Below, in pieces: positions 1 through 64,000 of a stretch of 64,000 nt of DNA. The position numbers and the translations under genes were made by a program. Within the stretch, counting starts at the first letter, position 1, and each line of letters starts with the position of its first letter. This DNA comes from Dehalococcoidia bacterium (lineage in GTDB: Bacteria > Chloroflexota > Dehalococcoidia > Plut-88900), in contig OZ240219.1 in the NCBI GenBank assembly GCA_965197645.1, positions 2,816,001 to 2,880,000 of the forward strand. The letters are read 5' to 3'. The notes under the pieces are model-generated. The model was not told where the DNA came from, searched no databases, and saw nothing but the letters and a program-made list of their open reading frames with translations.

Positions 1-978
1 CCCTGCCCCTATTTCGGCGCATGCGGAGGGTGCCAGTGGCAGCACATAGACTACGAGCACCAGCTGGAGCTGAAACGACGCATTTTGAAGCAGCAGCTCG
101 AGAGAATAGGTGAAATACAGTCCCCCTACGTTCCGCCGACCCTACCCTCCCCCCAACAGTGGAACTATCGGAACCACGCCCGCTTCAGCACGGGCCGCAA
201 CAACGAGCTCGGTTTCATCGAGACCGATGGCCGCAGGTTTCTGCAGGTGGACTCGTGCGGCCTGATGCATCCGCAGATCAACCGCACGTTGGCAAATCTG
301 CAGGGCAAGGGGAGCCGGGCCCACCAGGTCTCGGTGCGGTATGGAACGGGAACGGGGGAGACCATGATCCAACCTGCGCAATCAGCAATCGATTGCGAAC
401 CCTCTCAATCCTACTTCTCGGAGACCCTGTTCGGATACCGGTTCAGAGTATCCGGCCCGTCCTTCTTCCAGGTCAACACCCCCCAGGCCGAGCAGCTGAT
501 CGCCGCGGTCCGAGACCGGCTCGACCTGAAAGGCAACGAGGTGCTGGTGGATGCTTACGCCGGCGTCGGCACCTTTGCTGTCCTCCTAGCTCCTTATGTC
601 AAACAGGTCATCGCCATCGAGGAATCCTCTGCCGCTGTTTCCGACGGCCGGGTCAACTGTGCCCCATTCAAGAACATCGAGATAGTCATCGGCAAGACCG
701 AAGCGGTCCTTCCCCGCCTTGAAGAGCGGCCCGACGCCGTCATCCTGGACCCTCCTCGCATCGGCTGCCGCGAGGAGGTTCTCGATGCGCTGATGTCCCT
801 GGCACCGCGGCGCATCGTGTACGTCTCCTGCGATCCCGCCACCCTCGCCCGGGACCTGGGCATCCTGTGCAAGCGGGGCTATCGACTGCTGGAGTCCCTG
901 CCCGTCGACATGTTCCCCCAGACCAACCACATCGAGAGCGTCAATACCCTGGTCCGACGGGACTCCTTTGAAATCTAA
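1..978 (+). CDS. rlmD: 23S rRNA (uracil-5)-methyltransferase RlmD/TrmA family, 5'-truncated by window edge
   Basis: Frame is open from base 1 (PCPYFGACGGCQWQH Fe-S motif); SFFQVN, DAYAGVG, LDPPRxG, YVSCDPATLARD, DMFPQTxHIE motifs. Confidence 0.9.
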   Translation, partial: PCPYFGACGGCQWQHIDYEHQLELKRRILKQQLERIGEIQSPYVPPTLPSPQQWNYRNHARFSTGRNNELGFIETDGRRFLQVDSCGLMHPQINRTLANLQGKGSRAHQVSVRYGTGTGETMIQPAQSAIDCEPSQSYFSETLFGYRFRVSGPSFFQVNTPQAEQLIAAVRDRLDLKGNEVLVDAYAGVGTFAVLLAPYVKQVIAIEESSAAVSDGRVNCAPFKNIEIVIGKTEAVLPRLEERPDAVILDPPRIGCREEVLDALMSLAPRRIVYVSCDPATLARDLGILCKRGYRLLESLPVDMFPQTNHIESVNTLVRRDSFEI

Positions 979-1612
979 CCCCATCCCTCCCCTAATCCTC
1001 GCTTCCGCCTCTCCCAGGCGGCGCGAGATCCTGTCCCGGTTGGGTGTACCCTTTTCGATAGTCATCTCCGAGGTCGACGAGAGTACCTTCGGGACCGCCA
1101 ACCCCGAAGATCTAGCCCGCACCCTCGCCCTTGGCAAAGCCGAGGAGGTGCACAACCGGTGTCCCACCTCGACCGTCCTGGGCGCCGACACCGTAGTCAG
1201 CCTGGATGGTGTGGCTTTGGGTAAACCCGCTGGACCGGACGATGCTCAACGCATGCTGTTCGCCCTCCGGGGCCGTACGCACACGGTGGTCACCGGCATG
1301 GCCCTCATATCCGAGGACGGGGCAGCCCCGGTGGTGCACCACGTATCCACCAGGGTTACTATGCGTCCCTACACCCTATGTGAGATAGACCGATACGTGG
1401 CATCGGGCGACCCGTTGGACAAGGCCGGGGCCTACGCCATCCAGGACGCTGACTTTCACCCGGCCGCCAGCTTCGATGGCTGCTATTGGAACGTGGTCGG
1501 TCTTCCCGCCTGCCAGGTGGTCGATGCGTTCCGCCGAATCGGCTTCAGGATCGTACCGGACGGCGCTTTGACCTCTCAGTGCACACCTGCGGTCTGTCCC
1601 CTCCAGCGATAG
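968..1612 (+). CDS. maf: Maf family nucleoside triphosphate pyrophosphatase
   Basis: LILASASPRRREIL, GADTVV, GKP, DKAGAYAIQ, NVVGLP motifs. Confidence 0.92.
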   Translation: MKSNPIPPLILASASPRRREILSRLGVPFSIVISEVDESTFGTANPEDLARTLALGKAEEVHNRCPTSTVLGADTVVSLDGVALGKPAGPDDAQRMLFALRGRTHTVVTGMALISEDGAAPVVHHVSTRVTMRPYTLCEIDRYVASGDPLDKAGAYAIQDADFHPAASFDGCYWNVVGLPACQVVDAFRRIGFRIVPDGALTSQCTPAVCPLQR

Positions 1613-1616
1613 CGTG

Positions 1617-2864
1617 TCAGCCGGCTCCACTTTTCGCCTCGACTACCGCCGCCGGCCTCCTCCTGGGGAGGAACATGGCCGCGAAGGTGATCAATAGAGG
1701 GAAAAGGGAGCTGACTATCAGCGCGGCCTCCAGGTCCGCCGTGGTGTCCTGTATGAATCCCACCGTGAGTGGACCCAGCACCCCGCCTCCCCAGAACATC
1801 GTCATCATCATCGATTGGAAGACCGCTGACTCCCGGGGCGTGCTACCCGGCAGCTCGAAGGGCACCGAGCTGAAGATGGTCCAAAAGGCGCCCCTGAAGA
1901 TCCCGTTGACAAAGAACATCAAGATCAGCAGCGGTATGAAATCGCTAAACAGCAGACCCATGTACGTTCCGGTCATACCCAGGCCCAGCACTATCAATGG
2001 AAGCCTGTTTCCCTTCGTCCTGGACATCACCGGCACGATGACAAGGCCGCCGGTCGCCACCACTACGCCGAGTATCCCTATCAGGAAGCCCGAAACCACC
2101 AGCGACATGTCGAAGGTCTCCTGCATAAACGTAGGCCAGAAGGTGATCTGGGCCATCTGCGCAAACGCGTACCCCACCATCCCAATCCCCACCAGCCACG
2201 GCTCCCGATACTTGAACAGCCCCTGTATTGGAGGTCCTGCATCGGACTGGGCGTCCTCGGACCCATCATCCGCTTTCCCCTCCTTGCCCAGCAACACCCA
2301 GGCCGCCGTTAGAGCCACGTTCAGCCCAGCCAGGGTGTAGGTCGTCTTCCGCCAATCGTCGCCGAAGGCGTCCAGCAAGAAGGGAGTGACCACAAATGCC
2401 AGCGACAGCGAAAGTCCGAAGATAGCATTGAGAAGGCCGAAGTAAAGCACCACCTCCCGGCCCCTCAGCCACTGGCGGACCAGCAGAGCTCGCGGCGGGT
2501 CCCTGGCCACCAGCGTCAGGCCGAAGACTATCCGGCCGGCCAGCAACATGGCGAAGGTCGGGGCCCATCCCTGCAGGAAAACCAACACGCTGCCGACGAC
2601 GAAGGTAATGGTGGTGGTCATCTTCGGGTTGTACCTGGACAGCCACCATCCAAAGGGGAGAGACGCGACGAGGCTGCCGATCACCGCAGACGATCCAAGC
2701 CAGCCCTGCTCCGCAGGAGACAGCCCCATCTCCTCGGTCATCGATGGCAGGAGGATTCCGAGCACCATGGCGCTCATCGTCGCCACGGCGTGACCGATGG
2801 AATAGGTGGTCATTACCACCCACTTCTGGTACGGGGTTCCCGGTTCGGTCCGCTTCTCTACCAT
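1617..2864 (-). CDS. MFS transporter (paralog 1 of tandem array)
   Basis: About 12 hydrophobic segments; LGILLPSMTEEMGLSPAEQGWLGSSA motif shared with the neighbours; likely start ATG 2864 (ORF extends to 2912). Confidence 0.85.
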   Translation of the reverse strand: MVEKRTEPGTPYQKWVVMTTYSIGHAVATMSAMVLGILLPSMTEEMGLSPAEQGWLGSSAVIGSLVASLPFGWWLSRYNPKMTTTITFVVGSVLVFLQGWAPTFAMLLAGRIVFGLTLVARDPPRALLVRQWLRGREVVLYFGLLNAIFGLSLSLAFVVTPFLLDAFGDDWRKTTYTLAGLNVALTAAWVLLGKEGKADDGSEDAQSDAGPPIQGLFKYREPWLVGIGMVGYAFAQMAQITFWPTFMQETFDMSLVVSGFLIGILGVVVATGGLVIVPVMSRTKGNRLPLIVLGLGMTGTYMGLLFSDFIPLLILMFFVNGIFRGAFWTIFSSVPFELPGSTPRESAVFQSMMMTMFWGGGVLGPLTVGFIQDTTADLEAALIVSSLFPLLITFAAMFLPRRRPAAVVEAKSGAG

Positions 2865-2928
2865 AGCGCCCGCCAGACTATATCCCATCCTGGGCCGGGA
2901 TGGGTATCTCACAGGCTTGATGAGTTAT

Positions 2929-3075
2929 GGGGTGTGCAGAGAGGCGAAGTCCTTTTGCCGGGAGTCTGAGAGCCTGCCCTGAGCCCGCCGAAGGGGTGTC
3001 CCTCAGGAGTTACCTCTTTTTCTTTCCCCTTCCTGGCCAGGAAGGGGACCAAGGGGATGGTCGAAGCGGTGTCTC
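2929..3075. repeat. Intergenic GC-rich modular repeat (GTGTGCAGAGRGGCG...; TTCCCCTTCCTG..CAGRAAGGGG)
   Basis: Modules recur at ~45410-45485 and ~8262-8300; internal palindromes. Confidence 0.6.
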
Positions 3076-3084
3076 AACACCTTG

Positions 3085-4314
3085 CTAGTCCAGGGAGACG
3101 GCCATCTGCCGCTGTTGGGGCCGAGAGATCATAAGCCCCGTCGCAACCATGGTCAGCCCGAACAGGGACGTGATCACCAGAGAGGTGGCAAGGTCTCCGG
3201 TGGCTTCCTGCAGGAAGCCTGCAGATACCGGCCCTATCGCCCCTCCCAACCAGGCGCACATCATTATCACGGCCCCGGCTACGGCTATCTCCCGCGGCTT
3301 TATGCCGGGCAGCTCGAAGGGTATGGTCATGATGATCGGATAGAACAGGGTGCCCATGCCATTGACCAGGAACAGAGGAATGAGCAGCGATACCGAGCCC
3401 GTAGAGACCATGCCTATCGAGGTCAATACCGTGATCAACCCCGATACGGCGACCACCGGCTTTCTTATGTCACGTTTCGCTATGTACATCGCCGCCAGGA
3501 CGCCCCCGATGGCCCCCACCACCCCCGTTATCGCCTGAATAGAACCGGAAATGGTCAGCGGTATGTCGTACTCGTCCAGCATCAGGGTGGGCCAGAAGGT
3601 GATCATGGCGTTCCAATTGATGCTGACCCCCAGCATCCCGATCCCCACGTACCAGATGTCGCTGTGCCTGAGCACGTTTCTGAGAGGCGGCCGCGTCCGC
3701 AGACCCTCCCACTGCCGGTACTCCACGGTCGTCCGCTGTCGACCCAACAACTGCCAGGCGACTGCGATTCCAGCGAAGATGAAGCCGTACACCATCAGCG
3801 CCATGCGCCAGCTATCATCGAACCACACCAGTAGAAAGGGCGTCAGGAGAAAACCTGTGGTTATGGCCAGGCCGAAGGTGGCGCTGTAGACGCCGTTGGC
3901 GATCATGATCTCCTTCCGGGGAAACCACTGGGCGAACAGCATCGCTCGGGCAGGCTCTCTTGCCAGCACTGCCACCCCGAACAGGAACCTGGCCGGCAAC
4001 AGGATGGCGAAGATAGGGGCCCAGCTCTGCAGGAAGATAAACCCCGTTCCCAGCAGCAGTGTGATAGTGATCAGTACCTTGGCGTTGAACCTCGTCAGAA
4101 ATATGCTCATGGGTATCGAGAAGATCAGATTGGCCAGCAGGGCCGAGGAGCCCAGCCAGCCCTCTTCAGAGGGAGATAGGCTCAGGTCCGCTGATATCGA
4201 GGGCAGCAGCACGCCCAGCGTGGTGACCAGCATGAAGCTGAACAGGTTAGATATCCCCACCATACCCAGTACTACGTACCGGTACGGCTGAGGCCTGGAT
4301 TCCGCCTGTTCCAT
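3085..4314 (-). CDS. MFS transporter (paralog 2)
   Basis: Hydrophobic 409-aa ORF; LGVLLPSISADLSLSPSEEGWLGSSA, FWPTLM, PFELPGIKPREIA motifs shared in the array. Confidence 0.88.
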   Translation of the reverse strand: MEQAESRPQPYRYVVLGMVGISNLFSFMLVTTLGVLLPSISADLSLSPSEEGWLGSSALLANLIFSIPMSIFLTRFNAKVLITITLLLGTGFIFLQSWAPIFAILLPARFLFGVAVLAREPARAMLFAQWFPRKEIMIANGVYSATFGLAITTGFLLTPFLLVWFDDSWRMALMVYGFIFAGIAVAWQLLGRQRTTVEYRQWEGLRTRPPLRNVLRHSDIWYVGIGMLGVSINWNAMITFWPTLMLDEYDIPLTISGSIQAITGVVGAIGGVLAAMYIAKRDIRKPVVAVSGLITVLTSIGMVSTGSVSLLIPLFLVNGMGTLFYPIIMTIPFELPGIKPREIAVAGAVIMMCAWLGGAIGPVSAGFLQEATGDLATSLVITSLFGLTMVATGLMISRPQQRQMAVSLD

Positions 4315-4320
4315 TATCTG

Positions 4321-5616
4321 CTAGGAGGCGGACTCGGGGTTGCCGGCGCCCACAGGTTCCAACTGCATTTCACTTCTGTTCGGAGACCGCATAAACAGGG
4401 CCCCGAAGACCAACGACAGACCGGCGAAGGATAGGATCACCATCGTAAGCTTCAGGTCGCCGGTAATCTCTTGGAGTATTCCCGCCAGTGCGGGCCCAAT
4501 CGCTCCTCCGGCCCACATGCTCATCTCGTAAAACGCTACGGCTACCGCTATCTCTCGAGGCTTGATCCCCCGGAGCTGGAAGGGTACCGTCATCAGCACG
4601 GGGAAAAACGACCATCCCGTACCGTTCAGCACGTTCAACACCCATAGCAACGGCACCGATCCTGTTAGCGACATGGCGGCGGAGGTGGAAGAGGTCAGGA
4701 TCCCGCAAAGCACCAGAACGTGTCGGCCTAGGCCCCATCGGGCTGCGGCGAATGCGAAGATTAGGCCGAACACCGATGACATTATTCCACCGAGCGCCAG
4801 CATCGTCCCCGACGTCACCAGGGATATGTCGTAGTAGTCTAGCATCAGGGTAGGCCAGAAGGTGGCGATGCTCATCCACAGCATGTTTGCCCCGACCAGA
4901 CCCATTGACATCCCCCACAGCTCCCGGTATCGAAGTAGACTGCGAAGCGGCGTTCCCTCCTGGGAGCTGGCTGCTTGACGGTATCGCCTAGTGATCCGTT
5001 CTCTTCCGAAGATCTGCCAGGCCACACCTATGGCCAGGGTTGCTATCGCGTATATATAGAAAGCAGTCCTCCAGCCATCATCGAACCACAGCAGCATGTA
5101 GGGCGTCACAAAGAACCCGATGCCGATGGCTACCCCTATAGTCCCGTTCAACACGCCGTTGACCAGCACTATCTCTTCTCGGGGGACCCATTGCTGGGTC
5201 AACATCGCCCGCGCCGGTTCTCTCGCCATGCCTGCCACACCAAAAAACACCCTTCCGACCAGCAGCAAGGCAAACACCGGCGCCCAACCCTGGACGAATA
5301 GGAAGAAGGCGGCCGCTGCCAGGGTGATGGACACCACCAGCTTGGCATTGAGGCGGGATATCCACCAGCCCAGCGGTACGGAAACTACAAGATTGGCCAG
5401 TATAGCCGACGACCCGAGCCATCCCTGCTCGGAAGGCGACAGGCCTAGATCATTCGAGATCGAGGGCAACAGTACCCCCAAGTTGAACAGCACCAGGAAG
5501 TTGGCCAGCGTAGCCAGGCTTAGAATCGAGATTATGACAACTCGATAAGGCTCGGGCTTAACCTCGCCACCCACTGCTTGACCGACGTCATCCGTCTGTT
5601 CTATACCCTGGGACAT
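4321..5616 (-). CDS. MFS transporter (paralog 3)
   Basis: Hydrophobic 431-aa ORF, close paralog of 5977-7299. Confidence 0.88.
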   Translation of the reverse strand: MSQGIEQTDDVGQAVGGEVKPEPYRVVIISILSLATLANFLVLFNLGVLLPSISNDLGLSPSEQGWLGSSAILANLVVSVPLGWWISRLNAKLVVSITLAAAAFFLFVQGWAPVFALLLVGRVFFGVAGMAREPARAMLTQQWVPREEIVLVNGVLNGTIGVAIGIGFFVTPYMLLWFDDGWRTAFYIYAIATLAIGVAWQIFGRERITRRYRQAASSQEGTPLRSLLRYRELWGMSMGLVGANMLWMSIATFWPTLMLDYYDISLVTSGTMLALGGIMSSVFGLIFAFAAARWGLGRHVLVLCGILTSSTSAAMSLTGSVPLLWVLNVLNGTGWSFFPVLMTVPFQLRGIKPREIAVAVAFYEMSMWAGGAIGPALAGILQEITGDLKLTMVILSFAGLSLVFGALFMRSPNRSEMQLEPVGAGNPESAS

Positions 5617-5837
5617 TCGATCCTTCCGAGGTTAAGAAAAGGGCCGGAGCCCTCAAAGAAACGGTTTAACCCCCGTGGCTCCGGCAGGCGGCCCCTCTCG
5701 ACTCTGGCGGGCAGCATTGTATCACGCCCGGTTCCAGGCGCCCCTCGATGCACCTGACCGCTCTGAGTGCCTTGGCCTGCCAGCGCTTGGGCATCTGAGG
5801 GAATCGCATAACAGCCCCTCACCGGGTATGAGCTTCG

Positions 5838-5969
5838 TAGATCGTCGGATATCGAAGGCAGCTGCACGCCGAGGGTGGTGACCGGCATGAAGCTGAAAAG
5901 GTTAGCCATCCCCAACATACCCAGTACTGCGTACCGGTGCGGCTGAGGCCCGGATTTCGCCTGTTCTAT
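5838..5969 (-). pseudogene. Truncated remnant of the 5' end of MFS paralog 2
   Basis: Near copy of 4183-4314 (NLFSFMPVTTLGVQLPSISDDL vs NLFSFMLVTTLGVLLPSISADL); start ATG changed to ATA; similarity stops after ~44 codons. Confidence 0.8.
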
Positions 5970-5976
5970 ATCTCTC

Positions 5977-7299
5977 TTAGGAGATGGGGCCAGGGTCGCT
6001 GGCGCTCCGGAGGGGTGCGAGCTCTATCGATGATGTGGTCCCCAGGGGATCTCTAGCAGAGTCCAGCGACCGCACGAACAGGGCTCCTAAGACGAGGGAG
6101 AAGCCGCAGGGAGATATCACAATCAGGGTAAACTGAAGGCTGTCCGTTATCTCCTGCAATATCCCGGCCAACGCCGGGCCGACGGCACCGCCCGCCCACA
6201 TCGCCGTCTCGTAGAAGCCCACCGCCACCGCTATCTCTCGCGGTTTGATCTTCGGCAGGTAGAACGGCAACGTCATCAGCAGTGGGAAGAAAGACCACCC
6301 AATGCCGTTGAGTATCGTCAGTACCGTCAGCAGCAGCATTGAGTCGGTCAGCGTCATTGCGATGGAGGTGGTAACAGTGAGAACACCGCAAAGCACAAGG
6401 ATAGGCCTGCTTACGGCCCATTTGTAAGTGGCCCAGGAGAAGAGGAGTCCAAAGACGGCAGTTACCACACCGCCCACCGCCAACAGGGTTCCGGAGGCGA
6501 ACAACGATACTTCGAAATCCTCTAGCACTTGGGTTGGCCAGAAGGTGACGAATGCCATCCACAGCATGTTGGCCCCGAACACTCCAAAGCCCATGGCCCA
6601 CAGCTCCCCATATCGAAACAGGCTGCGGAGTGGATTGCCCTGTTGAGAGCCGGTCATTCGACTGTACTGCTTCGTGATCCGCTCTCGCCCCATCAGATGC
6701 CAGATGACGCCGATGGCCAGGGTTGCAGCTGCATACACGTAGAAAGTCGCCCTCCAGTCGTCATCGAACCATACGAGCATGAGAGGGGTAAGAAACAGCC
6801 CTACGGCTATCGCCATCCCGATGGTGCTGGTGAGCAGGCCGTTGACCAGCACCACCTCTCGTTTGGGGACCCACTGCTGGGTCAGCATAGCCCGCGCAGG
6901 CTCGCGGGCAACGCCCAAGATGCCGAATAGGACCCTTCCCGCCACCAGGACGGCAAAGATCGGGGCCCACCCTTGCACGAAGAGGAAGAGGGCAGATCCT
7001 ACCAGGGTTATGGTCACAATCCACTTGGCATTCATCTTGGAGAGCCACCAGCCCAGCGGGAGGGAGACGATTAGATTGGCCAGGATGGCGGACGAGCCCA
7101 GCCAGCCCTGCTCGGAGGGTGAAAGGCCCAGGTCTTCGGAAATCGAGGGCAGGAGTACGCCGAGATTGAACAGTATGAGGAAGTTGGCCAGGGTCGCCAG
7201 GCCCAAAATCGAGATTATGACAAAGCGATAACGCTCAGTCTTAAGCTCGCCACCCACTGTCTGACCGACGCTATCCATCCGTTCTGTGCCCTTGGACAT
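5977..7299 (-). CDS. MFS transporter (paralog 4)
   Basis: Hydrophobic 440-aa ORF; N-terminus and upstream DNA resemble paralog 3. Confidence 0.88.
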   Translation of the reverse strand: MSKGTERMDSVGQTVGGELKTERYRFVIISILGLATLANFLILFNLGVLLPSISEDLGLSPSEQGWLGSSAILANLIVSLPLGWWLSKMNAKWIVTITLVGSALFLFVQGWAPIFAVLVAGRVLFGILGVAREPARAMLTQQWVPKREVVLVNGLLTSTIGMAIAVGLFLTPLMLVWFDDDWRATFYVYAAATLAIGVIWHLMGRERITKQYSRMTGSQQGNPLRSLFRYGELWAMGFGVFGANMLWMAFVTFWPTQVLEDFEVSLFASGTLLAVGGVVTAVFGLLFSWATYKWAVSRPILVLCGVLTVTTSIAMTLTDSMLLLTVLTILNGIGWSFFPLLMTLPFYLPKIKPREIAVAVGFYETAMWAGGAVGPALAGILQEITDSLQFTLIVISPCGFSLVLGALFVRSLDSARDPLGTTSSIELAPLRSASDPGPIS

Positions 7300-7528
7300 T
7301 CGATCCTTCTGGGGTGAAGAAAAGGGTAGGAGCCCTCAACGAAACAGTTTACCCCCGCGGCCCCGGCCGGTGGCCATTGTATCACGTCCGGTTCAAGCCA
7401 CTTTTGACTCCCCTCGATGGTGGCTTAGCTACAAACCCTCTGTTATACTCGTAGGCTGAGGGGCAGCCTCCCCCAGGCTGCCAGCTACTTCGGTCGAGTC
7501 GAGAAGCATCTATCCCAGGATTGTCCCT

Positions 7529-8194
7529 ATGGACGATATAGCCGAGCTAGAACCAACTGCCAATCAGGACGTAAGTCCGGAACAGGATCCTTCCGCCTGG
7601 TCTGTGGCACGGACTGTCTTGCGCAAGACCCCGATACGCGAAGAGCACATCGTCATCGCGGTGATCGTGCTGGCCGTAGGTCTCAGCATCGGAGTTTTCT
7701 TCCTGAAGGACACCATCCTCAACGTTGCCAACCTCAACACCGTAGGCTATGCAGGAGTATTCGTATTCACCTTCCTGGGCGCCGCCACCATATTCCTTCC
7801 CAGCGGAGGCAGCGCAGCCGTCATCCTATCTGGTGCAGTCCTCAACCCGGTCCTTGTGGGACTGCTGGCGGGAGTAGCGGCCGCCCTGGGAGAACTGACG
7901 GGATACGTCTTGGGTTACGAAGGCAGTGGCATTCTCGAAAAACGGATCAAGATGTTCCCCAAGGTCAAGGGATGGATGGAAAAGCGCGGCGCTCTGACCA
8001 TTTTTGTTCTCTCTGTACTGCCCAATCCACTGTTCGATGCGGCAGGACTAGCAGCAGGGGCCATCCGATTCCCGGTGCGAAGGTTCTTCTTCTTTTGCTG
8101 GTCAGGAAAGACCATTCAAGCGTTGGCCGGGGCCTTCATAGGCGCTCTGGGGTCCGACTGGCTCGTCGGCCTGGCTGAGGGTGTCCTGGACTAA
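7529..8194 (+). CDS. VTT/DedA (SNARE-associated) membrane protein
   Basis: AALGELTGYVLG and LPNPLFDAAGLAAG motifs, multiple TM helices. Confidence 0.8.
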   Translation: MDDIAELEPTANQDVSPEQDPSAWSVARTVLRKTPIREEHIVIAVIVLAVGLSIGVFFLKDTILNVANLNTVGYAGVFVFTFLGAATIFLPSGGSAAVILSGAVLNPVLVGLLAGVAAALGELTGYVLGYEGSGILEKRIKMFPKVKGWMEKRGALTIFVLSVLPNPLFDAAGLAAGAIRFPVRRFFFFCWSGKTIQALAGAFIGALGSDWLVGLAEGVLD

Positions 8195-8382
8195 GCTCGT
8201 CTCAGGACCCCGCATGGAGGAAACCCAGAGGGTCCCTCTCCCCGAACCGATTGATGAAATAAGGGTGTGCAGAGGGGCTGGGGGACGTGCCCCCAGATCC
8301 AAAACGTCTCGGGGTGGGTGGGAGGGAAGAAGTACCCGGGGTGGGGTATGCGCTTCTGCCGATCCAATTGCCAGACTTGGCT

Positions 8383-8421
8383 GGATTGCCACTCCCCGAC
8401 TTTGTCGGGGCTCGCAATGAC
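8383..8421 (-). repeat. REP-like palindromic repeat (GTCATTGCGAG...CCGAC..GTCGG...GTGGCAATC)
   Basis: Reverse-complement copy of the core at 14225-14261 and 14398-14434. Confidence 0.7.
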
Positions 8422-8496
8422 AAAGGTATGAACCCCGGCTGATAGTTGCTGTCGTTGCGAGCGAGGGGAGAGTTCGTCCTGAGGGGGCTGAACCCC

Positions 8497-9507
8497 CTAG
8501 TACAGGTGGCAGGCCACGGCGTGCCCCTTGCCCGTCTCCTTCAACGGCGGTATCACCTCACGGCACACGTCCATGGCATATGGACACCGGGGATGGAACG
8601 TGCACCCCTTCGGCGGGTTCAGCGGGCTCGGCACGTCTCCCGTCAGGATTATCCTCTCCCTCTTCGCCTCCACCACCGGGTCAGGTATCGGCACCGCCGA
8701 TAGCAGCGCCTTCGTGTACGGGTGCTGCGGGTCCTCGTACAGCTTGTCCCGGTCCGTTACCTCCGCCAGCTTACCCAGATACATCACCGCCACTCGGTCC
8801 GATATGTGCCTCACCACCGATAGATCATGCGCTATGAACAGATACGTCAGATTGAACTGCTCCTGCAGCTCCTGCAGCAGATTTATCACCTGCGCCTGGA
8901 TCGATACATCCAACGCCGATACCGGCTCGTCACACACTATGAACGACGGGTTCACCGCCAACGCCCTCGCTATCCCTATCCTCTGCCTCTGTCCTCCACT
9001 GAACTCGTGCGGGTACCGGTCCACCATGTACGGGTTCAACCCCACCACCTGGAACAGCTCCTGCACCCTCTCCTTCCTATCCTTTCGCTCCCCTATCTTG
9101 TGTATCGTCAGCGGTTCCTCCACTATCGCTCCCACCGTCATCCGAGGGTTCAATGAGCTGTACGGGTCCTGGAATATCACCTGCAGCTCTCTCCTCAAAG
9201 GCCTCATCGCCTTCGTCGATAGCCGCGTCAGGTCCTTCCCCTTGAACATCACCTCCCCATCCGTAGGCTTGTACAGCTGCAGTATGCATCTCCCCGTCGT
9301 CGTCTTCCCGCACCCGCTCTCTCCCACCAGTCCCAGCGTCTCTCCCTCCATTATGTCGAAGGTCACCCCATCCACCGCCTTCACCTCTCCAACCTTCGCC
9401 TGGAAGATGATCCCCTTCGTCACCGGAAAATACATCTTCAACCCATTGATGCTCAGCAGCGTATCTCCGCCCCTCGCTCCGTTGCCCTCAGACCCGTTGG
9501 TTGTCAT
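8497..9507 (-). CDS. Oligopeptide/dipeptide ABC transporter ATP-binding subunit (OppF/DppF-like)
   Basis: [26 protein letters not shown]-terminal GCTFHPRC...VACH. Confidence 0.95.
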
Positions 9508-9511
9508 TTCC

Positions 9512-10510
9512 TTAGCTCCCTCTCTCTCCGTTGCCGGCCGTCGTCACGTCCACCAGGCATGCCGCCGTGTGTCCCTCTCCCATCTCCACCAGCTCCGGGT
9601 CCGTCTCCGCACACTCATCCACCGTGAACCGGCACCTAGGCCTGAACGAGCATCCTCCAGGCTTGTGCGCCAGGTCCGGCGGCATCCCCTCTATCGGTAT
9701 CAGCCTCTCCCTCATGCTCTCGTCCAGCCTCGGCACTGACCCCAGCAGCCCCAGCGTGTACGGGTGCCTCGGCGTCCCGTATACGTTCACCGCCGTCGAG
9801 CTCTCCACTATCCGTCCCGCATACATCACGTTCACGTTGTCCGCATACCTCGCCACCACACCCAGATTGTGCGTGATCACCACCACCGCCGTTCCCCTCT
9901 CCTTCGTCAGCCGGCTTATCAGCTCCAACAGCTGCGCCTGTATCGTCACGTCCACCGCCGTCGTAGGCTCGTCCGCCAGCAGTATCTTAGGCTCGCAGCT
10001 CAGTGCTATCGCTATCATCACCCTCTGCCTCATACCCCCGCTCAGCTGGTGCGGAAAGTCGTCCAACCTCCTACCCGCATCCGGTATCCCCACCTCCTCC
10101 AGCAGCTCTCCAGCCCTGGTGTTCGATGCCCTGCTGTCCATCCCCAGGTGAAGCTCCAACGCCTCCGTTATCTGCCTGCCTATCGTCAGCACAGGGTTCA
10201 ATGACGTCATCGGCTCCTGGAACACCATCGCCAGGTCCTTACCCCTCCTCCTCCTGATCTCGTCTGCACTCAGCTTCAGCAGGTCCACCCCCTCCAGCAG
10301 CACCTCTCCTCCCACTATCCTTCCCGGCGGCGATGGGATCAGCCTCATCAGCGATAGCGCACTCACGCTCTTGCCGCACCCGCTCTCCCCCACCAGCCCC
10401 AGTGTCTCTCCCGCTTCCACGCTGTACGTCACCCCGTCCACCGCCTTCACCACCCCGTCTTCCGTGTAGAAGTAGGTCTTCAGGTCCTTTACTTCCAGCA
10501 ATGGCGCCAT
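9512..10510 (-). CDS. Oligopeptide/dipeptide ABC transporter ATP-binding subunit (OppD/DppD-like)
   Basis: [29 protein letters not shown]. Confidence 0.95.
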
Positions 10511-10812
10511 GCTCTACTCCTAACTCAAGAATGGTTTGACTAATTATTCGGAAAGACTCGCATCATTATAAACGTACTAGCAAGCTGCCGGTTGATGTCT
10601 GTCGACATGAGTCTACCGGATCTCCTATTCGCCTGCGGTACCAACGTAGACGATAAGGCGGCGGCGCATGAGCCTCTGCGGACATCATGAAGACCCTAAC
10701 GCTCCACCTCAACGTCTCCATGGAATCGTTTCCAGCGGTAGTCCGGGGACGCCCTGTGCAAAGGGTATAATGAGGGCCAGCCCAACCGGACCGCAATAAG
10801 AGGAGGAATCTC

Positions 10813-12327
10813 ATGCCAGTCAGACATCCCACGCTAGAAGAGCTGGAACGCATCGCCGACGAGTACAACATGACTCCCACCTACGATGATCTGGAGTCCT
10901 TCAGCGGGCTTATGACCGGCGTAATCGACTCCTACGACCGGATCGATCAGCTCACCGAACCCACCCTGCCGGTGAAGTATCCTCGCAGCCCGGGCCACCG
11001 GCCTCAACCGGAGGACAACCCGCTGGGCGCCTGGTACTGGCGCACCGAGATCAAGGGAGCGCCGGAGGGGCTGCTGGCGGGTAAGACCGTGGCGATAAAG
11101 GACAACGTCTGCGTGGCCGGCGTGCCGATGATGAACGGCACCAGCGTCCTCGAAGGCTACGTTCCGGAGATCGATGCCACCATCGTAACCCGCATCCTGG
11201 ACGCCGGGGGCACGATCCTCGGAAAGGCCGTCTGCGAGAGTCTCTGCTTCTCGGGTGGGAGCCACACGTCGGACACGGGCCCGGTGCACAACCCCGTCAA
11301 TCTCGAGCATACTGCTGGCGGCTCCTCCAGTGGGAGCGCCGCCCTCGTCGCTTCCGGGGACGTCGATGTCTCCATCGGAGGCGATCAGGGCGGTTCCATC
11401 CGCATCCCAGCCCACTGCTGCGGCATCTACGGACTCAAACCCACCTACGGCCTGGTACCCTACACGGGCATTTTCCCCATCGAGCTGACCCTGGACCACA
11501 CGGGTCCCATGGCCCGGACCGTACTGGATGTCTCTCTGATGCTAGAGGCCATCGCCGGGCCGGATGGACTCGACCCTCGTCAGGGTGCTGGCCTGCAGGC
11601 GGAGGCCTACAGCCAGGCCCTTACCGGCGACATAGACGGGCTGCGGATCGGCATCGTCGAAGAGGGGTTTGGCTGGCCGGACCTCTCCGAGGAGGATGTG
11701 GACGAAACGGTTACCGAGCAGGCCCATGCCTTCGAGAGGTTGGGAGCCCAGCTAAGCAATATCTCCATTCCCTGGCACAAGGACGGCATCCACCTCTGGA
11801 ACGCCATCGCCCTGGAGGGCGCCACAAAGCTGATGATCGCCGGCAACGGCATGGGCACCAACTGGAAAGGTCACTACATCACCAGCCTGCTGGACGTTTT
11901 CGGCAGAAGCCGTCGCACCAGGGCCGACGACATGTCCGAGACCACCAAGCTGGTCGTGCTCTTGGGCCAGTACATGCAGGACCGATATCACGGCCGCTAC
12001 TACGCCAAAGCCCAGAACCTGGCTCGAAGCCTGACCGCTGCCTACGACGAAGCCCTCAGGGACGTGGACCTGCTGGCTATGCCCACCCTGCCCAAGAAGG
12101 CGACCCGCATACCCCCTCCAGACGCCAGCCGGGAGGAATACACCGCCCGGGCCTTGGAGCAGATCCCCAACACCTGCCCCTTCGATATTTCTGGTCACCC
12201 GGCGATAACCATACCCTGTGGCACTTCCCAAGGTCTGCCCATAGGCCTGATGCTCATCGGCCGGATGGGTGAGGACGCCACCGTGCTCCGCGCCGCTGAC
12301 GCCTACCAGCGCCGGCTGGCTGTTTGA
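10813..12327 (+). CDS. Amidase (amidase-signature family)
   Basis: AIKDN, GGSSSGS, GGDQGGSIRIP (Ser-cisSer-Lys triad); AGGAGG RBS. Confidence 0.93.
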   Translation: MPVRHPTLEELERIADEYNMTPTYDDLESFSGLMTGVIDSYDRIDQLTEPTLPVKYPRSPGHRPQPEDNPLGAWYWRTEIKGAPEGLLAGKTVAIKDNVCVAGVPMMNGTSVLEGYVPEIDATIVTRILDAGGTILGKAVCESLCFSGGSHTSDTGPVHNPVNLEHTAGGSSSGSAALVASGDVDVSIGGDQGGSIRIPAHCCGIYGLKPTYGLVPYTGIFPIELTLDHTGPMARTVLDVSLMLEAIAGPDGLDPRQGAGLQAEAYSQALTGDIDGLRIGIVEEGFGWPDLSEEDVDETVTEQAHAFERLGAQLSNISIPWHKDGIHLWNAIALEGATKLMIAGNGMGTNWKGHYITSLLDVFGRSRRTRADDMSETTKLVVLLGQYMQDRYHGRYYAKAQNLARSLTAAYDEALRDVDLLAMPTLPKKATRIPPPDASREEYTARALEQIPNTCPFDISGHPAITIPCGTSQGLPIGLMLIGRMGEDATVLRAADAYQRRLAV

Positions 12328-12409
12328 CGAGTCACACCACCGAGACTAGACTGGGCCTATCACCCCTCACACCCCGGCGGCCTGTTATCGAAGTGAAGGA
12401 GCCCGAGCT

Positions 12410-14158
12410 ATGACCACCACAGTCGAAGGCCAGATCAAAGTCGGAATGCTGGAAGAGGTGAAGGCCAGGGGATGCACCGTGGTAACCGGCGCGGGCCGCA
12501 CCATTGCCGTCTTCCACCACCAGGACCGGGTATACGCCGTCGACAATCGATGTCCCCACATGGGATTTCCGCTGGAGCAGGGCACAGTCAAGGATGGCCT
12601 CCTGACCTGCCACTGGCACCACGCCAGGTTCGATCTGGAGAGCGGCGGCACCTTCGATCCCTTTGCCGATGACGTCCGGGCCTTCCCCGTATCCATCGTC
12701 GACGGCCAGGTGTGGGTTAACCCGTCGCCCCCGAACCGAGACGAAATTGAACACTGGACCCATCGTCTACGGGACGGCATGGAGCACGATATCCGGCTCG
12801 TAATCGCCAAGTCCGTGCTTGGCCTCAGCTCAGCCGGGGCCGATCCCGCCGTATCCCTGCAGACGGGCGCCCATTTCGGCACGACCTACTCTTCGACCGG
12901 CTGGACCCCGGCCATGACCATGCTCACCTGTATGGCCAACATACTTCCCCATCTCAACGATGAGGACAAACCCCTGGCCCTCTACCAGGGCCTGTTCAAG
13001 GTCTCCAGGGACACTGCGGGTAGGCCACCCCGGTTCGACATGGAGCCGTTGCCCACCAACGAGACCCGTCCCGAGGCTTTCAAGGCCTGGTTCCGGGAGT
13101 TCATCGACGTGCGGGACGCCGACGGCGCCGAGAGGTGCCTTCGCACCGCCATCGACCTTGGCATCCCCGAGGTAGCCATCGCCGGTATGATCTTCGCCGC
13201 CGCTACAGACCACATCTACATCGATGGTGGCCACACCGTCGACTTCATCAACAAGGCCTTCGAGCTGGTGGACCATATCGGCTGGGACGGCGCCGGACAC
13301 GTCTTGACCAGCCTGGTTATGGGGATGACTTCGGCCCAGCGGAGTGAGGAGCTCAACTCCTGGCGAAACCCCATCAACATCGCCGAAATGACGTGGCAGG
13401 CCCGGGAAGAGCTTCCAACCCTGTACGAACAGGGGAAGAGAAACGGGAACGGCTGGGACGATGAGGAGGGGTTGGCCTGGCAGATGCTGGAGGACGATCC
13501 TGCCAGCACCCTGGAGGATCTGAAGGAGGCCGTCAAAGCGGGCGCCACACCAGAGGCGTTGGGCTCCGCCGTCGCCTATGCCGCCTTCCTGCGAATGGCC
13601 CGCTTCCACACCTCCAACGAGTTCGGCGACTGGGACACCGTTCACAACACTCTGACCGCCGCCAACGCCCTGCACCAGGCCCTCAGGAGAGCGCCCTCCG
13701 TCGAGCTCCTCAGGGCGGTCTTCGATACGGCCATGAGCATCTACCTGGACCGGTTCCTCAACATGCCCGCCCAACGGATACCCCAGCCCAATGGCGCCGG
13801 CGCCGATACGGATGCCCATCTCGGAAGCATCCTGGACTACATGAACGTGCAGCAGCAGGTGGAGGAGGTGGCCGCTCAGGTCTCCTCCTACGTCTCGGAT
13901 GACGGAGACCCGGACCGCCTGCTTGGCGTCATGGCCCACGCGCTGCTCAGAGAGGACCTGGACTTCCACGCCTTCCAGATAGTCGACGCTTGCTTCAGGC
14001 AGTACAACCTGCGTAGAGGCACCGAGTCGGGACGGCACGTCCTCATAGGAATGTCCCGGTTCCTGGCGGCCCACTGTCCCACACCGCGAGAGGTGGGGCA
14101 GACCTACGACATCGCTCTGCGTCTCCAGCGCGGTGAGGAGATCTTCCGGGACAACTGA
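12410..14158 (+). CDS. Rieske [2Fe-2S] domain fused to a large helical domain of unknown function
   Basis: NRCPHMGFPL...TCHWHHARFD Rieske motif in the first ~100 aa; ~480-aa C-terminal region. Confidence 0.85.
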   Translation: MTTTVEGQIKVGMLEEVKARGCTVVTGAGRTIAVFHHQDRVYAVDNRCPHMGFPLEQGTVKDGLLTCHWHHARFDLESGGTFDPFADDVRAFPVSIVDGQVWVNPSPPNRDEIEHWTHRLRDGMEHDIRLVIAKSVLGLSSAGADPAVSLQTGAHFGTTYSSTGWTPAMTMLTCMANILPHLNDEDKPLALYQGLFKVSRDTAGRPPRFDMEPLPTNETRPEAFKAWFREFIDVRDADGAERCLRTAIDLGIPEVAIAGMIFAAATDHIYIDGGHTVDFINKAFELVDHIGWDGAGHVLTSLVMGMTSAQRSEELNSWRNPINIAEMTWQAREELPTLYEQGKRNGNGWDDEEGLAWQMLEDDPASTLEDLKEAVKAGATPEALGSAVAYAAFLRMARFHTSNEFGDWDTVHNTLTAANALHQALRRAPSVELLRAVFDTAMSIYLDRFLNMPAQRIPQPNGAGADTDAHLGSILDYMNVQQQVEEVAAQVSSYVSDDGDPDRLLGVMAHALLREDLDFHAFQIVDACFRQYNLRRGTESGRHVLIGMSRFLAAHCPTPREVGQTYDIALRLQRGEEIFRDN

Positions 14159-14196
14159 CCGCTGCTTGGGTCGAGGCCACACCCGCATACGATGGT

Positions 14197-14484
14197 CAAC
14201 GGTTAGACCGAGCCCGTACCCTCGTCATTGCGAGACCCGACGAAGTCGGGGCGTGGCAATCTGTCAATTCCAGTCGTTGACCCCGCAGCGTTGTATACCC
14301 CACCTGCCTGGATTGCTTCGCTCTCTTCCACTCCCCACAGGACAGACTCACCCACCCTGGCAACTGCGGCAACGGTTAGACCGAGTCCGTACCCTCGTCA
14401 TTGCGAGACCCGACGAAGTCGGGGCGTGGCAATCTGCCAATTCCAGTCGTTGACCCCGCAGCGTTGTATACCTCACCTGCCTGG
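14197..14484 (+). repeat. Two direct copies (115 bp, period 173) containing a REP-like palindrome
   Basis: 14197-14311 vs 14370-14484 differ at about 3 positions. Confidence 0.9.
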
Positions 14485-14579
14485 TTTTGTTCCCTCTCCT
14501 CCTCTTCCCCAGCTCTCAGTATTTCACGCCATATGGCGAATGATGAGCGGGGCAAGCTATCCTTGACTCGTTGGCGACA

Positions 14580-14597
14580 ATGTGATAAAAATAACAC
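14580..14597 (+). promoter_or_regulatory. Possible Rex/CRP-like operator (TGTGA-N6-TAACA) upstream of the tetrapyrrole operon
   Basis: ATGTGATAAAAATAACAC in an AT-rich island; weaker second site GGTTA-N6-ACACA at 14625-14640. Confidence 0.4.
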
Positions 14598-14668
14598 ACT
14601 AATTCCGCTATAATCTTACAACCGGGTTATAATTTACACAGATAATTGTAGTTTCACCCAGATTTCTG

Positions 14669-15346
14669 ATGCCAAAATACTATCCCGCCTTTCTGAATGT
14701 GGACGGTCAGCCCTGTTTGGTCGTGGGTGGCGGCCCCATCGCTGAGCGCAAGGTCAAGACATTGTTGGACTCGAATGCACGGGTTACCCTCATAAGCCCC
14801 CAGATTACCTCCCGGCTGAAACGGAGGGTGGACAAGGGCCAGATCACCCACCTGGACCGACCCTACGAGCAGGGCGATCACCGGGGACAGTACCTCCTCA
14901 TCGCCGCCACCGACGATATGAAGCTCAATCGTAACATCGGCATCGAGGCCCGGGCCGATGGTGTCCTGGTAAACGTGGTGGATGACCCGGACTACTGCGA
15001 CTTCATCGCTCCTTCCATCGTCCAGCGCGGCGACATCACATTCGCCATCTCCACCGGTGGAGGAAGCCCTGCCCTGTCTCGATGGCTGCGCACTCGGTTA
15101 CAGTCCGAGTATCCCTCGGAGTACGGTAAGCTGGCGGCCCTCCTCGCCCAGGTCAGGGTACAGCTTCGCAAGGAAGGCCGGAGGATAACCGCCGCCCGCT
15201 GGCAGAAATCCATCGATCTGGACCTGGTATCGCTGCTGAAGAAGGGCAGGAAGAAGGAAGCCAGGGAAAGGCTGGTTGCCTCCCTGACCAACAAAAAACC
15301 TTCCTCCCGCCGGCGGACACAGAGTGAAGAGGCCCGGATTGAGTAG
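14669..15346 (+). CDS. Precorrin-2 dehydrogenase/sirohydrochlorin ferrochelatase (SirC/Met8/CysG-B)
   Basis: YYPAFL, VVGGGPIAERK, VNVVDDP..CDFIAP, ISTGGGSPAL. Confidence 0.92.
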   Translation: MPKYYPAFLNVDGQPCLVVGGGPIAERKVKTLLDSNARVTLISPQITSRLKRRVDKGQITHLDRPYEQGDHRGQYLLIAATDDMKLNRNIGIEARADGVLVNVVDDPDYCDFIAPSIVQRGDITFAISTGGGSPALSRWLRTRLQSEYPSEYGKLAALLAQVRVQLRKEGRRITAARWQKSIDLDLVSLLKKGRKKEARERLVASLTNKKPSSRRRTQSEEARIE

Positions 15347-16262
15347 ACCCCTGGTCATAGGCACCCGGGGAAGCGCCCTCTCCCTCAAGCAGGTGGACGA
15401 GTTTACGGACCTGTTCAAACGTCGCCATCCCGATCACTCCTTCGAGGTCAAGGTGGTTAGCACCATGGGCGACCGAGACAAATCGGCGCCTATATCACGA
15501 TTCGGTTCGAAGGGTGTCTTCGTAGCGGAGCTGGAAAAGCAGATAGAGCAGGGCGCCATCGACGTAGCCATCCACAGCCTGAAGGATATGCCCAGCGAGG
15601 AGATGCCGGGTTTTCGCATCGCCGCCGTTCTCCCCAGGAGCGACCCCAGGGACGTACTTGTTACCGCCGGCGGCCTTGCTCTCGATCAGCTGCCAGGAGA
15701 AGCCCGGTTGGGCTCGGGCAGCCCCCGCAGGTCGGCGCAGGTCAAAGCCGCCAGGCCCGATCTCCTCGTTCAGGACATCCGCGGTAACATCGACACCCGC
15801 ATCCAGAAGGTGCGTCGCGGCGACTACGATGGCGCCATTCTCGCCGCCGCGGGCCTGATAAGAATGGGCTGGCAGGACCAGATCGCCGACTATCTACCCG
15901 TTGACGTGTGCATGCCTGCGGTCGGCCAGGGCGCCCTCGCCATTGAGATTAGGGAAGACGACCCGGAAACCTGGGACCTCGTCAAACCCCTGGATGACCC
16001 TCCCACCCGCCAGGCCGTGGAAGCCGAAAGATCCCTGTTGAGGAGCATGGGAGGAGGTTGCCTCGCTCCCATCGCTGCCTACGGCGCCAACGAGAATGGC
16101 CGACTGCGCCTCCGAGGTATCGTCGCCGACCCTCATACTCATGAAATTATCAGGGCCGAGGTCACCGACCCTACGGCTTCTCCACAAGACCTGGGTGCAC
16201 AGTTGGCGAAAAAGCTCTTCTCCCTTGGCGCCGCCAGGGTATTGGAGGCGGTGAGCGGATGA
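15324..16262 (+). CDS. hemC: Hydroxymethylbilane synthase
   Basis: IGTRGSAL, KGVF, HSLKDMP, IRGNIDTR, GGC dipyrromethane Cys; real start may be TTG 15339. Confidence 0.95.
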   Translation: MKRPGLSRPLVIGTRGSALSLKQVDEFTDLFKRRHPDHSFEVKVVSTMGDRDKSAPISRFGSKGVFVAELEKQIEQGAIDVAIHSLKDMPSEEMPGFRIAAVLPRSDPRDVLVTAGGLALDQLPGEARLGSGSPRRSAQVKAARPDLLVQDIRGNIDTRIQKVRRGDYDGAILAAAGLIRMGWQDQIADYLPVDVCMPAVGQGALAIEIREDDPETWDLVKPLDDPPTRQAVEAERSLLRSMGGGCLAPIAAYGANENGRLRLRGIVADPHTHEIIRAEVTDPTASPQDLGAQLAKKLFSLGAARVLEAVSG

Positions 16263-17785
16263 ATGCCCCAGGAAGGGTTTCGCTGGTAGGGGCCGGGCCC
16301 GGCGACCCGGGGCTCATCACCGTCAAAGCCCTGGAGTGCATCCGGCGAGCCGACGTCCTCGTCTACGATCGCCTGGTGAATGAAACTCTCCTCCGTCACG
16401 CCGGGTCCGACTGCGAGCTGGTGTACGTCGGCAAACAACCGGACAACCACGTAATGAGTCAATCCGAGATAAACGGCTTGCTCGCGGCGAGGGCCAAGAC
16501 CGGCAAATACGTGGTGCGACTCAAAGGCGGCGACCCCTTCATATTCGGGCGAGGAGGCGAGGAGGCGGAGGCGCTGGTCTCTGAAAGCATACCCTTTGAC
16601 GTTGTCCCCGGCGTCTCCTCCGTATCGGCGGCTCCCGCCTACGCCGGCATCCCCTTGACCCACCGAGATATGTCATCGTCCCTGGCCATAGTCACCGGCC
16701 ACGAGGACCCGTCCAAACCCAGCTCGGCCGTGGACTGGGCGAAGCTGGCCACAGCCACCGATACCCTCATCATACTAATGGGAGTAGCCAACCTGCCGGA
16801 TATAGCCCAACTGCTGATGGAGCACGGCCGCTCACATGACACCCCCGTAGCACTGGTCCGATGGGGCACCACGTCCAACCAGGAGACCCTGGAGGGTACG
16901 CTATCGGACATCGCACGGAGAGTGGCGGAGACCGGCTTCTCGGCGCCGGCCGTCATCATTGTCGGCGACGTAGTCCGGCTGCGGGACAGGCTCAACTGGT
17001 TCGATGCTAGGCCCCTGCTGGGCAAGCGGGTGCTGGTCACCCGCAGCCGAAAGCAGGCCAGCGCCATCTCGGCCCTCCTGGCCGACAAAGGCGCCCAGGT
17101 CATCGAGCTGCCCGCCCTTGAGGTCCGGCAGGACCAGGACAACAGGAATGCCATCGATGCCGCCATCGACAGACTCGCCGGCTACAACTGGGCGGTGTTC
17201 ACCAGCGTAAACGGTGTCGAGTGTTTCTTGGATGCGCTGGACTCCAGGGGCCTGAACGGTAGCTCTCTGGGCCACCTCAAGCTGGCGGCCATCGGGCCTG
17301 CCACCGCCGCAGCCCTCGAATCGAGGGGCCTCAGGGTTGACCTGGTGCCGGACGAGTACGTCGCGGAAACCCTCGTCGAGCATTTCAAGGACGAGAATAT
17401 CGAGGGCCAGAGGTTCTTGCTGCCCAGGGCGGTGGGGGCACGGGCTGTACTCGTCAAAGGGCTTACGGCCCTGGGCGCCGTCGTAGATGAAGTCCCAGCC
17501 TACCGCGCCGAGCTTCCCTCGCAGGCCGCCATCGACGCCCGATATACCCTGATAAACGAAGGAGTGGATATCGCCACCTTCGCCAGTTCGTCCACCGTCA
17601 GGAACCTGGTCCACATCCTGAACGGCACACTGGATTCTCTCAAAAACTCCTGCATAGCCTGTATCGGCCCCGTGACGGCGGACACGGCCAAGGAGCTGGG
17701 CCTGAGAGTAGACGTAGTAGCATCGGAGCACACCATCCCCGGTTTGGTCGGCGCCATAGTAGACCACGTAAGGAGCGCGACATGA
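16259..17785 (+). CDS. cobA: Fused uroporphyrinogen-III C-methyltransferase / uroporphyrinogen-III synthase
   Basis: VGAGPGDPGLIT, RLKGGDPFIFGRGGEE; HemD half VLVTR, FTSVNGV, FASSSTV, CIGPVT. Confidence 0.95.
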   Translation: MNAPGRVSLVGAGPGDPGLITVKALECIRRADVLVYDRLVNETLLRHAGSDCELVYVGKQPDNHVMSQSEINGLLAARAKTGKYVVRLKGGDPFIFGRGGEEAEALVSESIPFDVVPGVSSVSAAPAYAGIPLTHRDMSSSLAIVTGHEDPSKPSSAVDWAKLATATDTLIILMGVANLPDIAQLLMEHGRSHDTPVALVRWGTTSNQETLEGTLSDIARRVAETGFSAPAVIIVGDVVRLRDRLNWFDARPLLGKRVLVTRSRKQASAISALLADKGAQVIELPALEVRQDQDNRNAIDAAIDRLAGYNWAVFTSVNGVECFLDALDSRGLNGSSLGHLKLAAIGPATAAALESRGLRVDLVPDEYVAETLVEHFKDENIEGQRFLLPRAVGARAVLVKGLTALGAVVDEVPAYRAELPSQAAIDARYTLINEGVDIATFASSSTVRNLVHILNGTLDSLKNSCIACIGPVTADTAKELGLRVDVVASEHTIPGLVGAIVDHVRSAT

Positions 17786-18810
17786 AGTCCAGCGTAGAGA
17801 GGTTGATCTCCGGCCAGGGCACCGGATTCCCCATCCAGCGTCTGAGGCGTCTAAGGCGCAGCAGAACACTGCGCGGCATGGTCGAAGAGACGACGCTCAA
17901 CGCCCGTGACTTCGTCTATCCCATCTTCGTCACCGAGGACTACGGCCACCGGCGGGAGATCCCCTCCATGCCCGGACAGTACCAGCTCTCCCTGGACAAA
18001 GTGGCCGCCGAGGTCGAAGAGGTGGCCGCACTGGGAGTTCCGGCCGTCCTGTTGTTCGGTCTGCCTGCCGTCAAGGACGGCGCCGGCGCCGAAGCCTACA
18101 ACCCTCGAGGAGTGATCCAGCAGGCGGTCACCAACATCAAGCAGGCCGTCCCCGATATAGTCGTCATCACCGATGTCTGTCTATGCGAGTACACCGATCA
18201 CGGCCACTGCGGAGTCCTAGATGGAGACTACGTCGACAACGACGCCACCCTGGAGCTGCTGGCTAGGGCCGCCCTGACCCACGCCGAAGCCGGCGCCGAT
18301 ATCGTCGCCCCATCCAACATGATGGACGGCACTGTGGGCGCCATCCGCACCCTCCTCGACGAGAATGGTCTCGACCTGGTGCCCATCATGGGCTACTCCG
18401 CCAAGTACGCCTCGGGCTTCTACGGCCCCTTCAGGGACGCCGCCGGCTCCACCCCGTCCTTCGGAGACCGAAGGGCCTACCAGATGGACCCGCCCAACGT
18501 TCGGGAAGCCCTTATGGAGATAGAGTTGGACATCCGGGAGGGAGCCGATATAATTATGGTCAAACCCGCCCTGGCCTATCTGGATGTCATATCCAAGGCC
18601 AGGGAAGCCTACAACCAGCCGCTAGCGGCCTACAACGTCAGTGGGGAGTACGCCATGGTCAAAGCCGCGGCCCGCAACGGGTGGCTCGACGAGCGGAAGA
18701 TAGTTACGGAGATACTCACCGGAATCAAGCGAGCCGGAGCCGACTTCATCCTCAGCTACCACTCCAAAGAGGTCGCCTCCTGGCTGAGGGAAGAGAGTCT
18801 GGCCAGATAG
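17782..18810 (+). CDS. hemB: Porphobilinogen synthase
   Basis: DVCLCEYTDHGHCG, MVKPAL, AYNVSGEY. Confidence 0.97.
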   Translation: MKSSVERLISGQGTGFPIQRLRRLRRSRTLRGMVEETTLNARDFVYPIFVTEDYGHRREIPSMPGQYQLSLDKVAAEVEEVAALGVPAVLLFGLPAVKDGAGAEAYNPRGVIQQAVTNIKQAVPDIVVITDVCLCEYTDHGHCGVLDGDYVDNDATLELLARAALTHAEAGADIVAPSNMMDGTVGAIRTLLDENGLDLVPIMGYSAKYASGFYGPFRDAAGSTPSFGDRRAYQMDPPNVREALMEIELDIREGADIIMVKPALAYLDVISKAREAYNQPLAAYNVSGEYAMVKAAARNGWLDERKIVTEILTGIKRAGADFILSYHSKEVASWLREESLAR

Positions 18811-18811
18811 C

Positions 18812-19396
18812 ATGAGTAAAGTAAGACTCGCCCTGAAAGAGTGGGCGATAATAACCAAGGCCTTGGACAGAGGCCGGCAGATACTGCTCATTCGCAAGGG
18901 GGGTATACGGGAGCAGCAGAAGCGATTCGTCATCGAAGGCGATCAGTTCCTGCTCTACCCTTCTTACGAGCACCAGAAACCGGACCTAGTAAAGCCCGAG
19001 TTCCACGGGGAGCTGGGGAGTCTTCTAGCCTCTCACACCGATGACGGCACCCTTACCATTGCCAACCTAGCCAGGGTGGAAGACGCCCTTGAACTGACCG
19101 AGCCGGAAGCCGTCGACGCCCTCTCCCCCTTCTACATCTGCACCAACGACTACGCCCAGTACCGGCTTCGCTGGAGGCCGAAACAGCCCCTCTCGGTACT
19201 GCTGCTTAGGGTCTACCGGCTGCCCGAGCCCAGGACCCTGCCGGTGCTGGAACGATATGGGGGCTGCACCTCTTGGGTGGAGTTGGAGCAGGCTATCGAC
19301 ACCACCGGCGCGGCGCCCGTCCTCACCGACGATCAGTTCAATGACAGCGTGGAAGCCATTCGCCAATCTATAGAGCAGTACAAAGTCCTCGCATGA
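18812..19396 (+). CDS. DUF1802 family protein
   Basis: ALKEW...GRQILLIRKGGIRE...FLLYPSYEHQ...GGCTSWV. Confidence 0.85.
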   Translation: MSKVRLALKEWAIITKALDRGRQILLIRKGGIREQQKRFVIEGDQFLLYPSYEHQKPDLVKPEFHGELGSLLASHTDDGTLTIANLARVEDALELTEPEAVDALSPFYICTNDYAQYRLRWRPKQPLSVLLLRVYRLPEPRTLPVLERYGGCTSWVELEQAIDTTGAAPVLTDDQFNDSVEAIRQSIEQYKVLA

Positions 19397-19457
19397 TCGA
19401 ATACCTGCCAGCGCTGCGGCACCGTCCTTAGCAGAGTGAAGAGTCCACAAAGTAACC

Positions 19458-20450
19458 ATGAAATACAGAACGATACCCAACACCGACATCCAAGTCTCCG
19501 AGACCGGCTTCGGCACCTGGACCCTCATCAGCGATTGGTGGGGCCTCGTCACGGAGGAGCAGTCCATCAACCTGGTCCACAAGGCCCTGGACCTGGGCAT
19601 AAACCTGTTCGACACCGCCGACCAGTACCGCTCCGGCGAGAACGAACAGGTGGTGGCCAAGGCCCTAAAGGGTGTGCGCAACGAGGTAGTGCTCACCACC
19701 AAGTTCGGCTACGATTTCTACACCTTCCAGGCCCGTATCCGTCATCAGGAGAAGCCCCAGAACTTCGAGCCCGAGTTCATTCGCACTGCCTGTGAGAAGA
19801 GCCTCCAGCGCCTGGACACCGACTACATCGATATCTACCAGCTGCACAACCCCCGCATACCGGTGATAGAGCGGGATGAAGTCTTCGAGACGCTGGAGCG
19901 CCTGGTTGAAGAGGGAAAGATCAGGCACTACGGGGTCGCCATCGGTCCCGACATAGGCTGGTTCGAAGAGGGCCAAGCGGCTATGGAAGATCGAGGGGTC
20001 ACCAGCGCCCAGATCATCTACAGCATCCTGGAGCAGGACCCGGCCCGGGCCTTCTTCCCCATCGCTAAGGAATCGGGCACCGGCCTGCTGGTCCGGGTCC
20101 CTCACGCCAGCGGCCTGTTGGACGGAACGGTGACCAAAGACACCGTCTTTCCTGAGACGGACCACCGCAGCCATCGAAAGAAGGAGTGGCTGGACGAAAG
20201 TTTGCAGAAGGTGGAACAGGTCCAGTTTCTCACCCAGGACCGGGATATGACCATCGGCCAGGCGGCGTTGAAGTTCTGCCTGGCGCAGGAAACGGTATCG
20301 TCGGTGCTTCTGACCGTCACCACCGAGGAGCAGCTGGAGGAGTTTACCGCCGCCCCTGAACTTCCCGATCTCCCCCAAGAAGAACTTGACCAAGTCTATG
20401 AGCTCTACGACCGCAACTTCGACGTAACCCCCGTAACCCCGGCATCTTGA
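19458..20450 (+). CDS. Aldo/keto reductase
   Basis: GFGTW, FDTADQY, TKFG, SLQRLDTDYIDIYQLH. Confidence 0.92.
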   Translation: MKYRTIPNTDIQVSETGFGTWTLISDWWGLVTEEQSINLVHKALDLGINLFDTADQYRSGENEQVVAKALKGVRNEVVLTTKFGYDFYTFQARIRHQEKPQNFEPEFIRTACEKSLQRLDTDYIDIYQLHNPRIPVIERDEVFETLERLVEEGKIRHYGVAIGPDIGWFEEGQAAMEDRGVTSAQIIYSILEQDPARAFFPIAKESGTGLLVRVPHASGLLDGTVTKDTVFPETDHRSHRKKEWLDESLQKVEQVQFLTQDRDMTIGQAALKFCLAQETVSSVLLTVTTEEQLEEFTAAPELPDLPQEELDQVYELYDRNFDVTPVTPAS

Positions 20451-20460
20451 GGTTTACTTT

Positions 20461-21459
20461 ATGACAACCACAGTCCTGGACCAGCTCAACGAGACCGATA
20501 AGAAGCTCCTGAACCTCCTCCAGTGGGAGTTTCCCATGGTGGAGCAACCCTTCGCCGCCATCGGCGAGAGCGTCTGCCTCAGTGAGCAGCAGGTCATCGA
20601 TAGGGTCACCGAGCTGAAAGACGCCGAGATCATACGGGAGATCAACGCCATCTTCGATACCCGGCGTCTCGGCTACAAGAGCTCCCTGGTCGCTGCGCGC
20701 GCCGCCGAGGGCAAGGTGGACGAAGTGGCCGACGTAATAAGCCAACACCCGGGCGTAAGCCACAACTACAAGCGGGACCACCATTTCAACATCTGGTTCA
20801 CCCTCGCCGTGCCCCCGGAGCAGGAGCTGGACGAGGAGTTGGAGAAGCTGGCGGCACGGGCTGGGACCGAAAAGTATCGCCTGTTGCCCACCAAGCACCT
20901 GTTCAAAATCGGTGTCAAGCTGGACATGTCCAAGGACGAAGAGACCCTGAGGCCCGAACACCGGGCCAAGGAGACCCGTTCCGACCGGGGACCCTTGACC
21001 GAAGGCGACCGGATCTTCATCCGGGAGACGCAGCAGGACCTCCCCCTCCAACCCCGCCCCTTCGATGACATGGCCCGTAATCTCGGAATGACCGTCGAGC
21101 AACTCCTGTCCAGGCTGGAGGAGTTCCAGCAGGCCGGGCTGATGCGTCGCTACGCGGCCATACTCCGGCACCAGAAGGCCGGTTTCGTAGCCAACGGAAT
21201 GGTCTGTTGGAAAGTACCCGAGGACCGGATATTGGAGGTGGGAGAAATCGCCGCCTCCTTCCCCCAGGTAAGCCACTGCTATCAGCGCCCCACCTATCCG
21301 GACTGGCCCTACAGCCTGTTTAGCATGATCCACGCCCGGAACGAGGAAAAGTGCAAGCGGATAGCGAAGCAGATATCAGAGAAGACCGGCTTGACCGATT
21401 ACGCCATCCTCTTTAGTACCAAGGAGTACAAAAAGGAGCGGGTCAAGTACTTCGTCTAG
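20461..21459 (+). CDS. Fused siroheme decarboxylase AhbA-AhbB (NirDL/GH-like, Lrp/AsnC fold)
   Basis: Two Lrp-like halves: HPGVSHNYKRDH and VSHCYQRP..PDWPYSLFSMIH, STKEYKK. Confidence 0.88.
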   Translation: MTTTVLDQLNETDKKLLNLLQWEFPMVEQPFAAIGESVCLSEQQVIDRVTELKDAEIIREINAIFDTRRLGYKSSLVAARAAEGKVDEVADVISQHPGVSHNYKRDHHFNIWFTLAVPPEQELDEELEKLAARAGTEKYRLLPTKHLFKIGVKLDMSKDEETLRPEHRAKETRSDRGPLTEGDRIFIRETQQDLPLQPRPFDDMARNLGMTVEQLLSRLEEFQQAGLMRRYAAILRHQKAGFVANGMVCWKVPEDRILEVGEIAASFPQVSHCYQRPTYPDWPYSLFSMIHARNEEKCKRIAKQISEKTGLTDYAILFSTKEYKKERVKYFV

Positions 21460-21469
21460 GCCCGCTTGT

Positions 21470-21940
21470 CTAGTCCGAACCGAGAAAGCTCCTGAGGTAA
21501 CCGGCGAAGCTTCTCATCTGGTCTGCGTCATCCAGCCCCGATTCCCAGTAGAACCGAGTGTTATCAAGAAACCAGACGTTGAATTGTATCTCGGTACCCT
21601 TCCTGACTGAACCTTCGTGGTTGCCCACGTCCACACCCTTGACGTGATCCAACTCAACCAGCGTGACGAGGTAGTGCTTGTTGTCGACCAGGAGGGTTAC
21701 CAGCAGATCGTCCGTGGCCGCCGCCAACTCGATCCTGTCTCTCTTGACAATGAACAGCCACTGTCTGGGTACGGCAGGACCGAGGAGAGACCGGAACTCG
21801 CTCCACCCAGGGGATAGGCGGGGCAGATTATTGTTGTCTATCTCCTCCCGTACCCTCTTCTCCAGCGAGCCGCCGGAGATAGGTGCCACTTTGAGAGAAC
21901 TCCTCCCCTCCCACTTTTCCATAGCGCTAACGATGGACAA
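21470..21940 (-). CDS. Hypothetical protein
   Basis: 156-aa ORF with plausible composition, convergent on ahbAB; start uncertain. Confidence 0.55.
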   Translation of the reverse strand: MSIVSAMEKWEGRSSLKVAPISGGSLEKRVREEIDNNNLPRLSPGWSEFRSLLGPAVPRQWLFIVKRDRIELAAATDDLLVTLLVDNKHYLVTLVELDHVKGVDVGNHEGSVRKGTEIQFNVWFLDNTRFYWESGLDDADQMRSFAGYLRSFLGSD

Positions 21941-21979
21941 CCAGCTAAGACAGGCCGGATGCTATAGTGAGAGGCTCGG

Positions 21980-22081
21980 CTAGTCCTCTTCGGGCTCGGG
22001 GCCGGTCATCTTGTTCTTCAGCTTGAGCAGACCGACTACCAGCAGTCCCAGAATAGGGATGAGAAGCAGCTTCTTCTTCAA
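21980..22081 (-). CDS. Small (33 aa) single-TM protein MKKKLLLIPILGLLVVGLLKLKNKMTGPEPEED
   Basis: TTG start preceded by GGAGGT RBS; basic-hydrophobic-acidic layout; below the ORF-track cutoff. Confidence 0.65.
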   Translation of the reverse strand: MKKKLLLIPILGLLVVGLLKLKNKMTGPEPEED

Positions 22082-22459
22082 CGCCTTTTACCTCCTGCAC
22101 CTCCGGATTGGAGGAGAGATTTGAGCATGGATGGTCTATATTTCTCGACTCCCGACAAAGATATTATATGCATCCGGCGTCTCTCTACGCAACCATTGGA
22201 TAAGCCATTCTCCCATCGCTTGCAGAACGCCGATGCGAAAGCTACTATATGCCTGCTTCAGATGGGGCACCATCGGTCGCGTCTGCACCAACATCATGTA
22301 GCCGCGCGATGTCAGGTCTCGAAACCAGAGGCTGATGCGGTCGCCGACCTGGCGCTAGGCCCGATGTCAGATCCGTCGAAGGCGTTCTTCCCAATAGAGC
22401 GGAGCCTGAATTACATTGAGGCTCCGCACTACGACATCTTGAACAGGAGCTTTATGTAA

Positions 22460-22672
22460 ATGGCCAACGTTTCGTGGCAGGATATAAGCCAGCACGTGCA
22501 GGACGCCTTTGATACCACCGGTAGGGTGGAAAGGCGGGTAATCTTGGAATTCGCCGAAGCCGCCAACGCCCCCGATGACATTATCGACGCCATAGATGCC
22601 GTCGGCTCTCGCGTCTTTCCCGACGTGGAGTCAACCAAGTCGTTCCTGGAGTCTCAGGGCGAAATCTCCTAG
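22460..22672 (+). CDS. Small hypothetical protein (possibly DUF2795-like)
   Basis: AGGAG RBS, 70-aa helical sequence with typical codon usage. Confidence 0.6.
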   Translation: MANVSWQDISQHVQDAFDTTGRVERRVILEFAEAANAPDDIIDAIDAVGSRVFPDVESTKSFLESQGEIS

Positions 22673-22819
22673 CTGCTCCGTGTTGACGGGGTGTTGAACA
22701 ACCTGTTCGGCCATCCGCCAGCCCCTTTCCGGCTGTACAGTGTCGAGGGTCGGGAGCGGTCGGATGCAATCCGGGGCGGGTGGGAGGGAAAACCCACCCG
22801 GGGCGGGGCAACTGGGGAA

Positions 22820-23644
22820 TCAGTCCTCTCTGTGCTTCTCAGCCTGCTCCCGCGCTGCCGCTAACATCCGAGCGAATGTATCCTCGACGTTGCTCTTCTC
22901 GAGGACGGCCAGCCCTGCAGCGCTCAAACTCCCCGGTCTCGCCGCGTCGAGTATAAGCTCCCCCACCATCTCGGACGTAAAGCCCATCTCCTCCATCATG
23001 CGCCCTGAAGATCTGAATGTGCTGAGCACGATCTTCCTGGACAGCTCCGGAGAGAAGCCGTTTTCCTGCCCGAACTCTATCAAGGCCTTGGCCAGTGGCG
23101 CAAGAAACGGGTAGCTGCAGGCGTGCAGGATCACGAAGGAGTCCATCGCATCCTCGTCTATCACCACCACCTCCTCGCAGAAACGGCTCCAGTAATCCTC
23201 GAGGTCCCGTATCCTGGCCGGGTCCGTGCCCGGCTCAGCATGTATAGCCAGGAACCCAGCTTTGATCCTGATAAAGGGCGTGGGAAACACCCAGACAAGG
23301 GTGCACCTGGATGGAAGATAGGGACGATACAGGGACAATCTGAGAGAAGAAGCGCCTGTTGCCACGATCTGGTCATCCCGAACGGTTGGGCCTATCTGTT
23401 CCATCAGCCCTGTCATCTGGTCGGGCTTGACCACCGGGTAGATCAGGTCGGCATCGGTGCAGGCTTCCAGGTTGTCGGCGAGTACGGGAATCCGGTACCT
23501 CTCTTCCAGCTCGGCGCGCCTCTCCGCCCGCCGATGGCTTGCTACCACCTGCACTCCCCTAGCTCGCTCCTCATCCGTGGCGAGGACCCTGATCAGCTCC
23601 TCGCCGTACCGGCCCGCCCCGATTATTGCGACCTTCCTGATCAT
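22820..23644 (-). CDS. Divergent pyrroline-5-carboxylate reductase (ProC-like)
   Basis: IIGAGRYG, VKPDQM, ARPGSLSAAGLAVLE (cf. SPGGTT..GL..LE). Confidence 0.75.
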   Translation of the reverse strand: MIRKVAIIGAGRYGEELIRVLATDEERARGVQVVASHRRAERRAELEERYRIPVLADNLEACTDADLIYPVVKPDQMTGLMEQIGPTVRDDQIVATGASSLRLSLYRPYLPSRCTLVWVFPTPFIRIKAGFLAIHAEPGTDPARIRDLEDYWSRFCEEVVVIDEDAMDSFVILHACSYPFLAPLAKALIEFGQENGFSPELSRKIVLSTFRSSGRMMEEMGFTSEMVGELILDAARPGSLSAAGLAVLEKSNVEDTFARMLAAAREQAEKHRED

Positions 23645-23651
23645 CTCCCGG

Positions 23652-24734
23652 CTACACCGGCGCTTTCAAGGGTTCCGGGAACCGGATGCCCAGCTCTCCG
23701 GCCAGCTCCGCCAGGCTATCCACAACGTTCGGGTGCAATGGTATGCCCAGGCGAGACCGCTCAAGGAACGTCTCATGCTCTTTCTGCCCGGGCACCAGGA
23801 CCCGCTCCTCGCCTTCCAGAGTGGGAGTGGCCTTTAGGGTCGCCAACATCTCGTCCATCATCGTCTTGAACTCGTCTACCGGGCGGAAGGCGTCGACCCT
23901 GATGGCCCCGAAGAAGTGGCTCATCTCCAACGTCTCCCTGGACAGTAAGGCGCCGAACCCAGCGCCGGACAGGACCCCCGATAGGATGTCCACCAGAATG
24001 GCCAGTCCGTACCCCTTATGGTTGCTCAGCTCCACGGACGATCCGAGGGGAAGAAGGCCCCCGCCCTCCCAGTAGGAGTTGGGGTTGTTGGTAGGGTTGC
24101 CATCCCCATCTATAGCCCAGCCCTGAGGAATGGCCTCTCCCTTTCGGCGGGCGATCTCCAGCTTACCAACGGCCACCGCGGTGCTGGCCATGTCCAGCAC
24201 GTAGGGAGGCTCCTTGTCCGTCGGTGCGGCAAAGCTCATCGCGTTTGATCCCAGCCGGCGTTCCACGCCAAAGGTGGGCACCATCACCGGCGGAGTGTTG
24301 GTCATGGCTAAGCCTATCATATCGTGAGGCAAAGCCATCGCTGCGTAGTACCCGGCGGCGCCAAAATGGCGGCTGTTGGTGACCGATACCATACCGATTC
24401 CGCTCCGCGATCCCTTCTCGATGGCAAGCTCCATCCCCCTGTGGGCCACTAGCAGGCCCAGCCCGCCGTCGCCGTCTACGAGGGCCGTGGTGGGCGTTTC
24501 CCTGACCACCTTCCAGTCCGGGTGCGGATTGACTATGCCCTTCTGAAGCCCGCCCGCGTAGGACCGATGGGCCGGTAGATGGGCTATGCCGTGGGAATCT
24601 ATTCCTCGCAGGTCGGCGTCCACCAGGACCTCCGCCGCCAGCCTGGCATCGCCGGGCGGTAGCTGTAAGTGGCCAAAAACCTCCGCAGCAAGTACTCGCA
24701 GGTCTTCTGCTTTGTATCGCAAGTAGCCTGTCAT
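23652..24734 (-). CDS. Ldh_2 family oxidoreductase (AllD/ComC/DpkA-like)
   Basis: ADLRGIDSHG, NSRHFGAAGYY, LDMAST, HKGYGL. Confidence 0.92.
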   Translation of the reverse strand: MTGYLRYKAEDLRVLAAEVFGHLQLPPGDARLAAEVLVDADLRGIDSHGIAHLPAHRSYAGGLQKGIVNPHPDWKVVRETPTTALVDGDGGLGLLVAHRGMELAIEKGSRSGIGMVSVTNSRHFGAAGYYAAMALPHDMIGLAMTNTPPVMVPTFGVERRLGSNAMSFAAPTDKEPPYVLDMASTAVAVGKLEIARRKGEAIPQGWAIDGDGNPTNNPNSYWEGGGLLPLGSSVELSNHKGYGLAILVDILSGVLSGAGFGALLSRETLEMSHFFGAIRVDAFRPVDEFKTMMDEMLATLKATPTLEGEERVLVPGQKEHETFLERSRLGIPLHPNVVDSLAELAGELGIRFPEPLKAPV

Positions 24735-24906
24735 CTATTCCCCGTGACCTTCCGGGCATCTCCTTCGAGTAACTGCGGTCCCACTGCCCGATTTGGCATT
24801 CTACCTACTCTATCTACCATTTGGAAGCGCCACCCACGCCTAAGCGTTTCCTTTTTCAGGCTGTTATACTGGTCTATAGGATATTGATCTTAATCGGAAT
24901 AATCCA

Positions 24907-25773
24907 ATGGACAGTCTTCAATTTCTGGAAATGCCCGATCTCAGGAGCCCCTCCGTAGTAGTTGGATTCTCCGGCTGGGCCAACGCGGGAGAGATCTCTT
25001 CCGGCACCGTCGGCTATCTGAGGAAGCGGTTGAAGGCCGTCAAGTACGCCGCCATCGACCCTGAGCTCTTCTACGACTTTACCTCGGTGCGCCCTCAAGG
25101 CCGGATATCCGGCGGGGTCGAGCAGGAGTTCCAGTTCGTCTCCAACGATTTCTACTACTGGCAGGTGCCCCACGCCGACAACGATCTCGTTCTGTTCCTC
25201 GGCACCGAGCCCCAGCTGCGGTGGAAGGAGTTCACCAACTGCTTCTTCTCCGCTATAGAACCCTTCGAACCGGTCCGGCTTTGCGTCCTGGGCAGCTACT
25301 ACGATTCCAATCCCCACTCCCGCCCCACCCAGGTCTCGGCCGCTGTCAACGACGCCGCCTACAAGGCCGATCTGGAAGATCACGACGTCCACTTCACCGA
25401 CTACCGCGGTCCCGCCTCCATTCACTCCATGCTCCAGCACGCATGCAGAGAGCGAAGCATGCCCTCTTTCGGGCTGTGGTCGGGCACTCCTCACTACCTC
25501 CCCACCGCCAATCCCAAGGCTTGGCGGGCCGTATTGAATCGTCTCCTGCCCATCCTCGGCATTGATCTGGACCTGGATGACCTTCGTCGTCGGGGTGAGC
25601 AGCTGGACCGCCAGGTTGCCCAGGCCCTGGTACAGAACCCCAAACTGCGGGACTACGTCAAACAGCTGGAGGAGTCCATAGAGGCCGAGGAGGAGCAAGA
25701 ACCGCTGCGCAGCGACGAAATCATCCAGAGCTTGGAGGATTTCCTGAGAAAGAAGCAGCAGGAAGGCCCCTAG
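24907..25773 (+). CDS. PAC2 (proteasome assembly chaperone-like) family protein
   Basis: FSGWANAG, DPELFYDFTSVRP, GTEPQLRW, PHSRP, PHY, YVKQLE. Confidence 0.85.
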   Translation: MDSLQFLEMPDLRSPSVVVGFSGWANAGEISSGTVGYLRKRLKAVKYAAIDPELFYDFTSVRPQGRISGGVEQEFQFVSNDFYYWQVPHADNDLVLFLGTEPQLRWKEFTNCFFSAIEPFEPVRLCVLGSYYDSNPHSRPTQVSAAVNDAAYKADLEDHDVHFTDYRGPASIHSMLQHACRERSMPSFGLWSGTPHYLPTANPKAWRAVLNRLLPILGIDLDLDDLRRRGEQLDRQVAQALVQNPKLRDYVKQLEESIEAEEEQEPLRSDEIIQSLEDFLRKKQQEGP

Positions 25774-25850
25774 TCACCCCTCATCTCCTCTGCTCCGTTC
25801 AGGCAGAGGCCATGCCGATGCAGGGCTGGTGAGAGAGCCGCCCGCCTCCC

Positions 25851-26168
25851 TTACGCGTAGGGCCCCAGGAACGTACCACCGATTACGTGCAGGTGCCCGT
25901 GCTCCTGGCTCTGCAAGCCGTCCGGCCCGAAGTTGGAAATCAGCCGGAATCCACCGGGCGAGTACTTGTTCCCCATCTCCACGGCCACCTTGCCCACCCT
26001 GTCCATGTCTCGCCAGAACTCCTCCTGGGTCAGGTGCTGTTTCCGCACGACGAGCAGCATGAGAGGCACCCACTTCAGCACGTTGTCGAAGACGATGATA
26101 TCGTCATCCTCGTACCTCACGTTGGCGGGTTCGGTCCCCTGAATTATGTCGCAGAAAACGCAGGCCAT
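25851..26168 (-). CDS. HIT domain protein
   Basis: CVFC N-terminus, HGHLHVIGG motif. Confidence 0.88.
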   Translation of the reverse strand: MACVFCDIIQGTEPANVRYEDDDIIVFDNVLKWVPLMLLVVRKQHLTQEEFWRDMDRVGKVAVEMGNKYSPGGFRLISNFGPDGLQSQEHGHLHVIGGTFLGPYA

Positions 26169-26175
26169 GGCGTGG

Positions 26176-27588
26176 CTAGCTCGAGCTTCGCCTACCGGCA
26201 GGGTCGCCGGCGGCATACTCTGTAGGTGTGGACCAGTTGCGATAATCGGGTGCGGTGATGCGGACCAGCGTAGTCACCCGGTCATCCTCCATACGAGAGC
26301 TCAGCCTCGAGTCGATCTCCTCCAGGGCCAGGGTGGTAGTAATGACGGTGGGTAGCCGGCTGTTGTAGCGATGGTTGAACAGCTGGTGCAGCTTCTCCCT
26401 TGCCCAGGGGGTGGCGCTGTGTTCACCGTAGTCGTCCAGGATCAACAGGGGCGCCATCCTGGCCTTGTTGAACATATCGTCGTAGGTGGTCCGGCTTTCC
26501 GGGGCGAAGGTGGAACGAAGGTGGTCCAACAGATCGGACACTAAGATAAACACCACCTCGGTCCCTTTGTTTCTCCGATAATGCCCTATGGCCGCAGCCA
26601 GATGCGTCTTGCCCCGTCCCGTATGGCCCATGAACACTATCCATCCGTCGGGAGACTCGGCGAAAATCCGGGCCTGCCGGAATGCGTGGTCCAGGTTCTC
26701 TGCCTGCTTCCCCTTCAGATTCCGCCCCCTTCGCTGGAAGGTTTCGAACCTCATCTGGGCCGGCAGGGAAAGGTCCAGGGTGTCCGGGGTGTTGGGGATA
26801 AACGAGCGTTTCTCCGTTGTATACACTTTCGAGAAAGCGGGGTCCGTGAGACGGCTGTGCAATCTTTCGTCGAGCCGTTCCAGGGAGACGTTGGTGGTTA
26901 CTACCGTGGGCAGTTGGGCGTTGAATCTATGATTCAGCAGCTGGAACAGCTTCTCCGCAGCCCAGGGAGTGCTGGACTGGGTGCCGAGATCGTCCAGCAC
27001 CAGGAGGGGAATGTTTCGCACTTGCTCGAAGAGATTGTCGTATGACACGTCGCTGGACGGCGAGAAGGTGGAACGAAGATGGTCCAGCAGGTCCGGCACC
27101 ACCATGAAATAGGTCTGCAGGCCCCGCTCCATGCACACGTTGGCGATGGCCGCCGCCAGGTGGGTCTTGCCGCTGCCGCTGGCCCCCACCAGAACGAACC
27201 ACCCTTCGGGTTCTCGGGCGTAGCCCCGGGCCGCCTGCAAGGCGTTGGTAAACAGGTACTGGTTCTCCGGGTGAGCGCTCTTGCCCTGGGGCGCCAGCCT
27301 ATCGAAGGTGAGGCGGGTTAGAGGGCCCAGGTTGCTGAAGCGCCGCAACCGATCGGTCTTCTGGTCCTCCCACACCTCAATTGCACACCGGCAAGGCACC
27401 GCCTTGCCGTAGTCGGGGTGTCCCACGACAACGTCCGGGGTAACCCATCCGGTCATGTTGCAGACCGTACATCCCTCCGCCCGTGGCCCATCTTCAAGAT
27501 CGACGTCGTTTAAGGGGAGTTCCGAACCGATCTCGGAAGTACTTTTCGTTATCTTCATCCTCGCCAGGATGTCGTCTATCTTCTCCAC
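26176..27588 (-). CDS. DnaC/IstB-like helicase loader with two tandem AAA+ domains
   Basis: CxxC...CRC; GASGSGKTHLAAAI and GHTGRGKTHLAAAI; two LDD Walker B motifs. Confidence 0.88.
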   Translation of the reverse strand: MEKIDDILARMKITKSTSEIGSELPLNDVDLEDGPRAEGCTVCNMTGWVTPDVVVGHPDYGKAVPCRCAIEVWEDQKTDRLRRFSNLGPLTRLTFDRLAPQGKSAHPENQYLFTNALQAARGYAREPEGWFVLVGASGSGKTHLAAAIANVCMERGLQTYFMVVPDLLDHLRSTFSPSSDVSYDNLFEQVRNIPLLVLDDLGTQSSTPWAAEKLFQLLNHRFNAQLPTVVTTNVSLERLDERLHSRLTDPAFSKVYTTEKRSFIPNTPDTLDLSLPAQMRFETFQRRGRNLKGKQAENLDHAFRQARIFAESPDGWIVFMGHTGRGKTHLAAAIGHYRRNKGTEVVFILVSDLLDHLRSTFAPESRTTYDDMFNKARMAPLLILDDYGEHSATPWAREKLHQLFNHRYNSRLPTVITTTLALEEIDSRLSSRMEDDRVTTLVRITAPDYRNWSTPTEYAAGDPAGRRSSS

Positions 27589-28204
27589 TATCCTTGCCCC
27601 GCGTTTCCCAGCTTCTCAGTATCGCTTCCACGTAGCTCCAGCTCCGAGCGTTATGCACCACCGCTTCCCCTATGGCCTCGGCTATCCAGTCCCCCGGATA
27701 AAGGGTCTCCGCCGCTTTAATCCTGTCCGCTACCAGGGGAGTCAGCACTCCTATGTTGTTTTCGTACAGGCTGAACACATCGCCCGGGGCCTTCTGAGCC
27801 ACCGCCTCCACCGATGGGAGGGCGCCTATGGAGATCTCCCCGTTCCGAATCCTCTCCACTGCCTGCCGGCCCGACTCCGTGTTGACGAAGTACAGCCGAT
27901 GCCTTGCATCGGCCCCCTCCAATGTCAGATCGAGCAGCAGCCGCCTGTCCACCGCCTTCTCCAACCCGCGCTCGAGAGCGTCCGTGCCATCGTCTCCCAG
28001 CCCGGTCATAAGGGCCCTATCGGACGCGAGTTCGTCGAATGTGACGAACTTGGGGTTCTCCTTCTTCCTGTAAACCGACCAGAAGATATGCAGTACAACC
28101 TTCAACTCCGCCAAGTCATCGATCTTCGCCAGAAGCGACGCGAAGAACACGTTGGGAATGGGGGTATTCTGGGTCCCGGAGGGAAAGCCGCTGAATTCAG
28201 GCAT
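27494..28204 (-). CDS. DnaD domain protein
   Basis: FSLYENNIGVLTP...WIAEAIGEAV...SWSYVEAILRSW. Confidence 0.88.
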   Translation of the reverse strand: MPEFSGFPSGTQNTPIPNVFFASLLAKIDDLAELKVVLHIFWSVYRKKENPKFVTFDELASDRALMTGLGDDGTDALERGLEKAVDRRLLLDLTLEGADARHRLYFVNTESGRQAVERIRNGEISIGALPSVEAVAQKAPGDVFSLYENNIGVLTPLVADRIKAAETLYPGDWIAEAIGEAVVHNARSWSYVEAILRSWETRGKDSGEDRRHPGEDEDNEKYFRDRFGTPLKRRRS

Positions 28205-28210
28205 CGGCCC

Positions 28211-29587
28211 CTACGCGGCTGTCAGGGCTAGGGGTTCGAACTTGGCCAGCTTGTCTTTGAAATGGAGGCGTACCGTGTCCGTGGGACCGTGACGGTGCTT
28301 TCCAATGATGATGTCCGCTATGCCCTTGGGATACATGGCTAGGTTGCCCTCGCCATCCCTCTCGCCGTGGCTCTTGTACCAGTCCTCTTCAGTGTAGTAG
28401 AAATCGTCCCGGTAGATGAACATCACCACGTCCGCGTCCTGCTCTATGCTGCCGCTCTCCCTGAGGTCGGACAGCAGGGGCCGATGGTTTGGGCGTACCT
28501 CCGGGGCCCGGCTGAGCTGGGACACCGCCAGCAGCGGAACGTTGAGGTCTCTGGCCAGCCCCTTCAGGGACCGTGAGATATCACTCATCTCCTGGACCCG
28601 GTACTCCGTCCCGGAAAGCATCAGGCCGATGTAGTCCACTATCACCAGGTCCACCCCGTGCTCCATGTGAAGGCGTCTCGCCTTGCTCCGCAGCTCGACG
28701 ATGTTCATGAAAGGGGAGTCGTCGATGTATATAGGTGCTTCGGCCAGCTTACCCGTGGCCTCGATTATCATCTGCTCATCTATCGTCCCGAACTGGCCCA
28801 ATCTCAAGCTCTGGGTATCTACACCGGACTCGGAAGAGAGCAGCCGTTGCACCACCTGCTCTTTGCCCATTTCCAGGCTGAAAATGGCCACGTGAGCATC
28901 CTGCTGTATCGCCGCGTTCCGTGCAATATTCAGTGCCAGACTGCTCTTGCCCAGGCTCGGCCGGGCTGCCAGGACAACCATGTCCGAGCGATGCAGGCCC
29001 CCGAGAAGCCCGTCCAACTGCCGAAATCCCGTAAGCACCAGCGGAACACGCCCGCCTTCCGTTTCCGGCCCGAACCCGCGCTCATCCAGGTACTGGTCCA
29101 GCACGTCGCTGATGTGCACGAAATCCCTGGAGCTTTGCCCCCTGCGCAGCTTGAACAGGATATCCTCGGCCCTGGTCAGGGCCTCGTCCTCGTTCGGGCC
29201 GGCCTCGTAGCCTATACCGGCTATCTCCCCGGCGGACTCGATGATCCGGCGCATCATCGCCAGCCGGTGCACGATCTTGGCGTAGTGAGCGATGTGGACC
29301 GAGGTGGGTACCGTCGATACCAGGTGACTGAGGTAAGCCGGGCCGCCGATGCCCTCCAGCCTACTCAATCTCTCCAGCTCCTCCGAGACCGATATCTGGT
29401 CGATGGCCGTGGCCCTCTCGAACAGGTTGTAGCAGGCCTCGAAGCACCAGCGGTTACGTTCGCGGTAGAAGTCGTCTACGGATATCGTCGGGGCGATGGA
29501 GGGCATGGCCTCCCCATCGATGAGCAGGGAACCGATGACCGCCTCTTCGGCGTGGATGTCGTGGGGTGGAAGCCTCTCTTCGTACAA
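28211..29587 (-). CDS. dnaB: Replicative DNA helicase
   Basis: PPHDIHAEEAV, AARPSLGKS, SQLSR, DLRESGSIEQDAD. Confidence 0.97.
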   Translation of the reverse strand: MYEERLPPHDIHAEEAVIGSLLIDGEAMPSIAPTISVDDFYRERNRWCFEACYNLFERATAIDQISVSEELERLSRLEGIGGPAYLSHLVSTVPTSVHIAHYAKIVHRLAMMRRIIESAGEIAGIGYEAGPNEDEALTRAEDILFKLRRGQSSRDFVHISDVLDQYLDERGFGPETEGGRVPLVLTGFRQLDGLLGGLHRSDMVVLAARPSLGKSSLALNIARNAAIQQDAHVAIFSLEMGKEQVVQRLLSSESGVDTQSLRLGQFGTIDEQMIIEATGKLAEAPIYIDDSPFMNIVELRSKARRLHMEHGVDLVIVDYIGLMLSGTEYRVQEMSDISRSLKGLARDLNVPLLAVSQLSRAPEVRPNHRPLLSDLRESGSIEQDADVVMFIYRDDFYYTEEDWYKSHGERDGEGNLAMYPKGIADIIIGKHRHGPTDTVRLHFKDKLAKFEPLALTAA

Positions 29588-29589
29588 AC

Positions 29590-30990
29590 CTAGCTCTCGG
29601 ACTCCTCTTCGCCGGCCTCATCCGCGGCGGTGCTCTTGGGGCTGCGGCGCTTGGCCCTCTGTACCGCCGCCTGCACAGCGGCCTGGTCCACCTCTTCCTG
29701 GTCGGTCGAGGCCCGGGCCCTAGCACGAGACCTACGGGGAGAGGCCGCCGTCTCCTCCTCTTCGGCTGTTGGGGCCTCCTCTTCGGCGGTCTCCGCGACC
29801 TCCACCATGGTCTCCGGTTCCTCTTGTTCTGCGACTGTATCCTCTGCAGGCCCTTCGTCTACAGCGACCGGTTCCTCGACGGCTACTGCCTCCTCTGCCT
29901 GGGCAACCTCGGCGACCGCTTCTTCCTCTTCCTCCAGTGTCTCCTCCGCCTGGGCAACTTCGGCGACCGCTTCTTCCTCTTCCTCCACTACCTCTTCCGC
30001 CTGGGCAACTTGGGCAACCTCGGCGACCGCTTCTTCCTCTTCCTCCACTGCCTCCTCCGCCTGGGCAACCTCGACTACCGCTTCTTCCTCTTCCTCCACT
30101 GCCTCCTCCGCCTGGGCAACCTCGACTACCGCTTCTTCCTCTTCCTCCACTGCCTCCTCCGCCTGGGCAACCTCGACTACCGCTTCTTCCTCTTCCTCCA
30201 CTGCCTCTTCCGCCTGGGCAACCTCGGCGACCGCTTCTTCTTCTTCCTCCACTGCCTCCTCCGCCTGGGCAACCTCGACTACCGCTTCTTCCTCTTCCTC
30301 CACTGCCTCTTCCGCCTGGGCAACCTCGGCGACCGCTTCTTCCTCTTCCTCCACTATCTCTTCCGCCTGGGCAACCTCGGCTACTGTTTCTTCCTCAGTG
30401 GTAGACTCAGCCACAGCAGTCGCCTCTTCGTCCTCGGCGGCAAGAACCTCCTCTATGGTAGGTTCGGCAGCGGGCGCGGCCACAGCCTCCGCCTTGGCCC
30501 GCCGTTTGGGCTTCTTGACCTTCTTTTCCACCTCCTCTTCCAACACCTCCACCGTGATAGAGGCTGAAATCTCCGGACTCAACCGGATGGGTGCCTCGTA
30601 GGTGCCTATGGCTTTGATAGGTCCTTCGATAGCCACCTCTCTGGCTGTTACATCCTGGTCGGTGGCTCTCTTGATCTCCTCGGCGATGGCCGCAGCGGAA
30701 ACCGACCCGTACAGGGTGCCGGAGGGGCTGGTCCGGGCCTTGATGGTAATGGTCAGCCCCTCAAGCTCCCGACCGAGGGCCTCGGCCCTGGACTCCGCGT
30801 TCTCAGACCGGAATGCAGCCTCCCTCTTCAGGGTCTCCACCCGGCGCAGCTGCTCTTTGGTCGCCGGAACAGCCAGCTGTTGGGGCAGCAGGTAGTTACG
30901 AGCGAAGCCGTTCTTTACGTCTCTCACGTCCCCTGCCGAAGCAACGTTGGGGACCTCTTCAAGAAATAGTACTTTCAAGGGATTCTCCAC
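29590..30990 (-). CDS. rplI: 50S ribosomal protein bL9 with a ~310-aa acidic repeat extension
   Basis: KVLFLEEV...VKNGFARNYLLP...LYGSVS in the first ~150 aa; Glu/Ala/Val-rich tail. Confidence 0.92.
   Translation of the reverse strand: MENPLKVLFLEEVPNVASAGDVRDVKNGFARNYLLPQQLAVPATKEQLRRVETLKREAAFRSENAESRAEALGRELEGLTITIKARTSPSGTLYGSVSAAAIAEEIKRATDQDVTAREVAIEGPIKAIGTYEAPIRLSPEISASITVEVLEEEVEKKVKKPKRRAKAEAVAAPAAEPTIEEVLAAEDEEATAVAESTTEEETVAEVAQAEEIVEEEEEAVAEVAQAEEAVEEEEEAVVEVAQAEEAVEEEEEAVAEVAQAEEAVEEEEEAVVEVAQAEEAVEEEEEAVVEVAQAEEAVEEEEEAVVEVAQAEEAVEEEEEAVAEVAQVAQAEEVVEEEEEAVAEVAQAEETLEEEEEAVAEVAQAEEAVAVEEPVAVDEGPAEDTVAEQEEPETMVEVAETAEEEAPTAEEEETAASPRRSRARARASTDQEEVDQAAVQAAVQRAKRRSPKSTAADEAGEEESES
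29885..30385 (-). repeat. 51-bp tandem repeat (17 aa EVAQAEEAVEEEEEAV[A/V]), 9 full units plus a partial one
   Basis: CTGGGCAAC recurs every 51 nt (e.g. 30061, 30112); one 9-nt duplication. Confidence 0.95.
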
Positions 30991-31070
30991 AAACTCCGAT
31001 TAGTCCACTGAAATCACATTATATTCCAGTGACGGCGAGCCGGACAAGAAGAGAGGAACGCGGGAAATGG

Positions 31071-33263
31071 CTATTTCAGAGCGTCGTCCAAGCCGGTAGT
31101 CCAGACCGTCTTTACTTCCTCCAGGGACATGTCCAGCCACGGCGCTATGACGAGGCGGTCGCCACCAACCACCCCCAGCTCCTTCACGGGAACATCCGCT
31201 TCACCGGCCGCTTTCCGTACCTCGGCAGCATCGTCCGGCTGGACTGAAACAACGATGCGGGACTGCGCCTCACCGAACAAGAGAGCATCCCAACGCGTGT
31301 CGCCGTCCAATCGGCCCTGGAAACCCGCCCCGCCTTTGATGCTGCATAGTGCCAGGGCCACGGCCAAGCCACCCAGGGAACAGTCGTGGGCCGACCTGAC
31401 CATTCCTTGATCGATCAGCCCGATGCAGCACTCCTGTACCCTCTTTTCCAGGGCCAGGTCCAACACAGGCTTCCCGGCGACCTTCCCATGGACTACCTCC
31501 AGGTACTCGCTTCCCCCCAGCCCGGCATCTCCGTCCCGGCCGCCCAACAGCAGTACCGCGTCTCCGGTCTCCCGAAATCCCATGTCACAGGCCTTGTCGA
31601 TCTCCTCGAGCAGGCCCAGCATCCCGACAACAGGAGTCGGGTACACCGGCTGGTCGCTGGTCTCGTTGTATAGGCTCACGTTGCCGCTGATCACGGGAAC
31701 TCCGAGCTCCCGGCAGGTATCGGCCATTCCGCGGATGCACTCCTCCATGCGGTAGTACACCTCGGGCTTCTCCGGGTTGCCAAAGTTGAGGCAGTCCGTG
31801 ACGGCGATCGGTCTCGCCCCAACGCATGCCACGTTGCGGGCCGCTTCGGCCACAGCGATGGCCCCTCCAACATAGGGGTCCAGGTAGCAGTACCGTCCGT
31901 TGCCATCGGTGGTCAGTGCTATCCCCTTGGACGTGCCCTTTATCCGCAGCACCGCCGCATCCGATCCCGGCGGTATCACCGTGTTGGTCTGCACCTGGTG
32001 ATCGTACTGCCGGTAAACCGATCGCTTGCTGGCGATGTTGGGAGAGCCCAGCAATCGGAGCAGCACGTCACTGGGTCCGATGGAAGGCAGCGGCACGTTG
32101 TCCAGCCTCTGCAGGGCGTCCATCTCGGGCGGCCTCACACCCTGCAAGCGGTATTGTGGGGCATCGGTCAGCAGGTCAACGGGCAAGTCAGCCTCCTGCG
32201 TGTCACCGTTCCATATCCTAGCCGTGCGATCGTCGGTAACCCGACCGATAACGTCTGCGCGAAGGTCCCACCTATTGGTCACCTCCCTCAACGCCAGCTC
32301 CTCTTCGGGCTTGACGATTACCAGCATCCTCTCCTGGGACTCGGACAGCATCACCTCGTAGGGAGTCATCCCGTCTTCCCGCCGGGCGACCTTGGCTACG
32401 TCCAGCTCTATTCCACTCCCCGCCCTGCCCGCGCTTTCGATGGCGGCACTGGTTAGACCCGCAGCTCCCAGATCAGCGATGCCGACTACTCCCTCCATCC
32501 GGGACAGCTCCATGCAAGCCTCGATGAGAACCTTCTCCAGGAATGGATTTCCAACCTGCACCGTGGGCCGCAGCTCTCGCTCCTCCTCAAAACTGCGCGA
32601 GGCCAGGCCCGACGCACCGTGTATCCCGTCCCGACCCGTATCCGCGCCTATCATTACCACGAGATTCCCTGATCCTTCGGCTCGTGCCCGCACCAGCCGG
32701 TCCGTCTCCACCAGCCCGACGCACATGGCGTTTACCAGCGGATTGCCAGAGTAGGACTCGGAGAAGAAGACCTCGCCACCGACGTTGGGGACGCCGATGC
32801 AGTTTCCGTAGTCGGCGATGCCCCCAACCACCCCGTCGAACAGGTATCGGTTCCGCTCTTTGTCCAGCGGCCCGAATCGCAGTGAGTTGAACAGGGCGAC
32901 CGGTCGGGCTCCCATGGTGAAGATGTCCCTGACTATGCCTCCAACGCCCGTCGCCGCCCCTTCGTGAGGCTCGATGGCCGAGGGGTGGTTGTGAGACTCG
33001 ATCTTCATCACCACCGAGAGCCCGTCACCAATATCGACTACCCCGGCGTTTTCCACCCCGGGACCCACCACCACCCTTTCGCCGGTGGACGGGAACTGTC
33101 TCAGCAGCGGCTTGGAGTGCTTGTAGCTGCAGTGCTCGCTCCACAGGGACCCCAGAATGCCCAGCTCGACGGAATTTGGCTCCCTGCCCAACCGCTCTAC
33201 GATGAGGTCGTACTCATCGAGACTCATGGCTATCTGGTCCAGGACTTCCTGCGATACGGCCAT
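31071..33263 (-). CDS. purL: Phosphoribosylformylglycinamidine synthase subunit PurL
   Basis: [36 protein letters not shown]; start ATG 33263. Confidence 0.97.
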
Positions 33264-33265
33264 TG

Positions 33266-34111
33266 TTAGTTTCTCACCACCAGCATACTGAGCAGCGCTA
33301 TTCCGTTGTTCAGGAAGTGGGCCAGCACCGAGCTCCACAATTGTCGGCTCCTATAGTAGGCCCCGGCCAGCAGCAACCCTAGAACGAACAGTGGAAATAT
33401 CTTGATCGGCTCTACGTGGGCCAGCCCGAAGAGCAGTGAGCTTATGGTCGCGGCCTTCCAGAATCCAAACCGGCCCGTCAGTCCGCCGAGCACAAACCCC
33501 CTGAAAAACAGCTCTTCGCACACCGGGGCAACAAGCAGGGCCAGGAGGGCGAGCAGGACCACGAAGACCGTTCCCCCTTCTAAGAAGGTAGGAGAGGCAG
33601 CTCCCTCTGTGTCGATTCCCACGGCTTCCAGAACGGTGAGGTAGGAGATCTGAACTATCAGGCCAACGATTACTACCGCAGCGGCAAAGCCAACGTCTCG
33701 TACATTTGGTCCTCTCTGGAAGCCCAGCGCCCTCCACGATATCCGGTATTTCGAGATGGCGAACAGCCAGACCGTCACCAACAGCAGCGCTTCGACGGCC
33801 GCTGTTGCCGCCAGCGCCAGTATCCCGGTGTCCTCCCCACCGATCAGGAGTAGAAGGAGAACAAACAGGGCAACCGCACTTACGGTAAAGGCTATAGCGA
33901 ACACGACCCCTTTCAAGACATCGAGGGGCGTCCACGGTATCCGGTCGCCGAAATCGGGTTCCCCGCTCCTAGCCACCTCCTCAGAGGCGGCTATCGCCGG
34001 CGCCGATTCCCAGCTCTGACCGCCGCACCGAGAACAGTATCGAAGCTCCTGCAACGAGGGTTGGTTGCACTGGCGGCACAGCTTCCACTGCTCCAACGTA
34101 TTCTCCGCCAT
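33266..34111 (-). CDS. CPBP (Abi/CAAX) intramembrane metalloprotease with an N-terminal zinc ribbon
   Basis: CRQC...CSRC; [18 protein letters not shown]. Confidence 0.88.
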
Positions 34112-34114
34112 GGA

Positions 34115-34816
34115 CTAGACCGCCGGTGCCTTCAGGTGCTCCACCACCGACTCGAACACCGGCCTGCCGTCCTCGCCGCCCAGGATCTCCTCGCAACAGC
34201 GTTCGGGATGGGGCATCATGCCCAGCACATTGCCCGCTGGGTTCACTATCCCCGCTATGCCATTCAAAGACCCGTTGGGGTTGGACTCGGGGGTTACGTC
34301 GCCGTTTTCATTGCAGTATCTGAACACTATCCGTCCGGACTCCTCCAGCTCCCGGATAGTGGGCTCATCGGCGTAGTACCTACCCTCACCGTGGGAGATG
34401 GGCATCCTGGCCACCTGTCCCGGTGAGTAGCCGCTACTGAAAGGCGTAGAGACATCTTCCACCCGCAAATCGACCCACTGGCATCGAAATTGGAGCACGT
34501 CGTTGCGCATCAGTACCCCGGGCAGCAGTCCCGCTTCGCAAAGTATCTGGAAGCCGTTGCATATCCCTATCACCGGCTTCCCTCGCTCGGCGAACTTCCT
34601 GATCTCGCCCATAACCGGCGCAAAACGAGCGATGGCGCCGCATCTGAGGTAATCTCCGTAGGAGAATCCGCCGGGCAGGACCAGGCAATCGTACCCGGAC
34701 AGGTCCGATTCCTGGTGCCAGACGTAGGACACATCCTGTTCTAGGACCTGGGATAGCACGTGGTGGCAATCTCCATCGCTCCACGTGCCTGGAAAAACGA
34801 CCACGCCAAACTTCAT
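34115..34816 (-). CDS. purQ: Phosphoribosylformylglycinamidine synthase subunit PurQ
   Basis: [26 protein letters not shown]. Confidence 0.97.
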
Positions 34817-34928
34817 CCTGGGATAGCACGTGGTGGCTCCGATTCCACGTGTCTACCACGAATCATCCGTCCTCCGATTCGTCTAGGAATACTCGGCTAT
34901 GATACTTCATGGGCAGACCGGTATAAAC

Positions 34929-34977
34929 AAAAGGCCCGGTCTTTCCGCACCCACCCTCAGGGGATGCCAACCGGGCC
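34929..34977 (-). terminator. Probable intrinsic terminator after yqeY
   Basis: GGCCCGGT...ACCGGGCC stem followed by TTTT on the minus strand. Confidence 0.5.
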
Positions 34978-35017
34978 ATTCTGCAATCTGTTTGGATGAA
35001 ATCAGTAGTCGAATACG

Positions 35018-35473
35018 CTAGCCTTCCAGGGCTTGGAGGAGGCCGGTAACCACCTCGTTCACCTCTCTGCCGTCGGCCTTGCCCTTGAGCTGGCCCATAA
35101 GCTTACCCATCACCTTGCCTTTGTCGCCAGGGCCCTGGGCGCCCACCTCGCCGATTACCCGTTGGGCAACCTCGCTGATCTCCTCGCGGGACATCTGCTC
35201 GGGCATGTAGGCCATAATCACCGCCAGCTCCGCCTCTTCCCTCTCCAGCAAGTCGGTCCGGTCCGCCTTGCGAAACTCCTCGATGCTCTCCTTGCGGCTC
35301 CTCACCTCCCGAGATACGGCCTGGACCAGTTCCGCATCGTCCAGCGGCTCGCCCTTGGCTTTCTCGGCGTAAAGAATCGACGACTTCAGCATCCGCAATG
35401 CGGAGCGTCTCACGTCGTCCTTGCTTCGGACCGCGTCCAGCAGTTCTGCTTGTAGCTGTTCCTGTAGGGACAT
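35018..35473 (-). CDS. GatB/YqeY domain protein
   Basis: LRMLKS, RKESIEEF, YMPEQMS, GKVMG, KGKADG; follows rpsU. Confidence 0.92.
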   Translation of the reverse strand: MSLQEQLQAELLDAVRSKDDVRRSALRMLKSSILYAEKAKGEPLDDAELVQAVSREVRSRKESIEEFRKADRTDLLEREEAELAVIMAYMPEQMSREEISEVAQRVIGEVGAQGPGDKGKVMGKLMGQLKGKADGREVNEVVTGLLQALEG

Positions 35474-35525
35474 AGAAAAGACCGGGAAACCCCGGCTTGG
35501 AATAGATTAGAGTTGACCGCCCAGC

Positions 35526-35708
35526 CTAGGTGCGCCTGAGGCTCTTCCGCCTTCTGGCCGCTTCCTTCTTCTTGCGCTTGATGCTGGGCTTTTCGAAATA
35601 CTCTCGACGGCGCGCCTCGGACAGTATGCCATTCTGCTGGACTTTCTTGTTGAATCTCTTCAGGAGGCTCTCGAAATTCTCGTCTCGTCCTAGCCTTACC
35701 TCTGCCAC
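35526..35708 (-). CDS. rpsU: 30S ribosomal protein bS21
   Basis: ENFESLLKRFNKKV...RRREYFEKPSIKRKKK. Confidence 0.96.
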   Translation of the reverse strand: MAEVRLGRDENFESLLKRFNKKVQQNGILSEARRREYFEKPSIKRKKKEAARRRKSLRRT

Positions 35709-35809
35709 ATCGGATTCCCCCTTTCCAGACAGTTTGAGGCTTTCCCACCTCTATCGGCGATTATAGGCACACCCGAAAAAATGTGTCAAGGAAACTGGCA
35801 ATGATGCAC

Positions 35810-35838
35810 TTGACACACCCTGATAGCTGTGATACGAT
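35810..35838 (+). promoter_or_regulatory. Sigma70-type promoter for the transposase, -35 inside the left TIR
   Basis: TTGACA-17 nt-TACGAT. Confidence 0.6.
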
Positions 35839-35867
35839 TTCCTTGTAGTCAAAACGAGGTATCACAG

Positions 35868-36866
35868 ATGCAATCAGAGAAGCTAACCTTTCAAGCGGTG
35901 TTGCGGTGGGATGAGGAACAGTGCAGGCATTTTCTAGCCTCAATGCGGTGGCCTCAAGGTATCCGTTGCCCCAAGTGCGGCGCTACAGACGAACCTTACA
36001 CCATCACCCGCAAAAAGCCAGGCAAAAACAAGGTAACATCCCTCTACAAGTGCCGGGCTTGTAAGCGCCAGTTCAGCGCCACCCTCGGAACCATCTTTGA
36101 AGACAGCCACATTCCCCTCAACAAGTGGCTGGCGGCCTTATTCCTGATGGTGTCCAGCAAGAAGGGCATCAGTGCCCACCAGCTTTACCGCCTTCTTGAT
36201 TTGGGTTCCTACCGTACCGGGTGGTTCATGGCCCATCGTATACGGGAAGCTATGCGGGAGAAGGGATTGCTTGAACCTCTGTCCGGCGATGTAGAGGCCG
36301 ACGAAACGTACTTGCACCCTCGCCGCCGGCGTGGAAGCCCTGGATACCATGAGCGTGTCCAGGATGAGATTGAGATGGGCATTCGCCCGAAGCCCAGGCG
36401 GAAAGGCCCCTACGAGGGCAAGGCGGTTGTGTTCGGCATGCAAGAGCGTGATGCGAATGTTAGGACGGTGCATGTGCCCGACGCAACTCGCCAGACACTG
36501 CACCCGATAATCCGGCGGTGGATCGACTCGTTAAACACACGGCTGATTACGGACCAGCACCCGGCCTATCGTTTAGCGAAACGGTTCGTGAAGCACGAAA
36601 CCATCAACCACGAAACCGAGTACGTCCGGGGCGATGTGCACACGCAGAATATCGACAACTACTGGTCGATCTTCAAGAGGGGCATCTACGGGGTGTTCCA
36701 CCACATTGGGGAGGACTACCTACCCAACTACCTCAGCGAGTTTGACTTTAGGCGGAACCGGCGGAAGATATCGGACGTGGAGCGGTTCGTTAGTCTGATG
36801 GGCCAGCTTCAGGGCCGTCTTCTGTGGTACTGCAAGACTCCCCAGCCGGCGAATCCTTACGCGTAG
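35868..36866 (+). CDS. IS1595 family transposase (Zn ribbon + DDE_Tnp_IS1595)
   Basis: RWPQGIRCPKC, YKCRACKRQFS, GTIFEDSHIPL, KKGISAHQL, VEADETY, ITD, HTQNIDNYW, YLSEFDFR; GAGGT RBS. Confidence 0.95.
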   Translation: MQSEKLTFQAVLRWDEEQCRHFLASMRWPQGIRCPKCGATDEPYTITRKKPGKNKVTSLYKCRACKRQFSATLGTIFEDSHIPLNKWLAALFLMVSSKKGISAHQLYRLLDLGSYRTGWFMAHRIREAMREKGLLEPLSGDVEADETYLHPRRRRGSPGYHERVQDEIEMGIRPKPRRKGPYEGKAVVFGMQERDANVRTVHVPDATRQTLHPIIRRWIDSLNTRLITDQHPAYRLAKRFVKHETINHETEYVRGDVHTQNIDNYWSIFKRGIYGVFHHIGEDYLPNYLSEFDFRRNRRKISDVERFVSLMGQLQGRLLWYCKTPQPANPYA

Positions 36867-36960
36867 CGTCATCATCCCGCACTAGCGCGGTCACCGCTTC
36901 CTCGAACGATAGGTGCGCCAGCGAGATTCGTGTTTCGGCCTCGCTCCGCCTTTCAGTCAT
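36790..36960 (-). CDS. Small passenger ORF convergent on and overlapping the transposase 3' end
   Basis: GGAGG RBS before ATG 36960; RISLAHLSFEEAVTALVR helix. Confidence 0.5.
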   Translation of the reverse strand: MTERRSEAETRISLAHLSFEEAVTALVRDDDATRKDSPAGESCSTTEDGPEAGPSD

Positions 36961-36994
36961 TGATCGTGCCTCCCCATTCATGTTACCCTAAATA

Positions 36995-37071
36995 GCGAAC
37001 GGCGACCCGAGCCTACTCGTCTGCAGGTTCCGACACCTGGTGTTAGCAGCACCGGGCGGGTCGCCGTTCAC
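36995..37071 (+). ncRNA. Candidate structured RNA directly upstream of the allo-tRNA
   Basis: Perfect 13-bp stem GAACGGCGACCCG (36997-37009)/CGGGTCGCCGTTC (37057-37069) enclosing hairpin CCTGGTG-TTAGCAG-CACCGGG. Confidence 0.55.
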
Positions 37072-37073
37072 TT

Positions 37074-37164
37074 GGAAGGAGACCTAAGCTGGTGCTTAAT
37101 GCGGGCTTAAAACCTGTAGGGGCCGTGCCCACAGCGCGGTCAGGTTCGATTCCCTCTCCTTCCG
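37074..37164 (+). tRNA. Non-canonical tRNA-Sec-like 9/3 'allo-tRNA', anticodon UAA
   Basis: 9-bp acceptor GGAAGGAGA/TCTCCTTCC, discriminator G; D-stem TAAGC/GCTTA with TGGT loop; anticodon loop CTTAAAA; 8-bp variable arm; GGTTCGATTCC T-arm; no encoded CCA. Confidence 0.8.
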
Positions 37165-37186
37165 CTCTATCAAAAGGAGTTTAATC

Positions 37187-37663
37187 ATGCACGATGCAAG
37201 CAACAATAACGGGCAAACATCCAAAATGACTGTACAAGCAGATATGCACAGTGAAGCGGTCATTGTGGAACTTCAGGCGTTGTTGCGGCAACAAGAAACG
37301 GAGCGGCAAGCTGCTGAGCGCAAGATGGTTGAAGCCCGTGATACGGTGGCGGCAAACGAGCAAGCCATCGCTCACATCCAAGCCACCATCGACATGTACC
37401 GAGAGAAACACGGATTGCCTATTCCCAAAGACGAACAAGACCCTGTACTGGCGTCAGAATATGCGCGCATGGGGCCGACCGCATTGGTCAAGACATGGGC
37501 CGGCAGACACAACGGCGAAGTGATGGTCAAGGACCTTACTAAAGTTGGGCTAAAGGCTGGCGTGTTTCAAAAGTACCGCAACGGGTCAAGCAGCATCTAT
37601 TCCGTGCTGAAACGAGGCCCCTATGAACAGATCAAGCCAGGGCATTTTCGACAGCGACGCTAA
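37187..37663 (+). CDS. Passenger protein: N-terminal coiled coil plus possible winged-helix C-terminus
   Basis: AAGGAG RBS; heptad-like ELQALLRQQETERQAAERKM...; C-terminal SIYSVLKRGPYEQIKPGHF. Confidence 0.65.
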   Translation: MHDASNNNGQTSKMTVQADMHSEAVIVELQALLRQQETERQAAERKMVEARDTVAANEQAIAHIQATIDMYREKHGLPIPKDEQDPVLASEYARMGPTALVKTWAGRHNGEVMVKDLTKVGLKAGVFQKYRNGSSSIYSVLKRGPYEQIKPGHFRQRR

Positions 37664-37664
37664 C

Positions 37665-38207
37665 TTACTGGCGTTCCACGTCCACAGAAAACATCACGGA
37701 TTCAGTGGAGGGCAGGTAGTACAGGGTGAGCCACGCTTTCCCCTTCTTAGTCTGTAACTTTTTCTGGGTAAGGTTAAGGTCGTCTATCTTTGACACCACC
37801 CAGGTTTCCCCCTCCCGCCACTGACTCCCCATCGCTATCTGTAGCATCTTGCGCACAAGCGGGTCGATTATGGCCAGTGTGCTTGCCTGCAACCGGAACG
37901 TCGCCTCGATAGCATTAACACCCTCGCTCGGCCCGAATATGTCTACCGTGATATCCCCGGTCCGTGTCTTGGTGCTATACCAGTCGTTCGTATGCTTGTT
38001 GAGCGGCATCAACCCAATGCTCAACTGCTTGAAGCTGCTAAAGGCATCTTGGCGGCTGACGCCAAAATCGCCAGTGGTTGCTAGCGGGGTTGGTGCCGCT
38101 GTATAAGCCGGCGTGGGTGGGACGTACGGCTTGGCCTCGCAAGCTACCGCTCCAGTCATTAGGATCGCGATGGCTAGAATGGCAAGAATCCGAATCGGCT
38201 TGAACAT
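37665..38207 (-). CDS. Passenger lipoprotein of unknown function
   Basis: MFKPIRILAILAIAILMTGAVAC signal/lipobox followed by a P/T-rich linker. Confidence 0.7.
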   Translation of the reverse strand: MFKPIRILAILAIAILMTGAVACEAKPYVPPTPAYTAAPTPLATTGDFGVSRQDAFSSFKQLSIGLMPLNKHTNDWYSTKTRTGDITVDIFGPSEGVNAIEATFRLQASTLAIIDPLVRKMLQIAMGSQWREGETWVVSKIDDLNLTQKKLQTKKGKAWLTLYYLPSTESVMFSVDVERQ

Positions 38208-38461
38208 GTGGAACCCCCTTGCAAGTACGGATTCGGCACTTGCTACAGTCGCCGCGTCCATGTCAGCCTCGCAAGGGGGCACGTGGCCAAACCTATACAG
38301 GCTGACTGGAGACGACTGTAGCGTCGCCAATGTAACTTACGGGGGTGGGTGTGTCAAATGACTAATTGCCAGGAAACTGGCCTTGAACCCGCTTGGAGGC
38401 CCTCATATACTGGGACCGGAGCACTATCAAGCCGACAGCGAGTATCAAAGAGGAGGACGAG

Positions 38462-38716
38462 ATGCCCGAGGAGGAGATTGGCAGCGTGTCCGATTTCTTC
38501 GCACGTCCAGTTGTGGCCGGCATAGAGTTGACCAGCTCTCTCAAAGTGGGCGATACGATCCACATCAAAGGCCACACCACGGACCTGCAGTTCACCGTCG
38601 CATCGATGCAGATAGACAACGACAGTGTTGAAGAGGCTTCGGCGGGGCAGGCCGTTGGCATCAAGCTATCCGATCGGGCCAGAAGGGGAGATAAGGTCTA
38701 CAAGGTCGTCGAGTAG
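38462..38716 (+). CDS. Small beta-barrel 'translation elongation factor-like' (EF-Tu domain II / U32 C-terminal-like) protein
   Basis: IGSVSDFF..PVVAGIEL...LKVGDTIHIKGHTTD...SMQID...VGIK; GAGGAGG RBS. Confidence 0.8.
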   Translation: MPEEEIGSVSDFFARPVVAGIELTSSLKVGDTIHIKGHTTDLQFTVASMQIDNDSVEEASAGQAVGIKLSDRARRGDKVYKVVE

Positions 38717-38762
38717 CCGACCTGTGTTGCCTCTCCTCCCGACCCAGGAGTAATATTGCCCC

Positions 38763-40070
38763 ATGAAGCTGGAGATGGGCGTCTTCAACGTAACCCAGGC
38801 GGAGTTCTCCGATAGGACCGAGTTCCACGACGGAGTCCTTTCAATCAACAAGGCCGAGCTTCTCCAGCACCTCTCGAAGGACTCTCCGTTTCAGAGGGTC
38901 GAACTCGACCTCGTACGGCCCGGCGAAGATGCCCGCATCGTCCACGCCCTTGACATCGCCGAGCCCCGGGTCAAGGTCTCCGGCCCCGGTCAGGTCTTCG
39001 CTGGCATGCTGGGACCTCCCAGCCAGGCAGGCGAAGGTCGTACCCATCGGCTGGCCGGCTTCTCCGTTGTTGGCGCCGCCGAACCGTTTCCCGGAGAGGA
39101 CGTCTGGTACGCCCGGGAAGCGGTGATCGATATGTCCGGCCCGGGCGCCGACTACTCTCTCTTCTCGCAGACGATAAACCTGGTGCTCTCCTTTGTACCT
39201 CACGATGGACCGACTGCCAACGAGCTGGAGGAGAGGCTCAACTACGAGGTGGACTACAAGACGGGCCAGGCCCAGGAGTACACTCTCCAGTCCCGATTGC
39301 TGGGCCTCAAAGCCGCCGGCTACCTCGCTGAGGCCGTCCGCAATATCGAGCCACCCGATATCGATATCTATGAGCTTTCGCCCGTGGAAGACAACCTACC
39401 CGGAATAGTCTACCTGGTTCAAAACCTGGGCGGTGTGATCTACGGAGCAAACGGCGCTCGGAGCAACAATGCCGTTCTGCTCCACCCCAACGAGCTAATG
39501 GACGGCGCAGTAGTCAACGGCAAGTGGTGGAACCACGCCTGCATGAGAGAGGCTACCTACCTCTTCCAGAACGATGCCGTAGTCAGCACTTTGTACGGCG
39601 CCCACGGCAAGACGCTCAACTTCCTCGGCGTAATCTTCTTCGACGGGGGCCAGTACGAGCTGGGGGACAAGGACCGGGAGAGCAGCGAGGTAGTAAAGAT
39701 CTCACGCATGTTGGGCGCCGATGGGGCCATCATTTCCCCCCTCAGCGCAGGACACCAGGCCGTCGGCTACATGATGATTTGCCAAAAGTGTGAGAACGCG
39801 GGAATCAGCACCGTCCTGGGAATAGGCCAGATGACCAACAACAAAGGCGACCCCGGCTTCACAACCTGGGTCCCCGAGGCCGACGCCATCATCATTCCAG
39901 GAGACGACGAGGAGATCCTTTCCCTTCCTGCGGTGAAGAGGGTGATCGGCGGGACCACGATAATGAACTCGTCCCAGGACGCGTCGGGGCCGATTGAGAT
40001 ACAATTGCGATCGATATACGGCGCCACCGGACCGATAGCGCCGGGCAGGTTAAGCGGCCGGTTGTACTAG
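38763..40070 (+). CDS. Glycine/sarcosine/betaine reductase component B alpha/beta-type subunit (GrdE/GrdG/GrdI-like)
   Basis: MKLEMG, LVRPGEDARI...D..EPRVK, GEGRTH.L.G, VIDMSGPGADYSLFSQT.NLV, HPNELMDGAVV, LGADGAII. Confidence 0.88.
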   Translation: MKLEMGVFNVTQAEFSDRTEFHDGVLSINKAELLQHLSKDSPFQRVELDLVRPGEDARIVHALDIAEPRVKVSGPGQVFAGMLGPPSQAGEGRTHRLAGFSVVGAAEPFPGEDVWYAREAVIDMSGPGADYSLFSQTINLVLSFVPHDGPTANELEERLNYEVDYKTGQAQEYTLQSRLLGLKAAGYLAEAVRNIEPPDIDIYELSPVEDNLPGIVYLVQNLGGVIYGANGARSNNAVLLHPNELMDGAVVNGKWWNHACMREATYLFQNDAVVSTLYGAHGKTLNFLGVIFFDGGQYELGDKDRESSEVVKISRMLGADGAIISPLSAGHQAVGYMMICQKCENAGISTVLGIGQMTNNKGDPGFTTWVPEADAIIIPGDDEEILSLPAVKRVIGGTTIMNSSQDASGPIEIQLRSIYGATGPIAPGRLSGRLY

Positions 40071-40086
40071 AGAGCGAGGCGATGTC

Positions 40087-41409
40087 ATGGCCAAGCTGCG
40101 CATAGTCCACTATCTCAACCAGTTCTTCGCCGGTGTTGGGGGCGAAGAGGAGGCGAACACGCCTCCAGGCGTCAAGGCCGGCCCCGTCGGCCCGGCACAG
40201 GCTCTCCACAACATTCTCTCCACCGACGGCGCCGGCGAGATTGTCGCCACCGTCTACTGCGGAGACAACTACATCACCGAGCACGGCGAAGAGGCGCTGG
40301 AACAGCTACTGGGCCTCATAAAGCCTCTCGCGGCCGACGTGGTCGTGGCCGGGCCCTCCTTCGGTTCCGGGCGATACGGCCTGGCCTGCGGTCAGGTCTG
40401 CGCCGCGGTCAACGAGCAGCTGGATATCCCGGTGGTGTCCGGAATGCACAAGGACAGTCCGGGCGCCCAGGAGTACCGCACCTCAGCCTACATCGCCTCC
40501 ACCACCGAGACCGCCATCGGCATGTCCGATGCCATCGCCACCATGGCGAGGCTGACAACCAAGCTGGGCCGCGGCCAGGAACTGGGCCCCGCCGACGAGG
40601 AGGGCTACGTTCCTACTGGACGGGTCAAGAACGAGTTCTCGGACCGCACCATCGCCACCCGGCTGGTGGACATGCTCTTGAAGAAGGTCAAAGGCGAACC
40701 CTTCGAGACCGAGTGGCCTCTCCCGGCCATGGAGAAGATTACCCCCTCCCCTGCCTTGGCCGACCTGTCCAACGCCAAGATCGCCCTCGTCACCGAAGGC
40801 GGCGTGGTGCCCAAGGGCAACCCGGACAAGATACCCGGTGGCTGGGCCGAGCACTGGGCCCGGTACAACATCAGCGAGACCGAGAGGCTAAACCCCGAGA
40901 ACTGGCAGTCGGTACACGGCGGTTTCGACACCACCGACGTCAACCGGGATCCGGACAGGGTCGTACCCCTGGATGCTCTTCGGGACCTGGAGAAGGAAAA
41001 GGCCGTCGGCAAGGTCCACGACTACGTGTATACCACCGTCGGGAACCTGGGCTACGTATCCAACATGCGGAAGTTCGGCAAGGAGATAGCCAAGGAGCTG
41101 TTGGATGCCAACGTGGATGGGGTTATTCTCACCGGCACCTGAGGCACCGGCACCCGCAGCGGAGCTGCGATGGCCAAGGAGCTGGAGAGAGCCGGCCTCC
41201 CCACGGCATTCATCACCTCGATGGTGCCTCTGGCCCAGGGAATGGGCGCCAATCGGATAGTTCAGGGCAAGGCCGTCACCCACACCACGGGCGATCCCTC
41301 CCTGGTTCCCGAAGGAGAAAAGGCCTTTCGCAAGGGTCTGGTGGAAAAGGCCCTCAAGGCGCTCCAGACCGAGACCAAGGAGCAGGAGGTGTTCTGGGCG
41401 GAGGGGTAG
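40087..41409 (+). CDS. Glycine/betaine/sarcosine/D-proline reductase family selenoprotein B (GrdB-like), Sec at TGA 41140-41142
   Basis: VHYLNQFFAGVGGEE, GRYGLACG, VTEGGVVPKGNPD; ORF continues in frame through TGA as ILTGT-U-GTGTRSGAAMAKELERAG; hairpin follows. Confidence 0.9.
41143..41175 (+). promoter_or_regulatory. Candidate bacterial SECIS of the GrdB-like gene
   Basis: CGCAGC-GGA-GCTGCG hairpin; G-starting loop begins 19 nt after UGA. Confidence 0.65.
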
Positions 41410-41449
41410 AGACTAGGGCGACGCCTAAAACGTCACCACCCGGCTGCTA

Positions 41450-41715
41450 GGGCCTGTTCACACTCTCGCTTCCAATGTCATTCCGAAACGGAGGGCAGCG
41501 TAGTGAGGAATCTATGGCCCATGTTCCCAGACCATTTTGCGTATCGTGTGTAGGCGGAACCGTTGGACCAGATGCGTAATCCCGAGATTATTAGGGTCCG
41601 CCGACCCTCCGACGGAATCGGGCCGTGATTCCCGACAACCCTCCTGGATTCCTCACTGCGTTCGGAATGACATCTAAGCTCCACAGATGACTCGGGCCTT
41701 AATGTGAAGGGGCCC
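41450..41715. mobile_element. MITE-like element with 15-bp imperfect TIRs, TA duplication and internal REP-like inverted repeats
   Basis: TA|GGGCCTGTTCACACT ... AATGTGAAGGGGCCC|TA; internal ATGTCATTCCGAA (41475)/TTCGGAATGACAT (41673) and AGTGAGGAATCT/GGATTCCTCACT. Confidence 0.7.
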
Positions 41716-42800
41716 TATTCGAACATGATGACGCTTCGGGCGACGTGGGCCTCCCTCATGTCTTCGAAGGCCCTGTTCACGTCCTCCAGCTTGATCTTCT
41801 TGGTCACCATCTCGTCCAGCCTCAGCCGGCCCTGGAGGTAGAGCTCTATGTACTGGGGCATATCCACCCGGAAGGAGTTGGAGCCCATGTTGCTACCCTG
41901 GACCACCTTTTGAGTCAGCAGCATGGGCCCATCTATCTGGATCTTGGTCCCTTCGGGGATCATCCCGATGATGGTGGCCACGCCGCCGGTGTCCAGCATG
42001 TCGTAGGCCTGCTCAGCGGTCTCCGCCAGCCCTATGGCCTCGAAGGAGTAGTCCACGCCGCGTCCGCCGGTGATGCTCTTGATCTTGTCGACTACGCCGC
42101 CCGTCGAAGCGTCTACGACGTCCGTCGCACCCAGCTCCCGGGCTAGGCCCAGCTTAGTCTCCACGCCATCGACGGCGATGATCTGCGCCGCACCGGCGAT
42201 TCTGGCCCCCTGGATGGCGCTCATTCCCACGCCTCCACACCCGATCACCGCCACCGAGCTTCCCGGCTTCACCCGAGCGGTGCGCATTGCAGCCCCGACT
42301 CCGGTGGTCACGCCGCATCCGATGAGAGCCAGCACCTCCATGGGCACGTCGTCCCGCACCTTGACGGCGGCGTTTTCGTGCACCAGCATCTTCTCGGCGA
42401 AGGAGGAGAGATGCAGGAACTGATGGACCTTCTCGCCGCCCTTGCTGATGCGAGGGGTCTCGTTTCGCTTTCTGGTGAGGTCCTCCTGGCGGCAGTTGAA
42501 CGGTTGCCCGGCGAGGCACTTATCGCAGGCGCCACAGAAGACCGAGAGGCAGGTGATGGCCCTGTCTCCCGGCTGGAAGTAGGTCACCAGGTCTCCGACC
42601 GCCTCGATGGTGCCGGCTGCCTCGTGCCCCAGAATAGTGGGCATGGGATACCTGTATTTCCCTTCGACGAAGTGAAGATCGCTGTGTCAGACGCCGCTGG
42701 CGCCGGTGCGGATCACCACCTCCCGAGGTCCGGGCTTGTCTATCTCCACGTCCTCTATGGTCAAGGGAGCGTTGACCTCCCTCAAGACTGCTGCTTTCAT
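41715..42800 (-). CDS. Zn-dependent alcohol dehydrogenase (MDR), candidate selenoprotein, U38
   Basis: MKAAVLREVNAPL...RTGASGV-TGA(42687-42689)-HSDLHFVEGKY...LGHE; 361 aa with read-through; GGAG RBS before ATG 42800. Confidence 0.85.
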
Positions 42801-42809
42801 CGCCTGCTC

Positions 42810-43895
42810 CTAGTCAAATACTATGATGCTTCGAGCCAGGTGCCCGTCCCGAAGGTCGTCCATCCCTTCGTTGATTTGGTCCAGCTTGATCCGCTTGGAG
42901 ATGATCTCGTCCAGCTTCAAGCGGCCCTGCCGGTAAAGCTCCATGTACCGGGGCATGTCCACCCGGAACCGGTTGGAGCCCATGTTGCTTCCCTGGATGC
43001 GCCGTCCATCGAGGAACGATGGTCCGTCCAGCTCCACCTTGGTACCCTCGGGGATCATGCCGATGACCGTGGCCGTCCCGCCCCTGTCCAGCATATCGAA
43101 GGCCTGCTGGGCCGTCTCAGCCTTGCCGATGGCCTCGAAGGAGTAGTCGACGCCGCGACCTCCCGTCAGGCTCTTCACCCTCTCCACCACATCGCCTCCC
43201 GATGCGTCTATAACGTCGGTGGCGCCCACCCTCTGGGCGTAGGCCAGCTTGTCCTCAATGGCGTCGATGGCGATGACACGCGCCGCGCCGCCGATGATCG
43301 CTCCGTTGACCGCGCTGAGGCCCACGCCTCCGCAGCCGATGACCGCCACGGTGCTTCCGGGCTCCACCCGGGCCGTGTTCAGGGCCGCTCCGGTGCCGGT
43401 TGTGGTGCCGCAACCGATCAGCGCCTGCACCTCTATGGGCACGTCCTCGTCCACCTTCACACCGGCGTTCTCATGGACCAGCATGTACTCGGCAAAGGAG
43501 GAAAGGCTCATCGCCTGGTGGACCTTCTCGCCACCCTTGTGCAGCCGGGGTTGTTCGCCCGGCCCTCGGTCAAGCCCCACCTGGCGGCAGTTCACCATCT
43601 CCCCTTGCAGGCACTTGTCGCAGGTGCCGCAGAACACCGAGAGGCAGGTAATCACCCGGTCTCCCGGCTGGAAGTAGGTCACCTGCTCACCCACCGCTTC
43701 GATGGTTCCCGCCGATTCGTGGCCCAGAATCGTAGGTGTGTCGTGTGTGTACAGACCGTCGACGTAGTGGAGGTCGCTGTGGCATACCCCTGTTGCGCCG
43801 GTCTTGATCAGGACCTCCCTTGGCCCGGGGTCGCTGACGTCAACGTCTTCAATCTCCAGCAACTCGAAGGGTTTATACATTACTGCGGCTTTCAT
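42810..43895 (-). CDS. Zn-dependent alcohol dehydrogenase (MDR), Cys38 paralog
   Basis: GVCHSD, LGHE, CGTCDKC...C, LIGCG, GCGGVG. Confidence 0.95.
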   Translation of the reverse strand: MKAAVMYKPFELLEIEDVDVSDPGPREVLIKTGATGVCHSDLHYVDGLYTHDTPTILGHESAGTIEAVGEQVTYFQPGDRVITCLSVFCGTCDKCLQGEMVNCRQVGLDRGPGEQPRLHKGGEKVHQAMSLSSFAEYMLVHENAGVKVDEDVPIEVQALIGCGTTTGTGAALNTARVEPGSTVAVIGCGGVGLSAVNGAIIGGAARVIAIDAIEDKLAYAQRVGATDVIDASGGDVVERVKSLTGGRGVDYSFEAIGKAETAQQAFDMLDRGGTATVIGMIPEGTKVELDGPSFLDGRRIQGSNMGSNRFRVDMPRYMELYRQGRLKLDEIISKRIKLDQINEGMDDLRDGHLARSIIVFD

Positions 43896-43932
43896 ATCGA
43901 TCCTTTCCGGTAAGACCCTAGATGTTCATCCT

Positions 43933-45018
43933 TTAATCGAACACTATGACGCTTCGGGCTACGTGCCCCTCCTTCATGTCCTCAAAGGCCTGGTTCACGT
44001 CCTCCAGCTTGATCGTTTTAGTCACCAGCTCGTTCAGCTTCAGCCGGCCCTGAAGATACAGCTCAACGTACTGGGGCATGTGAACGCGGAACCGGTTGGA
44101 GCCCATGTTGCTACCCTGTATCTTCTTCTCGCTCAACAGAGAGGGCCCGTCGATATGGATGTCGGTGCCCTCGGGAATCATGCCGATGACCGTGGCTACG
44201 CCACCGTTGTCCAGCATGTTGTAGCACTGCTCCGCCGTCTCTTTGAGTCCGATAGCCTCGAAGGAGTAATCGACGCCGCGTCCACCTGTTATCTGCTTGA
44301 CCTTCTCCACTACTCCGCCGCCGGATGCGTCGATGACGTCGGTCGCCCCGAGCTGTTGGGCCAGTGCCAGTTTCGTCTCCACCGGATCGATTGCGATGAT
44401 CTGGGCCGCTCCGGCGATGGCGGCGCCCTGCAACGCGCTGAGCCCCACGCCACCCAGCCCCACCACTGCCACGGTGCTCCCGGGGCTTACCTTGGCGGTG
44501 TTCAACGCCGCCCCGACTCCCGTCGTCACCCCACAGCCGATAAGCGCGATCTCCTCTATGGGCACGTCGTCCCGGATTTTCACCGTCGCGTTTTCATGCA
44601 CCAGCATGTACTCGGCGAAGGTGGAAAGGCTGGAAAAGTGGAACACGGGAGTACCGCGAAGGCTGAGCCTGGGCGGTTCGTCGGGGCCCCGTTCCAGCCC
44701 TTCCCGCCGGCACAGGGCCGGATTGCCGCTGAGGCACTTATCACAGGCGCCGCAGAACACCGAGAGACAGGAGATTACGCGGTCGCCGGGCTTCACGTAG
44801 GTGACCAGATCCCCTACCGCTTCAACCGTTCCCGCCGCTTCGTCACCCAGGACCGTTGGAGTGGGACACTTGTACAATCCTTCCAGGAAGTGAAGATTGC
44901 TGTGTCAGACGCCGCTGGCCCCAGTCCGAATCAGCACCTCTCTGGGCCCCGGGTTATCGAAGTCGACATCCTCTATCGAAAGGGGGGTGTGCGCCTCGTG
45001 CATTACGGCAGCCTTCAT
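43933..45018 (-). CDS. Zn-dependent alcohol dehydrogenase (MDR), candidate selenoprotein U38 with N41/D59
   Basis: MKAAVMHEAHTPL...RTGASGV-TGA(44905-44907)-HSNLHFLEGLY...LGDE; 361 aa with read-through; AGGAGG RBS. Confidence 0.83.
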
Positions 45019-45119
45019 GAGTCATCTCCTCCTGAAACTCTGAGATAGCCAAACGAGACCTTCGGCAAAGACCGAGGGTACTGGCGAGAGTGTATTACCA
45101 TTCTCAAGGCCAGTCAACA

Positions 45120-45490
45120 AGCACGCACACGAGCGGATGGCGGGTGACGTGCGGCTTGATCCGCATCCCATAAAGCTCGCCCCACCCTCCCCGGCGTTGG
45201 TTTTCCCAACCACCCACCCTAGGAAGGTTATGATTGGTTGGGGGAACATCCCCTAGGCCCTCTACCAGAGTCAGGGCGAGGCCCTGCACCCATAACATGA
45301 GAGAAGAGAGGGCAACGTCCCGCACCTATGGCAGGTAGAAGATAGTGCTGGCCTATGCCAAAGAGGAAAGGGGTTCGGGGTAGAGTCTTAGCAGGCCGAT
45401 GAAACACGTGGTGTGCAGAGGGGCGACGCCCCTTGTTCTTCCCCTTCCTGATCAGAAAAGGGGCAAAGGATATGGTCGCGAAAGCCGTGA
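45120..45490. repeat. Cluster of degenerate intergenic repeat modules
   Basis: Modules similar to 2929-3075, 8262-8355 and 51100-51230. Confidence 0.5.
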
Positions 45491-45555
45491 TGAGGGGACA
45501 GTGCCGCCGAGAGGCAAGTTGAGGGTAACCAGGGCATCCGCCCCGGTCCAAGACC

Positions 45556-46008
45556 CTACTCGGTGGTAACCGAGTCCTGGGACTGGTCCAGGGCAGCCTT
45601 GAGGGTATGCCAGGCCAGGCTGGCGCATTTCACCCGGGCGGGAAACTCCCGCACGCCGCTCAGTATCGCCAGCTTCCCCAGCTCGTCCATCGATTCCATG
45701 GGGTCGGTTTCTCCGGTGACGGTCTTGTGAAAGACGTCGAACAGCCGGGCCACCTCCTCCTCGTCGGTCCCCTTCACCGCGTCGGTCATCATCGAGGCGC
45801 AGGCCTTGGAAATAGCGCACCCGCCGCCTTCGAACCCGATGTCCTCGATGGTGCCGTCCTTCACCTTTATGTCAATGAATATCTCGTCTCCGCACAGGGG
45901 ATTGTAGCCCTCGGCGTGCCTGTTGGCGTCATCGAGACGCCGGAAGTTCCTCGGGCGCCGATTGTGGTCCAGCACCGTTTGCTGGTAAAGCTCTCCCAGG
46001 TCCGACAT
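45556..46008 (-). CDS. sufU: SUF system NifU-like sulfur transfer protein
   Basis: ELYQQTVLDH, NPLCGD, GCAISKA, RVKCA. Confidence 0.95.
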   Translation of the reverse strand: MSDLGELYQQTVLDHNRRPRNFRRLDDANRHAEGYNPLCGDEIFIDIKVKDGTIEDIGFEGGGCAISKACASMMTDAVKGTDEEEVARLFDVFHKTVTGETDPMESMDELGKLAILSGVREFPARVKCASLAWHTLKAALDQSQDSVTTE

Positions 46009-47279
46009 TAGCCAAACACCTCATTCACCTTGTCCAGCCCCTTCACCAGCGCGTCCACGTCCTCCTTGGTATTGTAGAAGGCGAAGGACGCTCTGACCGT
46101 CGCGGGGACCCCGAAGTGGGCCATTACCGGTTGCGCGCAGTGGTGGCCGGTGCGTATGGCAATCCCCTCGTAGTCCAGGATGCTCCCCACATCGTGGGCG
46201 TGTACGTCTCCGCATAAGAATGATACGACACTGGCCTTCTGCGACGCCGTGCCCACTACCCGCAGCCCGTCCATCGTAGAAAGCGACTCGGTGGCGTAGG
46301 ACAGCAGCTCCTGCTCGTAGCCCGCTATCTCCTGCCTACCGATATGCTCCACGTACTCCAGGGCCGCTCCCAGGCCTATCGCCCCTGCTACGTTGGGCGT
46401 GCCCGCCTCGAACCTGTGAGGTAAATCGTTGTAGGTGGTCTTCTCGAAGGTGACGGAGCGGATCATATCTCCGCCGGCCTGATAGGGGGCCATAGATCCC
46501 AGCAACTCTTCCTTGCCGTAGAGTATCCCCATACCCATCGGCCCGAAGACCTTGTGGCTGGAGAAGACGTAGAAGTCGCAGTCCAACTCCCGAACGTCCA
46601 CCGGGCCGTGGGGCACGGCCTGGGCCCCGTCTATCAGCACCGGCGCCCCGATGCTGTGGGCCATCTCGATAATGGATCTAACCGGGTTGACCGTCCCCAG
46701 TGCGTTGGAGACGTGGGCCATAGAGACCAGCTTTGTCCGCGGCCCGAGGAGCCGTTCGTACTCCTCCAGAACCAGTTCGCCGTCGTCATTGATGGGGACC
46801 ACTCTCAGAACGGCCCCCTTTTCCTCGCACAGCAGCTGCCAGGGCACGATATTGGAGTGGTGCTCCATCTCCGAGATGATCACCTCGTCTCCTGCGCTCA
46901 GGATATTCCTTCCCAGGCTGCTGGCCACCAGGTTGATCCCTTCCGTGGTGCCCTTGGTGAATACTATCTCCCTGACGCTTGCCGCGTTTACAAACCCCCG
47001 GACGATCTCCCGCGACCCTTCGAAGGCTGCCGTGGCCCGTTCGCTCAGCTGGTGCAACCCCCGGTGGACGTTGGAGTTGTAGCAGCCGTAGTAGTCCGTG
47101 ACGGCATCGATGACCCGCTGGGGTTTCTGGCTGGTGGCGGCGTTGTCCAGGTAGACCAGCGGTTTCCCATGCACCTTCTGGTGCAACGCAGGAAACTCCG
47201 CTCGAAGCCTCTTTACTTCCGCCTCGGTCAGAGAGGCGACGGCGGTCCGCGGAGCACCCGCCCCGTCGGGGCTACCCAT
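46008..47279 (-). CDS. sufS: Cysteine desulfurase SufS
   Basis: YLDNAATSQKP, EHHSNIVPW, SSHK, EAGTP, RTGHHCA. Confidence 0.96.
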   Translation of the reverse strand: MGSPDGAGAPRTAVASLTEAEVKRLRAEFPALHQKVHGKPLVYLDNAATSQKPQRVIDAVTDYYGCYNSNVHRGLHQLSERATAAFEGSREIVRGFVNAASVREIVFTKGTTEGINLVASSLGRNILSAGDEVIISEMEHHSNIVPWQLLCEEKGAVLRVVPINDDGELVLEEYERLLGPRTKLVSMAHVSNALGTVNPVRSIIEMAHSIGAPVLIDGAQAVPHGPVDVRELDCDFYVFSSHKVFGPMGMGILYGKEELLGSMAPYQAGGDMIRSVTFEKTTYNDLPHRFEAGTPNVAGAIGLGAALEYVEHIGRQEIAGYEQELLSYATESLSTMDGLRVVGTASQKASVVSFLCGDVHAHDVGSILDYEGIAIRTGHHCAQPVMAHFGVPATVRASFAFYNTKEDVDALVKGLDKVNEVFG

Positions 47280-48591
47280 TCGCCCCACCCTGTTTCTCGG
47301 CCACTACGTCCTCTATCAGCCCCCTGAGCTCTTGCATCTCTATTGTATCGACTACCTCTTGAGCGAACCCTCGGACCAGGAACCGTCGAGCATCTTCGGC
47401 GCTTACCCCCCGGCTGTTCAGGTAGAATACTGCCTCGTCGTCGAGCTGCCCCACTGTCGCTCCGTGAGAGCACTTGAGGTCGTCGGCGAATATCTCCAGC
47501 TGGGGCTTGGTGTTCACCTCTGCCCGCTCTGCCAACAGCAGGTTGCGATTGGTCTGGTTGGAGTCAATCTGGCGGGTGCCCTGCCGGGCCACGACCTTGC
47601 CATTGAACACCGCCTTGGACCGTCCGTCCAGTATCCCTTTGTACAGCTGCCGGCTGCGGGTGAAAGAAGCGGCGTGGTCGACGCTGGTGTGGTTATCGAT
47701 GTGCTGCCCATCGCTGGTGATGAACAGACCGTTGAGTGCGCACTCGCTCCCTTCGCCTTCCATGTCTACGTTGAGATCGTTCCGGCCCAACTTGGCGCCC
47801 ACGTCCAGCGAGAAGACGGAGGCCTGGCTGTCACGGGCCTGGTGTATCTGGATTGTGCCGATGTGGAAGGCTTCGACTCCCTCGCGCTGTAGTTTGAAGT
47901 GCTCCAGCCGGGCGTTCTCGCCGACAACCGCTTCGGTCACCGCGTTAGTGAACGAAGGCCCATCCCCGATGTAGCTTTCGATAATGGTGGCCTTGCTGCC
48001 CCTCTCCAGAACGATCAGGTTCCGTGGATAGGCGACCACCGCCCCCTCGGCGGAGGTGACAAAAATCAGGTGAACGGGGTTGTACAGCTCTACTCCGGCC
48101 GGAACGTGAACGTAGCCGCCGTCCTCCATGAATGCGGAGTTGAGCCCAATGAACCCGTTGCTCTCCAGGTCTGCGTAGCGGCCAAGATGCTTTTCAACTG
48201 TCTCGGAATCGACGGCCTCCGCGAGGCTGCCCACCGAGTCGTGAGCGATGGAAGAGAGCTCCTCATTGAAGACGCCGTTCAGGAAGACGAGGCTGCTCCA
48301 ACCGGGTTTGTCAACGGTCAACCCGTCGATTTCGGCTTCCGACAGGGCAACGCCGGTGCAATCCCGGGCATGGGCATACCGGGTTCGGCCTATCGGCGCT
48401 ACGTTGGTGTACTTCCAGTCTTCGTGCCGAGTCGTGGGAAATCCGTGGGCCTCGAATCGGGCGAATCCCTTGGCCCGAAACCGGCTGAGCCACTCCGGGT
48501 CTGCTGTATCGGAGCTGCTGCGGAATGACTCGAACTGGGACGTATAGGCCTCGTGTGCCCGTTGAACCTGTACCGTATCGCTTCCTGCCAT
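47272..48591 (-). CDS. sufD: Fe-S cluster assembly protein SufD
   Basis: EDWKYT, SRQLYKG, KPQLEIFADDLKCSHGAT. Confidence 0.95.
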   Translation of the reverse strand: MAGSDTVQVQRAHEAYTSQFESFRSSSDTADPEWLSRFRAKGFARFEAHGFPTTRHEDWKYTNVAPIGRTRYAHARDCTGVALSEAEIDGLTVDKPGWSSLVFLNGVFNEELSSIAHDSVGSLAEAVDSETVEKHLGRYADLESNGFIGLNSAFMEDGGYVHVPAGVELYNPVHLIFVTSAEGAVVAYPRNLIVLERGSKATIIESYIGDGPSFTNAVTEAVVGENARLEHFKLQREGVEAFHIGTIQIHQARDSQASVFSLDVGAKLGRNDLNVDMEGEGSECALNGLFITSDGQHIDNHTSVDHAASFTRSRQLYKGILDGRSKAVFNGKVVARQGTRQIDSNQTNRNLLLAERAEVNTKPQLEIFADDLKCSHGATVGQLDDEAVFYLNSRGVSAEDARRFLVRGFAQEVVDTIEMQELRGLIEDVVAEKQGGANG

Positions 48592-48607
48592 CTCCAGTCG
48601 CCGGTCG

Positions 48608-49372
48608 TTACCCCGCCTTGACCTGCTCCCTGACCCAATCGTAGCCGTGCTCCTCCAGGTGCAGGGCGAGGTCCCTGCCGCCGGACTCCACTATCCGGCC
48701 TTCCAGCAGAACGTGGACGAAGTCCGGGGTGATGTAGTTGAGAATACGCTGATAGTGGGTGATCAGCAGGATGGCGTTGGACGGGGTGCGAAGCATGTTC
48801 ACACCGTTGGCCACGGTCTTCAGCGCATCGATATCCAGCCCCGAGTCCGTCTCGTCGAGGACCGCCAGGGTTGGTTCCAACACCGCCATCTGCAGTATCT
48901 CGTTGCGCTTTTTTTCGCCTCCGGAGAAGCCGTCGTTCACCGCCCGGTTGACGTAGCTGGAGTCCATGTCCACCACTTTCAGCTTCTCCTTGAGGACCCT
49001 GTAGAACTCCACCGCGTCCAGCTCCTCCAGCCCCTGGGCCTGCCGCAGGGAGTTGTACGCCGTCTTCATGAACTCGTTGTTGGTCACGCCAGGGATCTCA
49101 AGGGGGTACTGGAAGGCCATGAAGAGCCCTTCCCGGGCCCTCTCCTCAGGCAGCATCTCCAGCAGGTCCCTGCCCTTGTAGGCCACCTCGCCTTCCGTAA
49201 CGTGATAGGCGAAGTGTCCCGCCAGCACCCGGGCCAGCGTGCTCTTGCCCGAGCCGTTGGGTCCCATGACCGCGTGCGCTTCGCCCTCGTTGATCTGAAG
49301 GTCTATGCCCTTGAGTATCTCTACGTCTTCGACGCCTGCGTGCAGATTTCTGATATCCAGGATGGTCGACAT
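48608..49372 (-). CDS. sufC: Fe-S cluster assembly ATPase SufC
   Basis: MGPNGSGKST, FSGGEKKRNE, LDETDSGLD, ITHY. Confidence 0.97.
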   Translation of the reverse strand: MSTILDIRNLHAGVEDVEILKGIDLQINEGEAHAVMGPNGSGKSTLARVLAGHFAYHVTEGEVAYKGRDLLEMLPEERAREGLFMAFQYPLEIPGVTNNEFMKTAYNSLRQAQGLEELDAVEFYRVLKEKLKVVDMDSSYVNRAVNDGFSGGEKKRNEILQMAVLEPTLAVLDETDSGLDIDALKTVANGVNMLRTPSNAILLITHYQRILNYITPDFVHVLLEGRIVESGGRDLALHLEEHGYDWVREQVKAG

Positions 49373-49378
49373 GGCTAT

Positions 49379-50824
<1,446 letters not shown>

Positions 50825-51305
50825 TCTCGCTCTTATCTGCCCCGCGCTAGGTGCGGGCCAACTTTCACGTTTCCCTCTCGATCCGTTTACGTCCCTTTAC
50901 ATGAAACACGGGTCGAGCTTGACGATGTTTCTCCACCGATCCAGCCCAGGCCCGATATTGCTCCAATTCGGTTCAGGTCCATTATACCGCCTCATTTATT
51001 ATAACGTTTCCTCTAATAATTACCACTAGATATTAACTCGGTTTGCACACCCTTTGTTCTATCGACCTGAAAAACGGCGTTTTGACGGGTGGTGAGGAGC
51101 CTGCGGATGCAATCCGGGGCGGGGCTTCGCCCTATCTTCACTCATGCTATGGGTACAGGGCCTCGCCCTGCCTCTGGCAAGGGGGCTGGGGGATGTGCCT
51201 CCGGCCCCCTTTACATTTTCCAGACCCTATCCGATGATGAAAGCGAGCCGGGCATACCCCTCTGCAGCGTGGCCCTGCGCTGGCTGGGAAAGGAGCACAT
51301 AAAAC

Positions 51306-52703
51306 ATGACGGCGACGAAGCCAACCAGGACAGAGCGAGATTCCATGGGCCCGATGGAGGTCCCCATCGACGCCTACTACGGCGCCTCGACGATGCGCGC
51401 TGTCCAGAACTTCCCCATCAGTGATCTCCGGTTGCCCCGCAGCTTCATCCGGGCCCTCGGCCTCATCAAACAGGCGGCGGCTAGGGTCAACATGGACCTC
51501 GGTCTCCTCGACGAAACCAACGGCAACGCCATAGTTGATGCGGCCCAGGAGGTGATTGACGGCGACCTGGACGACCACTTCGTCCTGGATGTCTTCCAGA
51601 CCGGATCGGGCACCTCTACCAACATGAACGCCAACGAGGTGATAGCCAACCGCGCCACCGAGATCCTCGGCGGCGAGCGAGGCGCCCACCTGGTCCACCC
51701 CAACGACCACGTCAATCGGGGCCAGTCCTCCAACGACGTTATCCCCACCGCCATCCACCTGGCCGCCCACATCGAGATCAAAGACCGCCTCGTCCCCGCT
51801 CTCACCCGGCTTAAGGAGGCCTTGGAGGCCAAGTCCAAGGAGTTCTGGCCGGTAGTCAAGACGGGCCGTACCCACCTCCAGGACGCCACGCCCATCCGGC
51901 TAGGCCAAGAGTTCCAGGGCTTTGCATCCCAGGTAGAGCTGGGCTTGAGGCGGCTGGAGCATGCCCGACAGGAGCTCTCCGAGGTTGCCTTGGGCGGCAC
52001 CGCCGTGGGTACTGGTGTAAACACCCACCCGGAGTTTGCCTCCCGCGTCACCGCAGCTATATCGACGACCGCCGATATGCACGTCCGGGAGACGGAGCAC
52101 CATTTCCAGGCCCAGAACACTCTGGACGGGGTGGTGGAGACCAGCGCCGTCCTTCGCACCATTGCTATCAGCCTGAACAAGATAGCCAACGATATCCGGT
52201 GGATGGGCTCGGGTCCCCGGGCCGGCCTGGGAGAGCTCACCCTGCCCGAGGTGCAGCCCGGCAGCTCCATAATGCCGGGCAAGGTGAACCCTGTCATCGC
52301 CGAGTCCCTCACCCAGGTCTGCGCACAGGTCATCGGCAACGACTCCACAGTAGCTGTAGCAGGACAGGGCAGCTACTTCGAGCTGAACCTGATGATGCCG
52401 GTGGCGGCCTACAACCTGCTCCAGTCCATCTCTCTGCTCGGTGCATCGGCCGACAACTTTGCCGAGCAGTGTGTCCGGGGGATTAAGGCCACCGAGCAGG
52501 GCCCCACTATGGTGGAGCGCGGCCTGATGATCGGGACGGTGCTGGCCCCAGTAATCGGCTACGACGCCTCGGCCGAGATAGCCAAAGAGGCGGCCAAGAC
52601 GGGCAGGACAATCCGGGAGGTATCCAGAGAGCGCACCGACCTCTCCGACGAAGAGCTAGACCGCGTCCTCAACCCCGAACGCATGGTAGAGCCCTCCGCC
52701 TGA
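51306..52703 (+). CDS. fumC: Class II fumarate hydratase
   Basis: RTERDSMG, QTGSGTSTNMN, GRTHLQDA, GSSIMPGKVNP. Confidence 0.93.
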   Translation: MTATKPTRTERDSMGPMEVPIDAYYGASTMRAVQNFPISDLRLPRSFIRALGLIKQAAARVNMDLGLLDETNGNAIVDAAQEVIDGDLDDHFVLDVFQTGSGTSTNMNANEVIANRATEILGGERGAHLVHPNDHVNRGQSSNDVIPTAIHLAAHIEIKDRLVPALTRLKEALEAKSKEFWPVVKTGRTHLQDATPIRLGQEFQGFASQVELGLRRLEHARQELSEVALGGTAVGTGVNTHPEFASRVTAAISTTADMHVRETEHHFQAQNTLDGVVETSAVLRTIAISLNKIANDIRWMGSGPRAGLGELTLPEVQPGSSIMPGKVNPVIAESLTQVCAQVIGNDSTVAVAGQGSYFELNLMMPVAAYNLLQSISLLGASADNFAEQCVRGIKATEQGPTMVERGLMIGTVLAPVIGYDASAEIAKEAAKTGRTIREVSRERTDLSDEELDRVLNPERMVEPSA

Positions 52704-52721
52704 CCCAACCCCCTGGCCCTC

Positions 52722-53810
52722 TTACACCTTGATAACGGACCTTAGCGTCTCTCCTCGCTCCATGGCCTCGAACGCCTCCCGGGTCTCCTCCAGCTTGATC
52801 ACCCGGGTCACTACCCGGTCCAGGTCCAGCTTGCCCTGCAGGTACCACTCGGCCAGCATGGGGAAGTCCCGAGACGGCAGATTGTCGCCGTACCAGCTCA
52901 CCCTGAGCGAGCCACCCAGCCCGAAGAACTGGAGCATCGGCAGCTCCATCACCATCGTCGGATCGGGCACTCCTATGAGGGTGCAGACCCCCGCCAGGTC
53001 CCGGGACCACAGGGCCTGCAACAGTGTTCCCGGCTGGCCCACCGCTTCAAAGGAATAGTCGACCCCGTTGCCACCCGTCAGCTCCTTTATCGCCTCCACC
53101 GGGTCCGACTTCGATGCGTCCACTACATCGGTCGCCCCGAACTCGACCGCCCAGTCCAGCTTGTTCTGGGCAATGTCTACCCCGATGATCTTGTTGGCGT
53201 TGGCCAGCTTCGCCCCCATGATCACGCTGCATCCGATGCCTCCACACCCGTACACGGCGACGCTGCTGCCGCGACGTACCCCAGCCGTGTACAACGCCGC
53301 ACCGATACCCGTGGTCACTCCGCACCCGAGCAGCGAGGCCTGCTCCGGCGGGCATTCCCGTGGGACGGGCACCGCCTGCTTGGCCGACACTACGGTATGA
53401 GTGCAGAAGGTCCCTATTCCCAAGGCCGGGTTCAGCTGCGCCCCATCCTTCTTGGCGAACATCCTGGGCTCGGCATTCAGGCTGGCAGAACACAGATGCG
53501 GCTGGCCTATGGAACAGAACCGGCACTTCTCGCACGGCGCCCTCCACGCAAGCACCACGTAGTCTCCCACCTGGGGCGAGTCTACACCCTCGCCCACCGC
53601 CTCCACTATTCCCGCGCCCTCGTGGCCCAGAAGAAAGGGGAAATCGTTGGTGATCTTGCCCTGCTGGTAGTGCAGGTCCGTGTGGCACACGCCGCTGGCC
53701 TGGATACGCACCAGCACCTCCCCCGGTCCAGGATCATCTATCCTTATCTCCTCCACCTGCTCCGGCTCTCCCGCCTTCCGAGAAATCACTCCCAGTCCGT
53801 CTATGGACAT
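52722..53810 (-). CDS. Zn-dependent dehydrogenase, S-(hydroxymethyl)mycothiol dehydrogenase/MscR-like
   Basis: GVCHTDLHY, FPFLLGHE, W+RAPC..CRFC, LGIGTF, SWYGDNLPSRDFP. Confidence 0.75.
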   Translation of the reverse strand: MSIDGLGVISRKAGEPEQVEEIRIDDPGPGEVLVRIQASGVCHTDLHYQQGKITNDFPFLLGHEGAGIVEAVGEGVDSPQVGDYVVLAWRAPCEKCRFCSIGQPHLCSASLNAEPRMFAKKDGAQLNPALGIGTFCTHTVVSAKQAVPVPRECPPEQASLLGCGVTTGIGAALYTAGVRRGSSVAVYGCGGIGCSVIMGAKLANANKIIGVDIAQNKLDWAVEFGATDVVDASKSDPVEAIKELTGGNGVDYSFEAVGQPGTLLQALWSRDLAGVCTLIGVPDPTMVMELPMLQFFGLGGSLRVSWYGDNLPSRDFPMLAEWYLQGKLDLDRVVTRVIKLEETREAFEAMERGETLRSVIKV

Positions 53811-53932
53811 CCGTTTTCTCCTCTCTCAGTTCGAAATTGTCAGTATAGTATCACCCGCCCCGTAGCGAACAAGAAGGGGCGGCGCGTGACGGCGACTAGT
53901 ATAATGGACTGTACACTGATAGGGGGAAGGAT

Positions 53933-54340
53933 ATGACGACAGGAATCAAGATAACCCGGATGGACCACATCGTCCTTAACACCAGAGACGTGGACGCCAC
54001 TCTACACTTCTATACCGATCTCCTCGGTCTTTCACCCGAGCGGGTTGACGAGTTCAAAGCCGGCAAAGCCCCATTCCCCTCGGTGCGGATCAACTCGGAT
54101 ACCATAATCGATCTTCAGCCGGCGACGGACGAAGAGCGGGCACAAGATGCCGTCGCCAACCAGGACCACTTCTGCCTGGTTCTGGAGCCCACCGACATGG
54201 AGCAGCTGGCGTCGGACCTGCGAGACCAGGGCGTCACTGTCACCGAGGGGCCTGTCACCCGCTGGGGTGCCCACGGCAACGCGACCTCCATCTACATCAC
54301 CGGCCCCGACGACAATCTCATCGAGCTGCGCCACTACTAG
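53933..54340 (+). CDS. VOC/glyoxalase family protein
   Basis: MDHIVL, DHFCL, GPVTRWGA, IYITGPDDNLIEL. Confidence 0.9.
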   Translation: MTTGIKITRMDHIVLNTRDVDATLHFYTDLLGLSPERVDEFKAGKAPFPSVRINSDTIIDLQPATDEERAQDAVANQDHFCLVLEPTDMEQLASDLRDQGVTVTEGPVTRWGAHGNATSIYITGPDDNLIELRHY

Positions 54341-54444
54341 GTTTGGGCGAGCCCGATTTTCTTGACCGCTATTCGTGCCTATGCTAGTATCCGGCCATCG
54401 CCCCTATCTCAGGTAGGGGTCTCTTTTCGTAAGATGTAGGAAGG

Positions 54445-55368
54445 TTGTTGGTGTTAGAGGAGCTCAGCCAGATTACCCACTCCGGTGGCACAGCCGTCAC
54501 TATCGGCGTGTTCGATGGGGTGCATCTGGGTCACCAGCAGCTCATTAGGCGTACCGTCGAGGCCGCCTCCCAGCGGGGTCTCCAGTCTCTGGTGGTCACC
54601 TTTCGAAACCATCCTCGCACCGTGCTCACACCGGGCTTCAAACCCCAATACCTGACCGGCATCGATGAACGGGTCCGGCTGCTCAAGTCCCTGGGAGTCG
54701 ACCACGTGGCGGCAATCAGCTTCAGCCGCGAGACCTCCCGGCTGCGGGCGCGGGAGTTCGTGTCTCTCCTTCGTAAACACGGGGGAATGGAGCTGCTGGT
54801 GGTAGGCCCCGACTTCGCCATGGGCAAGAACCGCGAGGGTGACGTTCCGACACTGACGGCCCTCGGCCATGAGCTGGGCTTCGACGTGATAACCGTTGAG
54901 TTCGCCCAGCTCGAAGGCCGCGAGGTCAGCAGCACGTCCATTCGAGAGGCCCTAACCACCGGCGACGTGTCCAGGGCCCTCAGCTACCAGGGCCGGCCCT
55001 TCAGCTTGACCGGCCTCGTTGTGGGAGGCGAGAAGCGAGGCCAGGTCCTCGGCTTCCCCACCGCCAACGTGGATGTCGAAGAGACCACAGCCGTCCCCGC
55101 CGACGGCATCTACGCCACCCGGGCCATCGTAGACGGCGCGTGCCACGATTCGGCCACCTACATCGGCACCAGGCCCACCTTCGAGCAGTCCAACCGCGTG
55201 ATCGAGGTCTTCATACTCGATTTCCAGGGAGACCTGTACAGCCGGCAGCTCACCATCCAGTTCATCGATAGAATCAGGGGAGACATGACCTTCGCCAACC
55301 CGGACGAACTGATAGCCCAGATGGAGAAGGACGTTGCCCAGGCCCAGGAGGTACTGGCCGGAGCCTAG
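54445..55368 (+). CDS. ribF: Bifunctional riboflavin kinase/FAD synthetase
   Basis: IGVFDGVHLGHQ, VSSTSIR, GFPTAN, GTRPTF. Confidence 0.95.
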   Translation: MLVLEELSQITHSGGTAVTIGVFDGVHLGHQQLIRRTVEAASQRGLQSLVVTFRNHPRTVLTPGFKPQYLTGIDERVRLLKSLGVDHVAAISFSRETSRLRAREFVSLLRKHGGMELLVVGPDFAMGKNREGDVPTLTALGHELGFDVITVEFAQLEGREVSSTSIREALTTGDVSRALSYQGRPFSLTGLVVGGEKRGQVLGFPTANVDVEETTAVPADGIYATRAIVDGACHDSATYIGTRPTFEQSNRVIEVFILDFQGDLYSRQLTIQFIDRIRGDMTFANPDELIAQMEKDVAQAQEVLAGA

Positions 55369-55371
55369 CCG

Positions 55372-56637
55372 ATGCCGAACGAGCAAATCACCCACATTCT
55401 GAACAGGGCCGTGGCTGAGGTCATCGTCCGGAAGGAGCTGGAGAAGCTCCTTGACGAGGGCAAGCCCCTCCGGCTCAAGATGGGCTTCGACCCCAGCCGA
55501 CCCGACATACACCTGGGCCACGCCGTCGGTCTCCGCAAGCTCCGCCAGCTCCAGGAGTTGGGCCACCGGCTGACGCTGATTGTCGGCGATTGGACAGCCC
55601 AGATAGGCGATCCCAGCGGCCAGTCCCTCACCCGGCCCATGCTCACCGCAGAGGAAGTCCGCTCCAACGCCCGCACCTACATGGACCAGTTCTTCAAGAT
55701 TGTCGATAAGGACCGGACCGAAGTCCGCTGGCAGACCGAGTGGTTCGGAGAGTTCACCCTCGCCGATGTCATCAAGCTCACCAGTAAGTTCACCGTGGCC
55801 CAGCTGCTGGCCAGAGACGATTTTTCCAAGCGCTACGCCGCCAACAAGCCTATCGCCATCACCGAGTTTCTCTATCCGCTCCTACAGGCCTACGACTCCG
55901 TAGTCCTCGAAGCCGACGTGGAGTTCGGCGGCACGGACCAGAAGTTCAACCTGCTGCTCGGTCGGGAGCTCCAGGGCATGACCGGTCAACGCCCCCAGCA
56001 ATGCCTCCTCGTGCCCATTCTGGTCGGCACGGACGGTGTGCATCGCATGAGCAAGAGCCTGGACAACTACATCGGCATCGACGAGCCGGCCAGGGATACG
56101 TACTTCAAGGTCATGCGGCTCAAAGACGACCAGATGATGAACTATTTCGACCTGGTAACCGACGTACCGGAGGCGGAGCTGAACGAGATGGAGCAGGCCC
56201 TGGAGAATCGCTCTGTCAACCCCATGGAGCTGAAGAAGCGTCTCGCCAGGGAGATAGTCACCCAGTTCCACTCCAGCGAGGCCGCCGCGCGGTCCGAGGG
56301 GGAGTTCGAGAAGATAGTCCAGCGCAAGGAAGCTCCTGACCGGGTCATCGAGTTCGAGCTGTCCCTGTCCGATCCCGCCTCAGGCCCCAACCGGCAGATC
56401 CTGATCTCATCGGAGAAGGACGTAGGATTGGTAAATCTACCTCAGCTGTTCTTGAGGACGGGAGTAGTCGGCACCGCATCGGAGGGCAAGAGATTGATCA
56501 AGGGAGGGGGAGTCCAGATCGATGGAGAGAAGCTGTACTCGCCCACCGTGTCCGTAGCGGACGTATCTGACGGCACCCTCATAAAAGCCGGCAAACGACA
56601 CACCATCAAAATCGTTAACACAGACGGCAAGAGCTAG
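55372..56637 (+). CDS. tyrS: Tyrosyl-tRNA synthetase
   Basis: GFDPSRPDIHLGH, YPLLQAYDS, GGTDQKFN, RMSKS. Confidence 0.96.
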   Translation: MPNEQITHILNRAVAEVIVRKELEKLLDEGKPLRLKMGFDPSRPDIHLGHAVGLRKLRQLQELGHRLTLIVGDWTAQIGDPSGQSLTRPMLTAEEVRSNARTYMDQFFKIVDKDRTEVRWQTEWFGEFTLADVIKLTSKFTVAQLLARDDFSKRYAANKPIAITEFLYPLLQAYDSVVLEADVEFGGTDQKFNLLLGRELQGMTGQRPQQCLLVPILVGTDGVHRMSKSLDNYIGIDEPARDTYFKVMRLKDDQMMNYFDLVTDVPEAELNEMEQALENRSVNPMELKKRLAREIVTQFHSSEAAARSEGEFEKIVQRKEAPDRVIEFELSLSDPASGPNRQILISSEKDVGLVNLPQLFLRTGVVGTASEGKRLIKGGGVQIDGEKLYSPTVSVADVSDGTLIKAGKRHTIKIVNTDGKS

Positions 56638-56641
56638 GAAC

Positions 56642-57745
56642 ATGGCAGAGAATCAACCCAACTTAAGAATCCCCGGCCCCACCCCCGTCCCCGACGAGGT
56701 GCTGCAGGCCGCATCCGGCCCCATGATCAACCACCGCGGTCCCACCTTCAAGGCCATTATCGATAGGGTCACCGACAAGCTAAAACGCCTCTTCCAGACC
56801 GAGGACGACCTTTACATCCTCACCGCTTCCGGCACCGGCGCCATGGAGGCCTCCCTGGTCAACACTCTGTCGCCGGGAGACAAGGTGCTGGCCCTCGTCA
56901 TCGGCGAGTTCGGACAACGTTACGCCGGAATGGCCCGAGCCCACGGCGCCGATGTAACCGTCCTCGAATCCGAGCTCGGCTCCGTGGCCGACCCGGACGA
57001 AGTAAAAGCAGCTCTGGACTCCGATCCAGATATCAAAGCCGTGCTGGTAACCCACAACGAGACCTCCACCGGCGTTACCAACGATCTCGCCGCGATCGCC
57101 CAGGTAGCTAAAGACCACGACAAGCTGCTGCTGGTCGATGCCATCAGCAGCATCGGCTCCATCGAGCTGGCCGTCGACGCCTGGGGCTGCGACATCGTGG
57201 CTACCGCTTCCCAGAAGGGTTGGATGGCGCCCCCCGGACTGGCCATGGTCAGCGTTAGCCAGAAGGCATGGGAGGCGAACGCCGAAGCCAGGATGCCGCG
57301 CTACTACTTCGACCTTGCAACTGCAAAGTCCTACCTGGAGCGGGGCCAGACTCCCTGGACCCCCAGCCTCTCCATCTTCTTCGCCATGGACACCAGCCTG
57401 GAGATCATGGAGAAGGAGGGCCTGGCCAACATCATAGAGCGTCATGCCACTGTTTCCCGCCGCACCCGTGAGGGGGTAAAGTCGTTGGGCCTCTCTCTCC
57501 TCGCTCGGCAGGAGGAGTGGGCCTCCAACACCGTCACCGCAGTGAACGGCCCCGAAGGCATTGACGTTACCGAACTTCTGCGCATCATGCGCGAAGAGCA
57601 CAAAGTGGTCCTGGCCGGTGGCCCTGGCTCCCTGGCCGGCAAGATATTCCGCATCGGCCACCTGGGATACGTGACGGAGCAGGACATCGATGACGTCATA
57701 AGTTCCCTGAAACTGACTTTGGACAAGCTCGGCTTCAAAGGCTAG
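56642..57745 (+). CDS. Class V PLP aminotransferase (alanine-glyoxylate/serine-pyruvate type)
   Basis: IPGPTP, SGTGAME, HNETSTG, DAISS, SQKG, FRIGHLG. Confidence 0.93.
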   Translation: MAENQPNLRIPGPTPVPDEVLQAASGPMINHRGPTFKAIIDRVTDKLKRLFQTEDDLYILTASGTGAMEASLVNTLSPGDKVLALVIGEFGQRYAGMARAHGADVTVLESELGSVADPDEVKAALDSDPDIKAVLVTHNETSTGVTNDLAAIAQVAKDHDKLLLVDAISSIGSIELAVDAWGCDIVATASQKGWMAPPGLAMVSVSQKAWEANAEARMPRYYFDLATAKSYLERGQTPWTPSLSIFFAMDTSLEIMEKEGLANIIERHATVSRRTREGVKSLGLSLLARQEEWASNTVTAVNGPEGIDVTELLRIMREEHKVVLAGGPGSLAGKIFRIGHLGYVTEQDIDDVISSLKLTLDKLGFKG

Positions 57746-57907
57746 CCGGACCGAGCCTTTCCATTGACGGCCGGCTGCCTCATGACGCTGGCGCAGTTGG
57801 CAGCACATCTCAGGTGTGTCTCAAAAGGCCGGATGTCTACGTCCCAGGCGCACGACCCCGTACGATGGTGTAGTTGGCGGCACACCCCTTCCTGATCAAC
57901 TGTATAA

Positions 57908-59959
<2,052 letters not shown>

Positions 59960-60568
59960 ATGCTGTTCTTCTGGAGAAAAAATGAACGGCCGACCAGACC
60001 GGATATCGCCATCGTCGGCCTGGGCAACCCCGGCCCCGAGTACGCCGCCAGCCGCCACAACGTCGGCTTCATGTGCATAGACCACTTCGCCCAGGCCAAC
60101 AACATCCCCTTGGACAATCGCCGGGGCAACCTGCGATGGGGCGAAGGGCATTTACGCCTGAACGATACCGACAAACACCTGCTTCTGGCCCGGCCCCGTA
60201 CCTTCATGAACCAGAGCGGAGAGGCCGTTCACTACCTCTGCACCCGCTGGCGTACGAGACCCGAAGAGCTGCTGATCATCTACGACGAAATGCACCTTCC
60301 CCTGGGCACGATAAGGCTGCGTATCCGGGGCAGCTCTGCCGGCCACAACGGCATCCAATCGGTCATGAACGCGGTAGGGACCCAGGAGGTGCCTCGCATC
60401 AGATTGGGAATAGGGCGAAGCACCGACGTCGGCAACGTCGATTACGTGCTGGGCGATTTCACCGATGAAGAGATGAAGGTGGTCAACGAGATGATCACCA
60501 CCGCCTCCGAAGCCATCCTCACTATCCTGACCAACGGCCCGGAAGCGGCCATGAGCAAGTTCAACTGA
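59960..60568 (+). CDS. pth: Peptidyl-tRNA hydrolase
   Basis: VGLGNPG..Y..RHNVGF, TFMNQSG, GHNG, RIRLGIGR. Confidence 0.96.
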   Translation: MLFFWRKNERPTRPDIAIVGLGNPGPEYAASRHNVGFMCIDHFAQANNIPLDNRRGNLRWGEGHLRLNDTDKHLLLARPRTFMNQSGEAVHYLCTRWRTRPEELLIIYDEMHLPLGTIRLRIRGSSAGHNGIQSVMNAVGTQEVPRIRLGIGRSTDVGNVDYVLGDFTDEEMKVVNEMITTASEAILTILTNGPEAAMSKFN

Positions 60569-60571
60569 ACG

Positions 60572-60612
60572 CAATTTCGCCACCCCTCAACCAACAAGGG
60601 ATGGCGAAATTG
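60572..60612. terminator. Hairpin between convergent pth and moeB
   Basis: CAATTTCGCCA...TGGCGAAATTG inverted repeat. Confidence 0.55.
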
Positions 60613-60649
60613 ATTCGTACGAAGATTCAGCGATGGGCGCCAGACAGCC

Positions 60650-61471
60650 TTAGCCGGCGACGGCGGGTACGCCGCAGAACGCCTCATAGTCGATCAGCTC
60701 GGTGACCGTGGGATTGGTTCCGCACACCGGGCACTCCGGATCACGGGGAGTCCTCACCGTCCTGAAGTCCATCTCCAGCGCATCGAAGATCAGGAGCCTG
60801 CCTTTCAGCGGGTCTCCAATCTCCAGCAGGAGCTTCACCGTCTCGATGGCCTGAATAGTCCCGATGATACCGGGCAGGACCCCGAGAACGCCGGCCTCGG
60901 CGCAGCTGGGCACCATGCCGGGGGGAGGAGGCGTGGGGTAGAGGCACCGATAGCAGCCTTTGTCGGCGGAGAACACCGAGGCCTGACCCTCGAAGAGGAA
61001 TATGCTGCCGTGGACGTTGGGCTTGTTGGCCATGACACAGGCATCGTTCACCAGGTAGCGAGTGGGGAAGTTGTCGCTGCCGTCGACTACTACTTCGTAG
61101 TCGGCAATGATCTCCATGATGTTCTCAGAGCTCAACCTAACCGGATGACTCACCACATTGACATCGGGGTTGATGCCCTTCAGGGTATCGGTGGCGGAAT
61201 CCACTTTCGGTCTCCCTACGTCGGCGTTACGGTGAAGGATCTGTCTTTGAAGATTGGTAATATCTACAACGTCGAAGTCCACTATTCCCATGGTGCCGAC
61301 ACCGGCGGCGGCCAGGTACAGTGCGGTGGGCGAGCCGAGACCGCCCGCTCCGATCAATAGCACCTTCGAGTCCAGCAGCTTCCGCTGCCCCTTGCTTCCG
61401 ACGCTCGGGAGTATCAGGTGCCGGCTGTAGCGCTGGACCTGCTCCTTGGTGAACGGCGCGGCGGTTACCAT
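60650..61471 (-). CDS. moeB: MoeB/ThiF family adenylyltransferase
   Basis: RYSRHL, GAGGLG, NLQRQ, CYRC, CPVC. Confidence 0.88.
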   Translation of the reverse strand: MVTAAPFTKEQVQRYSRHLILPSVGSKGQRKLLDSKVLLIGAGGLGSPTALYLAAAGVGTMGIVDFDVVDITNLQRQILHRNADVGRPKVDSATDTLKGINPDVNVVSHPVRLSSENIMEIIADYEVVVDGSDNFPTRYLVNDACVMANKPNVHGSIFLFEGQASVFSADKGCYRCLYPTPPPPGMVPSCAEAGVLGVLPGIIGTIQAIETVKLLLEIGDPLKGRLLIFDALEMDFRTVRTPRDPECPVCGTNPTVTELIDYEAFCGVPAVAG

Positions 61472-61671
61472 CTTCTATTGCCTCCCTCGGTCTCTATGTT
61501 CAAAAGTATACCGCTTGAGGGGACATTCGATATGCGTACGGCCGCCGCTAGACCTGCAGCAACCTGCCTGACGCCAACCCTCTCACAGCCGGTTTATGAT
61601 AACATACGGTAGTTTCACGGGCAATTTATAGTCACGAAGTTTACTAACATTAATTCCGGAAGGTCGAATAG

Positions 61672-62346
61672 ATGGATACAATTGATCTGGCGGCTGACAA
61701 AAGGGAAGTTCTGGGCAAGAAGGTTAGATTTCTACGCCGGCAGGGACTGGTACCGGCGAACCTGTACGGTAGAGCCAAGGATTCCCTTGCGCTCCAGATG
61801 CAGATAAAGGACTTCCAGCAAGCGCTGGTAACTGGCGGTCGCAACGCCGTCATGGAGGTCAAGGTCAACGGCGAAAAGAACGCCAGGACCGCCATCGTCC
61901 GCGGGTTGCAGCTAGACCCCCGCACCGATCAGCTTCTTCACGTCGATTTCTACGAGGTCGACGTGACCCAGAGCATCAGCGCTGAGGTTCCCATCGAGCT
62001 TGTCGGCGAGTCTCCGGCCGCCCGGGGCAGCGACGCCATGATCAGCCAGTCGCTCACCTCCCTCTCTGTCGAGGGGTTGCCCACTGATCTGCCCCGTTCC
62101 ATCGAGGTCGACATTTCCTTCCTCTCGGAGATAGATCAGGAAGTCAGGGTGAAGGGCCTCTCTGTTCCCTCGAACATATCGGTCCTGACCCATGAAGACC
62201 AGCTTGTAGTCAAGGTCTCCAGGGGCAGAATTGCTGCCGAAGAGGAGGCAGTGGTCGACGAGGAGTTGGAGGGCGTGGCTGTCGACGAGGAGGGCGAGGT
62301 TGCAGCCCCCGAGGCAGCCGCGGAGGATTCCTCCCAGGACGAGTAA
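61672..62346 (+). CDS. rplY: 50S ribosomal protein bL25/Ctc
   Basis: GKKVRFLRRQGLVPANLYG, LHVDF, acidic tail. Confidence 0.93.
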   Translation: MDTIDLAADKREVLGKKVRFLRRQGLVPANLYGRAKDSLALQMQIKDFQQALVTGGRNAVMEVKVNGEKNARTAIVRGLQLDPRTDQLLHVDFYEVDVTQSISAEVPIELVGESPAARGSDAMISQSLTSLSVEGLPTDLPRSIEVDISFLSEIDQEVRVKGLSVPSNISVLTHEDQLVVKVSRGRIAAEEEAVVDEELEGVAVDEEGEVAAPEAAAEDSSQDE

Positions 62347-62432
62347 GGGCCCTCTCCGTTCCCTTCATCCCGACAAAGGCGCTTGACGGGTGCCCCGTGC
62401 CGTATCGGATCCCTTGCCCGGCTGCTGGGCGG

Positions 62433-63299
62433 TCAACCTCCCAAGTAGTCCCTTTGCATCCGGCCGTAGTCGCCCTCCCGGAGCACGCGACCCAGAATTC
62501 CTTCCAGCTCTCCGGCCTCTGCTTCGGCTCCGCCCCTCTGCCGGCTGAGGGCCTCATATACCGCTTTCACCGCCTCTTGGAAGGGCCGGTGGCCCTTCAC
62601 TATGACCCTCACTCCCTGGGACGCTAGGTAGTCCTTGTCTTCGAAATCCGGGTGCCGGGCGCCCAAAAGCAGGGGTAGGTCAGTTGTCCTTCGCACCTCC
62701 TCCAGCTGCTCCCGGGAGGTCAACCCGACCAGGAACAGAGCGTCCACTCCCGTATCCACGTAGGCTCGAACCCTTTCCAACGTCTGATCGAACGTCTGAT
62801 CGAAGCTTTCGGATTCGACTATCACCGTCCTCCCAACGATCACCAACGACGGGTCCTGTCGGGCCCGCAGCGCCGCTCTCAGCTTACCGACCATCTCCGG
62901 CACCGAGATCAGCTCGGGAGACTGGTAGCTGCCGAACCGGGCGGGCAGAACCACGTCCTCGATGGTCAACGCCGACACACCCGCGTTCTCCAGCTCCTCC
63001 ACCGTGCGCATAACGTTGAGAGCGTTGCCGTAGCCGTGGTCAGCGTCCACCAGCAGGCTCAGCTTGCCCACCCGGGTCACCCGCCGAGCGAGGCCGGCGA
63101 ACTCCGTCAGCGTCATGAGGGCGAGGTCCGGCATACCAACCGTCACCGCCGACGCCACCGAACCGGGCAGCATTCCCACCTCGTATCCCAATAGCTCCGC
63201 TATCCGAGCGGATACCGGATCGAACACAGAGGCCGGCTGTATGCAGGTATCACTATTCAGCTGCTCTCGAAAGGTCTCTCGTTCCTCTTGGCTGGACAT
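62433..63299 (-). CDS. Isocitrate lyase/PEP mutase superfamily protein (oxaloacetate decarboxylase-like)
   Basis: SVFDPVSARIA, VDADHGYGNALNV, TIED lacking the KKCG loop. Confidence 0.85.
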   Translation of the reverse strand: MSSQEERETFREQLNSDTCIQPASVFDPVSARIAELLGYEVGMLPGSVASAVTVGMPDLALMTLTEFAGLARRVTRVGKLSLLVDADHGYGNALNVMRTVEELENAGVSALTIEDVVLPARFGSYQSPELISVPEMVGKLRAALRARQDPSLVIVGRTVIVESESFDQTFDQTLERVRAYVDTGVDALFLVGLTSREQLEEVRRTTDLPLLLGARHPDFEDKDYLASQGVRVIVKGHRPFQEAVKAVYEALSRQRGGAEAEAGELEGILGRVLREGDYGRMQRDYLGG

Positions 63300-63380
63300 G
63301 TTTCGCCCACCCCCCTACGTTGTATTGCCGGGACGTTCATGAGTATACCCGCTTTCCGAATGCCAATCGCGGGACAGGAC

Positions 63381-63409
63381 TTGACATACGTTCTAGTAGT
63401 TGATAGCCT
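63381..63409 (+). promoter_or_regulatory. lexA promoter
   Basis: TTGACA-17 nt-TAGCCT. Confidence 0.65.
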
Positions 63410-63415
63410 ATCCAT

Positions 63416-63429
63416 AGAACACCAGTTCT
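63416..63429 (+). promoter_or_regulatory. LexA (SOS) box, GAAC-N4-GTTC type
   Basis: AGAAC-ACCA-GTTCT just upstream of lexA; partial second box TGAC-ATAC-GTTC overlaps the -35. Confidence 0.8.
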
Positions 63430-63447
63430 TTTGTTGAAAGGATGGCC

Positions 63448-64000
63448 ATGAAATCTCTATCGAAGCAGCGGCAAAAAGTCCTGGACACCATCCGGGAGTT
63501 CCTCGATGACAGGGGGTATCCACCAACGGTGCGAGACATCGTGCACGCGTGCAAGATGAGTTCCACGTCCGTGGCCGACTATCACCTGCGCGCCCTCGAG
63601 CGGGAAGGCTACATTAACAGGCACTCCGGCGTATCCAGGGGCATTGAGATAGTAGGCGAAGAGCGGGGCATCAAGAACACGGTCAAAGCGCCCATTATAG
63701 GCAGCATAGCAGCCGGTGCTCCACTTCCCGTACCCTCCACAGACGTGCTGGCCGCCGTAGACTCTTCCGATGCCGTGGAGATACCCCAAGAGATGATCGG
63801 CAACAAGGCCGGAGTTTACGCTCTGAGAGTCAAAGGTTCCTCCATGGTCGATGCCCTCATCGATGACGGCGACATAGTTCTGATGGAGTATGCCAACACC
63901 GCCGAGGACGGGGAGACGGTGGCCGCGTGGCTGGAAGCGGAGGAGGAGGTAACTTTGAAGAAGATCTATCGGGAGAAAGGGAGGGTGCGGCTCCAACCCG
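63448..64000 (+). CDS. lexA: LexA repressor, 3'-truncated by window edge (not in ORF track)
   Basis: MKSLSKQRQKVLDTIREFLDDRGYPPTVRDI...GSIAAG.P...LRVKGSSM..ALIDDGD...VTLKK. Confidence 0.95.
   Translation, partial: MKSLSKQRQKVLDTIREFLDDRGYPPTVRDIVHACKMSSTSVADYHLRALEREGYINRHSGVSRGIEIVGEERGIKNTVKAPIIGSIAAGAPLPVPSTDVLAAVDSSDAVEIPQEMIGNKAGVYALRVKGSSMVDALIDDGDIVLMEYANTAEDGETVAAWLEAEEEVTLKKIYREKGRVRLQP

What the first reader, a model, noticed from the sequence alone, without database searches (positions are those of the whole stretch)
37074..37164. tRNA-Sec-like 9/3 allo-tRNA (anticodon UAA) carried inside an IS1595 element
Seen: a 91-nt cloverleaf with a 9-bp acceptor stem (37074-82/37155-63), discriminator G, a 5-bp D-stem with a 4-nt UGGU loop, a 6-bp anticodon stem, loop CU-UAA-AA, an 8-bp variable arm and a 3-bp T-stem (one A-C mismatch) closing UUCGAUU. 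Established: 12-bp 8/4 or 9/3 tRNA-Sec-like molecules have been described as allo-tRNAs; G73 plus a long variable arm are seryl-tRNA synthetase determinants, whereas tRNA-Leu uses A73. Inference: a transposon-borne tRNA that could insert Ser at UUA Leu codons (mobile mistranslation), or one serving a non-translational role. It is not the canonical selC: anticodon UAA rather than UCA, and 12 bp rather than 13.
Basis: partly seen in the sequence, partly recalled or inferred. Interest (0 to 1): 0.85.

Follow-up and report, generated by a model that had tools for sequence, protein, structure and literature searches.

The report
Transposon-carried allo-tRNA reading a leucine codon
This is a real, unusually shaped transfer RNA gene of the known "allo-tRNA" kind, which looks built to carry serine but reads the leucine codon UUA, and it sits as cargo inside a small jumping-gene element.

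Summary
Window 37074-37164(+) folds as described: 9-bp acceptor stem, 5-bp D-stem with a UGGU loop, 6-bp anticodon stem, anticodon UAA, 8-bp variable arm, 3-position T-stem with one A-C mismatch, and G73. Rfam tRNA-Sec scores it 50.8 bits (cut-off 47); ARAGORN misses it. The genome has its own canonical selC, tRNA-Leu(UAA) and four tRNA-Ser genes, so this is an extra gene.

Relatives with the same architecture exist: a metagenome contig, a Pirellulaceae MAG, a Terriglobia MAG and a genome of the same class. On 4 sequences, 17 of 31 pairs change on both sides.

It fits the published (9/3) allo-tRNA class. Mukai et al. 2017 showed that a Silvibacterium (9/3) allo-tRNA-UAA inserts Ser at UUA in E. 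coli.

It lies inside a roughly 2.58-kb IS1595-type element (35795-38372) bounded by 26-nt imperfect inverted repeats. A second locus, whose transposase is 82% identical, repeats the module: transposase, small antisense ORF, leader hairpin, tRNA.

Charging and decoding are inferred, not shown. Verdict: a new member of a known kind, with an unusually clean case of carriage by a transposon.

The parts
35795..35820 (+). Left terminal inverted repeat of the IS1595-type element. It contains a sigma-70-like promoter (TTGACA-17-TACGAT, starting at 35810) that faces the transposase gene.
   Evidence: It is a 26-nt inverted repeat with 38347-38372, 21 of 26 matching. The alignment score is 32 against 18.1 +/- 2.1 in shuffles, and 0 of 300 shuffles reach it. 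Similarity to locus L147 begins here. The promoter comes from the scan.
35829..36866 (+). IS1595-family (ISXO2-like) DDE transposase, 345 aa, with an N-terminal zinc ribbon.
   Evidence: Pfam DDE_Tnp_IS1595 at 1.6e-33 and Zn_ribbon_IS1595 at 1.9e-14. It is single-copy in the genome. 7995 homologues were found at E<=1e-10, the best at 88% identity.
36790..36981 (-). Small antisense ORF (63 aa as listed). Its conserved core lies outside the transposase gene and its tail overlaps the transposase 3' end. Function unknown.
   Evidence: In core residues 16-37 compared with L147, 7 codons are identical, 13 differ synonymously and 2 differ non-synonymously. 4 other homologues were found, at least two of them on contigs of the same length as contigs that hold close transposase homologues. 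There is no Pfam or NCBIfam match.
36994..37072 (+). Y-shaped leader hairpin that ends one base before the tRNA 5' end.
   Evidence: Folding energy -45.8 kcal/mol, z = -5.17, 0 of 200 shuffles. L147 has a hairpin of different sequence at the same place, ending 3 nt before its tRNA (z = -4.37).
37074..37164 (+). (9/3) allo-tRNA gene with anticodon UAA and discriminator G73. No CCA is encoded.
37187..37663 (+). ORF158, starting 23 nt after the tRNA and preceded by an AAGGAG ribosome-binding site. Function unknown, with a possible HARE-HTH-like C-terminus.
   Evidence: There is no Pfam or NCBIfam family. The ESM Atlas gives only a lead: hypothetical proteins, with one set of clusters carrying PF05066 on 19% of members. 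It is not similar to the ORF at the same place in L147.
37665..38330 (-). ORF221, cargo ORF of unknown function. An internal Met is followed by a hydrophobic, signal-peptide-like stretch and a Cys.
   Evidence: reading of the translation only. There is no Pfam or NCBIfam match. A promoter-like site at 38357-38329 on the minus strand lies inside the right repeat.
38347..38372 (-). Right terminal inverted repeat.
35789..35799 (.). Left copy of an 11-nt direct repeat (AGGAAACTGGC). The right copy is at 38371-38381. Both copies overlap the tips of the inverted repeats, so this is a possible target-site duplication with ambiguous ends.
   Evidence: Read. Its chance level was not tested.

Best explanation
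The gene at 37074-37164 is a member of the (9/3) allo-tRNA class. These are tRNA-Sec-like tRNAs with a 9-bp acceptor stem, a 3-bp T-stem, a long D-stem and a long variable arm. This one has serine-type identity features and the leucine anticodon UAA.

It is a passenger in a roughly 2.58-kb IS1595-family element (35795-38372). The element also carries its transposase, a small antisense ORF, a leader hairpin and two cargo ORFs.

The inferred mechanism runs as follows:
1. The tRNA is transcribed with, or just behind, the transposase from the promoter inside the left repeat.
2. RNase P cuts it free directly after the leader hairpin.
3. One of the host's nucleotidyltransferases adds the CCA end.
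4. The host seryl-tRNA synthetase charges it with serine.
5. EF-Tu delivers it to the ribosome, where it competes with the host's own tRNA-Leu(UAA) and puts Ser at UUA, and possibly UUG.

UUA is the host's rarest leucine codon, at about 1 per 1000 codons. The damage to host proteins would therefore be small, and UUA-richer genes would be hit harder.

Shown here: the fold, its covariation, membership of the class by structure, and its position within the element. Inferred only: transcription, processing, charging and decoding.
For: Structure and family:
- Rfam tRNA-Sec scores it 50.8 bits against a cut-off of 47.
- My single-sequence covariance model R1 scores the window at 116.9 bits, L147 at 76.1, L091 at 66.5 and L099 at 41.7. 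The best canonical tRNA-Leu among 83 sources scores 36.6.
- 17 of 31 pairs change on both sides, and 0 of 500 shuffles reach this.
- Contigs of DNA runs X1 and X3 show further variants with changed acceptor stems: GGGAGCAGA, and GGGGGCAGA paired to a 3' strand beginning UCUG.

tRNA hallmarks kept in all 4 aligned relatives: G18-G19 in a UGGU D-loop, T-loop UUCGAUU, a 7-nt anticodon loop with U33 and A37, and G73.

Identity:
- G1-C72, G2-C71, A3-U70 and G73 are the same as in 4 of 4 host tRNA-Ser genes.
- The 5 canonical host tRNA-Leu genes have A73.
- There is no G3-U70, the alanine determinant.

Precedent: a Silvibacterium bohemicum (9/3) allo-tRNA-UAA inserted Ser at UUA in E. coli and was toxic when induced (PMC5389517, Results read).

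Host capacity: the host has two PolyA_pol/CCA-type nucleotidyltransferase genes, at 93.4 and 39.9 bits.

Element:
- Inverted repeats match 21 of 26, and 0 of 300 shuffles reach that score.
- GC is 0.51-0.59 across the element against 0.608 for the genome.
- A second locus, L147, has a transposase 81.6% identical. It repeats the promoter, the small ORF, the hairpin and the allo-tRNA(UAA) in the same order. Similarity starts at the left repeat and ends at the tRNA 3' end.

Codon usage: TTA occurs 762 times in 779,724 codons of long ORFs, or 0.98 per 1000, the rarest Leu codon.

Weak hint of RNA: one 176-nt contig of an RNA-seq library (X6) matches 36984-37128 with no differences. The tool warns that this does not show transcription.
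Against: - The first T-stem pair is an A-C mismatch, which leaves 2 standard pairs. L147 and L091 have G-C there and L099 has G-U.
- The cloverleaf is not the predicted MFE fold. Predicted pair probabilities are about 0.1 for the anticodon stem and 0.04 for the T-stem.
- CCA is not encoded, whereas the 4 tRNA-Ser, 5 canonical tRNA-Leu and selC genes I printed all encode it.
- The consensus scan found no promoter-like site between the transposase stop and the tRNA.
- The element is single-copy.
- The L147 copy needs a bulged U in its acceptor stem.
- The element's own transposase has 3 TTA codons in 346 (8.7 per 1000). Codon 104 is I, L or M in 50 of 50 homologues, so an active Ser-tRNA(UAA) would damage its own transposase.
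- No homologue column suggests that TTA stands for Ser. Codons 235 and 249 are simply variable positions.
- The linkage is narrow. 0 of 29 inspected loci with more distant transposase homologues (42-61% identity) hold such a tRNA. One of those loci, L169, comes from the unpublished genome G243.
- Nothing here shows expression, charging or decoding.
Confidence: 0.55

Rival explanations
1. The tRNA-shaped RNA works in cis for the element and not in translation. On this reading it is a processing signal. RNase P cuts the transposase-tRNA co-transcript at the tRNA 5' end. That leaves the transposase mRNA ending in the stable leader hairpin, protected from 3' exonucleases, and frees the downstream ORF message. 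It could equally be some other regulatory RNA of the element.
For: - The hairpin abuts the tRNA 5' end in both loci although its sequence differs.
- No promoter-like or terminator-like site was found on the plus strand between the transposase and the tRNA.
- ORF158 starts 23 nt after the tRNA. In the same-class locus L188 an ORF starts 22 nt after an allo-tRNA(UAG).
- The T-stem is weakened.
Against: - A pure processing signal would not need a canonical 7-nt anticodon loop. The loop is CUUAAAA in 3 of 3 UAA members, and U33 and A37 are kept in all 5 members seen.
- It would not need serine-type acceptor features and G73 in every member.
- Allo-tRNAs of the same build also sit without any IS1595 transposase in L091 and L188.
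Confidence: 0.25
2. It is a decaying or neutral relic. On this reading, a once-active allo-tRNA was picked up by the element, is now weakly folded and silent, and is kept only because the element is young.
For: - A-C mismatch in a 3-bp T-stem.
- Bulge in the L147 acceptor stem.
- Single copy in the genome.
- The family is rare. Apart from the window's own genome, 1 of 150 genomes sampled from the class and 0 of 150 sampled from the phylum hold an allo-tRNA under model R1.
- Mukai et al. describe an allo-tRNA pseudogene overlapping a transposon-related ORF.
Against: - All other stems are intact, and they show compensatory rather than disruptive changes between loci whose transposase DNA is only 73% identical.
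- The tRNA is 78% identical, with invariant loops.
- An RNA-library contig is identical over the hairpin and the 5' half of the tRNA, while the 31 nt of that contig upstream of the match do not fit the window.
Confidence: 0.15
3. It is a leucine-accepting extra tRNA-Leu(UAA), or a mutated duplicate of selC in which the anticodon changed from UCA to UAA.
For: - The anticodon differs from UCA by one base.
- The anticodon arm resembles that of the host selC.
- The element sits next to a selenoprotein gene cluster.
Against: - It has G73, whereas the 5 canonical host tRNA-Leu genes have A73.
- Its acceptor branch is 12 bp, not the 13 bp of selC.
- The host selC scores only 35.9 bits on R1.
- UAA is shared by relatives in another phylum.
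- The host already has canonical genes for both tRNAs.
Confidence: 0.05

Closest known systems
Silvibacterium bohemicum (9/3) allo-tRNA-UAA (Mukai et al. 2017, PMC5389517; Results read, figures and supplements not seen)
   Same: 9/3 acceptor branch, tRNA-Sec-like D-arm, long variable arm, Ser-type discriminator, anticodon UAA, and detection through the tRNA-Sec covariance model.
   Different: The host lineage differs. The paper lists Clostridia, Proteobacteria and Acidobacteria, whereas this genome's class appears to lie in Chloroflexota, which I inferred only indirectly. This copy has an A-C mismatch in the T-stem. It sits inside a repeat-bounded IS1595-type element. I could not compare the sequences because the published ones are in figures and supplements that I could not read.
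Edaphobacter strain C40 allo-tRNA-UAU pseudogene overlapping a transposon-related ORF (same paper, section read)
   Same: An allo-tRNA physically linked to a transposon gene.
   Different: That copy is described as a pseudogene with several disrupted pairs, and it overlaps the ORF. This one has all its stems except for one mismatch. It lies in its own intergenic slot, and the arrangement is repeated in a second locus.
Bacterial tRNA-Sec (selC, Rfam RF01852)
   Same: Long acceptor stem, long D-stem with a 4-nt loop, 6-bp anticodon stem, long variable arm and G73.
   Different: The anticodon is UAA, not UCA. The acceptor branch is 12 bp, not 13. CCA is not encoded. The genome has its own selC (66.4 bits), selA and selB.
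Phage and bacterial (8/4) tRNA-Ser and related irregular tRNAs
   Same: Non-7/5 acceptor branch and a GCUGGUGC-type D-arm. 45 stretches in viral contigs match that pattern.
   Different: In the 10 alignments I saw, those have 8/4 geometry and anticodons GGA, GCU or GUA. Their best R1 score is 45.1 bits, and none of the 10 has anticodon UAA.
IS1595-family elements with passenger genes (Siguier, Gagnevin and Chandler 2009; I saw only the title, in a reference list)
   Same: DDE_Tnp_IS1595 transposase with a zinc ribbon, terminal inverted repeats, and extra genes between the ends.
   Different: The cargo here is a tRNA gene. Within the searches listed under Tried and rejected, I did not find that described for this family.

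Membership tests
(9/3) allo-tRNA (Mukai et al. 2017) | 12-bp acceptor branch split into a 9-bp acceptor stem and a 3-bp T-stem | tested here: met
   The acceptor stem has 9 Watson-Crick pairs. The T-stem has 3 positions, of which 2 are G-C and one is A-C here. In the relatives that position is G-C, G-C and G-U.
(9/3) allo-tRNA (Mukai et al. 2017) | tRNA-Sec-like D-arm (long stem, tetraloop), long anticodon stem, long variable arm | tested here: met
   5-bp D-stem with a UGGU loop, 6-bp anticodon stem, and 8-bp variable arm with a 5-nt loop.
(9/3) allo-tRNA (Mukai et al. 2017) | [quoted passage not shown] | tested here: met
   RF01852 scores it 50.8 bits against a cut-off of 47. The anticodon is UAA, and a separate selC exists in the genome.
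(9/3) allo-tRNA (Mukai et al. 2017) | Discriminator G73 or U73 plus a long variable arm (SerRS elements), with a non-serine anticodon. The anticodons reported for the 9/3 type are Arg AGA/AGG, Leu UUA/UUG/CUA/CUG and ochre. | tested here: met
   G73 and anticodon UAA (Leu UUA). The first three acceptor pairs and G73 equal those of 4 of 4 host tRNA-Ser genes.
(9/3) allo-tRNA (Mukai et al. 2017) | Accepted by SerRS and used by the ribosome | not testable with these tools
   There is only the published E. coli result for another member.
Bacterial tRNA-Sec (selC) | Anticodon UCA and a 13-bp (8/5) acceptor branch | tested here: not met
   The anticodon is UAA and the branch has 12 positions (9 acceptor pairs plus 3 T-stem positions, one an A-C mismatch). 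The 8/5 rule for bacteria is from my own knowledge and from the paper's text.
tRNA-Leu (type II) | A73 discriminator and 7/5 geometry | tested here: not met
   It has G73 and 9/3 geometry. The 5 canonical host tRNA-Leu genes have A73. That A73 is the LeuRS determinant is from my own knowledge.
IS1595 family insertion sequence | DDE_Tnp_IS1595 transposase with an N-terminal zinc ribbon | tested here: met
   Pfam matches at 1.6e-33 and 1.9e-14.
IS1595 family insertion sequence | Terminal inverted repeats enclosing the transposase | tested here: met
   35795-35820 against 38347-38372 matches 21 of 26, and 0 of 300 shuffles reach the score. The left end coincides with the start of homology to L147.
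   An 11-nt direct repeat overlaps the repeat tips, so the exact ends and the length of the duplication are ambiguous. No empty site was found. The relatives are too distant, and no contig joins across the element.
IS1595 family insertion sequence | Evidence of mobility (several copies, or the same unit in different contexts) | tested here: inconclusive
   There is one copy in this genome. The left two-thirds of the unit recurs on another contig, L147, with different flanks. The right end of L147 was not found on its 4820-nt contig.

The most novel reading that the evidence does not exclude
The element is a mobile modifier of the genetic code that is used in genetic conflict. Its tRNA would turn the host's rarest leucine codon, UUA, into serine. 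Because the host has SelA and the (9/3) D-arm is a published SelA binding site, it might partly turn UUA into selenocysteine instead. GC-rich host genes would be barely touched. UUA-richer incoming DNA such as phages and plasmids, and the element's own transposase, would be mistranslated much more. Relatives of the tRNA sit beside a Phd/PIN toxin-antitoxin pair and ArdC (L091), and beside Abi_C, Vsr and Dcm genes (L188), which fits a defence or conflict setting.
Probability: 0.1. Interest if true: 0.85.

Novelty: new member of a known kind. Interest (0 to 1): 0.5.

Why it matters
Allo-tRNAs are the best natural candidates for tRNAs that deliberately break the codon table, but their biology in native hosts is unknown. 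This case offers a complete, single-contig genome in which an almost intact (9/3) allo-tRNA(UAA) sits in a delimitable transposon.

The genome also provides the context needed for testing. It has its own canonical tRNA-Leu(UAA), a full selenocysteine machinery and a very rare UUA codon. The natural role of these tRNAs therefore becomes testable with one small DNA fragment (35795-38372) and the host's SerRS.

The repeated module of transposase, small ORF, hairpin and tRNA also suggests that the tRNA is functionally tied to the element and is not random cargo. For genome annotation, it is a reminder that such genes are missed by ARAGORN and can be mistaken for a second selC.

Tried and rejected
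1. BLAST of the tRNA with 14 nt upstream and 11 nt downstream (window 37060-37175) against 100 relatives gave only 22-31-nt T-arm matches at E 0.003-0.007. No homologue was found. There was no match in the phage collection.

2. I looked for an empty site among genomes of the same family. The purL-purQ-yqeY-rpsU block is conserved, but what follows rpsU differs in each of the 3 genomes read, so the insertion boundaries could not be checked.

3. My first pattern scan of genome contigs was too loose. Most of these were canonical tRNA-Leu(UAA) genes and only L091 and L099 were useful. More relatives in that collection may have been cut off.

4. The strict metagenome pattern gave 2 stretches. L146 is an unrelated irregular tRNA-like sequence.

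5. I tested whether TTA codons in the transposase are recoded to Ser, and rejected the idea. Codon 104 is I (28), L (19) or M (3) in 50 homologues. Codons 235 and 249 are variable.

6. I tested whether ORF158 and the L147 ORF at the same place are homologous. This is not supported: BLASTP gives E 0.11, and 51 of 500 shuffles score as high.

7. I looked for a right inverted repeat just after the tRNA and found none (best score 12). The right end of L147 was also not found.

8. A 14-nt complementarity between the tRNA (37116-37129) and the transposase mRNA (36400-36413) turned up. It is not kept in L147, so I rejected it as chance.

9. Searches for closer transposase homologues in the order (12 genomes) and the phylum (401 genomes) found none above 61% identity.

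10. The viral contig scan gave 45 stretches. The best R1 score was 45.1 bits, and the 10 alignments shown have anticodons GGA, GCU or GUA. No allo-tRNA(UAA) was seen.

11. Sequencing runs: the parts of the stretch without cover in X5 and X6 say nothing. No contig joins across the element.

12. Literature: the search for 'allo-tRNA' found 22 papers, 20 of them listed. The search for 'IS1595' with 'passenger gene' found 18. The search requiring any two of allo-tRNA, transposase, insertion sequence and Chloroflexi returned 8 listed rows, none of which holds 'allo-tRNA'. I found no description of an IS1595 element carrying a tRNA, but these searches are narrow.

Full report
OBSERVATION

- The acceptor stem has nine Watson-Crick pairs (37074-82 with 37155-63), followed by a CC linker.
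- The D-stem is 5 bp with a UGGU loop.
- The anticodon stem is 6 bp with loop CUUAAAA, so the anticodon is UAA.
- The variable arm is 8 bp with a 5-nt loop.
- The T-arm has three stem positions (A-C, G-C, G-C) around UUCGAUU.
- The discriminator is G.

Rfam's tRNA-Sec model matches it end to end at 50.8 bits (gathering score 47). It is the only Rfam match in the window, both at gathering thresholds and in a laxer scan of 35400-38500. ARAGORN reports no tRNA in the window.

The sequence folds better than all 200 shuffles (z = -3.79). However, the cloverleaf at -40.0 kcal/mol is 1.6 kcal/mol above an alternative MFE fold.

IT IS AN EXTRA GENE, NOT selC AND NOT tRNA-Leu

The window lies in a 3.21-Mb single-contig genome. 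ARAGORN and Rfam find a canonical selC there (anticodon UCA, 66.4 bits), a canonical tRNA-Leu(UAA), four tRNA-Ser genes and a tmRNA.

The host also has selA (547.7 bits, cut-off 267.9) and selB (346.8 bits, cut-off 242.25). A grdB-like gene 3 kb downstream has an in-frame TGA at codon 352. The host therefore uses selenocysteine through its normal selC.

The candidate shares G1-C72, G2-C71, A3-U70 and G73 with all four host tRNA-Ser genes. The five canonical host tRNA-Leu genes have A73.

The tRNA-Ser, canonical tRNA-Leu and selC genes I printed all encode their CCA end, and the candidate does not. Two PolyA_pol-family nucleotidyltransferase genes are present, so CCA addition is possible in principle.

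RELATIVES AND COVARIATION

BLAST found nothing in 100 relatives or in phages.

Pattern scans of public collections found three relatives:
- L091, from a Pirellulaceae MAG, has the same 9/3 build and anticodon UAA.
- L099, from a Terriglobia MAG, has an 8-9 bp acceptor stem and anticodon UUA, which reads the ochre codon.
- L147, a metagenome contig, has anticodon UAA and a nearly identical variable arm.

Rfam scores these at 58.9, 44.9 and 49.3 bits respectively.

I built a covariance model, R1, from the window sequence and its cloverleaf. It scores the window at 116.9 bits, L147 at 76.1, L091 at 66.5 and L099 at 41.7. The best canonical tRNA-Leu among 83 sources scores 36.6.

On the four aligned sequences:
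- 96.6% of cells are paired.
- 17 of 31 pairs change on both sides.
- No shuffle of 500 reaches this.
- Sliding the partners leaves 1-4 such pairs.

The sample is small and the alignment is model-fitted, but the compensatory changes are plain in every long stem.

Contigs of two DNA runs that hold this region show further variants. These have the same core and changed acceptor stems, including one visible compensatory G-C to C-G swap.

Scans with R1 covered 150 genomes sampled from the class and 150 from the phylum. They found selC genes (5 and 8 hits, partly the same genes in both samples; all of those I read have anticodon UCA) and one more (9/3) allo-tRNA. That one is in genome G036 of the same class and has anticodon UAG. 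The family is therefore real but rare.

WHAT IS ALREADY KNOWN

Mukai et al. 2017 (PMC5389517; I read the outline and the Results, not the figures or supplements) defined allo-tRNAs as tRNA-Sec-like tRNAs. They have 8/4 or 9/3 acceptor branches, long D-stems and variable arms, G73 or U73, and mostly non-serine anticodons.

For the 9/3 type the paper lists Arg, Leu (UUA/UUG/CUA/CUG) and ochre anticodons. It showed that a Silvibacterium bohemicum (9/3) allo-tRNA-UAA inserts Ser at UUA in E. coli and is toxic when induced.

The paper also notes allo-tRNAs near toxin-antitoxin systems, and a pseudogene overlapping a transposon-related ORF. A review repeats this (PMC7609411, passages read).

A later paper states that the long D-stem of (9/3) allo-tRNAs is bound by SelA, and that such tRNAs came from soil or marine read data (PMC7590224, passages read).

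Every structural feature that defines the class is met here. Only the activity cannot be tested with these tools.

THE TRANSPOSON

The ORF at 35829-36866 is an IS1595/ISXO2-type DDE transposase with a zinc ribbon. It is single-copy in the genome.

A 26-nt imperfect inverted repeat, matching 21 of 26, links 35795-35820 with 38347-38372. Its score of 32 compares with 18.1 +/- 2.1 in shuffles, and 0 of 300 shuffles reach it.

Each repeat holds an inward-facing TTGACA promoter-like site. An 11-nt direct repeat overlaps both tips. GC is 0.51-0.59 across the segment against 0.608 for the genome.

The unit of about 2.58 kb contains:
- the transposase;
- a small antisense ORF;
- a very stable Y-shaped hairpin (36994-37072, z = -5.17) that ends one base before the tRNA;
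- the tRNA;
- ORF158, starting 23 nt later behind an AAGGAG site;
- ORF221 on the other strand.

Locus L147 carries a transposase 81.6% identical (73% at the DNA level). It has the same promoter, the same small antisense ORF, a hairpin of different sequence at the same place, and the allo-tRNA(UAA). In the core of the small ORF, 13 codons differ synonymously and 2 non-synonymously.

Similarity between the two loci begins at the left repeat and ends at the tRNA 3' end. The downstream ORFs are unrelated.

Three caveats remain: the exact ends and the target duplication are ambiguous, no empty site was found, and L147's right end is not on its contig.

The linkage is narrow. None of 29 inspected loci with more distant homologues of the transposase (42-61% identity) has such a tRNA. 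One of these loci is from the unpublished genome G243. 4 of the 33 non-self matches were not given a locus of their own.

The other allo-tRNAs sit in different mobile or defence contexts:
- L091 lies beside Phd/PIN, ArdC and RadC-like genes.
- L188 lies beside HTH_36, Vsr, Dcm and Abi_C genes.

HOW IT MOST LIKELY WORKS

The main reading has these steps, all inferred:
1. The tRNA is co-transcribed with the transposase. The scan found no promoter-like or terminator-like site on the plus strand between them.
2. RNase P releases it directly after the hairpin.
3. It receives its CCA end.
4. The host SerRS charges it with serine.
5. It decodes UUA.

UUA is the rarest leucine codon of this genome: 762 of 779,724 codons in long ORFs, or 0.98 per 1000. 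Low-level Ser insertion would therefore cost the host little.

Several points count against a fully active tRNA:
- the A-C mismatch in an already short T-stem;
- the missing CCA;
- the single copy;
- the bulge in the L147 copy;
- the three TTA codons in the element's own transposase, one at a position that is I, L or M in 50 of 50 homologues.

The only expression hint is one 176-nt contig from an RNA-seq library. It matches 36984-37128 with no difference, while the 31 nt of that contig upstream of the match do not fit the window. The tool states that this does not prove transcription.

Rival readings:
- A cis-acting processing or stabilising signal for the element (0.25). The conserved hairpin-tRNA junction favours it. 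The conserved anticodon loop, and the occurrence of such tRNAs away from any transposase, count against it.
- A neutral, decaying passenger (0.15).
- A Leu-accepting tRNA or a selC derivative (0.05). G73, the 12-bp branch and the relatives in other phyla all contradict this.

VERDICT

The object is a (9/3) allo-tRNA(UAA), which makes it a new member of a known kind. It lies in a lineage not listed in the original paper. The class appears to belong to Chloroflexota. I infer this only from source names such as 'Chloroflexi bacterium' on moderately related transposases, and it is not shown.

The added value is a delimitable IS1595-type carrier with a repeated module of transposase, small ORF, hairpin and tRNA, in a complete genome that also has selenocysteine machinery. 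Function remains inferred.

Supplementary files of the papers could not be read and may already list this sequence.

Noticed in passing
window 36790-36981 (-): A small ORF antisense to the transposase 3' flank is under purifying selection. In its core, 13 codons differ synonymously and 2 non-synonymously between the window and L147. It has 4 other homologues and no family match. It may be an unrecognised accessory gene of this IS1595 subgroup.
   Followed up: partly
window 36994-37072 (+); L147 3734-3779: A very stable hairpin abuts the tRNA 5' end in both loci. The sequences differ (z = -5.17 and -4.37). Its role is unknown; it could protect the mRNA 3' end, or act as a processing site or attenuator.
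   Followed up: partly
window 40087-41460 (+): The grdB-like gene has an in-frame TGA at codon 352 (…VILTGT-U-GTGT…) and continues for about 88 more codons. It is a selenoprotein gene of a glycine/sarcosine/betaine reductase cluster, just right of the element.
   Followed up: partly
window 38393-38716 (+): A 107-aa ORF made of little more than an EF-Tu domain 2-like fold (weak matches: Pfam GTP_EFTU_D2 at 1.9e-4, NCBIfam selB at 2e-4). It starts 21 nt outside the right repeat and lies upstream of the grdE-like gene.
   Followed up: no
L178 4114-4204 (-) = genome C1:904114-904202: ARAGORN calls an 89-nt 'tRNA-Leu(GAG)' with no encoded CCA, a short D-loop, a 6-bp anticodon stem and a 3-bp T-stem. 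Rfam gives no match at E<=0.01, and R1 scores it 30 bits. It could be a second irregular, allo-like tRNA or a false call.
   Followed up: partly
L179 3932-4003 (-) = genome C1:1714430-1714502: A 73-nt tRNA with a short variable arm, anticodon UAG (a Leu codon reader) and no encoded CCA. RF00005 scores it 48.2 bits. It is another non-standard tRNA carrying a leucine anticodon in the same genome.
   Followed up: no
L188 1501-1587 (-) (genome G036, same class): A (9/3) allo-tRNA with anticodon UAG. An HTH_36/DnaD_N-like ORF starts 22 nt after it, and Vsr, a C-5 methylase fragment and an Abi_C protein are nearby.
   Followed up: partly
L091 2010-2094 (-) (Pirellulaceae MAG): A (9/3) allo-tRNA(UAA) next to a Phd/YefM-PIN toxin-antitoxin pair, an ArdC-like anti-restriction protein and a RadC-like ORF. 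There is also a weak sRNA-Xcc1 match at 5160-5245 (43.6 bits, below the cut-off of 53).
   Followed up: partly
L099 6713-6797 (+) (Terriglobia MAG): An allo-tRNA with anticodon UUA, a potential ochre suppressor. Rfam tRNA-Sec scores it 44.9 bits, below the cut-off.
   Followed up: no
L184 and L189 (genome G025): One small genome of the same class (1.5 Mb) holds two selC-like genes with anticodon UCA, on two contigs.
   Followed up: no
window 35829-36866: The transposase has 3 TTA codons in 346, about nine times the genome rate. All three are at the same positions in the L147 copy, although the two genes are only 73% identical at the DNA level.
   Followed up: yes

Follow-up and report, generated by a model that had tools for sequence, protein, structure and literature searches.

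The closest described systems to the genes considered here are the class III-like MDR zinc alcohol dehydrogenases (ADHs), namely S-(hydroxymethyl)glutathione or mycothiol dehydrogenase and NDMA-dependent ADH, along with class I/III ADHs of the PDB such as 1hdy and 7aas, with which these genes share a two-domain ADH_N plus ADH_zinc_N architecture of about 360 residues, a structural-zinc loop of four cysteines and a GxGGVG nucleotide-binding motif. In MDR ADHs the ligands of the catalytic zinc are the equivalents of Cys46, His67 and Cys174. ADHs of the Thermoanaerobacter brockii/Clostridium beijerinckii type are MDR ADHs in which an Asp carboxylate replaces one of the Cys/His/Cys zinc ligands. 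Selenocysteine (Sec) is itself a metal ligand in Sec/Cys isoenzyme pairs, such as the [NiFeSe] and [NiFe] hydrogenases and the Sec- and Cys-formate dehydrogenases; in the selenoproteins known so far, Sec mainly plays a redox or nucleophilic part or binds one of the redox metals Ni, Mo or W. A 2022 table headed "A complete list" (PMC9312934, Table 1) contains no MDR or ADH among its 16 experimentally verified and 71 predicted prokaryotic selenoprotein entries. No MDR/ADH selenoprotein family was found in the literature searched, which included PMC9312934, PMC13326102 and PMC12013277 and left out supplements, BSepDB, and Haft and colleagues 2023 and 2025; within that scope, the statement of the initial annotation that it knew of no such characterised selenoprotein family held. 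An ADH entry in the supplements or in BSepDB would reduce the novelty.

The locus lies in a 64,000-nucleotide stretch of a Dehalococcoidia genome (contig OZ240219.1; hereafter the window), where three MDR alcohol dehydrogenase genes stand in tandem, head to tail (Table 1). Each is 1086 nt long, that is, 361 codons and a stop, and begins with MKAAV after a purine-rich, Shine-Dalgarno-like stretch. The TGA at codon 38 of copies A and C is the only in-frame stop before the normal gene end, and the translation table 11 ORF list cuts the two genes down to 314 aa and 309 aa; the protein database lists copy A as a fragment of 314 residues (P0009, the truncated call). Protein identity is 74% between A and C and 68% for both A/B and B/C, and a fourth paralog, a Cys isoform like copy B, is encoded elsewhere in the genome. 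The initial annotation had reported the three head-to-tail paralogs with their length, RBS-preceded MKAAV starts, coordinates, codon-38 states and ORF truncation, and all of this held in full, as did its GrdB-like neighbour (Pfam GRDB, in-frame TGA). It had also expected standard pipelines to call these genes pseudogenes; what pipelines do is truncate them, as the database fragment of copy A illustrates.

Table 1. Coordinates of the ADH cluster, its neighbours and the candidate SECIS elements in the window
Feature	Position	Strand	Details
ADH copy A	43933..45018	-	361 codons; U38 (TGA); subtype HSN / LGDE (Asn41, Asp59); Cys162; structural-zinc Cys89/92/95/103
ADH copy B	42810..43895	-	361 codons; Cys38 (TGC); GVC38HSD; standard HSD / LGHE subtype
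ADH copy C	41715..42800	-	361 codons; U38 (TGA); standard HSD / LGHE subtype (Asp41, His59, Cys162)
In-frame TGA, copy A codon 38	44905..44907	-	GV-TGA-HS; aligned to catalytic-zinc Cys46 of class I ADH
In-frame TGA, copy C codon 38	42687..42689	-	GV-TGA-HS
GrdB-like selenoprotein gene	40087..41409	+	Pfam GRDB E=1e-136; one in-frame TGA at 41143..41145; convergent with ADH cluster
GrdE-like gene	38763..40070	+	glycine/sarcosine/betaine reductase component B subunit-like; upstream of GrdB
Candidate SECIS region, copy A	44874..44900	-	8-bp stem GCAAUCUU/AAGGAUUGU (+8..+34), 11-nt loop; or minimal hairpin UCCU-GGA-AGGA (+20..+30, 44888..44878)
Candidate SECIS, copy C	42658..42676	-	UUC(A)CUUC-GUC-GAAG(G)GAA; 4-bp stem, GUC triloop +22..+24, 3 more bp past A.G mismatch

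Copy C matches Pfam ADH_N (E=4e-23) and ADH_zinc_N (E=3e-30), the catalytic and Rossmann cofactor domains of MDR zinc ADHs, and residues 2-360 of copy A match class I/III ADH structures in the PDB at E about 1e-75. Against class I ADH of human and horse the sequences align without gaps in this region, residue 38 falling on Cys46, residue 41 on Asp49 and residue 59 on His67, and residue 162 lying within the IGCG motif that holds Cys174. The earlier assignment of codon 38 to the catalytic-zinc Cys was thereby upheld, and it is at this residue that the class III-like enzymes, which have Cys, differ from copies A and C, which have TGA. Best scores of copies A, B, C and the sister-genus gene G002a (introduced below) against NCBIfam TIGR02818, TIGR03451 and TIGR03989 were about 282-321 bits, below the cut-offs of 440-544. 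With all equivalog and subfamily scores under their cut-offs, the ADH substrate cannot be assigned; the copies are related to class III ADH, mycothiol-dependent FDH and NDMA-dependent ADH, yet are not members of these families.

A TGA at codon 38 was found in five genes from three sources: copies A and C, two paralogs in a sister-genus genome (G002a and G002b), and a metagenome contig (L061). All five are otherwise open and free of any further lesion, and they are only 62-76% identical to each other; 33 Cys forms stand against them in the codon 38 alignment. Since the TGA recurs in three more genes from two other sources, its sharing by A and C is not due to chance. Database protein P0122, 79% identical to copy A, truncated and starting at residue 53, is a sixth candidate. 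In a third genus, g4, nine genomes carry a tandem ADH pair with Cys38, one member of which is of the Asn41/Asp59 type and, at 75% identity, is the ortholog of copy A. SelA was found in three of three g4 genomes tested, as well as in G002. Sec/Cys ortholog pairs thus exist, with the Cys orthologs sitting in a Sec-competent genus. All TGA forms are restricted to one bacterial family, and the five genes therefore do not count as five independent lineages. Monophyly of the five TGA forms was rejected by an AU test (p=0.02), and a quick LG+G4 tree requires at least four Sec/Cys state changes, so a single gain followed by simple inheritance is not supported; the direction of change, Sec to Cys or the reverse, is unresolved on the tree. 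No shared operon partner was found, the G002 TGA genes adjoining an amidohydrolase, an amidase and a DAO-type oxidoreductase, without GrdB.

A, B, C and both G002 forms all have the four cysteines of the structural-zinc loop (Cys89, 92, 95 and 103). At the catalytic site, copy C has U38/H59/C162, which matches the MDR ADH ligand set only when U is taken as equivalent to Cys. In copy A the set is U38/D59/C162, without the zinc-ligand His. This change of His to Asp at residue 59, accompanied by Asn for Asp49 at residue 41, is shared by copy A and three of the other four TGA forms, in contrast to the His67/Asp49 of the class III-like enzymes; 109 of the 119 best database homologs show a C..D..H pattern. 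The carboxylate also lies elsewhere than in the T. brockii/C. beijerinckii type, where Asp occupies the Cys174-equivalent position; in the copy A type it occupies the His67-equivalent position and is coupled to Asp49Asn. The description "Sec-ligated Zn-ADH" given by the initial annotation, which missed the Asp59/Asn41 subtype, thus held only in part, the "Zn-ADH" label being insecure for copy A because of these two substitutions.

Purifying selection acts on both sides of TGA38. NG86 dN/dS lies at 0.06-0.27 for the 37 codons upstream of the TGA and at 0.09-0.27 for those downstream, given only where dS was computable (dS being saturated at 0.8 or more). Of the strain variants listed from contigs of other runs, 20 of 21 are synonymous in copy C, as are 15 of 16 in copy B, the Cys copy, and both of the two in copy A. 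Terminal branches measure 0.15 for A and 0.20 for C, beside 0.15 and 0.12 for the Cys paralogs B and P7 and 0.18 and 0.21 for G002a and G002b. The TGA codons themselves are crossed with 0 differences by RNA-library contigs in both copy A (X6 record 24, 44899-45040) and copy C (X7 record 27, 42486-42794); these do not prove transcription, because DNA may be present in such libraries, and contig depth and cover were not used for ranking expression. DNA contigs from two other studies (runs X3 and X5) show no TGA change among the differences considered, which for X5 record 11 were 17 of its 19. Copy A is also covered, at about 95% identity, by X3 record 6 and X5 record 16, which are not counted as keeping the TGA.

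The genome encodes tRNA-Sec (anticodon tca, G73) together with SelA, SelB and SelD, the proteins scoring over their cut-offs. The tRNA-Sec is the only tca (UCA) tRNA among 50, and no second opal suppressor was detected; a tRNA-Sec-like gene within the window was considered as a UGA decoder and is ruled out by its UAA anticodon. TGA is the normal terminator in 384 of 1348 long, high-scoring ORFs, and this wide use as an ordinary stop excludes general codon reassignment. About 20 other genes with an in-frame, Cys-aligned TGA resemble selenoprotein genes, candidates including GrdA, three GrdB-like genes, SelD, UGSC, DsbA-like and Prx-like genes and others, and the genome is likely to be rich in such genes. 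The neighbouring GrdB-like gene and these other genes resemble the ADH genes in having the same machinery available and UGA at a Cys-type position.

The RNA downstream of TGA38 is the weakest part of the case. The best G-loop hairpins of copies A and C have 4-bp stems and energies of -2.2 and -3.3 kcal/mol, compared with a median of -10.1 kcal/mol in 20 recognised selenoprotein genes of the genome (19 of the 20 at -8.2 or lower); SECIS stems of the genome's other selenoprotein genes have 6-8 bp (-9 to -17 kcal/mol), and the GrdB element is strong (CGCAGC-GGA-GCUGCG, loop at +22). When 400 in-frame Cys codons were drawn at random, 76% of them gave a fold as good as or better than that of copy A, and 72% one as good as or better than that of copy C. 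Best G-loop hairpin energy therefore does not favour A or C and counts against Sec decoding there. The hairpins of G002a, G002b and L061 have 6-7 bp stems and -5.7 to -8.6 kcal/mol. Plain MFE over 45-60 nt after the codon was rejected as a discriminator (z=-0.84 for copy A, +0.95 for copy C), the local MFE of the TGA forms, -6.9 to -10.5, lying inside the Cys-form range of -3.9 to -17.1. Rfam returned no SECIS family for 40900-45200, even with hits up to E=10 allowed; the bona fide GrdB TGA was missed as well, so this negative says nothing about the ADH genes.

A small hairpin with a G(G/U)N loop does follow the TGA in all five forms, at +22 to +26; in the GrdB and AhpD-like genes the triloop lies at +21 to +24. 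Formulated as a G[GU]N(N) loop starting at +20..+32 on a stem of at least 4 bp, a definition made after the data had been seen, the motif occurs in 5/5 TGA forms, 2/33 Cys homologs, 8/20 recognised selenoprotein genes and 7.4% of 5951 control Cys codons. The copy C hairpin is fixed wholly by the peptide HFVEG, 100% of synonymous recodings retaining the motif, and a Cys homolog, out_L033, carries a hairpin identical to it. Synonymous recoding gave only marginal results for the four other TGA forms (0.38, 0.21, 0.19 and 0.11; copy C, 1.0). A Fisher combination of the "at least native stem" fractions, calculated by hand on non-independent genes, gives about p=0.05 and is not used as support.

The initial annotation had interpreted codon 38 as Sec and named four findings that would refute this: absence of Sec machinery, lack of TGA conservation in orthologs, relaxed selection, and reads showing TGC or TGT. 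None was met. The genes selA, selB, selC and selD are all present; the TGA is conserved in relatives, with Cys orthologs in genus g4; no relaxation of selection was seen; and at contig level the independent DNA and RNA-library contigs keep TGA as far as listed. The Sec interpretation is thus supported, with the weak SECIS of A and C remaining as a caveat, and genuine Sec decoding of UGA38 in both copies is the likely explanation. The position and conservation of the TGA, the purifying selection, the Sec machinery and the failure to find another UGA-reading tRNA are shown. That the inserted residue is Sec and not another, that zinc is bound, and that Sec brings any benefit are inferred; there are no protein-level data, and computation does not demonstrate selenium or metal binding. 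In the proposed mechanism, copies A and C would be functional genes whose UGA38 is decoded as Sec by the organism's own SelB/tRNA-Sec system, with SelB recruited through a small hairpin that stands just 3' of the UGA and has its G(G/U)N loop near +22 to +26. The predicted protein would run to the full 361 residues, an NAD(P)-dependent MDR alcohol/aldehyde dehydrogenase of the class III-like type in which a selenolate binds the catalytic metal where the Cys46 equivalent would offer a thiolate. Copy C would keep His59 and Cys162 as its other ligands, as is usual; copy A and the genes nearest to it would have a remodelled site of Sec/Cys38, Asp59 and Cys162, with Asn41 replacing the Asp that normally holds His. 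The benefit may be a metal ligand resisting irreversible oxidation, or a tuned Lewis acidity. The role of copy B as a Cys back-up, suggested earlier, remains inference only.

Among the alternatives, that of plain nonsense-mutated pseudogenes, or of sequencing or assembly errors, is very improbable and largely refuted. It has in its favour that one base change turns TGC or TGT into TGA, that standard pipelines call these genes truncated, and that one such case has arisen by chance in Pseudoclavibacter, where an ADH reads GV-TGA-HTD and the genome gave no SelA hit. Against it stand the identical TGA codon in five divergent genes with no other lesion, dN/dS far below 1 on either side of the codon, and the TGA in two difference-free RNA-library contigs, with no change listed in the contigs of the two DNA studies. 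A subtler possibility is that the family was ancestrally a Sec family, and is so still in G002 and L061, while A and C lost an effective SECIS and are becoming pseudogenes. The 6-7 bp stems of G002a, G002b and L061, as opposed to 4 bp in A and C, speak for such decay. It is nonetheless unlikely: the 20:1 ratio of synonymous to non-synonymous variants listed for copy C follows the pattern of the Cys copy B, the terminal branches of A and C are no longer than those of the Cys paralogs B and P7 or of G002a/b, and both frames are intact with RBS-preceded starts.

It is also possible that the genes are under selection and the UGA is read through, perhaps at a low level, by near-cognate or suppressor decoding that inserts Cys or Trp. 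The weak hairpins of A and C favour this, as does the sequence context, UGA followed by C being a leaky stop; SelC*-type tRNA-Cys with UCA anticodons occur in nature (PMC5389517). This reading too is improbable, however, in view of the lone tca tRNA among 50, with its tRNA-Sec shape and G73, the placement of UGA exactly on a Cys position in a genome that has all the Sec machinery and about 20 further genes with a Cys-aligned UGA, and the G(G/U)N hairpin in 5/5 TGA forms at a GrdB/AhpD-like distance. Beyond Sec decoding itself, a bolder reading may be put forward, which as a joint proposition could as readily fail as hold: that these are natural MDR ADHs with a selenolate-ligated catalytic zinc, Sec replacing Cys46; that their active site comes in two forms, one Sec-His-Cys and the other Sec/Cys-Asp-Cys, the latter not described before and with Asn where Asp49 would stand; that at least four Sec/Cys switches occurred in one Dehalococcoidia family; that the SECIS is unusually small; and that Sec serves as a Lewis-acid metal ligand and not as a redox residue.

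Were this so, the ADHs would resemble [NiFeSe] hydrogenase and Sec-formate dehydrogenase in having a UGA-encoded Sec for a metal-ligating Cys, with Cys paralogs or orthologs in the same or related genomes, and would differ in that those enzymes hold redox-active Ni, Mo or W, whereas an ADH would have a Lewis-acid zinc and hydride transfer. In practical terms, annotation pipelines shorten such genes. MDR ADHs are among the best understood enzyme classes, and the natural Sec/Cys paralogs C and B adjoin in one genome; the pair allows a clean test of activity, of the pKa of zinc-bound water or alcohol, and of ligand oxidation resistance. The weak hairpins of A and C may mark the lower limit of the SECIS accepted by bacterial SelB. 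If the Sec is genuine, these genes encode a selenium enzyme of a kind so far undescribed, and Sec at the catalytic zinc of an MDR ADH would extend selenium biochemistry to a Lewis-acid site.

Three neighbouring MDR alcohol dehydrogenase (ADH) genes, copies A, B and C, are arranged head-to-tail, each exactly 1086 nt long with an MKAAV start and a purine-rich ribosome-binding stretch upstream. The outer two have TGA, read here as selenocysteine (Sec, U), where the middle one has Cys, and translation with table 11 shortens copy A to 314 residues and copy C to 309. The initial annotation had described these equal-length paralogs, their codon 38 and the ORF truncation, and all of it held. ADH_N and ADH_zinc_N domains were found with Pfam, and alcohol dehydrogenases of classes I and III are the closest solved structures (E ~1e-75); the gap-free alignment in this region places residues 38, 41, 59 and 60 at Cys46, Asp49, His67 and Glu68. 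The catalytic zinc of ADH is bound by Cys46, His67 and Cys174, the last corresponding to Cys162 within an IGCG motif. Cys is also found at all four structural-zinc positions (89, 92, 95 and 103). Copy A is immediately preceded, on its own strand, by a SUF operon for iron-sulfur cluster assembly.

Coordinates of the ADH genes and other features (window positions unless a genome or locus is named)
Feature	Position	Strand	Description
ADH gene cluster	41715-45018	minus	copies A, B and C
Copy A	45018..43933	minus	open 361 codons with TGA as U; single TGA, codon 38, 44907..44905
Copy A residue 41	44896-44898	minus	Asn
Copy A residue 59	44842-44844	minus	Asp
Copy B	43895..42810	minus	TGC at codon 38
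Copy C	42800..41715	minus	open 361 codons with TGA as U; single TGA, codon 38, 42689..42687
SUF operon	45556-50824	minus	SufB/D-like x2, ABC ATPase, class V aminotransferase (SufS-like), NifU-like
IS1595-family transposase gene	35829-36866
tRNA-Sec-like gene	37074-37163	plus	anticodon UAA
Fourth ADH paralog (L054)	G000:C1:399678-400760	plus	Cys38
Third GrdB-like gene (G000)	401042-402370	minus	in-frame TGA
Pseudoclavibacter ADH	L057 2210-2236	minus	ACGVUHTDLHY

Genome searches that read through stops and count them found TGA-bearing matches among 61 relatives only in G000, the window's own genome (2), and in G002 (2), of a different genus in the same family; a survey of 401 genomes from the class, 123 of which matched at E<=1e-110 (40 weaker rows left out), pointed to the same two genomes alone. 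The two G002 genes, G002a and G002b, each stay open over 360 codons and have U38 within GVUHSNLHF. The degenerate pattern GV-TGA-H[ST][DN]LH[FY], run across 185,579 species genomes, matched five stretches, two being the G002-type genes. Two others, in Saprospiraceae, lie in another frame and are chance matches. The fifth is a genuine ADH of Pseudoclavibacter with TGA at the catalytic Cys, otherwise intact; SelA was looked for in that genome and not found, and the TGA, probably just an ordinary nonsense mutation, serves as a useful negative control. From a metagenome collection, one of seven pattern stretches was real: L061, a 1-kb contig encoding MKAAV...GVUHSNLHY...LGDEAAG. The proposed check of TGA conservation in orthologs thus came out in favour, with the same codon in both G002 genes and L061. 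A sixth case is likely in P0122, one of the 119 best database homologs, which is 79% identical to copy A, begins at residue 53 and has Asp59; this is inferred from the protein record alone, and its contig is given as 31,082 bp, the same figure as for that of the full-length paralog P0024. Four other close homologs (P0065, P0069, P0101, P0102) read GVCRSD, the His beside the catalytic Cys being replaced by Arg.

Pairwise Nei-Gojobori comparison of the TGA forms with one another and with Cys forms gave dN of 0.15-0.50 across the 37 codons 5' of the TGA and 0.18-0.32 after it; dS was saturated (from 0.8 to not computable), and dN/dS, where computable, was 0.06-0.26 before and 0.09-0.27 after. Purifying selection has therefore preserved both halves as protein in a single frame, without the relaxation that would have counted against the initial annotation. 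Strain variants (>=90% identity) were drawn from contigs of two RNA libraries and of DNA from two further studies, and the counts leave 145 rows of differences aside. The differences counted number 21 in copy C (20 third-position and synonymous), 16 in copy B (15 synonymous) and 2 in copy A (both synonymous), with none at either TGA; on the doubt about sequencing error, the evidence comes from contigs of other runs, not raw reads, and includes no change of the codon among the differences counted. A difference-free RNA-library contig covers each TGA (X7 record 27, copy C; X6 record 24, copy A), and since such libraries can hold DNA, these only hint at transcription.

The single 3.21-Mb contig of G000 on which the window lies contains tRNA-Sec (RF01852, 66 bits; ARAGORN anticodon tca; discriminator G) and SelA, SelB and SelD at profile scores of 449, 347 and 380 bits, all exceeding cut-offs, so that selA, selB, selC and selD, for which a search had been advised, are all present. 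SelD has one in-frame TGA of its own. Only tRNA-Sec reads UGA among 50 tRNAs (ARAGORN), and TGA terminates 384 of 1348 long, high-scoring ORFs; the code is therefore not reassigned. A scan for coding on both sides of TGA revealed about 20 further genes with selenoprotein-like residues around an in-frame TGA (GrdA, three GrdB-like, SelD, four UGSC-type, DsbA-like, ArsC-like, AhpD-like, Prx-like and SelW-like among them). Only the window GrdB (Pfam) and SelD were profile-tested, the rest being named from motifs against Table 1 of PMC9312934; with that reservation the genome appears rich in selenoprotein candidates, and Dehalococcoidia MAGs are listed among the most selenoprotein-rich bacteria (PMC13326102).

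The window also has a tRNA-Sec-like gene just downstream of a transposase gene, scoring 50.8 bits against RF01852 (gathering score 47) and not called by ARAGORN, with a 9-bp acceptor stem, a 3-bp T stem and a long variable arm (fold z=-3.5). Its anticodon loop, CUUAAAA, would read the Leu codon UUA; its anticodon cannot read UGA, which rules it out as the decoder, and it matches the (9/3) allo-tRNAs with Leu anticodons of PMC5389517.

The SECIS is the weak point of the Sec case. Scored by the best post-UGA hairpin that has a G among the first two bases of its loop, the genome's 20 recognised selenoprotein genes have a median of -10.1 kcal/mol (19 at -8.2 or lower), many with 6-8 bp stems and triloops GGA, GGC, GUA, GUC or GUG at +21 to +31. 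The corresponding values are -8.6 kcal/mol for G002a, -6.9 for L061, -5.7 for G002b, -3.3 for copy C and -2.2 for copy A, and roughly three in four random in-frame Cys codons fold better than the last two. A small hairpin lies at one common place in all five TGA forms, with loop start at +22 or +24: UCCU-GGA-AGGA in copy A, CUUC-GUC-GAAG in copy C, ACUU(C/U)CU-GGUA-GGGAAGU in G002a and G002b, and CUACCU-GGA-AGGUAG in L061. The motif (G[GU]N(N) loop, >=4 bp, loop start +20 to +32) was set post hoc, with the data already seen; it occurs in 5/5 TGA forms, 2/33 Cys forms, 8/20 recognised selenoprotein genes, 7.4% of the 5951 Cys codons used as controls and 4.2% of 548 genuine TGA stops. Synonymous recoding kept it in 100% of cases for copy C and in fractions of 0.38, 0.21, 0.19 and 0.11 for the other four, so that much of the motif is dictated by the peptide sequence, and copy C's exact hairpin is also found in one Cys homolog. 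Canonical SECIS elements are present in 87.4% of BSepDB entries (PMC13326102), and some accepted selenoprotein genes therefore lack one.

Pseudogenes or errors are all but excluded as the explanation, because the identical TGA codon stands in genes 62-76% identical with intact frames, dN/dS is well under 1 both before and after it, and the strain variation counted is nearly all synonymous. Copies A and C are very likely translated across UGA, an inference from sequence without protein-level data. Read-through could insert a residue other than Sec; this seems unlikely, and Sec is favoured because the codon sits on a Cys position, the machinery is complete with a single UGA-reading tRNA, many other genes of the genome have Cys-aligned UGA, and a loop of the right type lies at the right distance. 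Another rival, that the SECIS is decaying in copies A and C while the relatives (G002, L061) remain active, bears on the weak hairpins of these two copies; it too is considered improbable. Among residues that could be inserted, Sec, as initially proposed, is much the strongest candidate, with insertion itself inferred.

Of the five TGA forms, only copy C retains HSD...GHE. The other four (copy A, G002a, G002b and L061) have HSN...GDE, in which the His67-equivalent zinc ligand is Asp and the Asp49-equivalent, whose usual role is to hold this His, is Asn. The initial annotation lacked this coupled change in copy A. The Asn41/Asp59 subtype was found in copy A, loci L051, L052 and L061, and loci L022-L031 of a third genus, g4, and occurs with Sec or Cys at position 38. 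In all nine g4 genomes a Cys-Asn-Asp gene, sharing 75% identity with copy A, stands in tandem with a Cys-Asp-His gene, and SelA is present in 3/3 tested; g4 genes and TGA forms are likely Sec/Cys ortholog pairs of the kind sought in selenoprotein searches. The subtype is rare among the 119 best database matches (109 C/D/H, 3 C/N/D, 2 truncated with Asp59; five with Asp59 in all). A quick LG+G4 tree built from 38 sequences puts copy A in a group with the g4 Cys-Asn-Asp genes and L061 (SH-aLRT 97), keeps G002a and G002b apart as their own clade (99), and makes copy C the sister of the Cys-Asp-His clade (88). At least four changes of TGA state are required and a single clade of the five TGA forms is rejected (AU test, p=0.02), so Sec and Cys have probably been exchanged repeatedly, in a direction that is unresolved.

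The proteins score under every NCBIfam cut-off (nearest models: NDMA-dependent, class III and mycothiol-dependent dehydrogenases), and therefore no substrate can be assigned. A GrdE/GrdB-like pair runs convergently to the cluster, confirming the adjacent GrdB-like gene noted initially, and a fourth ADH paralog of the genome, sharing 70-72% identity with copies C and A, has the same arrangement with a third GrdB-like gene. Neighbours of the G002 TGA genes differ, and thus no pathway is claimed. Hydrogenases occur as Sec/Cys pairs, and by analogy copy B may be a low-selenium back-up; this role, also suggested initially, is plausible only, without functional data.

No MDR/ADH member is among the 16 experimentally verified and 71 predicted entries of Table 1 of PMC9312934 or the nine new selenoprotein families of PMC12013277, and 'alcohol dehydrogenase' and 'zinc' are absent from the main text of PMC13326102. 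The initial remark that this is not known as a characterised selenoprotein family held for the full texts searched; supplements and BSepDB were outside the search, and a prior database listing is possible. The Sec insertion mechanism and the enzyme fold are already known; what is likely new, within that literature, is the combination of Sec decoding with the MDR ADH fold, together with the Asn41/Asp59 site.
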